Shown here in pieces: positions 1 to 64,000 of a stretch of DNA of 64,000 nt. The notes under the pieces were generated by a model, which worked only from the letters and a program-made list of their open reading frames with translations, had not been told where the DNA came from and ran no database searches. The position numbers were made by a program, and so were the translations under genes. Every line of letters begins with the position of its first letter. Position 1 is the first letter of the stretch. The stretch lies in assembly GCA_951406725.2 (NCBI GenBank), contig OX597815.1:186000001-186064000 (forward strand), written 5' to 3'. This DNA is from Octopus vulgaris. Taxonomy: Eukaryota.

Positions 1-296
1 CCTTTACACTTCATATTGACATTTCTGTGATAACGATCCCTATTGATCAATTTTTTTCCTCTCCCCCTTTTTTTTTAACCCCCTTTTTTTTTGTCCTCTT
101 TCTCTCCTTTTACGATCCCTTTTGATCGAAACTCCCCCTTCCTTTTTTTTTATTATTATTTTTTTTAAAACCTTCAAAAGAAAAGCTCTACCTTGTAATT
201 TGTTCTATCTGTGTGCAGCCCTGTGTGGCTAATAAAGAAACATATCTATCTATCTATCTATCTATCTGTCTATCTATCTTTCTATCTATCTATCTA

Positions 297-356
<60 letters not shown>

Positions 357-364
357 TCTAATCC

Positions 365-792
365 CTTTTACTCTTTTACTTGTTTCAGTCATTTGAATGC
401 GGCCATGCTGGAGCATCGCCTTTAGTCGAGCAGGACTTTAATCGACCCCAGGACTTATTCATTGTAAGCCTAGTACTTATTCTATCGGATCTTTTTGTCG
501 AACCGCTAAGTTACGGGGGCGTAAACACACCAGCATTGGTTGTCAAGCGATGTTGGGGAGGAGGGAGACAAACAGAAACGCACAAACATATACACACACA
601 TACATATAAATATATATATATATACATATATACAACGGCCTTCTTTCAGTTTCCGTCTACCAAATCCAGCCACAAGGCTTTAGTCGGCCCGAGGCTATAG
701 TAGAAGACACTTGCTCAAGGTACCACGCAGTGGGACTGATCCCGGAACCATATGATTGGTAAGCAAGCTACTTACCACACAGCCACCTCTCC
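365..792 (-). mobile_element. tRNA-derived CORE-type SINE (SINE-B)
   Basis: Head with A/B-box-like motifs, CORE-like accttgagcaagtgtctt, internal (TA)/(TG) tract, and a tail ending (agtaaaag)n. Many copies in the window. Confidence 0.88.
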
Positions 793-1671
793 TTTCTATT
801 ATTCGTCCATATAATCTTTCATTACTTTCAGCCCCTTATTTTTCAGTCATCAGTACTTGATATCACACAAACATAAAAAGACACGCGACTCCTTGTTTTG
901 TTGCTTTTGTTTAGATTCTGCTGGTCTAATTCCAATAGAACTGTAGAACTTATGTTAAAGGTCCAACGTGCTAATATAACCCTCAAAGCCAGAAGCCTAC
1001 GTATGTTGTTTTTTTCTTTTCCATTATCTAATTTCGTTTGTCTGTAAACGTCTTTTTCTCTTTTGACTGTTGACCATTGCAAATCGGACTAAGTGTATCT
1101 GGTTGAAGAGCAAATTTCAGCAAATTGTTGTTAAACTGCTACATAAGTCCACATATTCCATTTATTTTGGGTGTTTCGAAAAAGCAACAATTTAAGGTGA
1201 GAATCGCAACTGGTAACAAATGGACCCACTGTTATGTATTCTAACTTTGTTGTAGCAGACGATATCCATATGAAACAGTAATGCTGTGAAACTGCTGGAA
1301 ATAAAATAACAATGTTATGTTAATTTATTTGCAACAGTGCGGTTAGAAATGGTGTTGCCCGAGCAACTAGGACAACATCCCCGCATCCACCACTGAGATT
1401 GGGAGCAAAAGTGAATAATGAAAATATTTAAAGAATACGAAAGGACGGCCTGTTTCAAATGGGTAGAAAATGAGAAAATTTGTTGTTTTTTTTTCAATTA
1501 TATTATCAAAGTGAAACGAAACTGATTCAAGTGGGAACAGTAAATATGATGTGAACGCGAGTCGTCGCAAGACAGAACAACAGAAACAATAACAAGTTTG
1601 TGAATGACTGGTATATCCATCTCTACCCAAACAGACCTGGTAGAGACAACTGCAGCAGAATTTACTGGTCA

Positions 1672-2075
1672 TACCTATTTCTTTACTACCTACAAGGGGC
1701 TAAACACAGAGAGGACAAACAAGGACAGGTAAACGGATTAAGTCGATTACATCGAACCCAATGCGTAACTGGTACTTAATTCATCGACCCCGAAAGGGTG
1801 AAAGGCAAAGTCGACCTCGGCGGAATTTGAACTCAGAACATAACTATTTATTTACTACTCACAAGGGGCTAAATACAGAGGGGACAAACAAGGACAGACA
1901 AACGGATTAAGTCGATTACATCGATTCCAGTGCGTAACTGGTACTTAATTTATCGACCCCGAAAGGATGAAAGGCAAAGTCGACCTCGGCGGAATTTGAA
2001 CTCAGAACATAACGGCAGACGAAATACGGCTACGCATTTCGCCCGGCGTGCTAACGTTTCTGCCAGCTCGCCGCC
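1672..2075 (-). mobile_element. tRNA-derived SINE-A, head-to-tail dimer
   Basis: A box (tggcagaaacgttag), B box (gagttcaaattcc), central gcctttcatcctttcggggtcgataaattaagtaccag domain (resembles the Meta/MESC-type SINE core), and a tail ending aaagaaata. Confidence 0.88.
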
Positions 2076-3497
2076 ATTTTACTGGTCATACCATAACCGC
2101 GTTAGTGTTCATAAGCTATACTGCGTATTGTGTTTCTGTAAAGCTCAAAGTTTATCCAGATAGATATCAATATGCATTCTCCAAGCAGATGATAACTTAT
2201 ATCACAAGAGCAATGTTGCTTGTTTTATCAAAATTTTTTTTTTTAATGTTCGTGATCACGAGAACTAAATATAAAATGAATGTAGGAAATTACTGTTATA
2301 AAAACATTTGTCGCCTCACGAACATAATACCTAATAAAATTAGCAGTTTAGCATTCAAAAACGCTAGATAAAGAAAATTAAATATCATCCGAAGTAATAT
2401 CCATAAAAAACGATAAAGGATTTAGAATATAGCTTCTGGTAGGTAATGGTGATTCAACATTAATTGAACGGATGCCATCTATGTTCCGTGGCAACATATC
2501 TTTAATATAATAATAGTAATTTACCCAAATTTTGCTCTGATTTATTTTTATGTCTTCTGCAGCGTTTATATCAGTTAAACTTCAGTATGATTCTCTCCTT
2601 TTCTGAAACAAAAGGTGAATACCAACCAGAATGTTGAAGTCAATTTTACTGTCGATATTTAGCGCCGTCCACCAACTGTTAATTATATCAATTTAACAAC
2701 CAGAATGATCCGCTCTCTCGTAATTTAAAGGATGAAAATAGCGAGAAAGGGGCAAAGATAACCACAATCATGTTATTCTCTTCGAATTAAAATAAATCAT
2801 GAAAGTATTTTTACATCTCGTCTGTCTCTTGAAAGATATCAATCATGTTTCTTTATAACCAATTAGCTACTTAAACTTTATTCCGTTACCAATGTTAAAC
2901 AAAGTTGAGCTATAAATCTATATATTTGATCAATTTAAAAACCCATCTGGATATTAGCAAAGTCTTTTCTGAACTATGCGGCAATAAATCTTTGCAAATG
3001 TTCTCAACTTTCTAAGAACAGGTTTCTACTAAATTGAGTTAGGTCAACAGTTAAGTGGTCTGACACACTTGATGGAATAAACCAAATTATGTTATTTGAT
3101 TCCGGTAATTAAAAAAAGGCAAGGGAGACAACTGCAAATTTGAATTAACAAAAATCAATTAAATATAGAACACATTTGGAAGAAATTCTAATATAAGGTG
3201 ATACGATCAGTGTTTATATGGGTAAATTTATACGATGTAGATTGTTCGAAAGAGGATAATGATTTTAGAGATTAACGTTTGCTGATGACTATGGGGAAAC
3301 AAACTGGTAGTATCAAGTAAAGACAATTGGAAATAGCTATTTAATGCGTATTGAATAGAGTTTTATCAAGACTAAAATCATATGTGCATTCAATGTTGGG
3401 CGCCTTGAACATTTTGCAAGCAATTTAATATAGACATTTTCTCAAAATGATCACCAAAGTTAAATTATACATTGCTCTAGTATTATTAGTAAAAAGG

Positions 3498-4075
3498 AAG
3501 GCGGCGAGCTGGCAGAAGCGTTAGCAAGCCGGGCGAAATGCTTAGTGATAAGCTCTGAGTTCAAATTCCGCCGAATTCTTCCTTTCGGACTCGATAAAGT
3601 AAGTACCAGTTACGCACAGGGGTCGATGTAATCGACTTAATCCGTTTGTCTGTCCTTGTTTGTCTCCTCTACCTGTGGGTAGTAAAGAAATAGGTATTTC
3701 GTCTATCTTTACGTTCTGAGTTCAAATTCCGCCGAGGTCGACTTTGCCTTTCATCCTTTCGGGGTCGATAAATTAAGTACCAGTTATGCACTGGGGTCGA
3801 TCTAATCGACTTAATCCGTTTGTCTGTCCTTGTTTGTCCCCTGTGTGTGTAGCCCCTTGTGGGCAATAAAGAAATAAGAAACATTAGCACGCGGGCGAAA
3901 TGCTTAGTGGTATTTCGTCTGTCTTTACGTTCTGAGTTCAATTTCCGCCAAGGTCGACTTTAGCTTTCATCATTTCGGGGTCGATAAATTAAGTACCTGT
4001 TGCATACTGGGGTCGATCTTATCGACTGCCCCCTCCCCAAAAGTTGCGAGTCTTATGCCTAGAGTAAAAAAGATT
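3498..4075 (+). mobile_element. SINE-A tandem array (three units)
   Basis: Three successive B-box/core units. Confidence 0.88.
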
Positions 4076-4579
4076 ATTAGTAAATAGTATGCTAATCTGC
4101 ATAATATAGTGAAACAGGAAATTGTAATTAAATTACACCTATCAGACTGAAGAAAGGTAATTATCTGAATAATTAAGCAATTTGATACGAGAGACAACTA
4201 CGAAATTTAAATAATTTAAATTAATTGTAAATAGAAAGCAGCGAGAAATGGTGCAGGAACATCTTTGGCCAAGTAGTGACAACATTGGATGTTTCAGTCT
4301 TATAAAACCTCATTAGGGAAGTATATTCTAACATTTGCGACCAATGTTAAAACACTACTGAAGTATCTTTTATCTTTTAATTGTTTCAGTTATGGAACTT
4401 TAGCCATATTGGGGTAACATCTGGAAGGGATTTAGTTGACGAAATCGGCATATGAACTAGGTTCTTTTTTAAAGTCTGGCAATTATTCTATCGGTTTCTC
4501 TTGCTGATCCGCTAAGTTACGTTGACGTAAACCAACCAATGCCGATTGTAAAGAGGTGACATGCGTACAAATACAAATG

Positions 4580-4660
<81 letters not shown>

Positions 4661-4662
<2 letters not shown>

Positions 4663-4860
4663 AGTTAATCCAAACAAGAAAGCACAAAAAACACAACAAC
4701 GCGAGGACGTGGAACAAATATGGTATTATTGGACGCTCAGGAAAGAAGGTGGGTTTAACGTTTCGAGCGGAGCTCTTCGTCGGAAACATAGGAGAAGGAA
4801 AGATCCAGAGAAGGGAAGACAGAGGGGAAAAAATCGCCAACGCTATACACGCGGTCACAT
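4661..4860 (-). mobile_element. Family A short element (~200 bp) with hammerhead motif, abutting (TA)n
   Basis: Homologous to 26235-26446, 26611-26774 and 37599-37807. All copies begin at TGTGACC and end at or near TTTGGATTAACTTTAT next to (TA)n. Confidence 0.85.
4753..4787 (-). ncRNA. Minimal type I hammerhead-like motif, family A (U4C core variant)
   Basis: Sense: GUUU CCGACGA A GAGC-UCC-GCUC GAAA CG UU AAAC. Confidence 0.6.
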
Positions 4861-5676
4861 TTTGAATGCTCCACATATATACATATACATATACACGGCG
4901 GTCTTCTTAACATTCTCCACCTACCTAATCCGCTCACAAGGTTTTAGTCAGCCCTGGGCTACAATAAAAGACCACGCAGCAAGACAAAACCCGGAACCAT
5001 GTGGTTGGGAAACAAACCCTTTACCACATGGCCACGTCTGCTCAGAATTTTAACAAATAATCACGGACACATGCTGCATGAAAAGCAATCAGTAAAGTGA
5101 GCGCGAATATGTTTAATGTTGTGTGCTTTTATTAAATATATTAACAGCCACATATTCTCTGCAGTCATTTGTCTGCTACAAGATCGTTTTTGACAATCAA
5201 CAAAATCAAAGAATACAAATTTACGACGTAGAAGTTTGTATCTGCAAAACTGAAATATCAAAATTAAATGGCAAACTATATTAATGGCAGCTTGTTTCTA
5301 CTGAAACTGTAATTTAAGTTATGATCGTCAATAATAAAACGAAAACAATAACTTGTATTCAAACCGGTAACATACGTGTAATAATCGTTCACCAAATATT
5401 TGTTTAGATATATTAAGTTAGATTTATTTGATTTCTGTAACGATTAAAAAACGTGCGAATGTTGAAGAAACATAACTGATTTATGACCTCATAAAACAGA
5501 CTTTTCCAACTTTAGAAATACTATTTTTTATAACACGATGCATCTGATTGTATAGAGTGCTCAAATCAAACACAGCTTTTGTTATTGGACAGACGTCGAA
5601 CAAAAATATTTCTAGATATAAAAATACAGAGATTTGATTTCGAAAAGCTTTTTCCAAAGAAAGCAATGAGATACGC

Positions 5677-6087
5677 TTTTACTCTTTTACTCTTTTACTT
5701 GTTTCAGTCATTTGACTGCGGCCATGCTGGAGCACCGCCTTTAGTCGAGCAAATCGACCCCAGGACTTATCTTTTTGTAAGCCTAGTACTTATTCTATCG
5801 GTATCTTTTGCCGAACCGCTAAGTTACAGGGACGTAAACACACCAGCATCTGTTGTCAAGCGATGTTGGGGGGGGGGGCACAGACGCACAGACGTATACA
5901 TGCACATACATATATACATATATACGACAGGCTTCTTTCAGTTTCCGTCTACCAAATCCACACACAAGGCTTTGCTCGGCCCGAGGCTATAGTAGAAGAC
6001 ACCTGCTGAAGGTGCCACGCAGTGGGACTGAACCCGGAACCATGAGCTTGGTAAGCAAGCTACTTACCACACATCCACTCCTGCGCC
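5677..6087 (-). mobile_element. SINE-B, full length
   Basis: Matches 365-792 over its whole length. Confidence 0.9.
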
Positions 6088-6421
6088 TCTGTCTATAAAT
6101 TCTCGATGTAAATCGGTCAGAACATCTACTCGTATATTTTGTTTTTCGGACCATATAAAACATATTTACATATTTTATATTCAGAATCAATATTATTATT
6201 TAATCCAAAGAAGAACAGTTACAAATGTATAGTATACACATATATGCTTGAACGAGCTACAATTGTCAGAAAGTCGAACAGGATTTTCTAAATTCAATCC
6301 TTTAATTCGTAAGTTATTACCAAAATAGTTTAGTAAGATTTGATTTTTAACTTTAATAAATATCTGTATTTATTTCCTCCATCTTCTTACCTCTCCAATG
6401 ATGATGATGATGATGATGATG

Positions 6422-6476
<55 letters not shown>

Positions 6477-6478
<2 letters not shown>

Positions 6479-7033
6479 GCTCTGATGCAGTACCAGGCAG
6501 TGGCTCTCATGGCTTCTGATCTTAACTGATTGGAAGTGTTATCATGTACATTGTTTTGTCTTGGTATAAAAGATGGGCTACAGCAAATATTCTGCTCAAT
6601 ACCACAGATTTGCTTGTCAGTTGTTTGACCTTAACCAGTTGAGCATGTCCCTTAGTGGCTGACGATATGTGCATCTCTGATCACGAGCAGAAGTAGTGGG
6701 GGAGCATCATGGCCATGTGTTGAGAGGGATTCTTTGGAGTTTGAATGGTTCACCTCTGGAAACATAGGTGTTTCGTTCAACATCCTAAAGCAACCCTTAT
6801 TCAGGGACCGTTTGAGCAGGATGGGCTACTCAACCTGAAGAAAATTCTAACTGGGCCCCACCTGCAAGGTCATGTGCTGTTTATCTTGATATGAGATCAC
6901 CATGTCGCGCACATATGGTTGTGATGCATGTGCCTGGTGTACCTTTATCAGACGGGTAGTCATGATGGGTATATTGGGCTTCGTATATTTTACCCCAGTG
7001 TCACTTTGATGGCATGAACTGCTCTCTCACTCA
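6477..7033 (+). mobile_element. ~555-bp non-coding interspersed element bounded by (AAT)n arrays
   Basis: A diverged inverted copy of its first ~240 bp lies at 7203-7441, and a copy of its last ~50 bp plus (AAT)n lies at 27263-27315. Confidence 0.7.
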
Positions 7034-7070
7034 ATAATAATAATAATAATAATAACGATAATAATAATAA

Positions 7071-7196
7071 AGATGGTATAAGCACACGCCAGAGAAAGGT
7101 CACAGAAAACGAGAAAGCAACCATGCTATGGGATATGCCAATACACACAGATAGAGGAATTAAGGCCAATAGGCTAGATATAGTTGTCAGAGACCA
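7071..7196 (+). mobile_element. Short R4/Dong RLE-region fragment
   Basis: With one frameshift it translates to RWYKHTPE/KVTENEKATMLWDMPIHTDRGIKANRLDIVVRD, homologous to the 720-aa ORF. Preceded by (AAT)n. Confidence 0.8.
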
Positions 7197-7202
7197 ACAC
7201 AA

Positions 7203-7441
7203 GGCTATGATGCTCCCCCCACTAATTCTGATCGTGATCTGAGATGTACATATTGTTAGTCGTCAAAGAGCCTCCTCATCTGGTTAAGGTCAAACAACTG
7301 ACAAGCAAATCTGTGGTTTTGAGCAGACTATTTGCTGTAGCCCATCTGTTATACGAAGACAAAACAATGTAAATGATAACACTGCCAATCTGTTAAGATC
7401 AGAAGCCATGAGCGCTACTGCCTGGTATTGTATCAGGGCAT
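7203..7441 (-). mobile_element. Partial inverted copy of the 6477-7033 element
   Basis: Reverse complement matches 6477-6715 (e.g. atggcttctgatcttaac, gatgggctacagcaaat, gggggagcatcat). Confidence 0.8.
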
Positions 7442-7442
7442 A

Positions 7443-7490
<48 letters not shown>

Positions 7491-7666
7491 CACTTTTTTT
7501 TCTTCTTTCAAATTTTCTTCCATTTCTTGCCGAGTGTCTTCCCGACTCCTAGGGCAAAGAAACTCATAGTGTATATTGGTAGGCCATTAAACCAAACTCA
7601 GTAGTTCGTTAATTTTTTTTTAATTTTTTTTTAAGTTAAATTAAAATACATGAGCAGCAACAGTTC

Positions 7667-9829
7667 TCACATCGACAATGCTCTTCTCAATACGTGTGAT
7701 GTACCAGTTAAGACAATCTTTTGCACTTCTTGCAGGGATGGTAAGCCAGGGATCATTCTCATATAATTTTCGGTTCCCTTCTTGATCATTCCTAGTGCTC
7801 CTACGATCATTGGTATTGTAACCGGCTTGAGATGCCACATTTTCTCAATTTCAATGAGTAGGTCTTTATATTTTCTGAGCTTGTCAAACTCTTTCGCTGA
7901 GATATTATGATCACAGGGGATGCTCATGTCGATCAATAAGCAAACTTTATTGTTTTGGTCTTTCACAACAATATCTGGTTTATTGGCCTTGATGGTTCGG
8001 TCTGTATGTACTGGAAAGTCCCACAGAATGGTTACATTTTTTCCTTCTGTTACAGCCTCAGGGTGGTGATTATACCACTTGTCGGCAGTTTTGATATTGT
8101 AATGCCGACTTATTAGCCAGTGGAGATATTGGCCAACTCTGTCATGTCTTAATTTATACTCCACTGGTGCTAAGACTTTACATCCAGAGATTAGGTGGTC
8201 CACTGTTTCAATCATGTCGTTGCAGAATCGGCATTTTGGGTCTGCTCCATTTTTCATCACATTGGCCTGGTAGTTCCGGGTTAATAGGCTTTGGTCTTGA
8301 GCAGCCAGGATGAAACCTTCGCTCTCTGCTTTTAGCCCTGAGCTCCGCAGCCACTGATGGGTTTGCTTCTGGTCAACATCAGCTTGTTTGCTGCGGGTCA
8401 CATATTTGCCGTGCAGAGGTTTCTCCTCCCACCTATCAGCCAATTGCTCGTGCGCTTTTTTCATTGCCATCATTTTCACCTTCTTTGCAACAATAGTTGC
8501 CGTACTTCCCTCGGGTTGTTCAGTTTGGGTATCCTGCACGAGATCAATAGCAAATTTTTTGCGCTCCTTGATGATAGAATGAAGCTTCTTTCGTCTCTCG
8601 TGATTTTCCACGAGCTTTAGCATCCAGTCATTCGATATTTCGAGATATTTGGCCAGTCCAATTGTGGTTGTTTTGTAAGCTAGTTCAAATTGGATCAGGC
8701 CTCGACCTCCTTGGGCTCTGGGAAGGTAAAGGCGATCTACGTCTGCCTTTGGGTGGTGCATCCTATTACAACTCAGCAGCTTGCGTATTTTTCTATCTAT
8801 ATTCTTTACTTCACTCATATTCCAGTTCAACACATTGTAGCTATAAGTAACAACTGGAACTGCTAAGGAATTTATAGCTAACACCTTGTTACGTGCATTT
8901 AGTTCAGATTTCAGGACTGCACGAACTCTCCTATAACATTCCTTCCTGATTTTCTCTTTCATGCTTGCATGCTGAATACCAGAGCCTTCATTTATCCCTA
9001 AATATTTGTATGTTTGTTCTTGCTCAAGCTCTCTTATGACTGTATCAACATCTAACACGACTGAATTTGTGGTCTTCACTTTCCCTTTCTGGAAAGTGGC
9101 CTTGGCACACTTCTCAAGTCCAAACTCCATCCCGATGTCATCGCTGAATGCTTTCACGGTGCGCAATAGGCCTTCAAGTCCATTATTGTCTTTACCATAA
9201 AGTTTTAAGTCATCCATATAAAATAGATGGCTTTTTTTTTTATTGGCAATTTTATACCCATACCCTGTTCTGTTTAATTCACTTGTAAGGGGTATTAGGG
9301 CTATGCAGAATATTAAAGGTGAAAGTGCGTCACCTTGAAAAATTCCACAGTTGATGTTTATATTTTCTGAGGCAAGTACTCCATTAGAGTGGTATAATTG
9401 GAGATTCGTATTCCACAACGACATATTGTGCTTCAGGAAGTTTGAAATCACAGGGGAAATTTTGAAGATGTCCAGCGATCTCAAGATCCATGAATGCGGT
9501 ATACTGTCGAAGGCCTTTTTATAGTCAATCCATGCGGTGCTGAGATTTCTGCGCTTGTGACAGTTCTCAAGGATCATACGATTGATTAGCAGTTGATCTT
9601 TGCATCCGTAAGAGCCTCGGCGGCACCCTTTTTGTTCAATGGGGAAAATATCGTTCTTCTCCATGAATGCATATGTTTTCTCCGCCAGGATAGATGTTAG
9701 GATTTTATATGTGGTGGATAGACAGGTTATAGGCCGATAGTTTTTTGGAAGGTTGGTTTCGTTATTCTTTGGGAGTAGGTAAGTAATGCCACTTGCTAAC
9801 CATTCAGATGTTTTCTTTGGGTCTCTCAT
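7667..9829 (-). CDS. Reverse transcriptase / zinc knuckle / restriction-like endonuclease polyprotein (uninterrupted 720-aa C-terminal part of the R4/Dong ORF)
   Basis: Motifs as for the element. The same frame continues upstream through a single TGA at 9884-9886 into ORF 9884-10204, and a 1-bp frameshift near 10183-10187 links it to ORF 10170-10457. Confidence 0.92.
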   Translation of the reverse strand: MRDPKKTSEWLASGITYLLPKNNETNLPKNYRPITCLSTTYKILTSILAEKTYAFMEKNDIFPIEQKGCRRGSYGCKDQLLINRMILENCHKRRNLSTAWIDYKKAFDSIPHSWILRSLDIFKISPVISNFLKHNMSLWNTNLQLYHSNGVLASENININCGIFQGDALSPLIFCIALIPLTSELNRTGYGYKIANKKKSHLFYMDDLKLYGKDNNGLEGLLRTVKAFSDDIGMEFGLEKCAKATFQKGKVKTTNSVVLDVDTVIRELEQEQTYKYLGINEGSGIQHASMKEKIRKECYRRVRAVLKSELNARNKVLAINSLAVPVVTYSYNVLNWNMSEVKNIDRKIRKLLSCNRMHHPKADVDRLYLPRAQGGRGLIQFELAYKTTTIGLAKYLEISNDWMLKLVENHERRKKLHSIIKERKKFAIDLVQDTQTEQPEGSTATIVAKKVKMMAMKKAHEQLADRWEEKPLHGKYVTRSKQADVDQKQTHQWLRSSGLKAESEGFILAAQDQSLLTRNYQANVMKNGADPKCRFCNDMIETVDHLISGCKVLAPVEYKLRHDRVGQYLHWLISRHYNIKTADKWYNHHPEAVTEGKNVTILWDFPVHTDRTIKANKPDIVVKDQNNKVCLLIDMSIPCDHNISAKEFDKLRKYKDLLIEIEKMWHLKPVTIPMIVGALGMIKKGTENYMRMIPGLPSLQEVQKIVLTGTSHVLRRALSM

Positions 9830-10515
9830 AATTCCATTGAGCAGCTGAACTAGCTTACCGTGTGCGCACGGGAGCGATGCGAGTCAGAAATTCGGCACCC
9901 TATCTTTACCGGGGGATTTCCAATTATGGGCCTTCGTGAGTACCTTTCTTAGGTCTGCTATTGTGATGTCTTCCCATGCTTGTTGTTGTAAATTTTTGTA
10001 GGATCCTTCAGTTTGTATAATCCAGTCTGCATTTATGTTGTACGTCTTCTTGTCACTCCAAATCCTTTTCCAAAAGTTTTGAACTTCTTCCATGGGAGGG
10101 GGGTCTTTAACGGTTACTTTCTCCTTCCCTATTTCTCTGTAGAATTTTTTGGCATTGGATGTGAACAGCTTATTTTGCTTGTAAAAACTTGTTTCTCTTC
10201 TCAAATCTTCGTATTCTTTGGGCTTTTGCTTGGACTTTTTGTTTCAGCTTTTCTTTTATTGATATCAGTTCTTCTCTTGGTGAGGATCCAAATTTTCTCT
10301 TCATCTTTCTTCCTGTTCTGGATCTTACATCATTTCCACATATTAGTTCATTTAATATTGATATTTCCCCTCTCATAAATTCAATCTCTTTTTCAATTTT
10401 ACTTCTCCAGGTTTGATTTCTTCCCAGGTTTTGTTTTCTTTGTTTTTTCGGGGGCATACAGCTGGTTTCAATTGCCCTAGCAGAAGCGTAAATAATTTCA
10501 TTTCACTCAGTAAAA

Positions 10516-10517
<2 letters not shown>
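9830..10517 (-). pseudogene. Disrupted N-terminal part of the R4/Dong ORF
   Basis: KAQRIRRFEKRNKF/YKQNKLF..KKFYREI..FWKRIWS..NWKSPGKDRVPNF*L is typical of the pre-RT region. One frameshift and one stop. Confidence 0.85.
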
Positions 10518-10957
<440 letters not shown>

Positions 10958-10974
10958 ATGTGATGAAAAATTCG

Positions 10975-11400
10975 CAGCTTATTTTGCAGAGTATGATGGA
11001 AAATGTCAGCCGTCCACAGCCAGCAGACAGTTGTTTATTTTTTCTTCTTCTTTCTAATTCGATCCTGTTATCACCGGAGCATGCTATGTCGATTATTATG
11101 TGTTCTTTCTTTTTCGTTCACGACAACAATGTCCGTTTTCCGATCTGTGGTCAGGCGAAAGCACTGAATCATTGCATCCCTCAGGATTTCGCAGTTCTCG
11201 TTTTCGGTGACTCCTTCTGGGGTTTGTTTGTACCACGTCTTAGCGCTTTGTAGGCCATGATTTCCACAGAGCTCCCAATGGATCAGTCTTGCCACACTGT
11301 CATGGCGTCTTCTGTATTCGCGTCGTGCCAATTTCTGGCATTCGCTAACGAGGTGCCATACCGTTTCACCCTTCTCCCCACAGGTCTGCATTTGTCGCTG
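10975..11400 (-). mobile_element. Degraded R4/Dong fragment (CCHC-RHD-RLE region)
   Basis: CGEKGETVWHLVSECQKLARREYRRRHDSVARLIHWELC..WYKQTPEGVTENE..DIVVV, bounded by (TAA)n. Confidence 0.85.
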
Positions 11401-11424
11401 ATTTATTATTGTTATTATTATTAC

Positions 11425-11505
<81 letters not shown>

Positions 11506-11594
11506 CATTATCATTAGTAGTAGTAGTAGTAGTAGTAATAGTAGTAGTAGTAGTAGCAATATCATTATTGTTATTGTTCTTATTATCATTGTTA

Positions 11595-11659
<65 letters not shown>

Positions 11660-11714
11660 TAAGCAACGTCTGGAAGAATCCGTAGTGCCTCGGATAGAAT
11701 GTTTTGAGACATTT

Positions 11715-12100
11715 CTTCCGCTTAATAATGCTCGGAATTAAAATTCCCGCGAGGTTGTCTTTACCTAATATCCTTTCGGGGTCGACAAAATAAGTACCAG
11801 TTATACACTGGGGTCGATGTAAACGACTTACCGCCTCCCCATAAATTGCTGGCCTTGTGCCAAAATTTGAAGCCAGTATTTGAAGATAGTGAGCTGGCAT
11901 TATTGTTAGCACACTGGGCGCAATGCTTAGCGGCATCTCTTCCGACTGAATGTTCTGAATTCAAATTCCTCCAAGGTCGGCTTTCATGCTTTCGGGGTCG
12001 ATAAAATAAATACCAGTCAAGCTGAGGGGGTCAATGTTATTGACATATTGTCTTTCCAAAAATTCCTGGCCTCGTGCCAAAATTTGACACCAATATTATG
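11715..12100. mobile_element. Two older SINE-A-related copies (11715-11880 -, 11885-12100 +)
   Basis: Core motif ctttcggggtcgataaaataa and the alternative tail ggccttgtgccaaaatttga. Confidence 0.7.
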
Positions 12101-13189
12101 GGGATATCGGGTTTATGGAACGTCGTATAAAATATCTGGCTTTGTGCCTAAATCAGAAATTGTTTTGCAGGAATCTTGAAATTTTTATATTTACTTACGT
12201 CTTTTTACATTCTAATTTCAAATACAACTGGGGTCAACTCCATTCTATATAACCATGAGTATAACATGAGGACCTTCGACACACAGGGTAAATTTTAGTC
12301 GGCCATATTTCCCTATTTACGGTTTTCTGCGCGCGTGAAAAATCATTATTACTGCCAGAGAATGCATTCGTTATAACTGAATCATGAGTGGTCATTAATT
12401 AACATATTAAAGAAAAATGCTTTCAGAAAATACGTGAGATCTGAAGCGCATCCCGTCCACTCCAAGTAATTAATTAACGAAGACTGTTTTTAGAATTTTC
12501 TGCGAAATCTGTTTGTAATAGCAGATAACTCTCCTGCAAACTTTATTCTACCGTCTGTAAGTAATGGGTAGATTGGATAATGTAGTCTGTGAACATTATT
12601 ACTGAAAACAAAGCAGACGACACAGCTATGGCTTGAATGCTCATTGTTGTTGATTGTAGACCTAATCCACCAGAGTTGACTTGAAGCTAACTAACAATAA
12701 CAGCGGCGACAACACATCACAAAAGTAGAATTACCAGACGCTCGATATACGACGCACAGTTCTTTTCTCCATAAGCTGAAAGCAAACTTACAAAAAGAAG
12801 GTGGTCGTGGTAGCAGTGGTGACGGTGTTTGCGTTTTCTTTGAATATATTAATCAACAGACTATTATTCTCTGCTCAGTATGTTACACGTCACTTGTGGT
12901 TATTTACAAATAATTCATCACTTCTTACATAAGAAGAAAATGTCGTCCATGATTCAGTAGCTGAAAGCTAGTCTCACCATCTAGAATCCACAGATAGATA
13001 ACACGGATTTAAGACACTGCCAAGACCGTCCGGATTTTCTTATCGAAAAATTTCAGCTCATTTTAATTCACAGCAATGAAATTGTAAACATTTATTTGGA
13101 TTATATTTTCAGCTTTTCGTTTCTTTTCGTCTGTCTTTTAGATGGCAATTTCACAGATTTCAATACTTATAAAATGGCAATCGAGAGAG

Positions 13190-13312
13190 CCGAAGGCTTA
13201 GCGGTATTTCGTCTGCCGCTACGTTCTGAGTTCAAATTCCGCCGTGGTCGATTTTGCTTTTCATCCTTTCGGGGTCGACTAAATAAGTACCAGTTATGCA
13301 CTGGGGTCGATA
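13190..13312 (+). mobile_element. SINE-A 5' fragment
   Basis: B box and core match. Confidence 0.85.
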
Positions 13313-14086
13313 CATACATACATACATACATACATACATACATACACATATATATATATATTGTTTATGTGTAGAAATGTTGTTTTTTGTGTGTTTGTGT
13401 ATGTGTGAATGTGTGCGTGTGTGTGTGTTTGTTTGCGTATTTGTGTATGTTTGTTGCATGCATGTGGTATATGGAATATGTGTGTGTGTGTGTTTGTTTA
13501 AGTATTTATGTATGGTTGTTGCATATATGTGGTATATGGTATTTGGTAGTTTTTTGCTAAGAATGAAATGTTTCTGTGGGTTGTGTTTGAGTGTCTGCGG
13601 CTGCTGGATGTTGTGTTTCCTCTGTGTTGTTGTCATGCTGAGTGAGTGTGTTTATGAATGAGGGTTGTATGTGTGTGTGTGTGGGAGTATGAATAAGTAA
13701 TGTGTAGAAGTATACGGCTACTTTATAAATTTATCGTTGCCTATATGTTTATGTGTATGTATAGAGATATATATATATGTGTGTGTGAGTTTGTGTATGT
13801 ATTTAGATATGTTTATATATATACTTGGATATATGTGTATGAGCATGTGTGTATATATATTTTTTATTTTTTGCTTTTTGTTTTTTGAAATTAGATTTTT
13901 CATCTTTAAATATGAGAATTTAAATACTAGGTTTCATTATATTCAATTGTTTATAGAGGTTATTTTAATTCTTGATTATATATAGATTATATATATATTT
14001 CTTCATTGATAAATTTATATTATTTATATATTTTAGTCATTTCAAATTTATATCTTAAAAATATTGATTATTTTTAGGTCTTGAAA

Positions 14087-14132
14087 CCACCTGATGAATG
14101 TCCTTAGAAGTGACAAGAAACAATTGTAGTGG
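14087..14132 (+). ncRNA. Minimal type I hammerhead ribozyme motif
   Basis: CCAC CUGAUGA A-UGUC-cuuagaagu-GACA-A GAAA CAAUUG UA GUGG: 4-bp stem I, 4-bp stem II with an A/A closing mismatch, palindromic stem III. Confidence 0.75.
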
Positions 14133-14259
14133 ATAACTTAATTTTATTTAATTTATATAAAAATTTTTATGTATTGGATTAAGTCTTTCTTTGTTTGATT
14201 TGCATAATAGTGGTTTTGTCTCTAATTAATATTATATATATATATATATTTATATATAT

Positions 14260-15124
14260 ACACGACGGGCTTCTTTCAGTTTCCGTCTACCAAATCCACT
14301 GACAAGGCATTGGTCGGCCCGAGGCTATAGCAGAAGACGCTTGCGCAAGTTGCCACGCAGTTGGAATGAACCCAGAACCATGTGGCTGGTAAGCAAGCTA
14401 CTTACCATACAGCCACTCCTGCGCCTTACGGTATGAAATATAGATATCATTTATCGTTTATCATTTACTTGGTTCAGTTTTTAGACTGTGGCCATGCTGG
14501 GGTACTACCTTAAAGAGATTTTAGTCAAATGAATCTACCCCAGTACTTATATTTTAAGCCTGGTATTTATTCTATCGACTTGTTTTCTCGAGTCGCAAAG
14601 TTACAGGGACGTAAACACACAAGCACCGGTCGTCAAGGGGTGGGGGTGACAGACCCAGACAGAAAGACACACCCACAGACACACATACATACATATATAC
14701 ATACATACATACATAAATACATAGGCGCAGGAGTGGCTATGTGGTAAGAAGCTTACTTCCCAACAGCATGGTTCCGGGTTCAATTCCAGCGTGGCACCTT
14801 GGGCAAGTGTCTTCTACTGTAGCCTCGGGCCTACCAAAACCTTGTGAGTGGATTTGGTAGACGGAAATTAAAAGGAACCCGTCGTGTATGCATATGTATA
14901 CGTGCATATCTGTGTGTCAGTCCGCCACCACAGCTTGACAACAAGTGATGGTGTGTTTATATCCCCATAACGCAGCGGTTCGGCTATAGAGATCGATAGA
15001 ACATGTACCAGGCTTTAAGAAAAAAGAAAAAGTCCTGGGGTCAATTGATTCGACAAATATTCCTCAAGGCGGTGCCCCAGCATGGCCGCAGTCTGATGGA
15101 CTCTCGCTGAGAGATTTATTATTG

Positions 15125-15170
<46 letters not shown>

Positions 15171-15740
15171 TCTTTTTTTTACTTGTTTCAGTCATTTGAC
15201 TGCGGCTATGCTGGAGCACCGCCTTTAATCGAGCAACTCGACCCCGGGACTTATTCTTTTTTGTAAGCCTAGTACTTATTCTATCGGTCTCTTTTGCCGA
15301 ACCGCTAAGTAACGGGGACATAAACACACCAGCATCGGTTGTCAAGCAATTCTAGGGGGACAAACACAGACACACAAACACACACACGCATATATATATA
15401 TATATACATATATACGACGGGCTTCTTTCAGTTTCCGTCTACCAAATCCACTCACAAGGCATTGGTCGGCCCGAGGCTATAGTAGAAGATACTTGCCCGA
15501 GGTGTCACGCAGTGGGACTGAACCCGGAACCATGTGGTTGGTAAACAAGCTACTTACCACACAGCCACTCCATATATATATATGGTTTCTTTCAGTTTCC
15601 ATGTACCAAATTCACTCACAAGGGTTTGTTTGGCCCACGGCTATAGTAGTAGACACCTAGTCAAGGCGCCACGCAATGGCACTGAACCCAGAATCATGAA
15701 GTTGGGATGAAAACTTCTTACCACACAGCCACGCATGCAC
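14260..15740. mobile_element. Cluster of five SINE-B copies or fragments (14260-14427 -, 14455-14680 -, 14723-15095 +, 15170-15570 -, 15583-15740 -)
   Basis: Repeated matches to the SINE-B head and tail. Confidence 0.85.
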
Positions 15741-16045
15741 CGATAACATTCATACAGGTTGTAAGAAAAATAGATATAAATTGTTCATACTGGTGGTGTA
15801 GAAAATAAATGTCATTCGCACTGGCTGCATGGAAGATGGATATCATTCATACAGGCTGCATTGAAGTCGGATGTCATTCATACATACTGTGTGAAAGATG
15901 GAGAACGTACATATTGCAAGTTAGGAAGATAGATATCATTCAAAAAGTGCCGAAGATGGATATCTTTCAGTCTGAATGTGTAGGATATCATTCATACTGG
16001 CAGCGTAAAAGATGGGTATCGTTCATAATGGCTGTCTGGATGTGC
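15740..16045. repeat. Degenerate minisatellite, ~30-bp unit (gatggatatcattcatactgg..)
   Basis: atatcattcatac-like motif recurs ~8-9 times. Confidence 0.7.
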
Positions 16046-16289
16046 GTCATAGCGTTCCAGCTTGTATGTTTAATCTATCACCTGGTTTATCACTATTACT
16101 TGGCCTTTGAAGTATTTTGGGCGCCGTTGGCGGACTCAGTATCTTATTAAAAATACCTTTTCATTTCCTGTCATCACAGTTGGAGACCTTGATAAGGGTC
16201 ATGGACGCTGACCCCATCCCCTTTCTGGCTGTTATATAAAAAGGAAATAACAGCTAGATTCATATGTCGCCAAGACTTATTTCTTATGA

Positions 16290-16712
16290 ATATTTCCGCT
16301 TCTTTCGTCCGTCTTTATGTTCTGAGTTCAAATGCCACAAAGGTCGACCTTGCCTTTCATCGTTTCGTGGTCGATAATAGACGTACCAGTTGCGTACTGG
16401 GGTCAACGTAATCGACTTAACGCCTTCCCTAGAATTGCTGACCTTTTGCCAAAATTCAAAATCAATATTTTCACTTCTTAATGTTACGACATGGCAGAAC
16501 CGTTAGCACGCCGGGCGAAATGCGTAGCCGTATTTCGTCTGTCTTTACGTTCCGAGTTCAAATTTCGCCGAGGTCGACTTTGCCTTTCATTCTTTCAGGG
16601 TCGATAAATTAAGTACCAGTTACGCACTGGGATCGATGTAATCGACTTAATCCCTTTGTCTGTCCTTGTTTGACCCCTCTGTGTTTAGCCCCTTATGGGT
16701 AGTAAAGAAATA
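16290..16712 (+). mobile_element. Two SINE-A-type copies (16290-16470, 16490-16712)
   Basis: B box and core matches; the two copies have different tails. Confidence 0.85.
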
Positions 16713-17367
16713 GATATTTCTTTTGTCTTCAGATTATTCACTGAGTTTTCATTGTCACAAAATTTATTAGTAATCATTGTAAAAACTGATATATTTTTAT
16801 TTCATAATATTGTTTTTTTCTAGAGTAGAAAAGAATATATTCTTGCTGTACCAATGTTGACGCTATTTTCGATATTAGATTCCTCCCATTTAGAGCTTTC
16901 AAGAAAACTTAATTATGAAAAAATTTGTTCTTTACGGAAAACAAACATATGATGGCTGAAAGCCGAATTTCGGTCTTTCTTCCAATCAAATTTTGACCAC
17001 GTTTTGTCTCGTATGACTCGTGTCACACCCTGAAATTCTATGAAATTTCAAGAATTAGATTAGTTACATTGAGAATTTTTTCTACTTAAGTATATTAGAC
17101 AAGTATTAAAGAAATAAAGAAATTATACAAAAGGTTGCATCCATGCCTTACTCTATCATTTTACAACACATTTTATTGTAATATTTTTTACCCAACTAAT
17201 ATAACATCCATCGCACTTCAAGTGAACTATCATATAATTTGACAAAGAATTGAATAAGATAGGAATGTAGATACGCTAGCAATGTAAAATATTATTAAAG
17301 AATATTATTTCCCCACTGCATCGGATGAATATACGTACATGTTTGTATGCATACAGACATATATACA

Positions 17368-17433
<66 letters not shown>

Positions 17434-17557
17434 CCTATCTATCTATCTATCTATCTATCTACCTATCTATCTATCTATCTCTCTATATATACATAGATAG
17501 ATAGATAGATAGATATATGTACACACGCACGCATTTATATGCATAAATATACATATA

Positions 17558-17607
<50 letters not shown>

Positions 17608-19588
17608 TGTATACATACATAAACAGTGGAATGATATATGTCAATTTATTTACTATATAACAACCCCTCCATTTGTGATTTATCTATAGAAACTACGACA
17701 AACAGAAAATATATTAGAATAAAAACAAAACGAAGAGAGTAAATTTAAACATTCTGATGTCCTTCCATCTGTTATATTTGACAAGTCTCAAACAATGATG
17801 TAGAAGCCTAGCAGAACCAGTTACACTTGCCAAAAGCAGTGTTATCGATAATATGTAACAATCATTTATCTGTCAAGTGAATTGTTGACTCTAGAAAGAC
17901 ATTTATTTTAGAAAGGAAAAAAAAATATAGAATGGTACATTCTGATATACTCATATTCATACTTATAAAAGATAATTCTACTTAAAGGCCATTGAAGCCC
18001 ACACGGATATCTCAGGAATCAACCATCGAAAAGCATCGTTTGACGTTTTTATGTCCTTGTTCCAACAAACGGATGATGTAATCTTGTTTTTGTTTGATAA
18101 ATAGTTTGATAGTAAAGACTGGAAAAAGAAAACGAAATGAAGTACGGCCATTTATTTAAAGAAGATAAGAGCTGCACAACATTTCTGAACTGGAATGGCT
18201 CTCGTAAAGCATAGTCGTTAGGTTCTTTGTTATTCAGGGCCGAACGTATAAATACATGTGGAAATTATATCTGTAGGATTGTAGCCGGGAAACGGATTCC
18301 TTTATGTAAAATCTTTAGCTGTTCATGCTGCAGGTCTCCCTCCATCTCACCATTCAAGCGAAAAGACAAGAATTTATTTATTTCGTCAGCAGATTCGCCA
18401 CAAGTGATCTTAGAACACGCCGAAATAAAATCGGCAAATAATCTCGTCCAAGAGCTGCACCATATTGAACGTCTTGGAGTGGTAATATTTTATCGACACA
18501 GGAAGAATGAAAAGCAAAAAAAGAAAAAAAAATTGATGGCATTTGCACTCAGAATGGAGGGAAATTGCAAAAATACTTTAGGGTATTTTATTCGACGCTC
18601 AAACGTTTCTACCAAACAATCCTTCCCTTCATCATGCATACTATTTGTATTACGTAATCACGTGATCGACTAGACTATCGGATGTTGTTATGCATCACTG
18701 ATCACAATACGTTTTTGCATCGTTTTAGCATTCGAATGATGCCACCGCGCTGGGTAGACGAGCAGACCAACAATCCCAAGTACCATTTACGTACTGGGGT
18801 CGACTTGTGCCTAGTGTTAAAAAGAATATAGATTACAACGATGGGGCTTTTCACTTCCTGTCATTACAGTTGGAGACCTTGATATGGGTCATGGACGCTG
18901 ACCCCATCCCCTTTCTGGCTGTCATATAAAAGGAAATATATTTCTTTATTGCCCACAAGGGGCTAAACATAGAGGTGACAAACAAGGACAGACAAAGGGA
19001 TTAAGTCGATTACATCGACCCCAGTGCGTAAAAGGAAATAACTGCTAGATTCATATGTCGTCAAGACTTATTTATTATGAATATTTCCGCTTCTTTTGTC
19101 CGTCTTTATGTTCTGAGTTCAAATGCCACAAAGGTCGACCTTGCCTTTCATCGTTTCGTGGTCGATAATAGATATACCAGTTGCGTACTGGGGTCAACTT
19201 AATCGACTTAACGTAATCGACTTGCTAGAAACCAACTTCTTCCTCCGAGAACGAATTTAAATAATTAAAAGCAGAACGTACGTACGTACATACATACATA
19301 CATACATACATACATACATACATACATACATACATACATACATACATACATACATACATACATACATACATACATTATATATGCCAAATAAATATCAATG
19401 TATTTCATTGAAAAACAGAATGTGTACAGCTAATACTTTTTTCAGAGCAGACATTGTTTATAACCTGTAATCAACGTCCAATTAACAAGCTGGAGTATCA
19501 TTAATCAATCCCTTCTTCCTTTCTCACCCTTTACATTCTTACATTCACAGTGTTTTAGATAAGTTTAAAAATGCAACAGCTTCAAAAT

Positions 19589-19662
<74 letters not shown>

Positions 19663-19695
19663 ATCAAAATAAGCAACAAGAATGACTCCGGTAAT

Positions 19696-19781
19696 TTGGT
19701 ACAATCGTTTCGTACTACACCATTTTATTAAATGTTGTAAGTATTACAACAGATTTAAGATGCTGAGTACTCATCAGCCAA
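19696..19781 (-). ncRNA. Type I hammerhead ribozyme with canonical core and extended stem II
   Basis: Sense: UUGG CUGAUGA GUACU-(~49 nt containing the UGUUGUAA/UUACAACA hairpin)-AGUAC GAAA CGAUUG UA CCAA. Confidence 0.85.
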
Positions 19782-20184
19782 TTATAGAGGTTTTCCATTA
19801 ATACAAAAGTTTTCAAATCAAGTGGCAACATTATAGAGAAGGTAGATATACAGACAAAGATGTAGATTTAAATTTTAAGAACGTATGAGGTAGTGAAGTC
19901 CTACCGCTGACTGACCAAGATATGGCTGTTCACACACACACATATACATATATATAATCAAAATCAAGGATATCCAAGGTAGTGTATATCATTAGCGATA
20001 TAGGTACTCATGTAGTACCCTTGTGTATATATGTACATATCTATTATTGTATGTATATATTTTATTAATTTGCCTGTACGGCTGATAATTCGCTTACCAC
20101 TCGTGATGGTATTTTAATAATACCATCCCCATGTTTATATATATATATATATATAATATATATATACATAATATATATATATAC

Positions 20185-20253
<69 letters not shown>

Positions 20254-20281
20254 AAAAATTATTACGCATTATTTGTGGGTG

Positions 20282-20312
<31 letters not shown>

Positions 20313-20539
20313 GAATGCATGTGTGCACATGCATGCACGCTTATGTGGCAGTTACTCTACATGTTTAGAAGCAGACTATATCTTTTTAACAGATACCAAA
20401 TTATTGGTTTTATCTGATTGTCACATATTTTATCTGTTTATATTTTTTATTTTCACAAAAATATTAGCGTTTTCGTTGCTTTTGCTATTATTATGGTAAT
20501 TAACGTTCCAGAAGCAATAAAACAATTGAAGCGATTGAT

Positions 20540-21610
20540 GATATTCGATATAAATCAGAATGAAAAATTGGAAATTTCTGTTGTTAGTGAATTTGTGACT
20601 GTCTGGTGGAGATCGCATCACAGGAATTTATGACCGCATGTAAAATTTTGTACTAGTAAGAATTGTATAAACTCTGCTGGTATAAATTTCAGTAAACCCC
20701 CCTGGAAGAGATTGGGAGAAAATATCCCTTGAAGACGAATCGCGGCTATGACGGCCAATTGGAAGAGTCTCCGAAGGATACACCGTTGCTTCTGGATTAT
20801 CTTATAAAGAAAAATCGACGAAATTAATGAACAACGTGGGAGGGTGACACAGAGTGTGGTAATTTATTTGGCCTCTGGATTGAATTCTTCAGGTGAATAC
20901 TCGCAGCTTTCTAGTTTCTGATTCCAAAATAATGGATAGAAGTGGGAGATATTTTAAGGAACGCCTCAAGTTCATGCATGAGAAGTGGAGCCTCTTCAAG
21001 CGGTGTTTAATAACCGGTTGAGAAAGATCGATCGCTACGACTCGAAGACGAAAGAACAATCCGAGCCTTAAAAGCATAATATTTCTCTGCCATCCGAGAG
21101 ATTCAAAGTCGGATCCAGTTGAGGAGGCACGTTCATGTGGCTACACAACTACGATTCTGAGGGTGTGGGTCTTTAATGATTATCTGCAACACGGCACAAT
21201 ACTCATAGGTGCCAAATATGCTGATTTGCTGCAGGGGTTGCAAAACTGTGCCGCGACAAAGTACTTTGGAATGTCGAGTGCCATTTTGCTGAGTTTTCAT
21301 AACAATGCACCAATTCCTAGGGACCGAGTGTCAAATACTGCTATTTGTGAACGCTTCTTTCGGACAGGTTATGTTGCAGAATTTGTTCTTTATGTTTCCA
21401 TATTTGAAGCACTATTTCAAAAACAGGCAATTCTCCTGCGCTGAAAAGAATGCAGTCGAATATAATGCAACAATTCTTCGCGTAGAACAAATAGTTGTGA
21501 ATAAATGGCGTTGAGCAGTTGCAACAGAGATACAAAAGTATCTTTTAGCTTACAATGACTTTGTTGAAAAATGCCTGTATTTGTCGAAAAGCTAAATAAC
21601 ATAAATTTAC
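20540..21610 (+). pseudogene. Highly degraded mariner-like transposase
   Basis: DYLQHGTILIGAKYADLL..ILLSFHNNAP..MFPYLKHYFKNRQFS resembles the mariner DD34D region. Boundaries approximate. Confidence 0.5.
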
Positions 21611-21639
21611 CTTCTTCCTACTGTCATGCATTAAGTATA

Positions 21640-21875
21640 CTTATTTCTTTATTGCCCACAGAGGGCTAAACATAGAGGGGACAAACAAGGACAGACAAAC
21701 GGATTAAGTCGTTTACATCGACCCCAGTGCGTAACTGGTACTTATTTAGTCGACTCCGAAAGGATGAAAGACAAAGTCGACCTTGGCAGAATTTGAACTC
21801 AGAACGTGACGCTAGACGAATTATCGCTAAGCATTTCGCCCGCCGTGCTAACGATTCTGCCAGCTCACCGCCATC
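21640..21875 (-). mobile_element. SINE-A, full length
   Basis: Complete match. Confidence 0.9.
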
Positions 21876-21914
21876 ATTAAGAATATTGGGCCCAGAACCC
21901 TTGGGGAAATTCTT

Positions 21915-21962
<48 letters not shown>

Positions 21963-22155
21963 TACATACACACATACACACACGCACACACATATACATA
22001 GATGTATAAATCTTTATTGATTATCCATAAGTGATAAATCACAGGACTCAATACAAATGTATGAATGTATACATACTTACATACATACATACATACACAC
22101 ACACATATAGATATATACATACATATATATATGTGTGTGTGTTTATGCATATATA

Positions 22156-22236
<81 letters not shown>

Positions 22237-23409
22237 CTATGTAAGTATATATAAAATGTGTGTCTGTGTGTGCGGGATTTCTGTTTTAGATCGAGTAGAC
22301 ACCAAAATCTTGAATTCTTATTCGTGGTTATTTTTGTTTGCCTTACATTTGGTCTTCAAATATCGTACAGAGGTCATTTTTTATATAAAATAATACCCTC
22401 TATATTACCGTTCATCAGTAAAAACTTGTCCTCATCCACTCCATAATAAACACAACCCAAAGACGTAGTCATTTCTCGAAATACTTCAGATGGTATTCAG
22501 CCGGTGCTCATGATTGCTATAGACTGAAAATCTTTTGTACGTTCAAAATCATGAGCATTTTACCATTATATAACGATATAATGACGTGTTACAATGAATT
22601 GTAACCACGAAGTAGACATTTAACCCGTGCTATAGTAATCTTATTTCTGTTCTTTTACATTTATCCATTTGATAATTTCCTAGGTGTATAGACCAACACG
22701 GATTATGCCTAAGCAAAAAATTCTTACCTATTCTAACATTTGTGTACGCACAGTAGTTTCGTCAAGAAATCATAACATTGCAATTTTTAAATATAAAGAA
22801 TAAACTTTTGTTTGGCATAAGTTCAAATGGTTACAAAGAATCTAAATAAAGTAAATTAAGAAAAAAATTTAAAAAATGCATTTGGCAAAATTAAAAGTCG
22901 CACCGTTGAATTACACGTACAGAGATATTTGAGAAAAAATAGTCTGTAATTTCTTTTTTCATGGGAGAATGAATGAAAAGCAGATTGAATAGGTTTAGAT
23001 AAAGTGAGATAAAAAAGAAAAATATTGAGTGACTATGTCACATTGTAAGAAAACAAATTTCTTTCCTTATCTTTTCAAACAGGTTTGAAAAAGAGCTCAC
23101 TTGCTAAAATCTACCAACGTAAAAGTATATACACCATTTATTGATCATACACAACCGAGACATAGAAAACGCAACAATAATAGCGCAGTATTAATTTTTT
23201 TTATATATTTCTATAGAATAGAACTACAAGTGAAAATCCACATCTACAGACTAAGAAAAGTAGTTGAGGACATATTTATTAATTTGATAAGATTTAGCAA
23301 AACCCAAATACGTTTTAATAACAATGTATGCACATGTTTTCGATAAGCTTTCATAAAATATTATTTTCTTATGAATTCGTCTTCAGCATCGATGACTGTG
23401 GGGCCGAAA

Positions 23410-24390
23410 TCGTTGACATTCATGCGCTAAATGGTTTATTAATTGCGGACATCTGGACTATAGCGGTTTTCAGAAAAGTTATAGTGTGGTGAGGATGTCG
23501 AATTGCTTTCTCTTGAACAAAAGTACAAAACTCTTAACTTAAAAGGCCATGGAGTTCAAATCTGTCGAGCTTGGAGGTCACATGACTGGCGTTACATAAT
23601 CCTACAGATTGCCTGGAGTCCATTCCTGTATTAACTTGGCTTTGTGAGAAGGCATTCCTCAGTGTACGTCATGCATCCAAAGCTAAACAACTGTCCCCAG
23701 CACCTAAACATAGCAAGCAGCATCTATTATAAGACTCTGTGGAAAGGTACGAGGTGGCATGACATGACCGTCATTATACACCACTCCTAAAGCCGAAGAG
23801 TTTGTATTCATAATTCTGGAGGACATCAGAGGGTTCTGTTCGTAACCATCTCTAATTTCTCCTGTTGGTCTTCATTAAAGATTCTCGCATCAGGTTTTTG
23901 GATCTTGCAAGGCAAACACTTGCAGACAAGAATCGACTTCTTCTCAGTACATATATGACTTTTACCGAATGTGCTCATGTATCCAAGTCATACCTGTCCA
24001 CTCTGACACCTGAACACCTTAAGTTCTTAAGGGTGATGGCCCTTATTGATTTTTCCGGGATCATCATCTGTAATGTTTCGAATCCGTCGGAAGTATAGTG
24101 GTGTCCTTATAGTGGGCAAACCTTTTGAAAGCTTTCTTTTTTTTTGATACAGTTGAAAGATATCCACCAGGTGCTTCCAGTTGCATCCGAACTTTTTGTA
24201 CTAGACATTTGTTGCATTTCGGAAGTAAACATCTTAATCGCTGTGTTCCGCACATATGGTAACAATGACTGTATGTATTTTCATTTCTTGTGGGAACATT
24301 TTGTCTGCGATTGGGACCTAAAAGAAATAAGAACCTTGAATTGCTTTGAATATACTAATAATTTTGTGACTTGAAATATCCCTCTAACAC
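23410..24390 (-). pseudogene. Highly degraded Tc1-like transposase
   Basis: Minus strand at ~23550-23584 reads *PPSSTDLNS (decayed WPPSSPDLNP). Boundaries approximate. Confidence 0.5.
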
Positions 24391-24404
24391 TTTCGATGCA
24401 AATT

Positions 24405-24515
24405 AAGTTAAGTTAAGTTAAGTTAATTTTTTGGCTCAAAAAGCAAAAAGGCAAGGCCATGTAGGGGGACATGGAGTTATGTACAGGGAGGGTGTTCATG
24501 CAAAGAGTTCAGACC
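24405..24515 (-). mobile_element. 3' UTR of the same CR1-like family
   Basis: Near identical to 28712-28800, with an (ACTTA)n tail. Confidence 0.8.
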
Positions 24516-25844
24516 CCATACGCATTTGATTTTATGAGAAATATGTAATTATATTTACATATTTCATAATGTTTTTAATATTTGTTTTCTTGAAACATAT
24601 TTTTATAAGCAGTGTAGCGAAAAGTAATGGTTGTTGAATGTTAAACAAAACAATTAAAAACAAAATGAGAACTTCTAAAGTTTTCTATATATGCATAATA
24701 CATACAGACAAGCGTGCATTCATATATGCGTGCATTAATATATACTCACATACACACTATATTGAAAATATAACAAAATATCGCTTTCGAAGCTTCCCTC
24801 CTTATTCTTCTTCACTAAGAAATATGGAAACTAATTTACCATTTCGTATGTATTTTATGGAGCATATCTGGTCATATGTTTTGCAATGGAATGAAAAAGC
24901 GCCTAGTTCCTATGAATATTGAACAGCTTACAATAGCAATGCCAAGAGGCAGTACCATTACTTAACAGTTAAATAAATTGAGTCTCTAGATATAAGCAGA
25001 CTCTTTGTTCAATAACTATATTTTCACTGGCGTTTAAAATGTTGTAAAACATTTTTATCGTCAATGTTGTATTGCAGCCACATGACAAAATAGATTAGTT
25101 TTTTAAAAAATAGGAAAATATGCAAATATTTTTCTTCTTATCATGGAAAATAATGAATTGGTTTTTGTTTCGTTTTCATGAAAAAAAAATATGTTCGTAT
25201 TATTATCCATCACTTTCAAAAGTTACCAGTTGTTTATTATGCATTTTTAATTTCATAGATAGCCCCGAGACTCCTGCGGGAGAAGAGAAATCTGTAAAAT
25301 AGGTTTCTGGTTTTTTTTATGAACGCTTTTAATGTTTTACTGTTCGTTGAGATGATACAATACATCAACAAGTTATTAATTTTAAAAATACTATTACCAA
25401 AGGAATACTATGCAGTTAATGATACGTTCAGAAAATTATTAAGTTATAAAACCAGATACAACGTTACAAAATAAATTCTAAACTCCGGCTGTAGAGATTA
25501 AATAATGTAGAGATTTAAATAATATACTGACAAAGCATCAGGGCAAAATTTTATATAGAGCTGGATAATGGAGAGTAAATCTCTGTTTTGCTTCGATATT
25601 TTTTTCATTTTCCTTTCTCTGATTAATGAAAGATATCAGAAGTACAACACGTTTCAGGAGCCTCGTTCGCATGTATACCCAAAATGTTTACGTTGTTCAT
25701 GTGTCTAAACATTAAATATCATTATTTATTCTTTATTATCAGGAGGAAAGTGTGTGAAATATGCCTGCGTAACTATTAAATATTACTTACTCTATATATT
25801 ATTGTTGTTAGTGGGGCTTTTAACGAATTATTTTTTCTTTTTTT

Positions 25845-26030
25845 CTACCTTTTACTGGTTTAAGTCAGTAGACTGTAGCCATGCTGGAGCATCGCGTTGA
25901 AGAACTTATAATAGAATTAATGGAACCCAGTACTTATTTACTTTTTAAAGCCTGATACTAAGTGACGGGAGCATAAAGACAACAACACCGGTTCTCAAGC
26001 GATGGACAAACACTTACACACACATATATT
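25845..26030 (-). mobile_element. Degraded SINE-B 3' fragment
   Basis: gactgtagccatgctggagcatcgc..cccagtacttat match. Confidence 0.65.
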
Positions 26031-26042
26031 CATGTATGTATG

Positions 26043-26220
<178 letters not shown>

Positions 26221-26234
26221 AATGCGATTGCGTG

Positions 26235-26609
<375 letters not shown>

Positions 26610-26610
26610 C

Positions 26611-26774
26611 AATCCAAACAACAACGCGAGGACGTGTTATTGGACGCTCAGGAAAAGAAAGAAAAGAAAGGGGATTTCACGTTTCAAGCGGAGCTCTTCA
26701 TCAGAAATATAGAAAAAGTCCAATGAAGGGATGACGGAGAAAGAAAATCACCAACGATACATAAGCGGTCACAT
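26611..26774 (-). mobile_element. Family A short element (hammerhead at 26674-26708)
   Basis: Sense: AUUU CUGAUGA A GAGC-UCC-GCUU GAAA CG UG AAAU; the cleavage triplet is mutated to GUG. Confidence 0.8.
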
Positions 26775-26779
26775 ATTTC

Positions 26780-27027
26780 TCGCCCTTTTAAACCCTAGCC
26801 AGGCTCATGGGCCCGGTTTCTCGGTTTCAATGGCGTATGTGTTCCCCAGCTGAACGTGACGCCAGTCCATTGCAATGTTACTCAATTTTGCCAGCTGAGT
26901 GGACTGGAGCAACGTGAAATGAAGTGTTTTGTTCAAGAACACGAGGCGTCACCCGGTCCAAGAATCGAAACCACAATCTTACGATCATGATGCTGACACC
27001 CTAACCACTAAGCCACGCACCTCCACA
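26780..27027 (-). mobile_element. tRNA-derived SINE with SINE-C-like head and a different body
   Basis: Head gtggaggtgcgtggcttagtggttaggg..ggtttcgattc, followed by a CORE-like cttgaacaaaacactt segment and an unrelated tail. Confidence 0.7.
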
Positions 27028-27374
27028 AATAGCGATGTACTGCTGCAGGTTTCATCGACTAAATACGTGCTTGAAATTTTAGGCTTTGTGCTTATGCCAG
27101 AGAAATTGTTTTGACGCGGTGAACAGGCAGAGCCGTTTGAGCACCGAAAACATGCTCGCGGTGTTTGTTCTGACTCATTTAACTCCACAAATTGTGTTCG
27201 AATGTATTCATGCGCTCCTTTAATGATTTCTCGAGATATTTGATGTTAATAAACACCATTTTGAATATATTTTAGCCCAGTGTCACTTTGATGGCATGCA
27301 ATGATCTCTCACTCAATAACAAAAGCAATAACAACAACAACAACAACAACAATAACAATAACAATAATAATAAT

Positions 27375-27423
<49 letters not shown>

Positions 27424-27599
27424 GTAATAGTAATAATAGTAATAATAATAATAATAGTATTAATAATAAAGGTCACAAATCTTTTACATCGACCCCAGTG
27501 TACCCCGAAAGAATGAAAGACAAAATCGACCGTGGCAGAATTTGAACTGAGTGTAAGGCCGGAAGAAATACCGCTAAGCATTCTACCCAGCGCGGTAAA

Positions 27600-27879
27600 C
27601 GAAGAAGAAAGAAGAAGGAAGAAGAAAATGAAGAAGAAGAAGAAGAAAAAGGAGATTGAGGAGAAGGAGGAGGAGGAGAAGAAGAAGGAGGAGGAGGAGA
27701 AGAAGAAGAAGGAGGAGGAGGAGGAGGAGAAGATTGAGGAGAAGAGGAGGAGAAGAAGGAGGAGGAGAGGAAGAAGAAGAAGGAGAAGAAGAAGAAGAAG
27801 GAGGAGGAGGAGGAGGAGGAGGAGGGGAAGAGGAGGAGGAGGAGGAGAAGAAGAAGAAGAAGAAGAAGAAGAAGAAGAA
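27600..27879. repeat. Polypurine (GAA/GGA)n tract
   Basis: Directly visible; ~280 bp almost purely purine. Confidence 0.97.
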
Positions 27880-28689
27880 ACTGGTGATTTGTTTTCTTAA
27901 ATTTGCCATTGCTAAAAATAAATGCTTTCGTTTTTATTTTTTATTTTTTATTTTTGTACAATTTTATAAAATCATTTTCATTTTAATTTCTGATAATTGA
28001 TGAAGCAAACAGCTGCATTTACGCCAAATATTTCAATCCTGCGCTTAAAAAGAAACCAGTCGTTGAGATTATTTATATGTTCGTGATGTTGAAGCGTGAT
28101 GCCAAACCATTTTACCTTGTAACGTATTAGGAAAATCATTTAGAATTACATCTCTCTCTACTGAATGGCCTTGAATTTAAGTTGCAAATTTTATTATATT
28201 TCATATTCTGGATAATTTACTCTTAACATTTTAATACTTTACTTTTAATACTCATTAAGGAAAATATCGTATGTAAATTGTCGTTTAGAAATAGCTTTCT
28301 ATAAGTTTAGTTCAACGGTTCTTTGAATGTATCACATTTTCCAACTACATTGCTCACAGCATATTAACGTCTCCTATGAAGTGTTCACAGGCATAATGAA
28401 ATATATGCTACATTTTATTGCAATACAAGGTTTCAAATTTACAAGAATGATAAAAATGATTAAGCCGACACTAGCTTTATGCTCTGTTGGGAAAGTGAAT
28501 TTTCATATAGTTAGCCCACTGAATGATACGGTGACAAAATATGTTTACACCCTTTTACACTTGTACTTAAAGGAAACAGATCAACACATAGAAAACGTGT
28601 TCATATATATATATATAAAGATATAGATAAATATATATACATATATATACATATATATACACATATATATATATATTTATATATTTATA

Positions 28690-29103
28690 TAGTTAGTTAG
28701 TTAGTTAGTTAGTTAATTTTTGGCTCAAAAAGCAAAAAGAAAGGCCATGTAGGGGAACATGGAGTTATGTACAGGGTGGTGTTCATGTAAAGAGTTCAGG
28801 CCACTTGTAGTTAAGGGAGACTTTGAACCGAGCGGTCGTCGGCATCTTCACCATCTCGTCCGGCAGCTTATTCCACGGATCCGCAACCCGGACGGAGAAA
28901 GCCCCTCTCCTTCGATTGAGATGAAATCGTCGCAGATAGAGCTTTTCGGAGTGACCCCGCAGCCGACGCTCTGGAGCAGGAGTGAAGAACAGCTCTTTCG
29001 AGAGGTTACACTTTCCGCTTATGATGTTGTGGGCAAGAATGAGATCACCACGGCGTCGTCGTTTTTCTAGAGAATAAAGGTCGAACGTCTTCAGCCTTTC
29101 TTC
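28690..29103 (-). mobile_element. CR1-like LINE 3' end
   Basis: Translates to GAFSVRVADPWNKLPDEMVKMPTTARFKVSL (CR1-type C-terminus), followed by a 3' UTR and an (ACTA)n tail. Confidence 0.8.
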
Positions 29104-29702
29104 ATATATATATATATATATATCGAAGCCTGATCAAGTTATCTATGAAGAAAACCACACAATTCCAAAGCAAGCAATCTCCACGGACTATGAATCCATA
29201 AATACTCTTCTTAACAAAAATAAAGGGCAACCCAGGATAACAAGATATATGAAATTCACAATCTCGCATAACATATGTGCCCGAACGGATGTCACTAAGC
29301 TTTCAACACCTTGACGGTGTGTATGTGTGCTTATTAAAGACAATTATTCCTAAGTGTTGTTCTTTATTGTTTTTTATATTAGCTCCCAGAAATAATTGAA
29401 AATAATGGTGTGTATATCGCTTTGTAACACATTACAGCAGATTTGGATGTGAATGAGTTTATAATTTGGATTTCATCTTCAGAGAACAACTTATCCTTTT
29501 AGGCGATGTATGTTGACAGAACACATGTTTCAGTAACGTAGCTGACTTTGAAACACCAGCGTTTCACCACAAATGTGCTTCTTTAATGAGAAACACCGCC
29601 CAGAATACTGAAACTAAAACAAGATGGACGGTCATGGTTATGGAAATTAGCAAACAAAATATTTACTGATGCACTACAAAGTCTGTCAAACTGTTATTAA
29701 AT

Positions 29703-30303
29703 TATTTATTTCTTTATTGCACACATGGGCTAAACATAGAGGGGACAAACAAGGACAGACAAAGAAATTAAGTCGATTACATCGACCCCGGTGCGTAACT
29801 GGTACGTATTTCATCGATTCTGAAAGGATGAAAGGCAAAGTCGACCTCGGTGGAATTTTAACTCAGAGAGTAACGGCAGACGAAATACCTATTTCTTTAC
29901 TACCCACAAGGGGCTAAACACAGAGAGGACAAACAAGGACAGACAAACGGATTAAGTCGATTACATCGACCCCAGTGCGTAACTGGTACTTATTTAATCG
30001 ACCCCGAAAGTATGAAAGGCAAAGTCGACCTCGGCGGAATTTGAACTCAGAACGTAGTGGCAGACGAAATACCTATTTCTTTACTACCCACAAGGGGCTA
30101 AACACAGAGGGAACAAACAAGGACAGACAAAGGGATTAAGCCGATTTTATCGACCCCAGTGCGTAACTGGTACTTATTTAATCGACCCCGAAAGTATGAA
30201 AGGCAAAGTCCACCTCGGCGGAATTTGAACTCAGAATGTAACGGCAGACGAAATACCGCTAAGCATTTCGCCCGGCGTGCTAACGATTCTGCCAGATCGC
30301 CTC
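29703..30303 (-). mobile_element. SINE-A head-to-tail trimer
   Basis: One full copy plus two ~185-bp units joined at aaagaaata|ggtatttcg. Confidence 0.9.
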
Positions 30304-30885
30304 CCTGCTGATATTAAATTATTGCAAGCACTCAAACAGCAACAATTAACACAATGACGTAAACATGTATTCATGACGTGTTCCCAGAGACTTGGACATG
30401 AACTTGGTCCCTACTTTGGGGTTCCGATTTCGGACAACAGTTTTTTTTTCTCTTTACAAGATGTGTGTCAATAATACACGCATTGGGGGAGCGTTGTATC
30501 GGCTTGATTACTCTTTCCTACGATATAATTGAGAAAATATATATGTGTGTATGTGAGTACATGTGTATTCGCTGTGTGAGCGTGTTTACGTGCATATGTC
30601 TATGTGTGTGCGCGTGTAAAACTCGAATGCAAATTCTTTTATTGGGTGCAGCAGCAGAAACAGAAGTTTGTGAATACTGTGAATAAAATATCAAAATATA
30701 TTTAAGGCGAAAGTTCAAATTTCGTTTGCATGTGTTTCGTTTTAAATTTTGCGAAACGAAATCTGGGCATTGAAGAGGGGGAAACCATTAAAAGGAATAT
30801 ACAGAAAACAAAGACAAAAGCAACATAGACTCATAAGATTGGCCGCAAGCGTAAAGGTAAAACTGAATTGAAAAAAACATCTGAT

Positions 30886-30934
<49 letters not shown>

Positions 30935-33484
30935 TGTTTGCGCGCTCGTGCGTGCTCAAGTACATGGTGGCATATGTAGGTGTACTGATTCCGGTTGTTG
31001 TGTGTGTGTGTGTATGTTAATAATCACTACAGAAAACGCCATCAGTATTTAAGGCGTTATATGATAGACACGTGTGTCACTAAGTGCATTGCCATTGTTG
31101 AATAAGCCGGTTGAATTTATCACGTAATACTGGATTATGTAATGATGGCAATAGCCTTGTTGAAACAAGTGTATATCATATAAAAATCTAACAATCCAAT
31201 GACATGTTCTGCGTTGATTATTGCTATTTTGTGTCTCTGATTTCACACACCAGGTTCAGGATATTTGTCGTTTATGGTTTAACTACATCGGGCTTAGAGG
31301 TGGAGCGTGGGAATATCTACAGACCCCTGTCCTTTTCATAACGAGTCTCCGCGCCTTAGAGCGCACTTTGTTACGTGTATACATACACCAACATACATAC
31401 ATACATACATACATACACACGTACACACGCACGCTTACACACACACGCATACATAAGCATACATATACACGTATATTCATATATCTACTTAAATACATAC
31501 ATACTTGCATACATACATATACGCATGCGTATGGCACTCGTTTCAACCCACGCGCATATAAACATGTAATGGAAGTCGACTCCATAATGATTTTGACCAT
31601 TGCTTGTTAAGGAACTGCCAAGGGAAGACGACATTTTAACCTCGCTGATGATTTGTCGCTTTTACCTTAGTTATCACCGGTCTTTTAGCAGTTGTACAAC
31701 GGAGACTCATGACAATTAGCGTTGTAGAAGGACATGTGTCACTCCAGAACATTAACAGAAAGAAAACATTTATTACAAGATTCATAGAATTTGCTGTTGC
31801 ATGTGGCAGTGATTTACTTTTAGCTTGCTTTGGTTCCTACACCCTTCAGTGGTTAACAAGACTTATAAAGAGAAACACGCTTAACATGTTATATGATCGT
31901 TCATATGTATTAGGTTTCCTTTTCTATGCCTTGTGATTCGGTTTTGGGTAGTATTTAATGTCATTCTCTGCAAAATACTTGGTCACATTGTTCTTATTTT
32001 TGTTATTGGTTTTTTTCTTTGTTATGCTCTACCAATTTCGATGTCTGAGCGCATGTTTGTACGACTCGGTTTAGAAAAAGGTGAAAAAAATACTTGAAAT
32101 ATTTGTTTGAGTTTATTCAGTCGAAGCTAATAAACCATTTCATGGCTAATCTGTGATTTTTACGTGAAGTGATATAATAATAAATTGTTAAATCAGTAAT
32201 CTAGAACAGGAAAATAAAAGCAATTCCGTCTGGGCTCAAACGTTGAGCCAATTATATTTCTGGTGGCTGTATTACCAGCTAAACTTGAGAGCGCATACCA
32301 TCTTACTCAAAATTATTTTCTTGTCATAAATTCACAGCAGTACATTCCAATACATATTTTATCTGACCCACGATGAAAAATATACAAAATAGAAAGTTGC
32401 TGGCTCTTTGCTGAAATTTGAAACGAAAATGGTTTTACCTTGCAATCATAAAACGAACAAAAAAATATATGAAGTAAAAAAAAAAACAGATGAATAGTCG
32501 TAATTAATATAAGTAGTCAAATTTCATATCTAGTAGAATAGATGAGAAGCTGTTTTCAAGCAAGTTTAATCCTCAGTCGTACTTTTATCACTTCACTGGC
32601 TGAGGTTACCGCCGTCTTTTCTGTAGGCTTTTCTTTCCACGGATGAACCTAATCTTGTTTCTTACTTAAAAAAAATTCTTTCTGTAATACACGATCATCC
32701 CTTTTGATCGGCTTTTTTCCCGATCCCCTTTTTCCTTTTTCTTTTTCCATCTTCGAAAAGAAAAGCTCTTCATTTGTATTTGTCCCCACTGTGTTCTTTC
32801 TGTGATACACGATCCCTTTTGATCGCACTTTTTTCCCGATCCCTTTTGATCGGAATTTTACATTTGTTTCCTTTCTTGTTCCTTTTTTCTTTTTCCATCT
32901 TCGAAAAGAAAAGCTCTACATTTGTATTTGTCCCCTCTGTGTTCAGCCCTGTGTGGCCAATAAACAAAGTTATCACTTCACTGGGAATATCGGTACACAC
33001 ACGCACACACACATATTTGTTTGTGTGTGTGTGTGTGTATAAAACACAATAGAAACAGACAGCTAAATAATTACCAGCAGGTTACACACTAGAGAACAGA
33101 CAAATTACTCCCAAATTACTGGCATAATATATCAATTTGACTGCAAATTTATTGATTGTTGAGTGCCTCCTTGCTCGTGTTATGTAGCTTCAGTAGTTGA
33201 AATATAACGTGAAATATTGATTTTTAAGTTTGTAACAAAGCCGATATGTAAGTTAAGAGATTATTCGATTCAAATTGACTCCAGTGCATTGCTGGTAATT
33301 ATTTTATCAATATTTGGGAAATTGAAAGTCAAGCTTTTGAACACAAGACAGCAAGAATGATACAAAAGTGTATCAGATATCAAATGTAATGCTATGCGCT
33401 TTCTATTGTTCCAATTTAATGAGGATAAATTTTCATAAATGTCAAATGTTACTGTATGCAACACAAACACATAGTAAAACGCCA

Positions 33485-33878
33485 TCTCTCTCTATATAAA
33501 GCTGAAGTTGTCTGTGTATGGCAGGTTTGGTAGCCTTCAACTAACACTATCTCCTCCGAGACCCTGCGGGGCAAGTTGACCAAAATTGAAAGTATGATAG
33601 AAGAAGGCTTGCTCTTCCTTCCGTAGAAGAAAAATTCAAATCGGACCATGTTAATACCACAAATTATTTACATCAAAAAGGTGCTTTTTTTTTCTTTGAA
33701 AATCCCTATTTTTTAACGATTTTTTGACTGCTGTGTCGCCATTTCTCGGTGTATTTCAGCCAGAAAAATGTTCACTTAAAGAGAATAACAAGCTGCATAA
33801 TGCAAAAGTTTTACTTTTCAAAAATTCCAATTCTAAAGGGTCGAAACAAACCCGAGCAATGCCGGGCGATACTGCTAG
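33485..33878 (+). mobile_element. Non-autonomous Helitron
   Basis: 5' TC(TCTCTCTATATAAAG), 3' CTAG, subterminal GC hairpin cccgagcaatgccggg ~8 nt upstream of CTAG; inserted between A and T. Confidence 0.8.
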
Positions 33879-34279
33879 TGTTAAATAAAATCTAAATAGC
33901 GTCAAAGTTCGAATATTGTGAAAATTTTGCTCTGTGATCTTCGCTACAAGGTTGATATGCGGGACCCTAACCTTCTTTTGAAAACATACACCTGATGCCT
34001 TTTTGACACAAATCAGTTGAGAATCAGGCAATTGGAAACTTTGTTGGGCTGTTACCCAAGGCGCAAGACAGTTGAGAGTTGCTTTTTACTTCCTCTCCGG
34101 GTCATGAAGCAATCAAGAAAACTATCTAGAAGTGAACTCATTGAGACTGAGCATCTAATTGCAGCGGTATGTATATGTGGTAAATGAATTATTCTGTGTA
34201 ATGCATGAGGACCCTAAAGAGAAAGAGAGAGACAGAGAGGCAGAGAGACAGACAGAGAGGCAGAGAGGAGAAAGCGAGG

Positions 34280-34313
<34 letters not shown>

Positions 34314-34424
34314 GAGAGAGCAAAGCATTATTTCTGTGTTTGGGTTTATGTCGTGTAGGCATGAATGAAGGAACTGGGATTCACGGTTTCTAAGTTTTTC
34401 TGCGTTGATATTTATTATTTTGTT

Positions 34425-34660
34425 AAGGCGACGAGCTAGCAGAAACGATAGCACGCCGGGCGAAATGCTTAGCGGTATTTCGTCTGCCGTTACGTTCTAA
34501 GTTCAAATTCCACCGAGGACGATTTGCCTTTCATCCTTTCGGGGTCGATTAAATAAGTACCAGTTACGCACTGGGGTTGATATAATCGACTTAATCCGTT
34601 TGTCTGTCCTTGTTTGTCCTCTCTGTGTTTAGCCCCTTGTGGGTAGTAAAGAAATAGGTA
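34425..34660 (+). mobile_element. SINE-A, full length
   Basis: Complete match. Confidence 0.9.
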
Positions 34661-36517
34661 TTTAGTATTTTGTTATGTTGTAAATCTATTTTGCAAGAGT
34701 CACTCCTATTGTCTTAAATAAGAGCAGGACATATTATACAATGTATTTCTACATAACTATAAAAAGACAGTATGGTTATAAGAAATGGTTGTGATCAAAA
34801 GTTTAGTCGACCAATAATAACAGCAGAAACCAACCAAATGCCCTAACTGTTCTCCTATATATACACAGAGAAAGACAAGCCTCAACGACCATTATATAAA
34901 ACATAGAAATATGTTGCAATGATCTTCATTTGTTATACGGACTCACAATAAACCTTGAGCACCACATATTGTCTCTATGGCAATAAAAAAGTTTGTTTAT
35001 TATTTAGGTAAATCTTTCCAAATAAAAGAGAAAAAATTCTCAAGGAGCAAAAAATATTTCGTTTTTGGATTTGGTTTGCAAGATTCTTTATATGAGTTCG
35101 TGTGTTGAAGCATATTATGTTGTGTCTGGGGAGAGTCATTTTCTTTTTGTGCTTTATAATGTAACACACTCACCGATAAAATTTCCAATTATTATTTTTA
35201 TTTTCCTAAACTTTCCGTTGCGTCTTGCAATCTTTTCAATAGTCAAAAAAAATTACTCTCCCCAGACACAACAGAAAATATATTTTGTTATTAGTGACAA
35301 GTACTCTCGGTCTGTTATAGTCAATATCATTTTGTATTTATTTGCGCTCAAATTGTATAGAAAAATGTGATTGGCCCAACAACTAGTATCAGCAGCAGCG
35401 AATGTGACATGATAAGTATGTCTGTGTGTGCAATGGTGTAGTGGGATTAGCCAACGGTAAGTCTTGTAGGTACGTTTAGTCATTAGGCAAGATATTTCGA
35501 ATGTCAAGATTGTTCTTCTCATATTATAAATTGTTTATAAAGCAGTGATGTGCTGTGATTTCTTTGGGTATTTATGTGTATTTGTGTGAGAAAGCAGTGA
35601 CGTTGAGATATGTGTATCTGTAAATGACGTAAGGTCGATAACTAAAAGAGGCTATTCTCTTTAAACAACCTCAAAGCAGAGATTAACAAGAATGGAAGTT
35701 AATGGCATCAACCAGCTTTTCTAGCCGCAAGCAAACACTTCAAACTAAAACACACTCATAAGTACCCAAAAACAGATATTTCAACAAAGATATTTCTACA
35801 CACCAAAACATTGAAACGGACACACTGAAACGTAAGGTGAAATGCAAATAATTTTCTCCACTTGCTACACCCAATTCAAACAATAAGAAAACAATTGATT
35901 AACCTCCATTCTTTTTAAGAAGCAGTAAAGAAAGATGGACAAAATAAAATTATTAAGCCTAGAAGCACACATGAATATCTACAACAGATTTTAAACTGAT
36001 CCATGAGCATATCGACAAATATATTTCCCATTCATCCATTAAGCTTCTTCAGACATGCATTTATTTATGTATTTATGCGCATATGTAAAATAAACAGAAT
36101 GTTAGCAAATAAACCATGAGAGTTATGTGCACTCTGACAATAGCTAGAGTTAGTTCTGTTTTTAAATCTCTTTTGTTAAGCTATGTTTTACTTAAAATTC
36201 TATAAGATTTCGTGCCGAACATCCGTGCACTAATTCAATATTTGAATGTTTAAAAAAGCAAGAAAGAAAAAAGAAAATATCATTTCTAATATTGGGAAAA
36301 TAAGTTCGTGTTTGTATTGTGTGTAATACGAAAGTAATTTGATTCACTTTCATTTTCCAATAGAATTTACGACTGGGGTGAACCAAGTGTTAACATTATG
36401 AAAATATATCTTTGGAAATATAAGTATGTAAGATATATATGTATTTATACAAAATAATATAAAAAAAACTTGTTTGAAAACAAACAAGTATGTCAGGGAA
36501 ACTAGCACGCACGGCCG

Positions 36518-36642
36518 ATACATACATACATACATACATACATACATGCATACATACATACATATATACATACATACATACATATATACATACATACATA
36601 CATACATACAAAGATACATATATACATACATATATACATACA

Positions 36643-36676
<34 letters not shown>

Positions 36677-36732
36677 CATACATACATACATACATACATA
36701 CATACATACATACATACATACATACATACATA
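36518..36732. repeat. (TACA)n microsatellite
   Basis: Directly visible. Many other (TA)n, (CA)n, (TCTA)n and (TACA)n tracts occur throughout the window. Confidence 0.97.
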
Positions 36733-36972
36733 CGCGCGTGTGTCTGTGCGTGTGTGTGTGTGCGTGTGTCTGTGTGCGTGTCTGACGAAGCGTAAATAAA
36801 AAGCGTAAGTAGCGATATTGTAAATAATCAACTTTTGTAATACGCACGCACATACACCCAACGCACGCACGTACACGCAAGCACACACTCACACACAAAC
36901 AACACATGCACACATATTTACGCATAAAATTCATTCCTTCGATTTTTCACTCATGCAAAGTCACAAAGCATA

Positions 36973-37004
<32 letters not shown>

Positions 37005-37058
37005 GTGCCTAAATCATACATCTCTCTTAATCTTTCGCTCTTCCTCTGTCCCTCTTTC

Positions 37059-37113
<55 letters not shown>

Positions 37114-37185
37114 TTGCACTAATGCGGTGGTGAGCACTAATTCTCCTTGTTCGATATTAGCATGTATATATATATATGTATATAC

Positions 37186-37230
<45 letters not shown>

Positions 37231-37239
37231 TATATACAT

Positions 37240-37418
37240 GATAGATCGCTAACCACTAAATCTTTATTATTTTCTCTCCTTGTTTATTTCTGTGTTCCTT
37301 TCTGTTGAAGAGCGTAGGCTCGAAACGTAAAAGACTTTATCACTTCCCGAGCGTTAAACTAATATATCTGTTTGTTGTTTACACACCTATCTTCCTCTTT
37401 TGTTTTTAAATTCTCACT
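37240..37418 (+). mobile_element. Family B short element (~180 bp) between (TA)n tracts
   Basis: Homologous to 39190-39391, 45298-45430 and 51152-51311. Confidence 0.85.
37298..37333 (+). ncRNA. Minimal type I hammerhead-like motif, family B (A6U core variant)
   Basis: CUUU CUGUUGA A GAGC-GUAG-GCUC GAAA CG UA AAAG. Confidence 0.62.
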
Positions 37419-37598
37419 ATATATATATATATATCACTGTAATCGTGATTGGAAATAAAAGAAAAATTGTCCGTGACTCTTCCACTTTTTCTCGTCCACT
37501 TTTTAACTTTCTTCTTCTATATCCACTTTTCTCCTTTTGTCGCCACCATTTACACCTACACAGGCATTCACACCCTCTCACAATGCCTGACCTCCAGT

Positions 37599-37801
37599 AT
37601 GTGACCGTGTGTGTATCGTTGGCGATTTTTTTCCTCCGTCTTCCCTTCCTTGAATCTTTTTCCTATGTTTCTGACGAAGAGCTCCGCTCGAAACGTTAAA
37701 TCCTCCCTCTTTCTTTCTTTACCTGAGCGTCCAATAACACTATACTTGTTCCACGTCCTCGCGTTGTTGTGTTTTCTCTTTGTGTTTTAATGTTTGGATT
37801 A

Positions 37802-37807
<6 letters not shown>
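37599..37807 (+). mobile_element. Family A short element
   Basis: Full-length match to the other copies, followed by (TA)n. Confidence 0.85.
37667..37701 (+). ncRNA. Minimal type I hammerhead motif, family A, canonical core
   Basis: GUUU CUGACGA A GAGC-UCC-GCUC GAAA CG UU AAAU; stem III reduced to the palindrome ACGU. Confidence 0.72.
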
Positions 37808-37865
<58 letters not shown>

Positions 37866-38562
37866 CAAGCACACTTACACACACACATGGTATCAATAAC
37901 AGCTTTGATAAATATTTTACCTCCCTTGTCGTTACAACAACTCAACAAAAAGTCGTCCTAATCACGAACTCTAGCTTCAGTAAATACAAATATCACCTTC
38001 ACTTGTTCAAAACTTCCTTTAGTCTTTGGCATTTGAAATCATTGCAGTACATTCAAATAACGATTGGAAATCGAAACACAAAGAATGTCAGGAAAGAAGC
38101 ACAGTGTCAGATAAGTAAAATACATAGATATTTAGATAAGAGGAACAAATTCAAGTGCTTCGAAGCCTCTTTATCTAGAAATTAAATATAATTTGCCACC
38201 CAACCCGTATAAACTTCTTTAAATAAACATGAACTAATTTCAACGTGCTAATAAATGCTCACTTTTCCTCGGGTATTTCAAAAAGGACCATTCCCTTGAT
38301 ATATGACAGCTAACAACCGATTCCAATAAATTACACCACTTACTGGACTAATAATAATTCTGTTTCGGTCCGCTTTGAAGTTCTGCTGTGTAAAGTCGAA
38401 CGAAAAACGAATCAAAAGAAATCGGGTTCCTACGAGTAAGCATTTACTGTTAAACATACAGTTACTTTGATGTTGATATTTTAGCAGCAATCCTACAGAG
38501 CAAATTTTGGAGAAAAAGGTCACATTCAATGCAAAAGTAATGTTCAGTTGTATAAATTTAAT

Positions 38563-38610
<48 letters not shown>

Positions 38611-39130
38611 ACCTATATATATGTATATAACCTGTTCCTTCTAGCGTAAGGTAGTTTTATGATGGACACCTCATAATGTGTTTAAATATACACTGTATTT
38701 TATATGAATAATATATAGTCTATTGACTAATTTTTCTATACGCTAGGCCACTGGTGGTTAAAAAATTTTTTTAATCTTTATTACCCTGATATTATCAATT
38801 ATGTATATAACCTATATAGTAAGCATTAGTTAATTCTACGCAGACTGAAAACATGGTATTCGAACCTTCTCGAGTTCTCATTCAATGTGTCAACATCAAC
38901 GCCACTAATACCACAGAAACAAACAACCAATCTGCTTACTTACCCAACAAACCCGATAGCTATAGAAAACTAGAGCTACCAATTTACGTACCGACAATAT
39001 ATATATATATATATATATATCTATACATATATATACACCCTTTATTATTATATTCATATATATACATATACATATATATATCCATATATATATATATGTG
39101 CGTGTATATAGATATACATACATATATATA

Positions 39131-39189
<59 letters not shown>

Positions 39190-39192
<3 letters not shown>

Positions 39193-39391
39193 AGATCGTT
39201 AGCCCCTACACGCATTTTTTTCTCTCCTTGTTTCTCTCCTGTTTTTTTCTGTGTATCTTTCTGTCAAAGAGCGTAGGCTCGAAACGTAAAAGACTTTTTC
39301 TATTTCTATTCCTGAGCGCTATACTAATACATTTGTTTTTTTGTACTCCACCTGCCTTCGTCTTTTGTTTATTTTCGTAAACATTCCCGTT
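39190..39391 (+). mobile_element. Family B short element (motif at 39257-39292, G8A)
   Basis: CUUU CUGUCAA A GAGC-GUAG-GCUC GAAA CG UA AAAG, with (TA)n on both sides. Confidence 0.85.
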
Positions 39392-39698
39392 ATATATATA
39401 TATGTGTATATGTATGTATGTGTATGTAAATGAAAACTTACTGATAACAAATCTCGGGTTGCGGGGTGTTCAGTTACTCAATAAATGAAAAATGCATTAA
39501 ATATTACAAAACAAACATGTAGGGCATACAAAGAAGGGCCCTAATTCTTTATCAGTTATCGACTCAAAATACTAATACTGAGTTTCGTGTCTTTAACTCT
39601 GAACTTCATATATCGGTGGCACTCGCAAGATTTGTTTAGAATTAGGTCTCGATCAAACAAGACTATACAGGGTGGACGTACGAAAGTAAACAAAAGTA

Positions 39699-39741
<43 letters not shown>

Positions 39742-40210
39742 CACACACATCACAGACGTGCTGTTGGCGATTTATATTTTTTCTGAAAAAAATTAGATTT
39801 ATTACCATTCACTTAGGGACTGGTAACCACTATAAGCTATGGTTTGGAATAGTTCACACGTGTGCTGAGGGTAGCGTACGGATGTAACTGATATTTAGAT
39901 ATAACTGGGGTACTTATGTGTACTCATGACTTTTGCTTCTGCTTTTTTCCATGGGAGCGTGTAAGTATTTCATTTATTTCTTCTCGCATTTTCTACTGAA
40001 GAGGTAAAAATCCATAGGATTAATCATGAAATTGATTCACTATAGAAATAAGGTACTTTAAAAAAAAATTCTGTTGGCTAGCTTCCCCGATTTCAGCACG
40101 ATGTGTATTTATAGTGAGTGTATAATGATATGTGGAATTTGACGATTTAAAGTCTGTTATCAGCATATTGGCATGGAAATAATTTTTCTTTTGCCCTTGT
40201 TTATAAGTTG

Positions 40211-40273
<63 letters not shown>

Positions 40274-40328
40274 GTATATATATATGTGTGTGTGTGAGTG
40301 TGTGTGTGTATGTGTGTATGTATGTATG

Positions 40329-40371
<43 letters not shown>

Positions 40372-40594
40372 TAGCTTAGATGTCACTTCACAGGTTTCAT
40401 TTCCTAGTCTAAAACCAGTTAGTGAGCAACATATTTCTTTGTTGCTTTTATCGTTCTAACCTCTTTTTAGTCATGTGTCCTTTGGTAAAGGCGCAAAGAT
40501 AGAATGCTTTATCTTGACTATTAGGTGCCGTATGTATTACTTCCATTTATTATGTATGTGTGTTATTAGCTTTACTTTCTACTTATATAACGTA

Positions 40595-40915
40595 CGTTCC
40601 TTCGCCTGGATTTTCATGTGCTCCAGTTACCTTTTCGTCTTTCATTGATTTTATTGCCTTTTCTGCTTCTTTTAAGACTCCCTTTCTATAAGCAGCTTTG
40701 AGATTGAGCTTAATCGGTCTATTCTCCTCATTATATATTTCTTTTACGCATTCATCCTTTCTAGATTCTTTCTGGTCGTGATCAAACGGTATGTTTCCAT
40801 TTTTGCCTTTAATGTTACCACTTTGTTCACTTGCGCGTTTGCCGTTTGTGATTTCGCTTATTTTATAATACATGTCTTTATGTTTGATATTAAGTTTTTC
40901 AACTTCTTAGTATTG
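40595..40915 (-). mobile_element. Degraded RTE-like LINE fragment (linker between endonuclease and RT)
   Basis: IKGKNGNI..ECVKEIY..AEKAIKSMKDEKVTGAHENPGE resembles the 'ikdkng..rW.EY..eLy..AIk.mk.gKApGpD.Ip.E' linker. Confidence 0.6.
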
Positions 40916-41460
40916 ATCACCGAAGCATTTGGTATTAGATTTTCTACGTTCAGATGAAGAGCACAGGCTTCGTCAGTGATATCCCACGTGATATATGCAA
41001 TCAGAAAACGGCAAAATTGAAGCGAAAATCAAATGTAGGTTTTAGGTAGAAAGTCATTAGATAAACTGACAACACAGTAACACCGAGAAATGAAACCCTC
41101 GAAAAGTTAACAATGCATTATGTATAGTTCTCCCAATTATATGATGTGAGAATATCGATACTAACAGAATTGTTATCATATAAATTAGTTTGCCATATGG
41201 ATAACGTCTGAAAAAATCATGGACGTAACACAAAACCAATGAAGGATTAAGACAAACATAAAGCAAAATGAGCGGATCAAACTATGTATTACATGGATGG
41301 ATAACATCTATAATTGGATAGTGAAAAGGACGAGAATATATAAGCAGAGCGGCAGGATAACTGGGATTCATGTTATACAGCTAGAAGAAAGAGGAAGAGG
41401 TCAGTTTTTGATTACACACAATTACACTTGACACATATATGCATACATACATGTATATAT

Positions 41461-41511
<51 letters not shown>

Positions 41512-42372
41512 AAGAGAGAGAGACAAAGAGAGAGATAAAAACAGACAGACAGACAGAGACATAGACACACAGAGAGTTGGTTACGCGTATACACATATAA
41601 GCATACGATTATATATATATATATAGATATAGATATATATACATATATATGTACATACACACACATACATATATATATATATGTATATACCGACATGGGT
41701 TAACAAAAGAATACTAAAAAGTGTGTACATAATTTCTTAACGCGACAGCTGTTTCAGGAAGCTCAGAGATATATAATAATCAATGTTTATAATTTGCAGA
41801 TGGAAGGTGTAAGAATTTCTGGTTATGTAACCAATCATATGGAGATACTGCCACTAGTCCCGTCACCTGATGTGTGTACGTGGATGCGTGTGTGTGTATG
41901 CGTGCGTGGTTGTGTATAAGAACTATTCATAGTTACATGTATGCACCAGGATGTATATTTTTGCATCATGCTATCTCTCTAATACTACCCTACACACACA
42001 CACACAGATATATATATATGTGTGTGTGTGTGCGCGCGCGCGCGCGCGTCTCTGTGTGTGTCTGTGTGTAAACAAAATGACCAGCGCCTCTCAGGCTGAA
42101 CAGTAGATATAAATTGTTTTTAATGAATGTATATTTATATGAATAGAAGATTATTAGATTTCTTTTGAAAAATTATGTTTCAGGTATGAAATGAAATCAT
42201 TAACCATTAAAGTTTATAGCTTTTTGGTGTCTAGTAAACTGTACTAAAGTTACTTACCAAGTCTTATAATTAGTGTAAATAACTTACAGCTAATTCAAGT
42301 GAATTCAGTAAGAACATGGCATTAATACGAAAATATTTTCTTCAACTTGTTTCCTCAGCAGAAACAGATATA

Positions 42373-43116
42373 TTGTAATCCACCGACTATCGCGGGTTTT
42401 ACGTTCCAAAACCTCCCACATAAATAATTACAATTTAATGAAATATAAATACTTATCGGCCGCAGAAAAATGCGATATAAATTTATTGGGTTGTCTGGAA
42501 AGTTCGTGCCGCATTTTAAAGGAAAGAAAAAGGTCAATAGATACTTTCCATTACATTTTTAATCAACCATATATGAACCATTTTGTTGCACAATGCATAT
42601 CCATCTTTCCTTTAACTTGAAAATACCCTCTTCCCAGAATTGAGGTGGTTTCATGGCAAAGAATTCATCAAGGTATCTTTTTAAGTCATCCAAGGTATTG
42701 AAATTTTTACCATTAAGACTATATTCTGCAGAGACCTGAATAAGTGGCAATCCGAAGGAGCAATATCTGGTGAATATGGAGGGTGGGGTAACACATGCCA
42801 GCCGAGCTGCAGCAATTTTTGTCTCGTTCCCAAAGCATTAAGTGCCGAAAATGAACTTTCTTATCTTCCATTTTAAAGAGTTACAGAATTAACACATGTT
42901 ATAAGAACATAAATCTCCTTCCACGAAAAGGTAGCTTAAACTGTGCTCTAAATGGAGGTGTAGTTAAATCCTATTTTATGGACTCAACCATGTTCTAAAA
43001 TAAGTCGAAAGGTAAGCTACTATAAATCGGCACGAACTTTCCGGACAACCTAATATATATATTAGCGAGGTACTGAGTGTGCGATAGGTGAACCGCGATA
43101 TGGCGAGAGATTACTG
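42373..43116. mobile_element. Tigger/pogo-like MITE interrupted by the mariner
   Basis: Imperfect TIRs (ttgtaatccaccgactatcgcgg / ccgcgatatggcgagagattactg) with TA on both sides. Confidence 0.65.
42486..43053 (-). mobile_element. Internally deleted mariner element
   Basis: TIRs ttgggttgtctggaaagttcgtgccg / cggcacgaactttccggacaacctaa, TA TSD, and a transposase remnant [47 protein letters not shown]. Confidence 0.92.
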
Positions 43117-43589
43117 TACTGAGGGAAGATAAAATGATCTTTCCAGGAAAGAATATACAATTATTTTTATAACATGCAGAAGCCGAAGTGTCGAAAAGGA
43201 TTTAATATATTCAAAATATTGGAACTACAATACATACAAGCGGTGAGAAAAATATTATGTATAAGATCTGGTATGGGCAGCAGCTTATAGGATAAAATGT
43301 TCTGAACATTGTGATGTCAGTACCTCAGAATAAACAACGGTTTCACTTTTATACCAATAGGGGACGTAAATCTAGACTTATATAAAACTGGCCGTCAGCA
43401 AGATGCAAGCCAATAACTATCAATGCTTACCGCGTACATCTGTTGCCAGGAGTAGAATTCGAGGTATAATTTCGTCTTCTAATGTGGTGCACCATTGTGG
43501 TTTATATTCTCGATGTCATGGGATATATTATTCTGAATTATTTTATATGTCATATCCTATTGCATGTTCGCGTTACTCTATATTATGTG

Positions 43590-43891
43590 ACCGTGACCGA
43601 CCAGGCTATCAGATGTTGCTACACATCGCTGGTCACAATGCGCTTCGCATTTTTTTAGCCTTCAAATGACGCCACCCCGCTGGCTAAGCGAGCAGGCCAA
43701 CAGAAGAATGAGTGAGAGAAAGTGGTGGCGAAAGAGTACGGCAAGGATCGCCACCACCTCCTGCCGGAGCCTCGTGGAGCTTTAGATGTTTTTGCTCAAT
43801 AAACACTCATAACGCCTGGTCTAAGAATCGAAACCACGATCCTACGACCACGACTCCGCTGCTCTAAACGCTGGGCCATTGCGCCTCCACC
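43590..43891 (-). mobile_element. tRNA-derived SINE-C
   Basis: Head gtggaggcgcaatggcccag..ggtttcgattc. A second copy lies at 50820-51123 and a tail fragment at 18660-18775. Confidence 0.88.
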
Positions 43892-43939
43892 TATATTATG
43901 TAGTAGTAGTATTATTGAGCATGCTTGGAGAACCAGCTA

Positions 43940-44058
43940 CAATGGCTGACATTACGCTGACGGAGTTTGGTACGCAAGAGATTCATTAGGATTGTCTTTC
44001 CAGTTTTACCATGAACATCTAGGAAATAAATTCCAACTTCTTGATGCTGAATGCTATA
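43940..44058 (-). pseudogene. Helitron/PIF1-family helicase motif I fragment
   Basis: GIYFLDVHGKTGKTILMNLLRTKLR resembles the Helitron helicase segment 'G.FFLDAPGGTGKTFLINLLLAKIR'. Confidence 0.65.
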
Positions 44059-44059
44059 C

Positions 44060-44418
44060 ACGCCACACACACACACATACACAATACACACTCTACATAC
44101 ATACACACATACACACACACACACACACACATACATATACACACACCGCGCACACGCACACACACACACACCACACACGCAAATTTTTTTAAATCTTTAT
44201 CACTTTATAAATGTTATAACTTTATAACTACATACCACACGCATGCACACACACGCACCCACATACACACACACCACACACACACAGACACACACACACA
44301 CACATACACACTACACACATACACACACACCACACACACACATATACACACACCGCGCACACGCACACACACACACGCAAATTTTTAAAAATCTTTATCA
44401 CTTTACAACTGTTATAAG
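44060..44418. repeat. Two-unit tandem duplication of a CA-rich ~190-bp unit
   Basis: caccgcgcacacgc..cgcaaattttt..aaatctttatcacttta..tgttataa occurs twice. Confidence 0.8.
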
Positions 44419-45297
44419 TTGTCCTATAAATCAGTTGTCCTCGATGTCCATTGTCCTATTTATCAGTTTTCTTATAAAATTTGTGTACATTTACACACAT
44501 AAGAGGTGCCTAGACAGGACACCTAGCATACTAGAAGGACCAGTCAAATCCAAACCACGGTTAAGAGTTATTTCGAACGGAAATAGACTATTTTCTGCAT
44601 GCTAGGCAACTGGTAGAAAAAATTTCTATAATTTTTTCCTACCCTGTATATTTTTCCAATCAGTTGTCTTAGATATCAATTGTCAAGAAATGAGTTGTCT
44701 GACAGAAATTGTCCGGGAATGAATTGTTCTGATATCAGTTGCCCTAGATCCTTCCAGCCGAGCACCTTAATGCCTGCACATATAAAATATGCAGTGTAGT
44801 TCGTTTCCTCTACGTTACAGATATAAATTTACACAGGTTTGAATTTTTAAGAAGAGATTTCTAACAACAACTGCTTTGAAACAACTCATAACCTAAGAGA
44901 TAGCTGAAGCAAAGAAAAGAAGAAAAAATATTAAGCATATTGCAAAAGTAATTTCGTCTTTTCTTCTCTAGTAACAACTTAAACCTTGCATTATCACAGA
45001 TTTAAAGAAACCTGTTAAGATAGCACATCATACAGAAATGACACGAAACCATAAAATTTACTTGCTGATAATACTTACTCTTTTGCTATAGAAACTGAAA
45101 ACGCAAAATTATCCATTCTGATTCCAAGAAGATATCTGGAGAAATAAACATAGTTGAAAATAATAGGTTTTCATGATTAATTGCACATGTGACCCAATTC
45201 TTCATTCTTGCAAATATATTCAGTATATTTCACTACAGCCACCGTTTATATGTGTATATGAGCGTATATATGTAAGATGGTACGATAGGATATATAT

Positions 45298-45430
45298 ATG
45301 GTTGAAATTTACAGAAAAACAAACGACGAAGACAGGTGTATTAGTTTGACGCCGCTCGGGGTCGTAAGAAAATCTTTTACATTTCGAGCCTACGCTCTTC
45401 AACAGAAAGGAACACGATGAATTAAACAGA
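45298..45430 (-). mobile_element. Family B short element (motif at 45374-45409)
   Basis: Sense: CUUU CUGUUGA A GAGC-GUAG-GCUC GAAA UG UA AAAG; the 3' end abuts a short (TA)n. Confidence 0.8.
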
Positions 45431-45814
45431 TAGTATTTTTTAAAAATTGGAGTTAGGGGTCAGTCATGGTGACTGGCTGGACAAAAGTAGTTAGACAGGA
45501 GAGCTAGGAAGAAGGGGAGTATTGGTGATCCCAAAATGAAGGTGCGCGCGCATGTGTATGTGAGAGTGTGTAAGTGTATGCGTGTGGATAGGGGCTGGTG
45601 ACTTTGACGTGTGGATGTGTGTGCGTCTGTAATGTATGGGTGTGTGGATGATGGTGTCGGTGCTGGGAGGTTGTCAGTGCTAGTGTGTGCAGAGTGATGT
45701 AGGGTGGTGTGGGTATGTGAGGGTAGGGGTGGAGTATGTGGGAGTGGGATGTTTGGGGGTGGCGTGTGCATGGAGGGGTTATGAATGAAGGGAGTATGTG
45801 GGTAGGAGAGAAGA

Positions 45815-45905
45815 CAAGCTTAGGATTAATCTTCAAGTTTCCACTCAAATTGGCGCAAAAGGCGAGAGTTAGCCTATCTTTCATAGGCTTGTGAGCTGAC
45901 ATCTT
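45815..45905 (-). pseudogene. Tigger/pogo transposase fragment
   Basis: SAHKPMKDRLTLAFCANLSGNLKINP matches the pogo DDE-domain motif GHKPMKDRLTL.LCANASGD.K.KP. Confidence 0.75.
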
Positions 45906-45919
45906 TTTCGACCAAATCG

Positions 45920-46060
45920 ATCAAATCGACCCCAAGACTTATTCTTTGTAAGCCTAGTACTTATTCTATCAGTCTCTTTTACCGAACCACTAAGTTATGG
46001 GGATGTAAACACACCAACATCAGTTGTCAAGCGATGGTGTGGGGACAAACACAGACAGGC
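45920..46060 (-). mobile_element. SINE-B 3' fragment
   Basis: atcgaccccaagacttattctttgtaagcctagtacttattctatc match. Confidence 0.85.
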
Positions 46061-46063
46061 ATA

Positions 46064-46103
<40 letters not shown>

Positions 46104-46134
46104 AATATATATATACACACATATATAAACATAT

Positions 46135-46194
<60 letters not shown>

Positions 46195-46807
46195 GTGTGC
46201 AGATAGCCTCTTACACCATTTTCGAGAAAAGTTACAAAAATGGTTTGTTTTGTGTTTCCCAGCAAACGAAAAACTATCCATGCAGTAACTGTCTGTTCCA
46301 TGGACAGAGTGAAAAAACATAGGAGATAGATCCTTAGTCGAATATATGATTTGGGAAGTATTTAATTTTTACATTTGGATGAATGCGTATTTAAATTGTG
46401 TTTATGCTCCGTTTTTTTTTTGTCTACTCTACATATACCTGCTCAATGATAAACCACTTATAGCCGTTCATTGATAGGCAGCTGTAACGCTACTACCTCT
46501 TGTTGCAGTTCATGTCGGAATTTTATTTGGAAAAATCAACTTGAGCACTTGTTATGAATAGTTAATACTATTGGGATTAGCTGTGCCTCAGTCAGAGAGG
46601 ATGGCGTAAGGAGGTGTAAGAGATGGGTCGGTCGAAGGACTATCGGAGGGCGAAGAGTTTGCTAGAATAGATTGTCACACTCGAAGGTTCGTAGGTTTCA
46701 ACCAGAAATTTACAGGTATCAGCAGAAGAAGAACCACTAGAAACACCCGAGGAAACATCTAGATGGCACTGGTTGAAAAAGTAATTAGTAAGGGTGAAAA
46801 GAATACC

Positions 46808-47001
46808 TATTTCTTTACAACCTACAAGGGGCTAAACACAGAGAGGACAAACAAGTACAGAAAAACGAATTAAGTCGATTATATCGACTCCGAAAGGATG
46901 AAAGGCAAATTCGACCTCGGCGGAATTTGAACCTAGCGGCAGACGAAATACGGCTACGCATTTCGCCCGGCCTGTTAACGTTTCTGCCAGCTCGCCGCTT
47001 C
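46808..47001 (-). mobile_element. SINE-A with 18-bp target-site duplication
   Basis: aagggtgaaaagaatacc at 46790-46807 and 47002-47019. Confidence 0.9.
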
Positions 47002-48295
47002 AAGGGTGAAAAGAATACCGTTGTGCCACAAGCCTTGGTTAGATCATCCTAAGACGAGTTGCCTGGATAATGGTTTTATATTGTATGACTCGCAACACTC
47101 AGTGACCACAGAAAACATCAACGGTGATATAGGAAGTATTGCATCTGAAGACGTAAGTTGAACCAAACATAGTTCGTAACTTGAGTTACTATGTACTACA
47201 ACTTCGTATTAAGTCGCGTAACTAGGCCTTTCTTACTTTAAGTGTTAAAGCAATATATAAATAATATTCGGATGTTCTAATTTCCTGTTCTTTCTATTCG
47301 TACTGATATTAGTTTGAATATTTAATTTCCATATCAATAAAATTGTCAATAGTGATGCTAATGAGCATAAGCCAGGAAAGATAAATTCAAAAATGCTACC
47401 ATATATAGCGTTAAAATTAGTGATAACATACATGTGCACACGCAGAGATAACGGAGACTTAAATATCTGAATTCATAAAAATGATTTAGCAGCCTGAAAT
47501 AAATAAACAAAAAGATACTAAGGGTTTAGCTTTGCATTCATGATATACCTGATGTATTCATTTATATACAATATATTATCTTCTTATTTGCAAATGTTAT
47601 TTTATAAGCGACGTAGTAAATGGTTTGCGTTTGATGGTTGTGGTTGTGTATAAAAATATATAAAATATGTAAAACCGTTTAAAATATTAATTCAATGAAT
47701 CAACGCTAATAAATGGATATGAATATTTATATTTGTGTTGTCATGAACCACCATATTTAAAATAGATAGGAGTAAATTAAAATAAAAATATTGAAGTTAA
47801 AATAAACTATTGAAGAATCATTTTTCTCAGTAATGTGCGTTTCTTTTTAGAGTATTCTTCCAATCAATGTTATCCTTGATCTTCTGTATTCACATTACGC
47901 AGTAATGAAGCAAGACATGAATGGCTGCCTTATGCTTTAAGGCTTCGAACGTGTGCCATGCGTTAACAAAGCTATTTGGGATACTTGGGGGGAAATGAGG
48001 GACTCGGTAGAGGTTGCCTAAGCAACGCGAATAGATGACAGTTCATTCACTAGGGCGTGTAGCAGCAACTTATTTTGGTATGACACGTTGCTACTGTGAT
48101 AAAATTTCAAGAACATTCGCCCGTTCTTTAACTTACAATTGCACGTAATCAATTGAGTACCGTAGAATAACATTTGATCAACCATTATTCATAACCAGCT
48201 ACACACATGGTTTTAGAGTTTGATATGAAAGAAATAATTGAGTACTGTCATATAAAACTATGATAATATTGATGGCACCTTGGGTAAGTGTCTTC

Positions 48296-48393
<98 letters not shown>

Positions 48394-48445
48394 TGATAAG
48401 GAAAATAAGACAAGGTAGAAAATGCTAAAATAATTTTATCATGTA

Positions 48446-48479
<34 letters not shown>

Positions 48480-48486
48480 CATATAC

Positions 48487-48557
<71 letters not shown>

Positions 48558-49907
48558 CACCTCCAGAAACACACTAAAAGAAAATCGAATCTGAAGTTCC
48601 TTGGTTGTCATCCAATCTTGTGGATATTCCTCTCTAGAGTTTAAAAAAAATTAATAATCCATTTCGAATCTTTTATGCATATTTATCGACCCAGCCATTT
48701 ATCCATTCTATATAAAGTGTTAAAACAAAATAATGTAACAATAGAGGAATGCAAATGCATTTGTATTATTAAAGAATCGTTTGAAGAGCGAAATTGTTTA
48801 CTTGTAAATGCATATCGTCACAAATATCGATATTTTTCATAGTAACCGAACTATCGTTGGTATAGACGAAAGACAAGAGCGATGTCATCTACAAATGTCA
48901 GTAAATAACCATAAACGAATGAGCATATATCAAAGCAATGTTCCAGTGTAGCCTTCACGTGATGGCTGAATCAAACTAAAGAATATGTAACATGCAAATA
49001 AATTCAATAGTAAATCTTTTGTTCTCTGAATTCAATTCCTTTGTCAATCACTGGCTAGGCACATAAGAAAGTATCATATAAAAATACACTTGATAAATAA
49101 AACATCGAATCTCATACTTGCATGAATCCTTTACAACACACTATTATCTGACTTCATTGTGAATTCATTCTGAATTCAATTGAAAGCAAATTATTTTAAT
49201 TTTTCTTAGAATTCAAACACGCAATTAACTGGATGTTTTATTGAGAATGTCAGGAAAATTTCTCCTTCAAAATATTGTTGCATTTCTAATTTATTCGGCT
49301 ACAGTAATAAAACAGAAGCCAGACACTTGATACACAAAGCAAAGGTCGAACAAACAATAAAGATATTAAATATTGAACACGCAGCTATTTTTATTCATCA
49401 CAGTTGAGTGAGTGCGCTAGATATCTTTATATTCTAAACAATCATGCCCCGAAGAGATGTTTCGATTGCTACATCTCTTTTTTCTATTTTTCTTAATGTC
49501 AAATGATATTAATATACTATCAAGACTGGAGCTGTAAACTAAGGTGCAAATCCCAGAGGGCAGAATTCGTGACACGCTCTCAGTTTTACAACAGAAATCC
49601 GCTCTCTACGTCCGTATAGCTAATAACTGAATTGTAACTGTCTGTTCCCTCGTCTGGAAATTCTGTACAGTCAATAAAATGTTTTTATAAGCTACTTTCA
49701 CTTGGCAGTAAAACCTGACGTTGGCCTTAGCTGGAATGAATTTAACGCCTATAATATTTTCCGATTTATGAAAACAAACATATCTCCCGAATAAGGGGCG
49801 ATTGCATTATCGATGGCACCACACAAAGACTAAATTCTGTTCGCTTTCAGTTCAGTTGTAACAATTCCTCTAATTAATTTCACTAATTGCTTAGTCTCGA
49901 CAGTATT

Positions 49908-50132
49908 TATTTCTTTATTGCCCACAGGGGGCTAAACATAGAGGGGACAAACAAGGACAGACAAACGGATTAAGTCGATTACACCGACCCAAGTACTTAT
50001 TTAATCGACCCCGAAAGGATGAAAGGCAAAGTCGACCTCGGCGGAATTTGAACTCAGAACGTAACGGCAGACAAATTACCGCTAAGCATTTATTTCGCCC
50101 GGCATGCTAACGATTCTGCCAGCTCGCCGCTC
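49908..50132 (-). mobile_element. SINE-A with ~16-bp TSD
   Basis: tagtctcg(a/g)cagtatt on both sides. Confidence 0.9.
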
Positions 50133-50319
50133 TAGTCTCGGCAGTATTGCATCCGTCTAAATTTGTAATCTATCGGAATATGGCAGAATGAAGCATTTCG
50201 TAGTATTTTCTAATATAGCAAAATATCATATAATTTGGAGGAAAATTATTAACTTCATGTATATACAAAAATTCTCAAATAGTTACTAATACATTTTTGA
50301 TATAGACAATATTAAGCAC

Positions 50320-50380
<61 letters not shown>

Positions 50381-50724
50381 ACACATGTCAGACATGTTTT
50401 AAAAGTAAACAAACAGAATTACGATTTCATTTAATGGTAATTAAATAACCGCAAATGAAAACTAATTTAAAATCTATAAATTCAGTTAATTATTGTAGAA
50501 AATCATGGATTCATTATTTGTGATAGCGTTTATGCTTTCCTAAATAACCAAGAAAAGTTTGTTCTATTCAAATATATTCTTTTGCCTGAAGGAAGACATA
50601 CAGTAAGAATCTCTGATTTAAGTCGGAGTGAATCAGCGAACACACACACACACACACACACACATACATGTACACTCATGTACGCACACACACTCATGTA
50701 TGTATGTATATATATATATATATA

Positions 50725-50773
<49 letters not shown>

Positions 50774-50819
50774 GTATAAATATATATACCATATATATAT
50801 CCATGTATATATATCAGCG

Positions 50820-51123
50820 TGATCACCGTGACCGGCCAGGCTATCAGATGTAGTTACACATCGCTGGTCACAATGCGTTCGCATTGTTTTAGCCTTCGAA
50901 TGACTCCACCCCGCTGGCTAAGCGAGCAGGCCAACAGAAGAAAGAGTGAGAGAAAGTTGTGGTGAAAGAGTACAGCAGGGATCACCACCCCCTGCCGGAG
51001 CCTCGTGGAGATTTTAGGTGTTTTTGCTCAATAAACACACACAACGCCCGGTCTAGGAATCGAAACCGCGATCCTACGACCGCGAGTCCGCTGCCCTAAC
51101 CACTAGGCCATTGCGCCTCCACG
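50820..51123 (-). mobile_element. SINE-C, full length
   Basis: Matches 43590-43891. Confidence 0.88.
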
Positions 51124-51151
51124 TGTATATATATATATATATTCATATATT

Positions 51152-51311
51152 TATTTTTTTTCTCTCCTTGTTTTTTCTGTGTCCCTTTCTGTAGAAGAGC
51201 GTAGGCTCGAAACGTAAAAGGCCTTTTCTATTCCTGAAGGTTATACTAATACATCTGTTTGTTTTGTACACCAGCTGTCTTCATCTTTTGTTTTTTTTGT
51301 AAACTCTCCCT
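51152..51311 (+). mobile_element. Family B short element (motif at 51184-51221)
   Basis: CCUUU CUGUAGA A GAGC-GUAG-GCUC GAAA CG UA AAAGG, with (TA)n on both sides. Confidence 0.85.
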
Positions 51312-51329
51312 ATATATATATATATACAT

Positions 51330-51750
51330 ACCAGGTTGAGCAAAAAGTTTTTTGCATTTCACAATTTAATTTTTAGTTTAAACAAAGTACGAAAAGCGTT
51401 TATTCATCAAAATATATTCCATCATATTCATCATATTCTACTGTCTATTGCCATTGTTGTGCCAAAAGCTCGAATTTGAACCTCATTCACTCCGTCCGTG
51501 GAGGAAATGAGCCATTACCTGGAAAAGACGGTAATCTGAAAGGGCAACGCCAGGACTGTAGGCAGGGGGAGGCAGTACTTACTGACCGGGCCTTCAAAAT
51601 ATTATACACTCGCCGTAGTTGATAAGCGTAAAGGTTATTGTTCACGGCATCAATTTCTGGGACAACATCCCCTCGAAATTCTATGAAAGACACAAAAATA
51701 CCTTCTTTTCAGACTACACTTGTTTGACTGCAGATTCTCAAATAAGACAC
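51330..51750 (-). pseudogene. Degraded mariner transposase 3' part
   Basis: ..AVNNNLYAYQLRRVYNILKAR../LPPPAYSPGVALSDYRLFQVMAHFLHG (YSPDLAPSDY motif), with a TIR-like end next to TA at ~51330. Confidence 0.7.
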
Positions 51751-53230
51751 AAGTTGAAAGAAAGTGAATGCACACGAGAAAATTTCTTTGTGATTAAATA
51801 TGTTCAAAAAAATGAAATGTTCTTGAAAATTCAAGAAGTCAATAAAATTCACAGTAATAGAAAATGATAAAAGTTCAAATGTTCGATACATTTTGTAACA
51901 ATAATACATGATTGAAAGTTCAATAGCTTCCAAAATATTAAGTTATACTAGAAACTACGTACGTTGTAGTTTCAAGAAATAAGAAAAAAATTGTTACATG
52001 TTCTGTCCCTGTGAATGAAGAAGTAATGTTCGTCGTTTGCTTTACTGGTGGAAATTTGTATTATTTCAAGCCGATATTGATTTGTATCGATATATATCGG
52101 TTGATGTCCTAATTGGTTACTTACTCAAAGACGTCATTTGTTTTTGTCTTCCAGTAACCTAGCGTTCTAGTTAGCCGATAGCCTGAGTACGTCATTTGTT
52201 TATCAAATATTCTGGTCACTTATTTTCGTTTGGCATTAGTCTCTGACTGACTGCCTGGAGACGTCATTTATCAACAGTTTCGATCAATTGTTTTTGTTCA
52301 AGTGCTCTGGCTGAATGATTTATCTCTGGACATCACTTGTTTACCAAATGTCTTGGCCACTTGTGTATCTCTGACAGTGGTCACTTGTTTTTCCAAAGTT
52401 AGGATCGGCTGAATGTTTAAAAACGTCATTTGTGTTCTTTTTTTCCAGAGGGTCCGGTTTTAACGAAAACCAAACCCCAACTGGTCAATCCTATGATGAC
52501 GTCATCTATTAGTTTCGAAAACGTCTAATGTATAGTGGTTAGAAGTTAGGGCTTTGAATCCTGAACGAAACCTCTTAATTCGTTTTGGATTTTTATTATT
52601 TTTTGTTGTTTCTAATTGTTTTTTGTTGGATTGAGTAAACTGTATCATTCTCTCGCGTTGTTAGAAAGTATTTAGTTTTGGTTTATATTTCTCAATAAAC
52701 ATATCTTCTTTATTTAATCGAAATTGGACTGAGGTGCCCCTATGTAGTGATATAAAGGGAAAATTTGATATTTGGATACTTGTTCTCTGAGCAAAGATTT
52801 CGATGTTTACTCAAGCATATTTTTCTGATCCTGGGGACATGCATCACATGGCAGTTCGCCGCCATTTTGTCCCTCAAATTTAGATTTGTTTGTCTTATAT
52901 AGTTTTCACAATTAAAACTTTAGACAGGACCAGCCACAAACGAGAACCTATCATAGATTAAGGTTTTAGAGAAGACCAGACAACGACATTAATGGAAAAC
53001 TAATATATTCCGCCGAAATCTAGGTGTCATGTTTTAGACTCAGTGGACGGTGTTCCTGTCTACCAAATTCTGCTATTGTTCTACCAAATTCTGATATTGG
53101 TTGTCCCGGAGACATAAGACTCGCACGAAATCAAATGATTGTGAAGCGATGTTCTTAATCACATACACATGACTATGGGTATGTATATGTGTCTTTATAT
53201 ATACACATGTGGGTATACATGTGCGCGCGC

Positions 53231-53271
<41 letters not shown>

Positions 53272-54390
53272 GTGGGTCTGACGTGAGATTTTGTCCTAAG
53301 AAGCGGTTGCAAGTGAGTACTTACTGACAAAGCTCCCAAAGGCAGAAATACACATATAACTACACCACCATCGCTGTTGGATGAATTTCGCCCACTACTG
53401 CAATATTTTGCTGTTAATGAACTCGGTACGTTCATAAGAAGCACTATCTCAGGATGAACACTGTAATTAGAATGTCTTCCCGTAATGTATCTACATTAAG
53501 GATTATATGCAGATAGCTATACTAAATTTATGCTGCCAACCACTCGTTAAGACAATATCCGCCAATACTGATGTTGCAATTAGTCGGCCGGATGAGTAAA
53601 AATTTGTTACGTTTAATAGAAGCAGTATCAGTTTAAAATAGCCATTTGCGTATGATACTAAATGCATATACATCATGGAAAGCAACATTAACTGTTGTAT
53701 TGTCTCAAGATTATATCACTTATAGAAATACTGTGTTAAATAATATAAACATATATCAGTACCACAGCTAATTAAGTAAAGCAATATTCTACATTTTGCC
53801 GTATTCTACGATATATGGCGAGTAAACTGATTTCATTAAGTTTATCACATTATCAAAATTCCTACAAACGCTGCATTGCAGATAGTTGGTTGGAACTAGA
53901 TTAGATTCTGAAATTAAGAAACGTTTTGAATTACGCATTGTATAAATAGTTAAATGTCAATAAATATTTAATTACTCATTATCAGAGAATTATCTAAACT
54001 GTTCCTTACTATTCACAAGCGTTCATTTTCTATTCATTCAACGGTAAGCATTCAGTAATACTAAGCACTCATCCATATACAATATATCTTTAGAAAAGAA
54101 CGCGATGCAATATATTTCGCGATCCCAGTTGATTAGAAACCATTTAAGTACTTATCGGCTCTGTAGAGAGATTTTCAGACTAAGTACATAGAGCAATTAA
54201 TTATCGTTACCTTTTAAATGAAAACTAATTGAAAATATTGAATAAAGTTGATGAAGGAATGCAAAAACAAACGATAGCCAAACATTCATTTAGCGTCTGT
54301 ACATAGTGTTCTGTTCGAAAGTTCATTACTGTTGGAAATCTCACTTTTGTCTATTTATCACCTTTCCTCTTGCGTGTTTCTGCATGCGCG

Positions 54391-54423
<33 letters not shown>

Positions 54424-55019
54424 CTGTGTATCTGTGTGTGTATGTGTGTGTGTGTGTTTAATTTACAACGAAAGAGCCGGCAAAATAGTTACCAGGATAG
54501 CCAAATGTCACATAAGCAATTTAAGATATTAGCAACAACACGTATATTGGTAATAATTCCAAGGAGAAGTGAGACGGGTGTTGGAGAACATAAGATAAAT
54601 GGAAAAATAGAGACAAACGCACAAGATGTTATTTAAATTATTTATATCGTTGATGGATGCATTACAATTAATTCGCAAGGAAAAATAATGTGGAATAATG
54701 TATCAATCTTATCAGGGAGATTATAAATAACAGTGTTCATTAAAAAGCCATTTTTACCGATGTAAGAAATTATAACATGTAATATATAATATATGAAAAA
54801 TAAAAGGTGGATACGGAAGGCTAGTAACTATAAAATACCGTTTAGAAATTTTAAGTTATAGGACGATAGAAAAAGAAAAAGATGGAGAAAATTAAAAGTG
54901 TAATGGAGGAATAAACAAATAGAAGGTGAATGACAAATGAATAGAAATGATAAAGGAAAGAATGGGATGTATGGAATGAAAAGAATGAAGTGAAAGTAAC
55001 AGATGTCATTTGGCAAACG

Positions 55020-55403
55020 GTTTCAGTCCCACTGCGTGGCACCTTGGGCAAGTGTCTTCTACTATAGCCTCGGGCCGACCAAAGCCTTGTGAGTGGATTT
55101 GGTAGACGGAAACTGAAAGAAGCCAGTCGTATATATGTATATATATATATATGTGTGTGTGCGTGCATGTTTGTGTGTGCGTGCATGTTTGTGTGTCTGT
55201 GTTTGTCCCCCAAGCATTGCTTGACAACCGATGCTGGTGTGTTTATATCCCCGTCACTTAGTGGTTCGGCAAAAGAAATCGATAGAATAACTACTGGGCT
55301 TACAAAGAATAAGTCTCGGGGTCGAGTTGCTCGACTAAAGGCGGTGCTCCAGCATGGCCGCAGTCAACTGACTGAAACTTGTAAAAGAGTAAAAGAGTAA
55401 AGA

Positions 55404-55404
<1 letters not shown>
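55020..55404 (+). mobile_element. SINE-B, 5'-truncated
   Basis: Match from the B box to the (agtaaaag)n tail. Confidence 0.9.
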
Positions 55405-55474
<70 letters not shown>

Positions 55475-56308
55475 TATATATATATATATACGTATATACG
55501 TATATATATATATATATATATATAAATATGTATGCGTATGTATATATATATATTCACAAACGTTAGTCAGACAAAATATATTCTGTTTCACCTACAGAAT
55601 TCTTCGTGAGTTGCAGGATGAAGGCCAAAGTTTTTCATATAGATAAATGAAATTTGGATGAAGACGAATCTTTGAAGCTGGAGACAACACTTTCTCTAAA
55701 CATTGGCAAAGCTGAATACTGATGCTGTTATCTCACTTTAAAAATCGAAAATGCGAATGTTCCAAGTCGTAGCTAATAATTCTTACTCTTTGTGCTGTAA
55801 TTTGTTTCGGGAAAAATCAAGAAAAAAAAATCCACAGACGACTTGATGCTTTCTGACTTCTTCCAGCTTTTTAGAAAAACTAAGCTTATTGTAATCTCTC
55901 CAAAGAGCTGCTGGAGACATTACAGAAATTTACTGTTTAGAGAACTAATTCATTTTGTATAAGTACATATTTTGAAAGGAGGTATGTTTCGTTTATTCCC
56001 ACTTTCCCCTCTAAAATAGGAATGTAGCTGAATATTTTTATTTGAGCATTACATTTTTTGTACGCGTTACGAAACTCAACTTGAAGAAAACATGTGCAGA
56101 AGTAACAAATCTGAGTGAATCAAAATTCTTTGAGTATCTGAAGCTTATCAGATCATTATTAAAACAATGTATCCATTATGTGGTGACCTTTTGTGGTTGT
56201 AATTACTGTACTCATTTTCATCAGTTCAGGCCTAAAATTCAGAAGAATTTCAGCATTGACCGGCAATGTAACTCCTCCCTGGGCACCAAACGTCATTGAT
56301 GCTCACAA

Positions 56309-56367
<59 letters not shown>

Positions 56368-56500
56368 ATAGAGGGCATTATTACACATAAGATTTTATCC
56401 TTAATTGTCATATATATATATATATATATACGTTGTTTTAGATCTCTTAGTAGCACGACATAGTGTAAATGAAAAGAGGTCAGTAAATGTCCCACTATGG

Positions 56501-56702
56501 CAGTGGTTTTCAACCAGGGTTCCGCCAGTACAGTCCAGGGAGTTCTGCAAGAAGTTACAAAACTGCTAAAATCGGCAGTAATTTTTAATTCTCCTGTGCA
56601 GATATGTGTGCATAAGACTATTAAATGATTGCACAGGGGTCCCTCGAGCCAGTGGAATGTTTCCTTGGAGTTCCGCCCCAGCAAAAACGTTGAAAAGCAC
56701 TG
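56501..56702. mobile_element. hAT (Charlie-like) MITE
   Basis: TIRs cagtggttttcaac / gttgaaaagcactg and a perfect 8-bp TSD cactatgg at 56493-56500 and 56703-56710. Confidence 0.92.
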
Positions 56703-56924
56703 CACTATGGAATGTTCGTAATAGTTGCAATATAAACAAATAGACACCAGGAAGAGGAAGAAGTTAAGTCCGTGCTATTGATAGGATCTAATTTGGAAGG
56801 TAAAAGTTATCACGGATATAAACCTGGTAACTGAAAGAGAAGAAAATATGGGCGATCTAGTTATATTATCTCACGTCATTTGACATCATACAACCCACAA
56901 TATATACATGAATACATACATACA

Positions 56925-57035
56925 AGGCTTTGGTCGGCCCGAGGCTATAGTTGGAGACACTTGCCACGCGGTGGGACTAAACCCAGAACCAGGTGATTGG
57001 GGAGCAAGCTTTTTATAACAAGGCCACTCCTGCGT
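56925..57035 (-). mobile_element. SINE-B head fragment
   Basis: aaggctttggtcggcccgaggctatag..gccactcctgcg match. Confidence 0.8.
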
Positions 57036-57889
57036 ATATTATATATATTATAGACACACACATGTTTATATAATTTCCGATAACAGATGAAGCACTAAAT
57101 TGCTATAGATATAGATATTATTTAGATGCGAATAATCGGCTTCCTTCTCATACCATCAACAATGACTTCTGGACTGCAGGTATTTTAATTAGGAAATGAA
57201 TATTGATTAGAATAAAAATGCGACACGGCATATTAGAAGCACTTTTAAATTAACAGTGTGGCAATACGAAGTCAAGACATCAGAATAAAAAGTGACGCCA
57301 TCTCACACAATCTCATTAATATTCACCAGAATACACGCTAATCTTATAACCTTTGACCTTCTCCATACTTACTCCAACATAACCCAAGTCTTGTTCCATA
57401 CGACAAAATATGTCACTGCGAAGTAGCAATTACATTAATGGAATCAGGCAGCAAGATGAAGTTGGCTGAATTCCACAGAAGATAATTCAATTCGTCTATT
57501 ATTTCCTTTATCGTCGAAAGAATCACACACATATATATATCTGTCATATTGTTAACCATTTGGATTAATAACAGATTGTGTCTCGTCCAACCGCGTCTTA
57601 TATAACACAGTAGCCCGTGGCTTATGTATCAAGTCAGCCCTGTTTATTTTCTTTGGTTAGGGAAGTTGGCTGGTATACTTATGGATTTTTGTTCTTTGAT
57701 TACATTTCGGTCCAATCTTGGTTCTGTTATTTCCATGTAGACGTTTTGAATACATTAAAAAAAAAAAGAGGAAGAAATCACGTTTTTACTTATATCTCCA
57801 TAACTAAGTCATCTCAATTTCTTAATTTTTTATTTTCTTATTCTAAAGTCATCAATTCACTCAATGATTTCTATAATAAATACTGAAGC

Positions 57890-58037
57890 CAAGATAGCGA
57901 GCTGACAGAAACGTTAGCACGCCGGGCGAAATACTTAGCAGTATTTCGTCTGCTGCTACGTTCTGAGTTCAAATTCCGCCAAGGTTTACTTTGCCTTTCA
58001 TCCTTTCGGGGTCGATAAATTAAGTACCAGTTACGCA
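57890..58037 (+). mobile_element. SINE-A, 3'-truncated
   Basis: Head and core match, then an abrupt junction to a LINE-derived 46-mer. Confidence 0.88.
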
Positions 58038-58085
58038 CTAATTCCGAAATTTGTTGTATTCGGAATTCACTTAGATATTCCTTTG

Positions 58086-58154
<69 letters not shown>

Positions 58155-58189
58155 CATCATCATCATCATCATCATTATTATTATTATTA

Positions 58190-58251
<62 letters not shown>

Positions 58252-58255
<4 letters not shown>

Positions 58256-59354
58256 GTTTGACTTTTGCTTTATATTTGTACAAGTTGGCTCCAAGTCTCA
58301 CCGGGAGACCTCAAGAGACAACAGGTTGGAAGTTCACGTTGTTGTTATGCCTAGTGTGCCATATATTTGGTTGTTTTTTGTGTTGTACTGGTGGATGTCT
58401 AAAATAAATAAATAAATAAATAAAATAAAATAAAATGTTTGTTTTAAACCTTGAGATTACATAGAAAGTATTTTGCGTAGGATATGAGCAGTTCCCATGA
58501 GCACTATCTTTTGAATTTCTGCCATTTTGGGGTTCCTGGTATCTGAGTTAGGTAGTTATCAGCCCCTTTTGCTATCATTCCCAGGGCACCTATGACAACA
58601 GGTATTGTTTTAGTCTTCAGGTTCCACATTTTGCTGATTTCTATTTCAGGATCTTAATATTTGCTCAGTTTTTGGTAGGTCTTAACAGATACGTTTATAT
58701 CGATTGGAACAGTCATATCAATGAGGAGGCATGTTCTTTGTTTGAAGTCTTTCAATATGATGTCTGGCCTATTTGCATCTATCTTTCTGTCAGTTTGAAT
58801 GGTGAAGTTCCAGAGGAGTGAGATATGGTCATTTTCAGGCACTGGGGTGGTTTGTGTTCCCACCAGTTTTTTTCATGGGGCAAATCCAGGTTTTTGCAGA
58901 TTACCCAGTGAATATATTGTGCAGCTCTATCGTGCCTGTTGAGATACTCTGTAGGTGCTAGAAGACTGCACTTGGAGACCACATGATCTATGGTTTCATT
59001 TTGTTGTCGGCATACACGACACGTTGGACTGCTGCTGATCTTTAATATGTTGGCCTGGTAGTTTCTTATTGGTAGGCATTGATCTTGAGCTGCTATGATA
59101 AACCCCTCTGTTTCAGATTTTAAGCCAGAGGCCTTTAGCCATTGATGGGTCAGGGCTTTGTCAACATCTGCATTATTCGCTCTCTTTGGGTATTTGCCAT
59201 AGAGAGGTTTTTCTTGCCATTTATCATTCAGAATATCTAAGGCCGCAGATTTAGCACGGGTTTTCATGCGCTTAGCCTTTTCTGTGCCTGTTTCTTGTAT
59301 GTCTATCTCTAATTCCAAAATTTGCTGTATTCGGAATTCACTTAGATATTCCTT
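58252..59354 (-). mobile_element. Second R4/Dong-clade element, 3' fragment (different subfamily), in (TAA)n
   Basis: KWQEKPLYGKY..HQWLKASGLKSETEGFIIAAQDQ..CRVC..ETIDHVVSKC..RHD..RPDIILKD..IQKIVLMGTAHILRKILSM* (stop 58457-58459). One frameshift (~58845) and one stop (58654). Trinucleotide arrays on both sides. Confidence 0.92.
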
Positions 59355-59945
<591 letters not shown>

Positions 59946-60377
59946 GCGCGTCGTGCAAATTGATTAGCGGTGTTTCTTTCTGAGTCCAAGTTCAACTTCT
60001 GTTGACTTACGGGCGTCGATAAAATAAGTATAACAACTATTATTCTTCTCTTTCTCATTCAGCGTTAATAAATATAAGGATTCTTTTTGCTGTAGGCACA
60101 ATGCCAGTCCTTGTTGCTGGTTCTACTCTTACTCACTGCTCTGTCTCACTACCTTCGCAGTTCGCCAGGCCATAAACAGTGCATATGGCTTTGCTACGAG
60201 TGTTCTTATTGTGATTCCTGCTTGAGCCACTAATGACAACGTGCATTATTTTCTAAATTCATTTAACTTCAGTTCCAACCAATTCATTTATTCTAATACG
60301 TATAGCAAACGAGTAACAGCAGTTGTTATGTACATACACACATACGCACACATAGTTGTTTTTTTAAAATAAAGAAT

Positions 60378-60792
60378 AGGTGCAGGAGTGGCTGTGTGGT
60401 AAGTAGCTTGCTAACCAACCACATGGTTCCGGGTTCAGTCCCACTGCGTGGCATCTTGGGCAAGTGTCTTCTGCTATAGCCCCGGGTCGACCAATGCCTT
60501 GTGAGTGGATTTGGTAGACGGAAACTGAAAGAACCCAGTCGTATATATGTATATATATATGTATGTGTGTGTCTATTTGTGTGTCTGTGTTTGTCCCCCT
60601 AGCATTGCTTGACAACCGATGCTGGTGTGTTTACGTCCCCGTCACTTAGCGGTTCGGCAAAAGAGACCGATAGAATAAATACTGGGCTTACAAAGAATAA
60701 GTCCCGGGGTCGATTTGCTCGACTAAAGGCGGTGCTCCAGCATGGCCGCAGTCGAATGACTGAAACAAGTAAAAGAGTAAAAAGAAAAAGAG
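60378..60792 (+). mobile_element. SINE-B, full length
   Basis: Complete head-to-tail match. Confidence 0.9.
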
Positions 60793-60955
60793 AGTAATAA
60801 AGTCATTAACCCTGACTAGTTACAGGGTCATCGAGGTTTGTGGAACATAGGGTGGTAATTATTTTTAACCCATAAATCCGATTCGAATGCTCGCAAAAGC
60901 GCGGACCTCGCTAAAGGTGTTCAAGGTGCCAATCTGAAATGTTAAACCGAGCGGT

Positions 60956-61319
60956 ACTCTTTTACTTGTTTCAGTCATTTGACTGCGGCCATGCTGGAGC
61001 ACCGCCTTTAGTCGAGCAGATCGACCCCAGGACTTATTCTTTTGCCGAACCGCTAACTTACGGGAACGTAAACACACCAGCATCGGTTGTCAAGTGATGC
61101 TGGGGGGACAAACAGACACACAAACATATATACACACACAGATACATACATATATACGACGGGCCTCTTCCAGTTTCCGTCTAGTAAATCTACTCAAAGG
61201 TTTTGGTCGGCCCAGGCTATAGTAGAAGACACTTGCCCAAGTTGCCACGCAGTGGGACTGAACCCGGGACCATGTGGTTGGTAAGCAAGCTATTTACCAC
61301 ACAGCCACTCCTGTGCCTA
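60956..61319 (-). mobile_element. SINE-B with internal deletion
   Basis: Head and tail both present; ~35 bp missing after gacttattct. Confidence 0.9.
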
Positions 61320-61921
61320 TAGGTTAAGATTATGACTGAAGTAAGCCATGGTGGGAGTTGAACTCAGAAAGCAAAATTGGAACAAACACCGCAAGGCATC
61401 CGCTCTTGTATTATTACAGTTTCGCCAATCTACTGTTTTGGGTTGGTACTTTTATGTCAGCTCCGAAATGATAAAAGCCGACATCGCATACTCTACGTAG
61501 AGATACCTGCTGCGAAAGCACCGCTATATCATGGCGACCTTCAATAGCGAACAAAAGAAAATTCTAATTAAAGACCCATTTAAAGAAGAAAGTCTTGAAT
61601 CCATTAAGGCTGCAGGGCATCGCTACTATCCTTTCAATTCGAAGTTCTTACCGATGAATGAAAGGAAATTAAAGATATGGAGAATAATTACCCGGAGGAG
61701 GCGGAAAACAGGCATAAATACAAAATAAAGGCAAATATCTAAATGTCCCTTTCGCTCCTAAAGCTGCGCATTAACTGCCAGGATATTTTGCCAGCAAAGG
61801 ATCTAGTAATGAAGATGTTAATCTTTGAATTCAAGGCACAACCAAAAGAAACTCTTGTAAATTCAGAGCTGATATCTTTATGGTCAGCATCTCTAGAATT
61901 ATCGGATATTGTCAACGATAT

Positions 61922-62145
61922 TTTGGCAGAATCGTTAGCACGCCGGGCGAAATGCGTAACCGTATTTCGTCTGCCGTTACGTTCTGAGTTCAAATTCCGC
62001 CGAGGTTGACTTTGCCTTTCATCCTTTCGGGGTCGATAAATAAAGTACCAGTTATACGCACTGGGGTCGATATAATCGACTTAGTCCCTTTGTCTGTTTT
62101 TGTTTGTCCTCTCTCTGTTTAGCCCCTTGTGGGCAATAAAGAAAA
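61922..62145 (+). mobile_element. SINE-A with probable TSD (atattttggcag)
   Basis: Complete match; the 12-mer is repeated at both ends. Confidence 0.9.
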
Positions 62146-63048
62146 ATATTTTGGCAGTCCTATTATTTTTAAGTCCTTTTAATCGTAGATAACTTTTTGA
62201 TTCTTATACACTTCGCAGTTTAATATTTTTAATTTTTGCTACTTTACAGTACAGCCAGCAATTTAACTTAGATTAGGCATAAAATGCCTGAGCAAAAACA
62301 TGCTGATTAAGAACATAATAATGAATAGGATACATAATTATGAAATATATCGTAAAGTTCAGAAATGTACTACATCTACACTAATCCTCATTAAGATACG
62401 AACATAGTTACATGTAGTAACGCTTTCATATCTTAATTAGAAATATTTCCAACACGACGTACATAATCATTAACATTCATCAATAATTTAAACAAAGAGC
62501 AGATCATATTATTGGCACCATAATATAATATTGTGTCAATATCTCTTAATGTCAATTAAAGCAAACGGACAACGATGCCAGCAATAAACAGCTGCGCTGA
62601 CAAATTTCTCAAACTTGACAGACGCTTTCACACAATTCTAAATAGTAATTTGTATCGACAAACGACCCCAATCAAAGGTCTTTTGCTGTTTAAAGCAAAC
62701 TCTTCGACTTCTTTTCATGGCTTGTATACAGTTTTTAGTCTTTGATACATAATGCAAGATTTACCAACCAATTAGATGTTCCATATCGAAACTGTATACT
62801 TCACGGTAAAGATGCAGCGGAAAGGAACCAGGTTATGCAGTCAGAGTAAGAATGGAATTGAATTCGACAATAACAATGGAATTTGATTCTATAGATATTT
62901 TATAACAGTTTTCTAATCAAAAATCTAGAAGCAAAATTCTAGTTAGAAACACACTGTTTTCGTGTTACGGAAATTTGATTCTACATATAAATGCTATTTC
63001 GAGTTGATGACTGGATATATTTTGTATGATACAAAGTCTTCCTAGCAG

Positions 63049-63267
63049 CATTATTTACATTATTTACATTGAATGGATATGTGTTCTCAGCTTGTTTGTT
63101 GTTACCACAACGTTTCGGCTGATTTACTCTCCAGCCTTCATCAGGCTGGGTTCAAATTTCTACCAGGACACCTGATGAAAGCTGGAGAGCAAATGAGCCG
63201 AAACGTTGTAATAACAACAAACAAGATGAAGATACATATCCGCCCAATGTAAATAATATAAATAATG
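63049..63267. mobile_element. Fold-back element: two ~97-bp inverted arms, each carrying a hammerhead motif
   Basis: 63049-63146 is the diverged reverse complement of 63171-63267. Each arm reads CUGAUGA A (G/A)GCUG..(C/G)AGCC GAAA CG UU in its own sense. Confidence 0.8.
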
Positions 63268-63464
63268 TACAGAATTCTTCGTCTCTAAAATATAGAACAG
63301 TTTTCCTATCGAGTTTTGCTAATTTATTCCGCTTCTTTAGAGTAGTGTTATAACTACAAATTGATGCTGAAGTAGCGAATATTATTATTTTGTAATACTT
63401 TAGTATGTATATATAAATTTAATTCTGCTTTTAGATAACAGTCCAATGCACCTATAATTTACTT

Positions 63465-63663
63465 ACTCTTTTACTTGTTTCAGTCATTTGACTGCGGCCA
63501 TGCTGGAGCACCGCCTTTAGTCGAGCAAATCGACCCCAGGACTTATTCTTTGTAAGCCCAGTACTTATTCTATCGGTCGCATTTGCCGAACCGCTAACTT
63601 ACGGGGACGTAAACACACCAGCATCGGTTGTCAAACAATGCTAGGGGGACAAACACAGACACA

Positions 63664-63670
<7 letters not shown>
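63465..63670 (-). mobile_element. SINE-B 3' half
   Basis: Tail match ending in the (CA)n/(TA)n tract. Confidence 0.88.
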
Positions 63671-63756
<86 letters not shown>

Positions 63757-63758
<2 letters not shown>

Positions 63759-64000
63759 CTTAGAATAACTTAGAAAGGTTTTTGGTCAGTATTGGCCCAG
63801 GCCATGTCTAACTTAATAGCACCACCTGGCGAAGTCTTTCAGTTCAGGATTTGGGCACCAAGGCCCATTCGAGCAGAGAGTTATTGTTTGCGAAGACATA
63901 TCCGGGTGTGGGTGGTTTGTCCGGTACTGTTTGAAGGAATTTGTCCAAAGACTTCTTGAATTTTGTGTGGTCAGTTTCTTTTTTGACGTGTCCTGGTGTA
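63757..64000 (-). mobile_element. CR1-group LINE 3' end (runs off the window)
   Basis: Translates to KFKKSLDKFLQTVPDKPPTPGYVFANNNSLLEW; short tandem tail (ttctaagtta)2. Confidence 0.65.

Follow-up and report, generated by a model that had tools for sequence, protein, structure and literature searches.

Position 6 of the hammerhead core is a nearly invariant A. The window, by which we mean the whole 64,000-nucleotide stretch of Octopus vulgaris DNA analysed here, contains four hammerhead motifs (family B) in which this base is a U, and the locus thus raises the question of what has been conserved in them, a ribozyme or only its fold. The four motifs lie where the initial annotation had placed them and have in common stem I CUUU/AAAG, stem II GAGC-GUAG-GCUC, an A added after A9, GAAA and a GUA triplet. 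Re-reading the cores from the sequence confirmed U at core position 6 in all four copies (Table 1). Compared with the minimal type I core of Penelope-like elements (PLEs), C3 U4 G5 A6 N7 G8 A9, the family B motif fails only at position 6 and matches at the remaining core positions. The extra base after A9, the G10.1-C11.1 pair, the palindromic 15.2-16.2 and stems I and II are all present, as are G12 A13 A14, A15.1-U16.1 and an H17 that is not G. Two copies carry a defect that had not been flagged as such, G8A in the 39257 copy and, in the 45374 copy, C15.2U, by which the ACGU palindrome is lost; each resembles CpG-type decay that followed insertion. The motif is not a product of chance, since a 32-letter pattern with five core positions left free gave 9,464 exact matches genome-wide and none for the reversed control. 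We set the register of the core by comparison with a sister family in the window, the canonical family A (37671), whose stem II and extra A are identical but whose position 6 is A. An Rfam search returned no hammerhead match for family B, nor for canonical family A, and is thus uninformative for these motifs.

Table 1. Hammerhead motifs and PLE copies in the window.
Feature	Positions	Strand	Core C3	Core	Details
Hammerhead motif (minimal type I)	37298..37333	+	37302	CUGUUGA	U6 at 37305; N7 is U; GUA triplet; predicted cut 37329/37330
Hammerhead motif	39257..39292	+	39261	CUGUCAA	U6 at 39264; C7; decayed G8A
Hammerhead motif	45374..45409	-	45405	CUGUUGA	U6 at 45402; U7; decayed C15.2U
Hammerhead motif	51184..51221	+	51189	CUGUAGA	U6 at 51192; A7; 5-bp stem I
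PLE copy, 5'-truncated, pLTR only	37237..37417	+			Flanked by (TA)n tracts; ends approximate
PLE copy, 5'-truncated	39188..39391	+			Flanked by (TA)n tracts; ends approximate
PLE copy of old subfamily, longer, 5'-truncated	45300..45814	-			3' UTR and pLTR
PLE copy, 5'-truncated	51150..51310	+			Flanked by (TA)n tracts; ends approximate
Family A hammerhead, canonical A6, comparison only	37667..37701	+			Stem II same as family B; loop UCC

The motif belongs to a retroelement, as had been proposed: the four motifs are the 3' ends (pseudo-LTRs, pLTRs) of a Penelope-like retroelement with RT, CxxC linker and GIY-YIG. Relatives of the minus-strand copy run upstream into RT and GIY-YIG coding sequence, and a young copy (L129) has a single ORF of 1069 aa with RVT_1 (E 1.3e-7) followed by GIY-YIG (E 0.006, below Pfam's cut-off). 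The translated ORFs, read by eye, show a DKG motif, a CX2-5CxxC linker and CCHH in the endonuclease. Partial tandem pLTR-ORF-pLTR arrangement, 5' truncation and (TA)n targets were all seen. In domains and motifs, the element is like the Neptune/Nematis PLEs as outlined in the available part of Craig et al. (10.1101/2021.04.23.441226), with RT, DKG, CX2-5CxxC linker, C-terminal GIY-YIG with CCHH and (TA)n targets. A fixed 3' end adjoining (TA)n follows the motif at about 100 nt, and the ATG lies about 750 nt downstream of the hammerhead. Of 67 copies that span the pLTR-5'UTR junction, 62 retain the upstream hammerhead in full, and 5' ends are concentrated at -102 to -114 (6/30). A non-LTR retrozyme, made of short non-coding tandem repeats with a hammerhead in each, was rejected, the window copies being dispersed truncated PLE ends.

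Genome-wide, position 6 is U in 8,429 of 8,767 exact GUA-type copies, A in 100 and C or G in 238. The consensus is thus U and not A, and the earlier proposal that the amplifying master itself had U6 is borne out by these counts together with intact young elements. The core is an intact CUGUUGA in 19 of 20 long-ORF copies and disrupted in the 20th; four of the 20 have CUGUUGA in both pLTRs, with a pLTR pair identity of 99.3-99.7% in three and 96% in one. The presence of U6 in both pLTRs of young, full-length elements whose ORFs are open means that the masters that amplified had it too. A looser pattern found 18,803 U6 copies genome-wide, so that the lineage comprises at least that number, and U6 is present in every subfamily sampled. 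The sampled A6 copies of family B have mostly U6 nearest neighbours. An A6 cluster in an old subfamily had suggested an ancestral A6 subfamily of B, which was rejected because A6 is the minority there, with U6 in 23/30 and 25/30 loci, query included. Three further hammerhead families in the same genome retain A6. Two sets of candidates for further U6 families were also discarded: U6 matches whose stem II is long are uncommon variants within an A6 family (the first 100 of 1,677 comprise 97 A, 2 C and 1 U), and matches with an altered stem II are mostly double mutants of family B. A normally crippling core change has thus been carried through all subfamilies of the lineage, recently inserted full-length members among them, with the rest of the motif retained.

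We assessed constraint on 195 copies chosen without the motif pattern, which formed seven clusters (subfamilies). Of the 95 flank columns, 43-45 differ between subfamilies, whereas among the 36 motif columns only two do so, N7 and H17 (Fisher p 3e-6 to 8e-6); at the tightest threshold there were eight clusters, and a CpG site in loop II joined the differing motif columns as a third (p 1e-4). The chance that two changing columns are exactly N7 and H17 is 1 in 630 over all column pairs, and 0.03 among the seven permissive columns. Change confined to N7 and H17 is what a hammerhead fold under constraint would show. At the subfamily level A, U and C occur at H17 and never G, an absence that rests on two or three independent changes, and G17 stands at the level of point mutation (about 48 in the first 100 of 183 G/C copies). 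N7 is a subfamily trait, with majorities of U, A, G or C, and does not derive from CpG decay of a single CUGUCGA ancestor, as had been suggested for three of the four cores: in an old subfamily, U7 stands in 28 of the 29 motif rows and C7 in none, though its other CpG sites are only partly decayed. Within the cores, CpG decay fits the G8A of the 39257 copy alone, whose subfamily has C7. Loop II (GUAG) is invariant across family B subfamilies, which catalysis alone does not require, unlike in one A6 family where it varies. The stems are invariant between subfamilies as well, with compensatory pairs in scattered single copies only, and sequence-specific binding could thus explain much of the conservation.

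With middling confidence, we read family B as a minimal hammerhead in the pLTR of an autonomous PLE whose lineage fixed U6, and which likely folds, cuts weakly and probably needs a dimer and its own protein. The evidence favours a constrained but attenuated fold, cleavage itself being only predicted. Transcription would start some 100-110 nt 5' of the cut site, or else run through tandem copies, and the element protein would nick (TA)n DNA and begin reverse transcription about 100 nt 3' of that site. From such a start, the template that the protein has to copy would include the hammerhead, either uncut or re-ligated. A slow ribozyme might be cheap or helpful at the reverse transcription step; A6U would be tolerated if slowness costs little or helps during copying, and the fold with residual, conditional cleavage may have remained under selection. 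Position-6 mutants are slow in the literature: in the available parts of two accounts, A6C keeps low, ion-dependent activity (PMC3088659; PMC7151607). A PLE hammerhead cut only in the presence of protein, and its catalytic mutants left in vitro insertion unimpaired (PMC11167929).

A less probable alternative, which we nevertheless take seriously, is a catalytically dead fold retained solely so that the RT-endonuclease protein can use it for recognition or positioning. A cut-site footprint is indeed absent: family B copies have no excess of 5' ends at the predicted cut site, with 37 junctions (40 rows less 3 dropped as indel shifts, compared with 3,109 read-through copies) versus 44 at the control, a matched TAA site at +38 for which there is no separate denominator. 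An apparent enrichment of the cut site over -10 (14/16 rows) and loop II (12/13 rows) was discarded in view of these 44, and is explained by microhomology with (TA)n. The footprint is equally blank in canonical family A (50 rows, with 6 of 30 checked being true junctions and about 6 of 20 unchecked looking so, versus 1,573), and the blank thus does not show inactivity of U6. The invariance of loop II also suits a dead fold, and N7 and H17 could equally be free in a protein-bound three-way junction. In excerpts of the published work, all single and double mutants of the CUGA region of another 45-nt hammerhead have low activity in a pairwise scan, with no rescue except by the C3-G8 swap (PMC9901934); in vitro insertion can do without cleavage (PMC11167929); and Naiad PLEs thrive without hammerheads (10.1101/2021.04.23.441226). 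Against a dead fold, G12, G8, C3, U16.1 and H17-not-G are kept across subfamilies whose flanks differ by up to about 35%, although A to G is the easiest change from A17.

Rather unlikely is that the U6 core cuts in vivo with the RT-endonuclease protein or the invariant GUAG loop replacing A6, in which case it would be a natural A6U hammerhead, fixed in the lineage and on only inside the retrotransposition complex.

We consider it improbable that the motif is no longer a hammerhead and serves as a rod-like hairpin (U4-G5-U6 with A15.1-C15.2-G16.2) or a DNA-level pLTR promoter element. Short monomers are predicted to favour the rod, with U6 paired to A15.1, and P(G5-C15.2) in short folding windows is 0.90 in U6/U7 copies (n=32) and 0.75 in U6/A7 copies (n=7) versus 0.00-0.12 in natural A6 copies. 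With longer context, however, the predicted rod probability is at most 0.26, and it is weak in the C7 and G7 subfamilies; invariant C3 and U16.1 and the free N7 are left unexplained. Predicted stem II likewise has a probability of 0.86-0.98 in short folding windows and 0.12-0.45 in long ones. As for a promoter, the cluster of 5' ends would put a likely start site shortly before the motif, but promoter function gives no reason for N7 and H17 to be exactly the two changing columns. Most doubtful of all is a U6 fully compensated, for example by loop II or a distal contact, with the RNA alone cutting at normal minimal-hammerhead rates: every other catalytic position is strictly conserved, GUAG is fixed here, and Perreault et al. 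suggest, in the part available, that tertiary contacts may offset core variants (PMC3088659), but the 45-nt scan has no rescuing second mutation and folding predictions place the double hammerhead 10-15 kcal/mol above the minimum for the dimer, the A6 family being no better.

The attenuated hammerhead that we favour has several known counterparts, compared here from partial texts. It is like the metazoan PLE minimal hammerheads of Cervera and De la Pena 2014 (PMC4209133) in its location in the pLTR, short stem I, thousands of solo copies, base added between A9 and 10.1, G10.1-C11.1, palindromic 15.2-16.2 and lack of helix III; it differs in its CUGUNGA core, the core variant named in that paper being U3-A8, and a search of one of its two supplement files gave no CUGU core among the displayed alignment rows. 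A natural pyrimidine at position 6 is shared with the phage Bcep176 A6C hammerhead, which has low activity in Mg2+ (PMC3088659; PMC7151607). Bcep176 is represented by one phage sequence, which has C6 and for which cleavage favoured by Mn2+ has been measured, whereas here U6, known from sequence alone, is fixed across an amplifying eukaryotic lineage. A literature search, which missed one key paper, found no fixed A6U core in print. Like PAc Poseidon of Anolis (PMC11167929), the element has a hammerhead upstream of an internal RT start site, an AT-rich target and an uncut RNA that is copied; unlike in PAc, where the hammerhead overlaps the ORF start and cleavage is shown with protein, the ATG is distant and the protein has a CxxC linker.

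The role of the hammerhead in PLEs is unsettled: nearly all canonical PLEs have one, it is slow in vitro, and in one assay insertion did without it. The A6 sister families in the same genome are a natural comparison already at hand. If U6 is dead, what has been conserved would be a structural role, with cleavage unnecessary. If U6 cuts with protein, the core rule would be broader than the one built into search descriptors, which fix CUGA and so miss motifs of this sort. Two minor observations were made besides. One 492-nt array was found outside the window (L216), and in folding predictions a downstream CCYGAGCG is able to pair with the stem II 3' strand in families A and B.

The four family B motifs in the window, 3'-end (pseudo-LTR, pLTR) hammerheads carried by a Penelope-like retroelement (PLE), were found as the initial annotation had described them, and two further families in the window, A and C, have canonical hammerheads. 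The register is fixed by family A (at 37671), whose stem II and extra A are identical to those of family B; the replacement of A6 by U in the family B core CUGUNGA is thus confirmed as a real change and not a shifted reading. The motif works like the PLE minimal hammerhead except that the A6 feature is missing, and family B is therefore placed outside the canonical group. In the portions consulted of the literature on hammerhead, octopus/cephalopod and PLE core variants, we found no description of a U6 core that is fixed. The words 'hammerhead' and 'ribozyme' are absent from the text and supplement of the 2026 octopus repeat annotation (PMC13282606). The novelty of the fixed U6 core is provisional. 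We regard this core as a real variant, fixed in its lineage, of a retroelement that has been very successful.

Positions of the hammerhead copies and related features (L, fetched genomic loci; G000:C, genome contigs)
Feature	Position	Strand or orientation	Remarks
Family B	window 37298	+	
Family B	window 39257	+	additional core change G8A
Family B	window 45374	-	additional change C15.2U
Family B	window 51184	+	
Family A	window 37667-37701	+	PLE-type short copy, canonical A6 hammerhead
Family A	window ~26704	-	PLE-type short copy, canonical A6 hammerhead
Family A	window ~26310	+	PLE-type short copy, canonical A6 hammerhead
Family A	window ~4783	-	PLE-type short copy, canonical A6 hammerhead
Family C	window 63113-63203	inverted pair	canonical hammerheads, longer stem II
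CCYGAGCG motif (example)	window 37348-37353		
Family B pair	L007:1500-1680	inverted, tail-to-tail	
Full-length units	G000:C6:117391919-117400891	head-to-tail	~4.47 kb spacing
Full-length units	C10:7331873-7336352	head-to-tail	~4.47 kb spacing
U6 hammerhead array	L216 (G000:C8, ~18.600-18.602 Mb)	tandem	five copies

Across the genome, of 2.8 Gb with about 30 large contigs, a pattern of 32 letters that left five positions of the core free matched at 9,464 places, and the reversed control at none. Among copies in which G5, G8 and A9 are intact, 8,429 have U at position 6, 100 have A and 238 have C or G, so that the genome-wide consensus is U and not A; the counts fit a U6 source followed by post-insertion mutation with transitions exceeding transversions. 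A group with a GUU triplet adds 4,623 copies (U6 in 99 of 100 among the matches listed), and relaxing loop II in the pattern gives 18,803 U6 copies. In a motif-independent 664-kb sample, 20 copies were located via their 3' flank; 15 retain the motif, with U6 in 13, A6 in one and C6 in one. Contigs of four runs (four organism codes) list variants of the core position N7 and the cleavage-site position H17 at a 5% threshold, and none of position 6.

The other families keep A6, from which we conclude that A6 is likely ancestral and U6 derived in lineage B. Family A has 2,267 exact copies genome-wide (A6 in 97 of 100 among the matches listed) and shares the architecture and (TA)n targets of family B; two of its window copies show U4C-type decay, and no coding partner was found in 30 loci. 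Family C, with 1,677 exact copies, keeps A6, as do most of the 71 matches to a GGRC/GYCY stem II. Families A and B have in common a CCYGAGCG motif, lying some 20 nt past the cut site on its 3' side, that is able to pair with the stem II 3' strand, possibly as a folding switch or protein site. A small unrelated repeat at five loci (L437, L446, L448 and two more) carries CUGUUGA and a GUG triplet, its stem is imperfect, and it is probably not a functional hammerhead.

Relatives of copy 45374 share a common 3' end with progressive 5' truncation, and their upstream parts code for an RT followed by a CxxC linker and a GIY-YIG nuclease. In a protein search with 16,514 candidates, 150 matches were scored, and some of these lie in reading frames that stay open over 700-1,100 codons. 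The CUGUUGA core is intact in the 3' pLTR of 19 of the 20 long-ORF loci fetched, disrupted in one, and present in both pLTRs of four. At one of them, L129, an open frame of 1,069 aa runs from the ATG across the two domains and extends beyond the stop of sister copies, and the pLTRs are 99.6% identical. Such long-ORF and young copies, together with the genome-wide U majority, bear out, for the masters amplifying in recent times, the proposal that the master element itself had U6. Decay of one CUGUCGA ancestor at its CpG, also proposed, accounts for G8A in copy 39257 but not for the variation at N7, whose identity tracks subfamily; one old subfamily has U7 and no residual C7.

Constraint on the motif was assessed twice. 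Among 222 copies in 10 clusters, partly chosen by motif patterns, 43 of 93 flank columns differ and the motif differs at N7 and H17 only. Restricting the comparison to the 195 of 275 copies not chosen by pattern (7 clusters), some of them from DNA searches with the motif inside the query, with extraction tolerating four mismatches in 16 letters, gave 43-45 of 95 differing flank columns. Within the motif, 2 of 36 columns differed and were once more N7 (U, A, G or C between clusters) and H17 (A, U or C; G17 only at background level). These are the two positions that a hammerhead leaves free, and this pattern speaks for a hammerhead-like fold having been under selection in the master lineage. It is no proof of catalysis, because loop II is as invariant as the rest and no covariation is seen in the stems when subfamilies are compared. 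A catalytically dead fold kept for recognition is a possible, if less probable, explanation. We think it unlikely that the motif serves as an alternative hairpin or promoter, and a ribozyme fully compensated for U6 seems the most improbable reading. For short monomers, folding predicts a competing rod with a U6-A15.1 pair; this rod is strong with U7 and A7, weak with C7 and G7, and mostly lost with longer context.

According to published work, an A6C hammerhead has a kobs of less than 0.1 per min (PMC3088659), and Mn2+ largely restores its activity (PMC7151607); CUGA-region mutants in a pairwise scan show low activity and no rescue, the values seen there not including A6U (PMC9901934). In two further studies, the minimal hammerheads of PLEs were slow even in dimeric form (PMC4209133), and the hammerhead of an Anolis PLE cleaves only with protein, its mutants are still inserted and RNA ends at the cut site were not found (PMC11167929). 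In the octopus genome, 62 of 67 junction-spanning copies hold the complete upstream motif and none of the 67 starts 3 nt or less from the cut site. Genome-wide, 37 family B copies start at the cut site versus 3,109 that read through, with no excess over a TAA control (44). Since the rate for canonical family A is also about 1%, this test fails to tell U6 and A6 apart, and shows only that inserted copies derive from uncut or re-ligated RNA. The reading we prefer, with moderate confidence, is that the hammerhead fold is still under selection, with cleavage that is greatly lowered and depends on dimer formation and on protein. Reverse transcription would begin 3' of the motif and have to pass through the hammerhead, so that low cleavage may be affordable or even useful to the element. 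The motif's location, its fixation and the constraint pattern are direct results; how the RNA folds, where transcripts start and whether any cleavage occurs are inferences.

The element's 3' end lies about 100 nt past the predicted cut, adjoining (TA)n, and the 5' ends of young copies cluster 102 to 114 nt upstream of the cut in 6 of 30. The tail-to-tail pair at L007 has an arrangement typical of PLE insertions. At L132, a 381-codon frame, apparently of a different PLE, is open on the same strand directly past the element's 3' end. The head-to-tail arrays of full-length units are candidate source loci for read-through transcripts. In the retrozyme-like array at L216, units of 492-493 nt, 99.6-100% identical, each link the 5' UTR to position -96; such arrays could have been produced by template jumping of the RT or by small circles, or may be artefacts of the assembly. 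Shorter versions, spaced at 447-507 nt, occur at L162, L165, L173 and L203.
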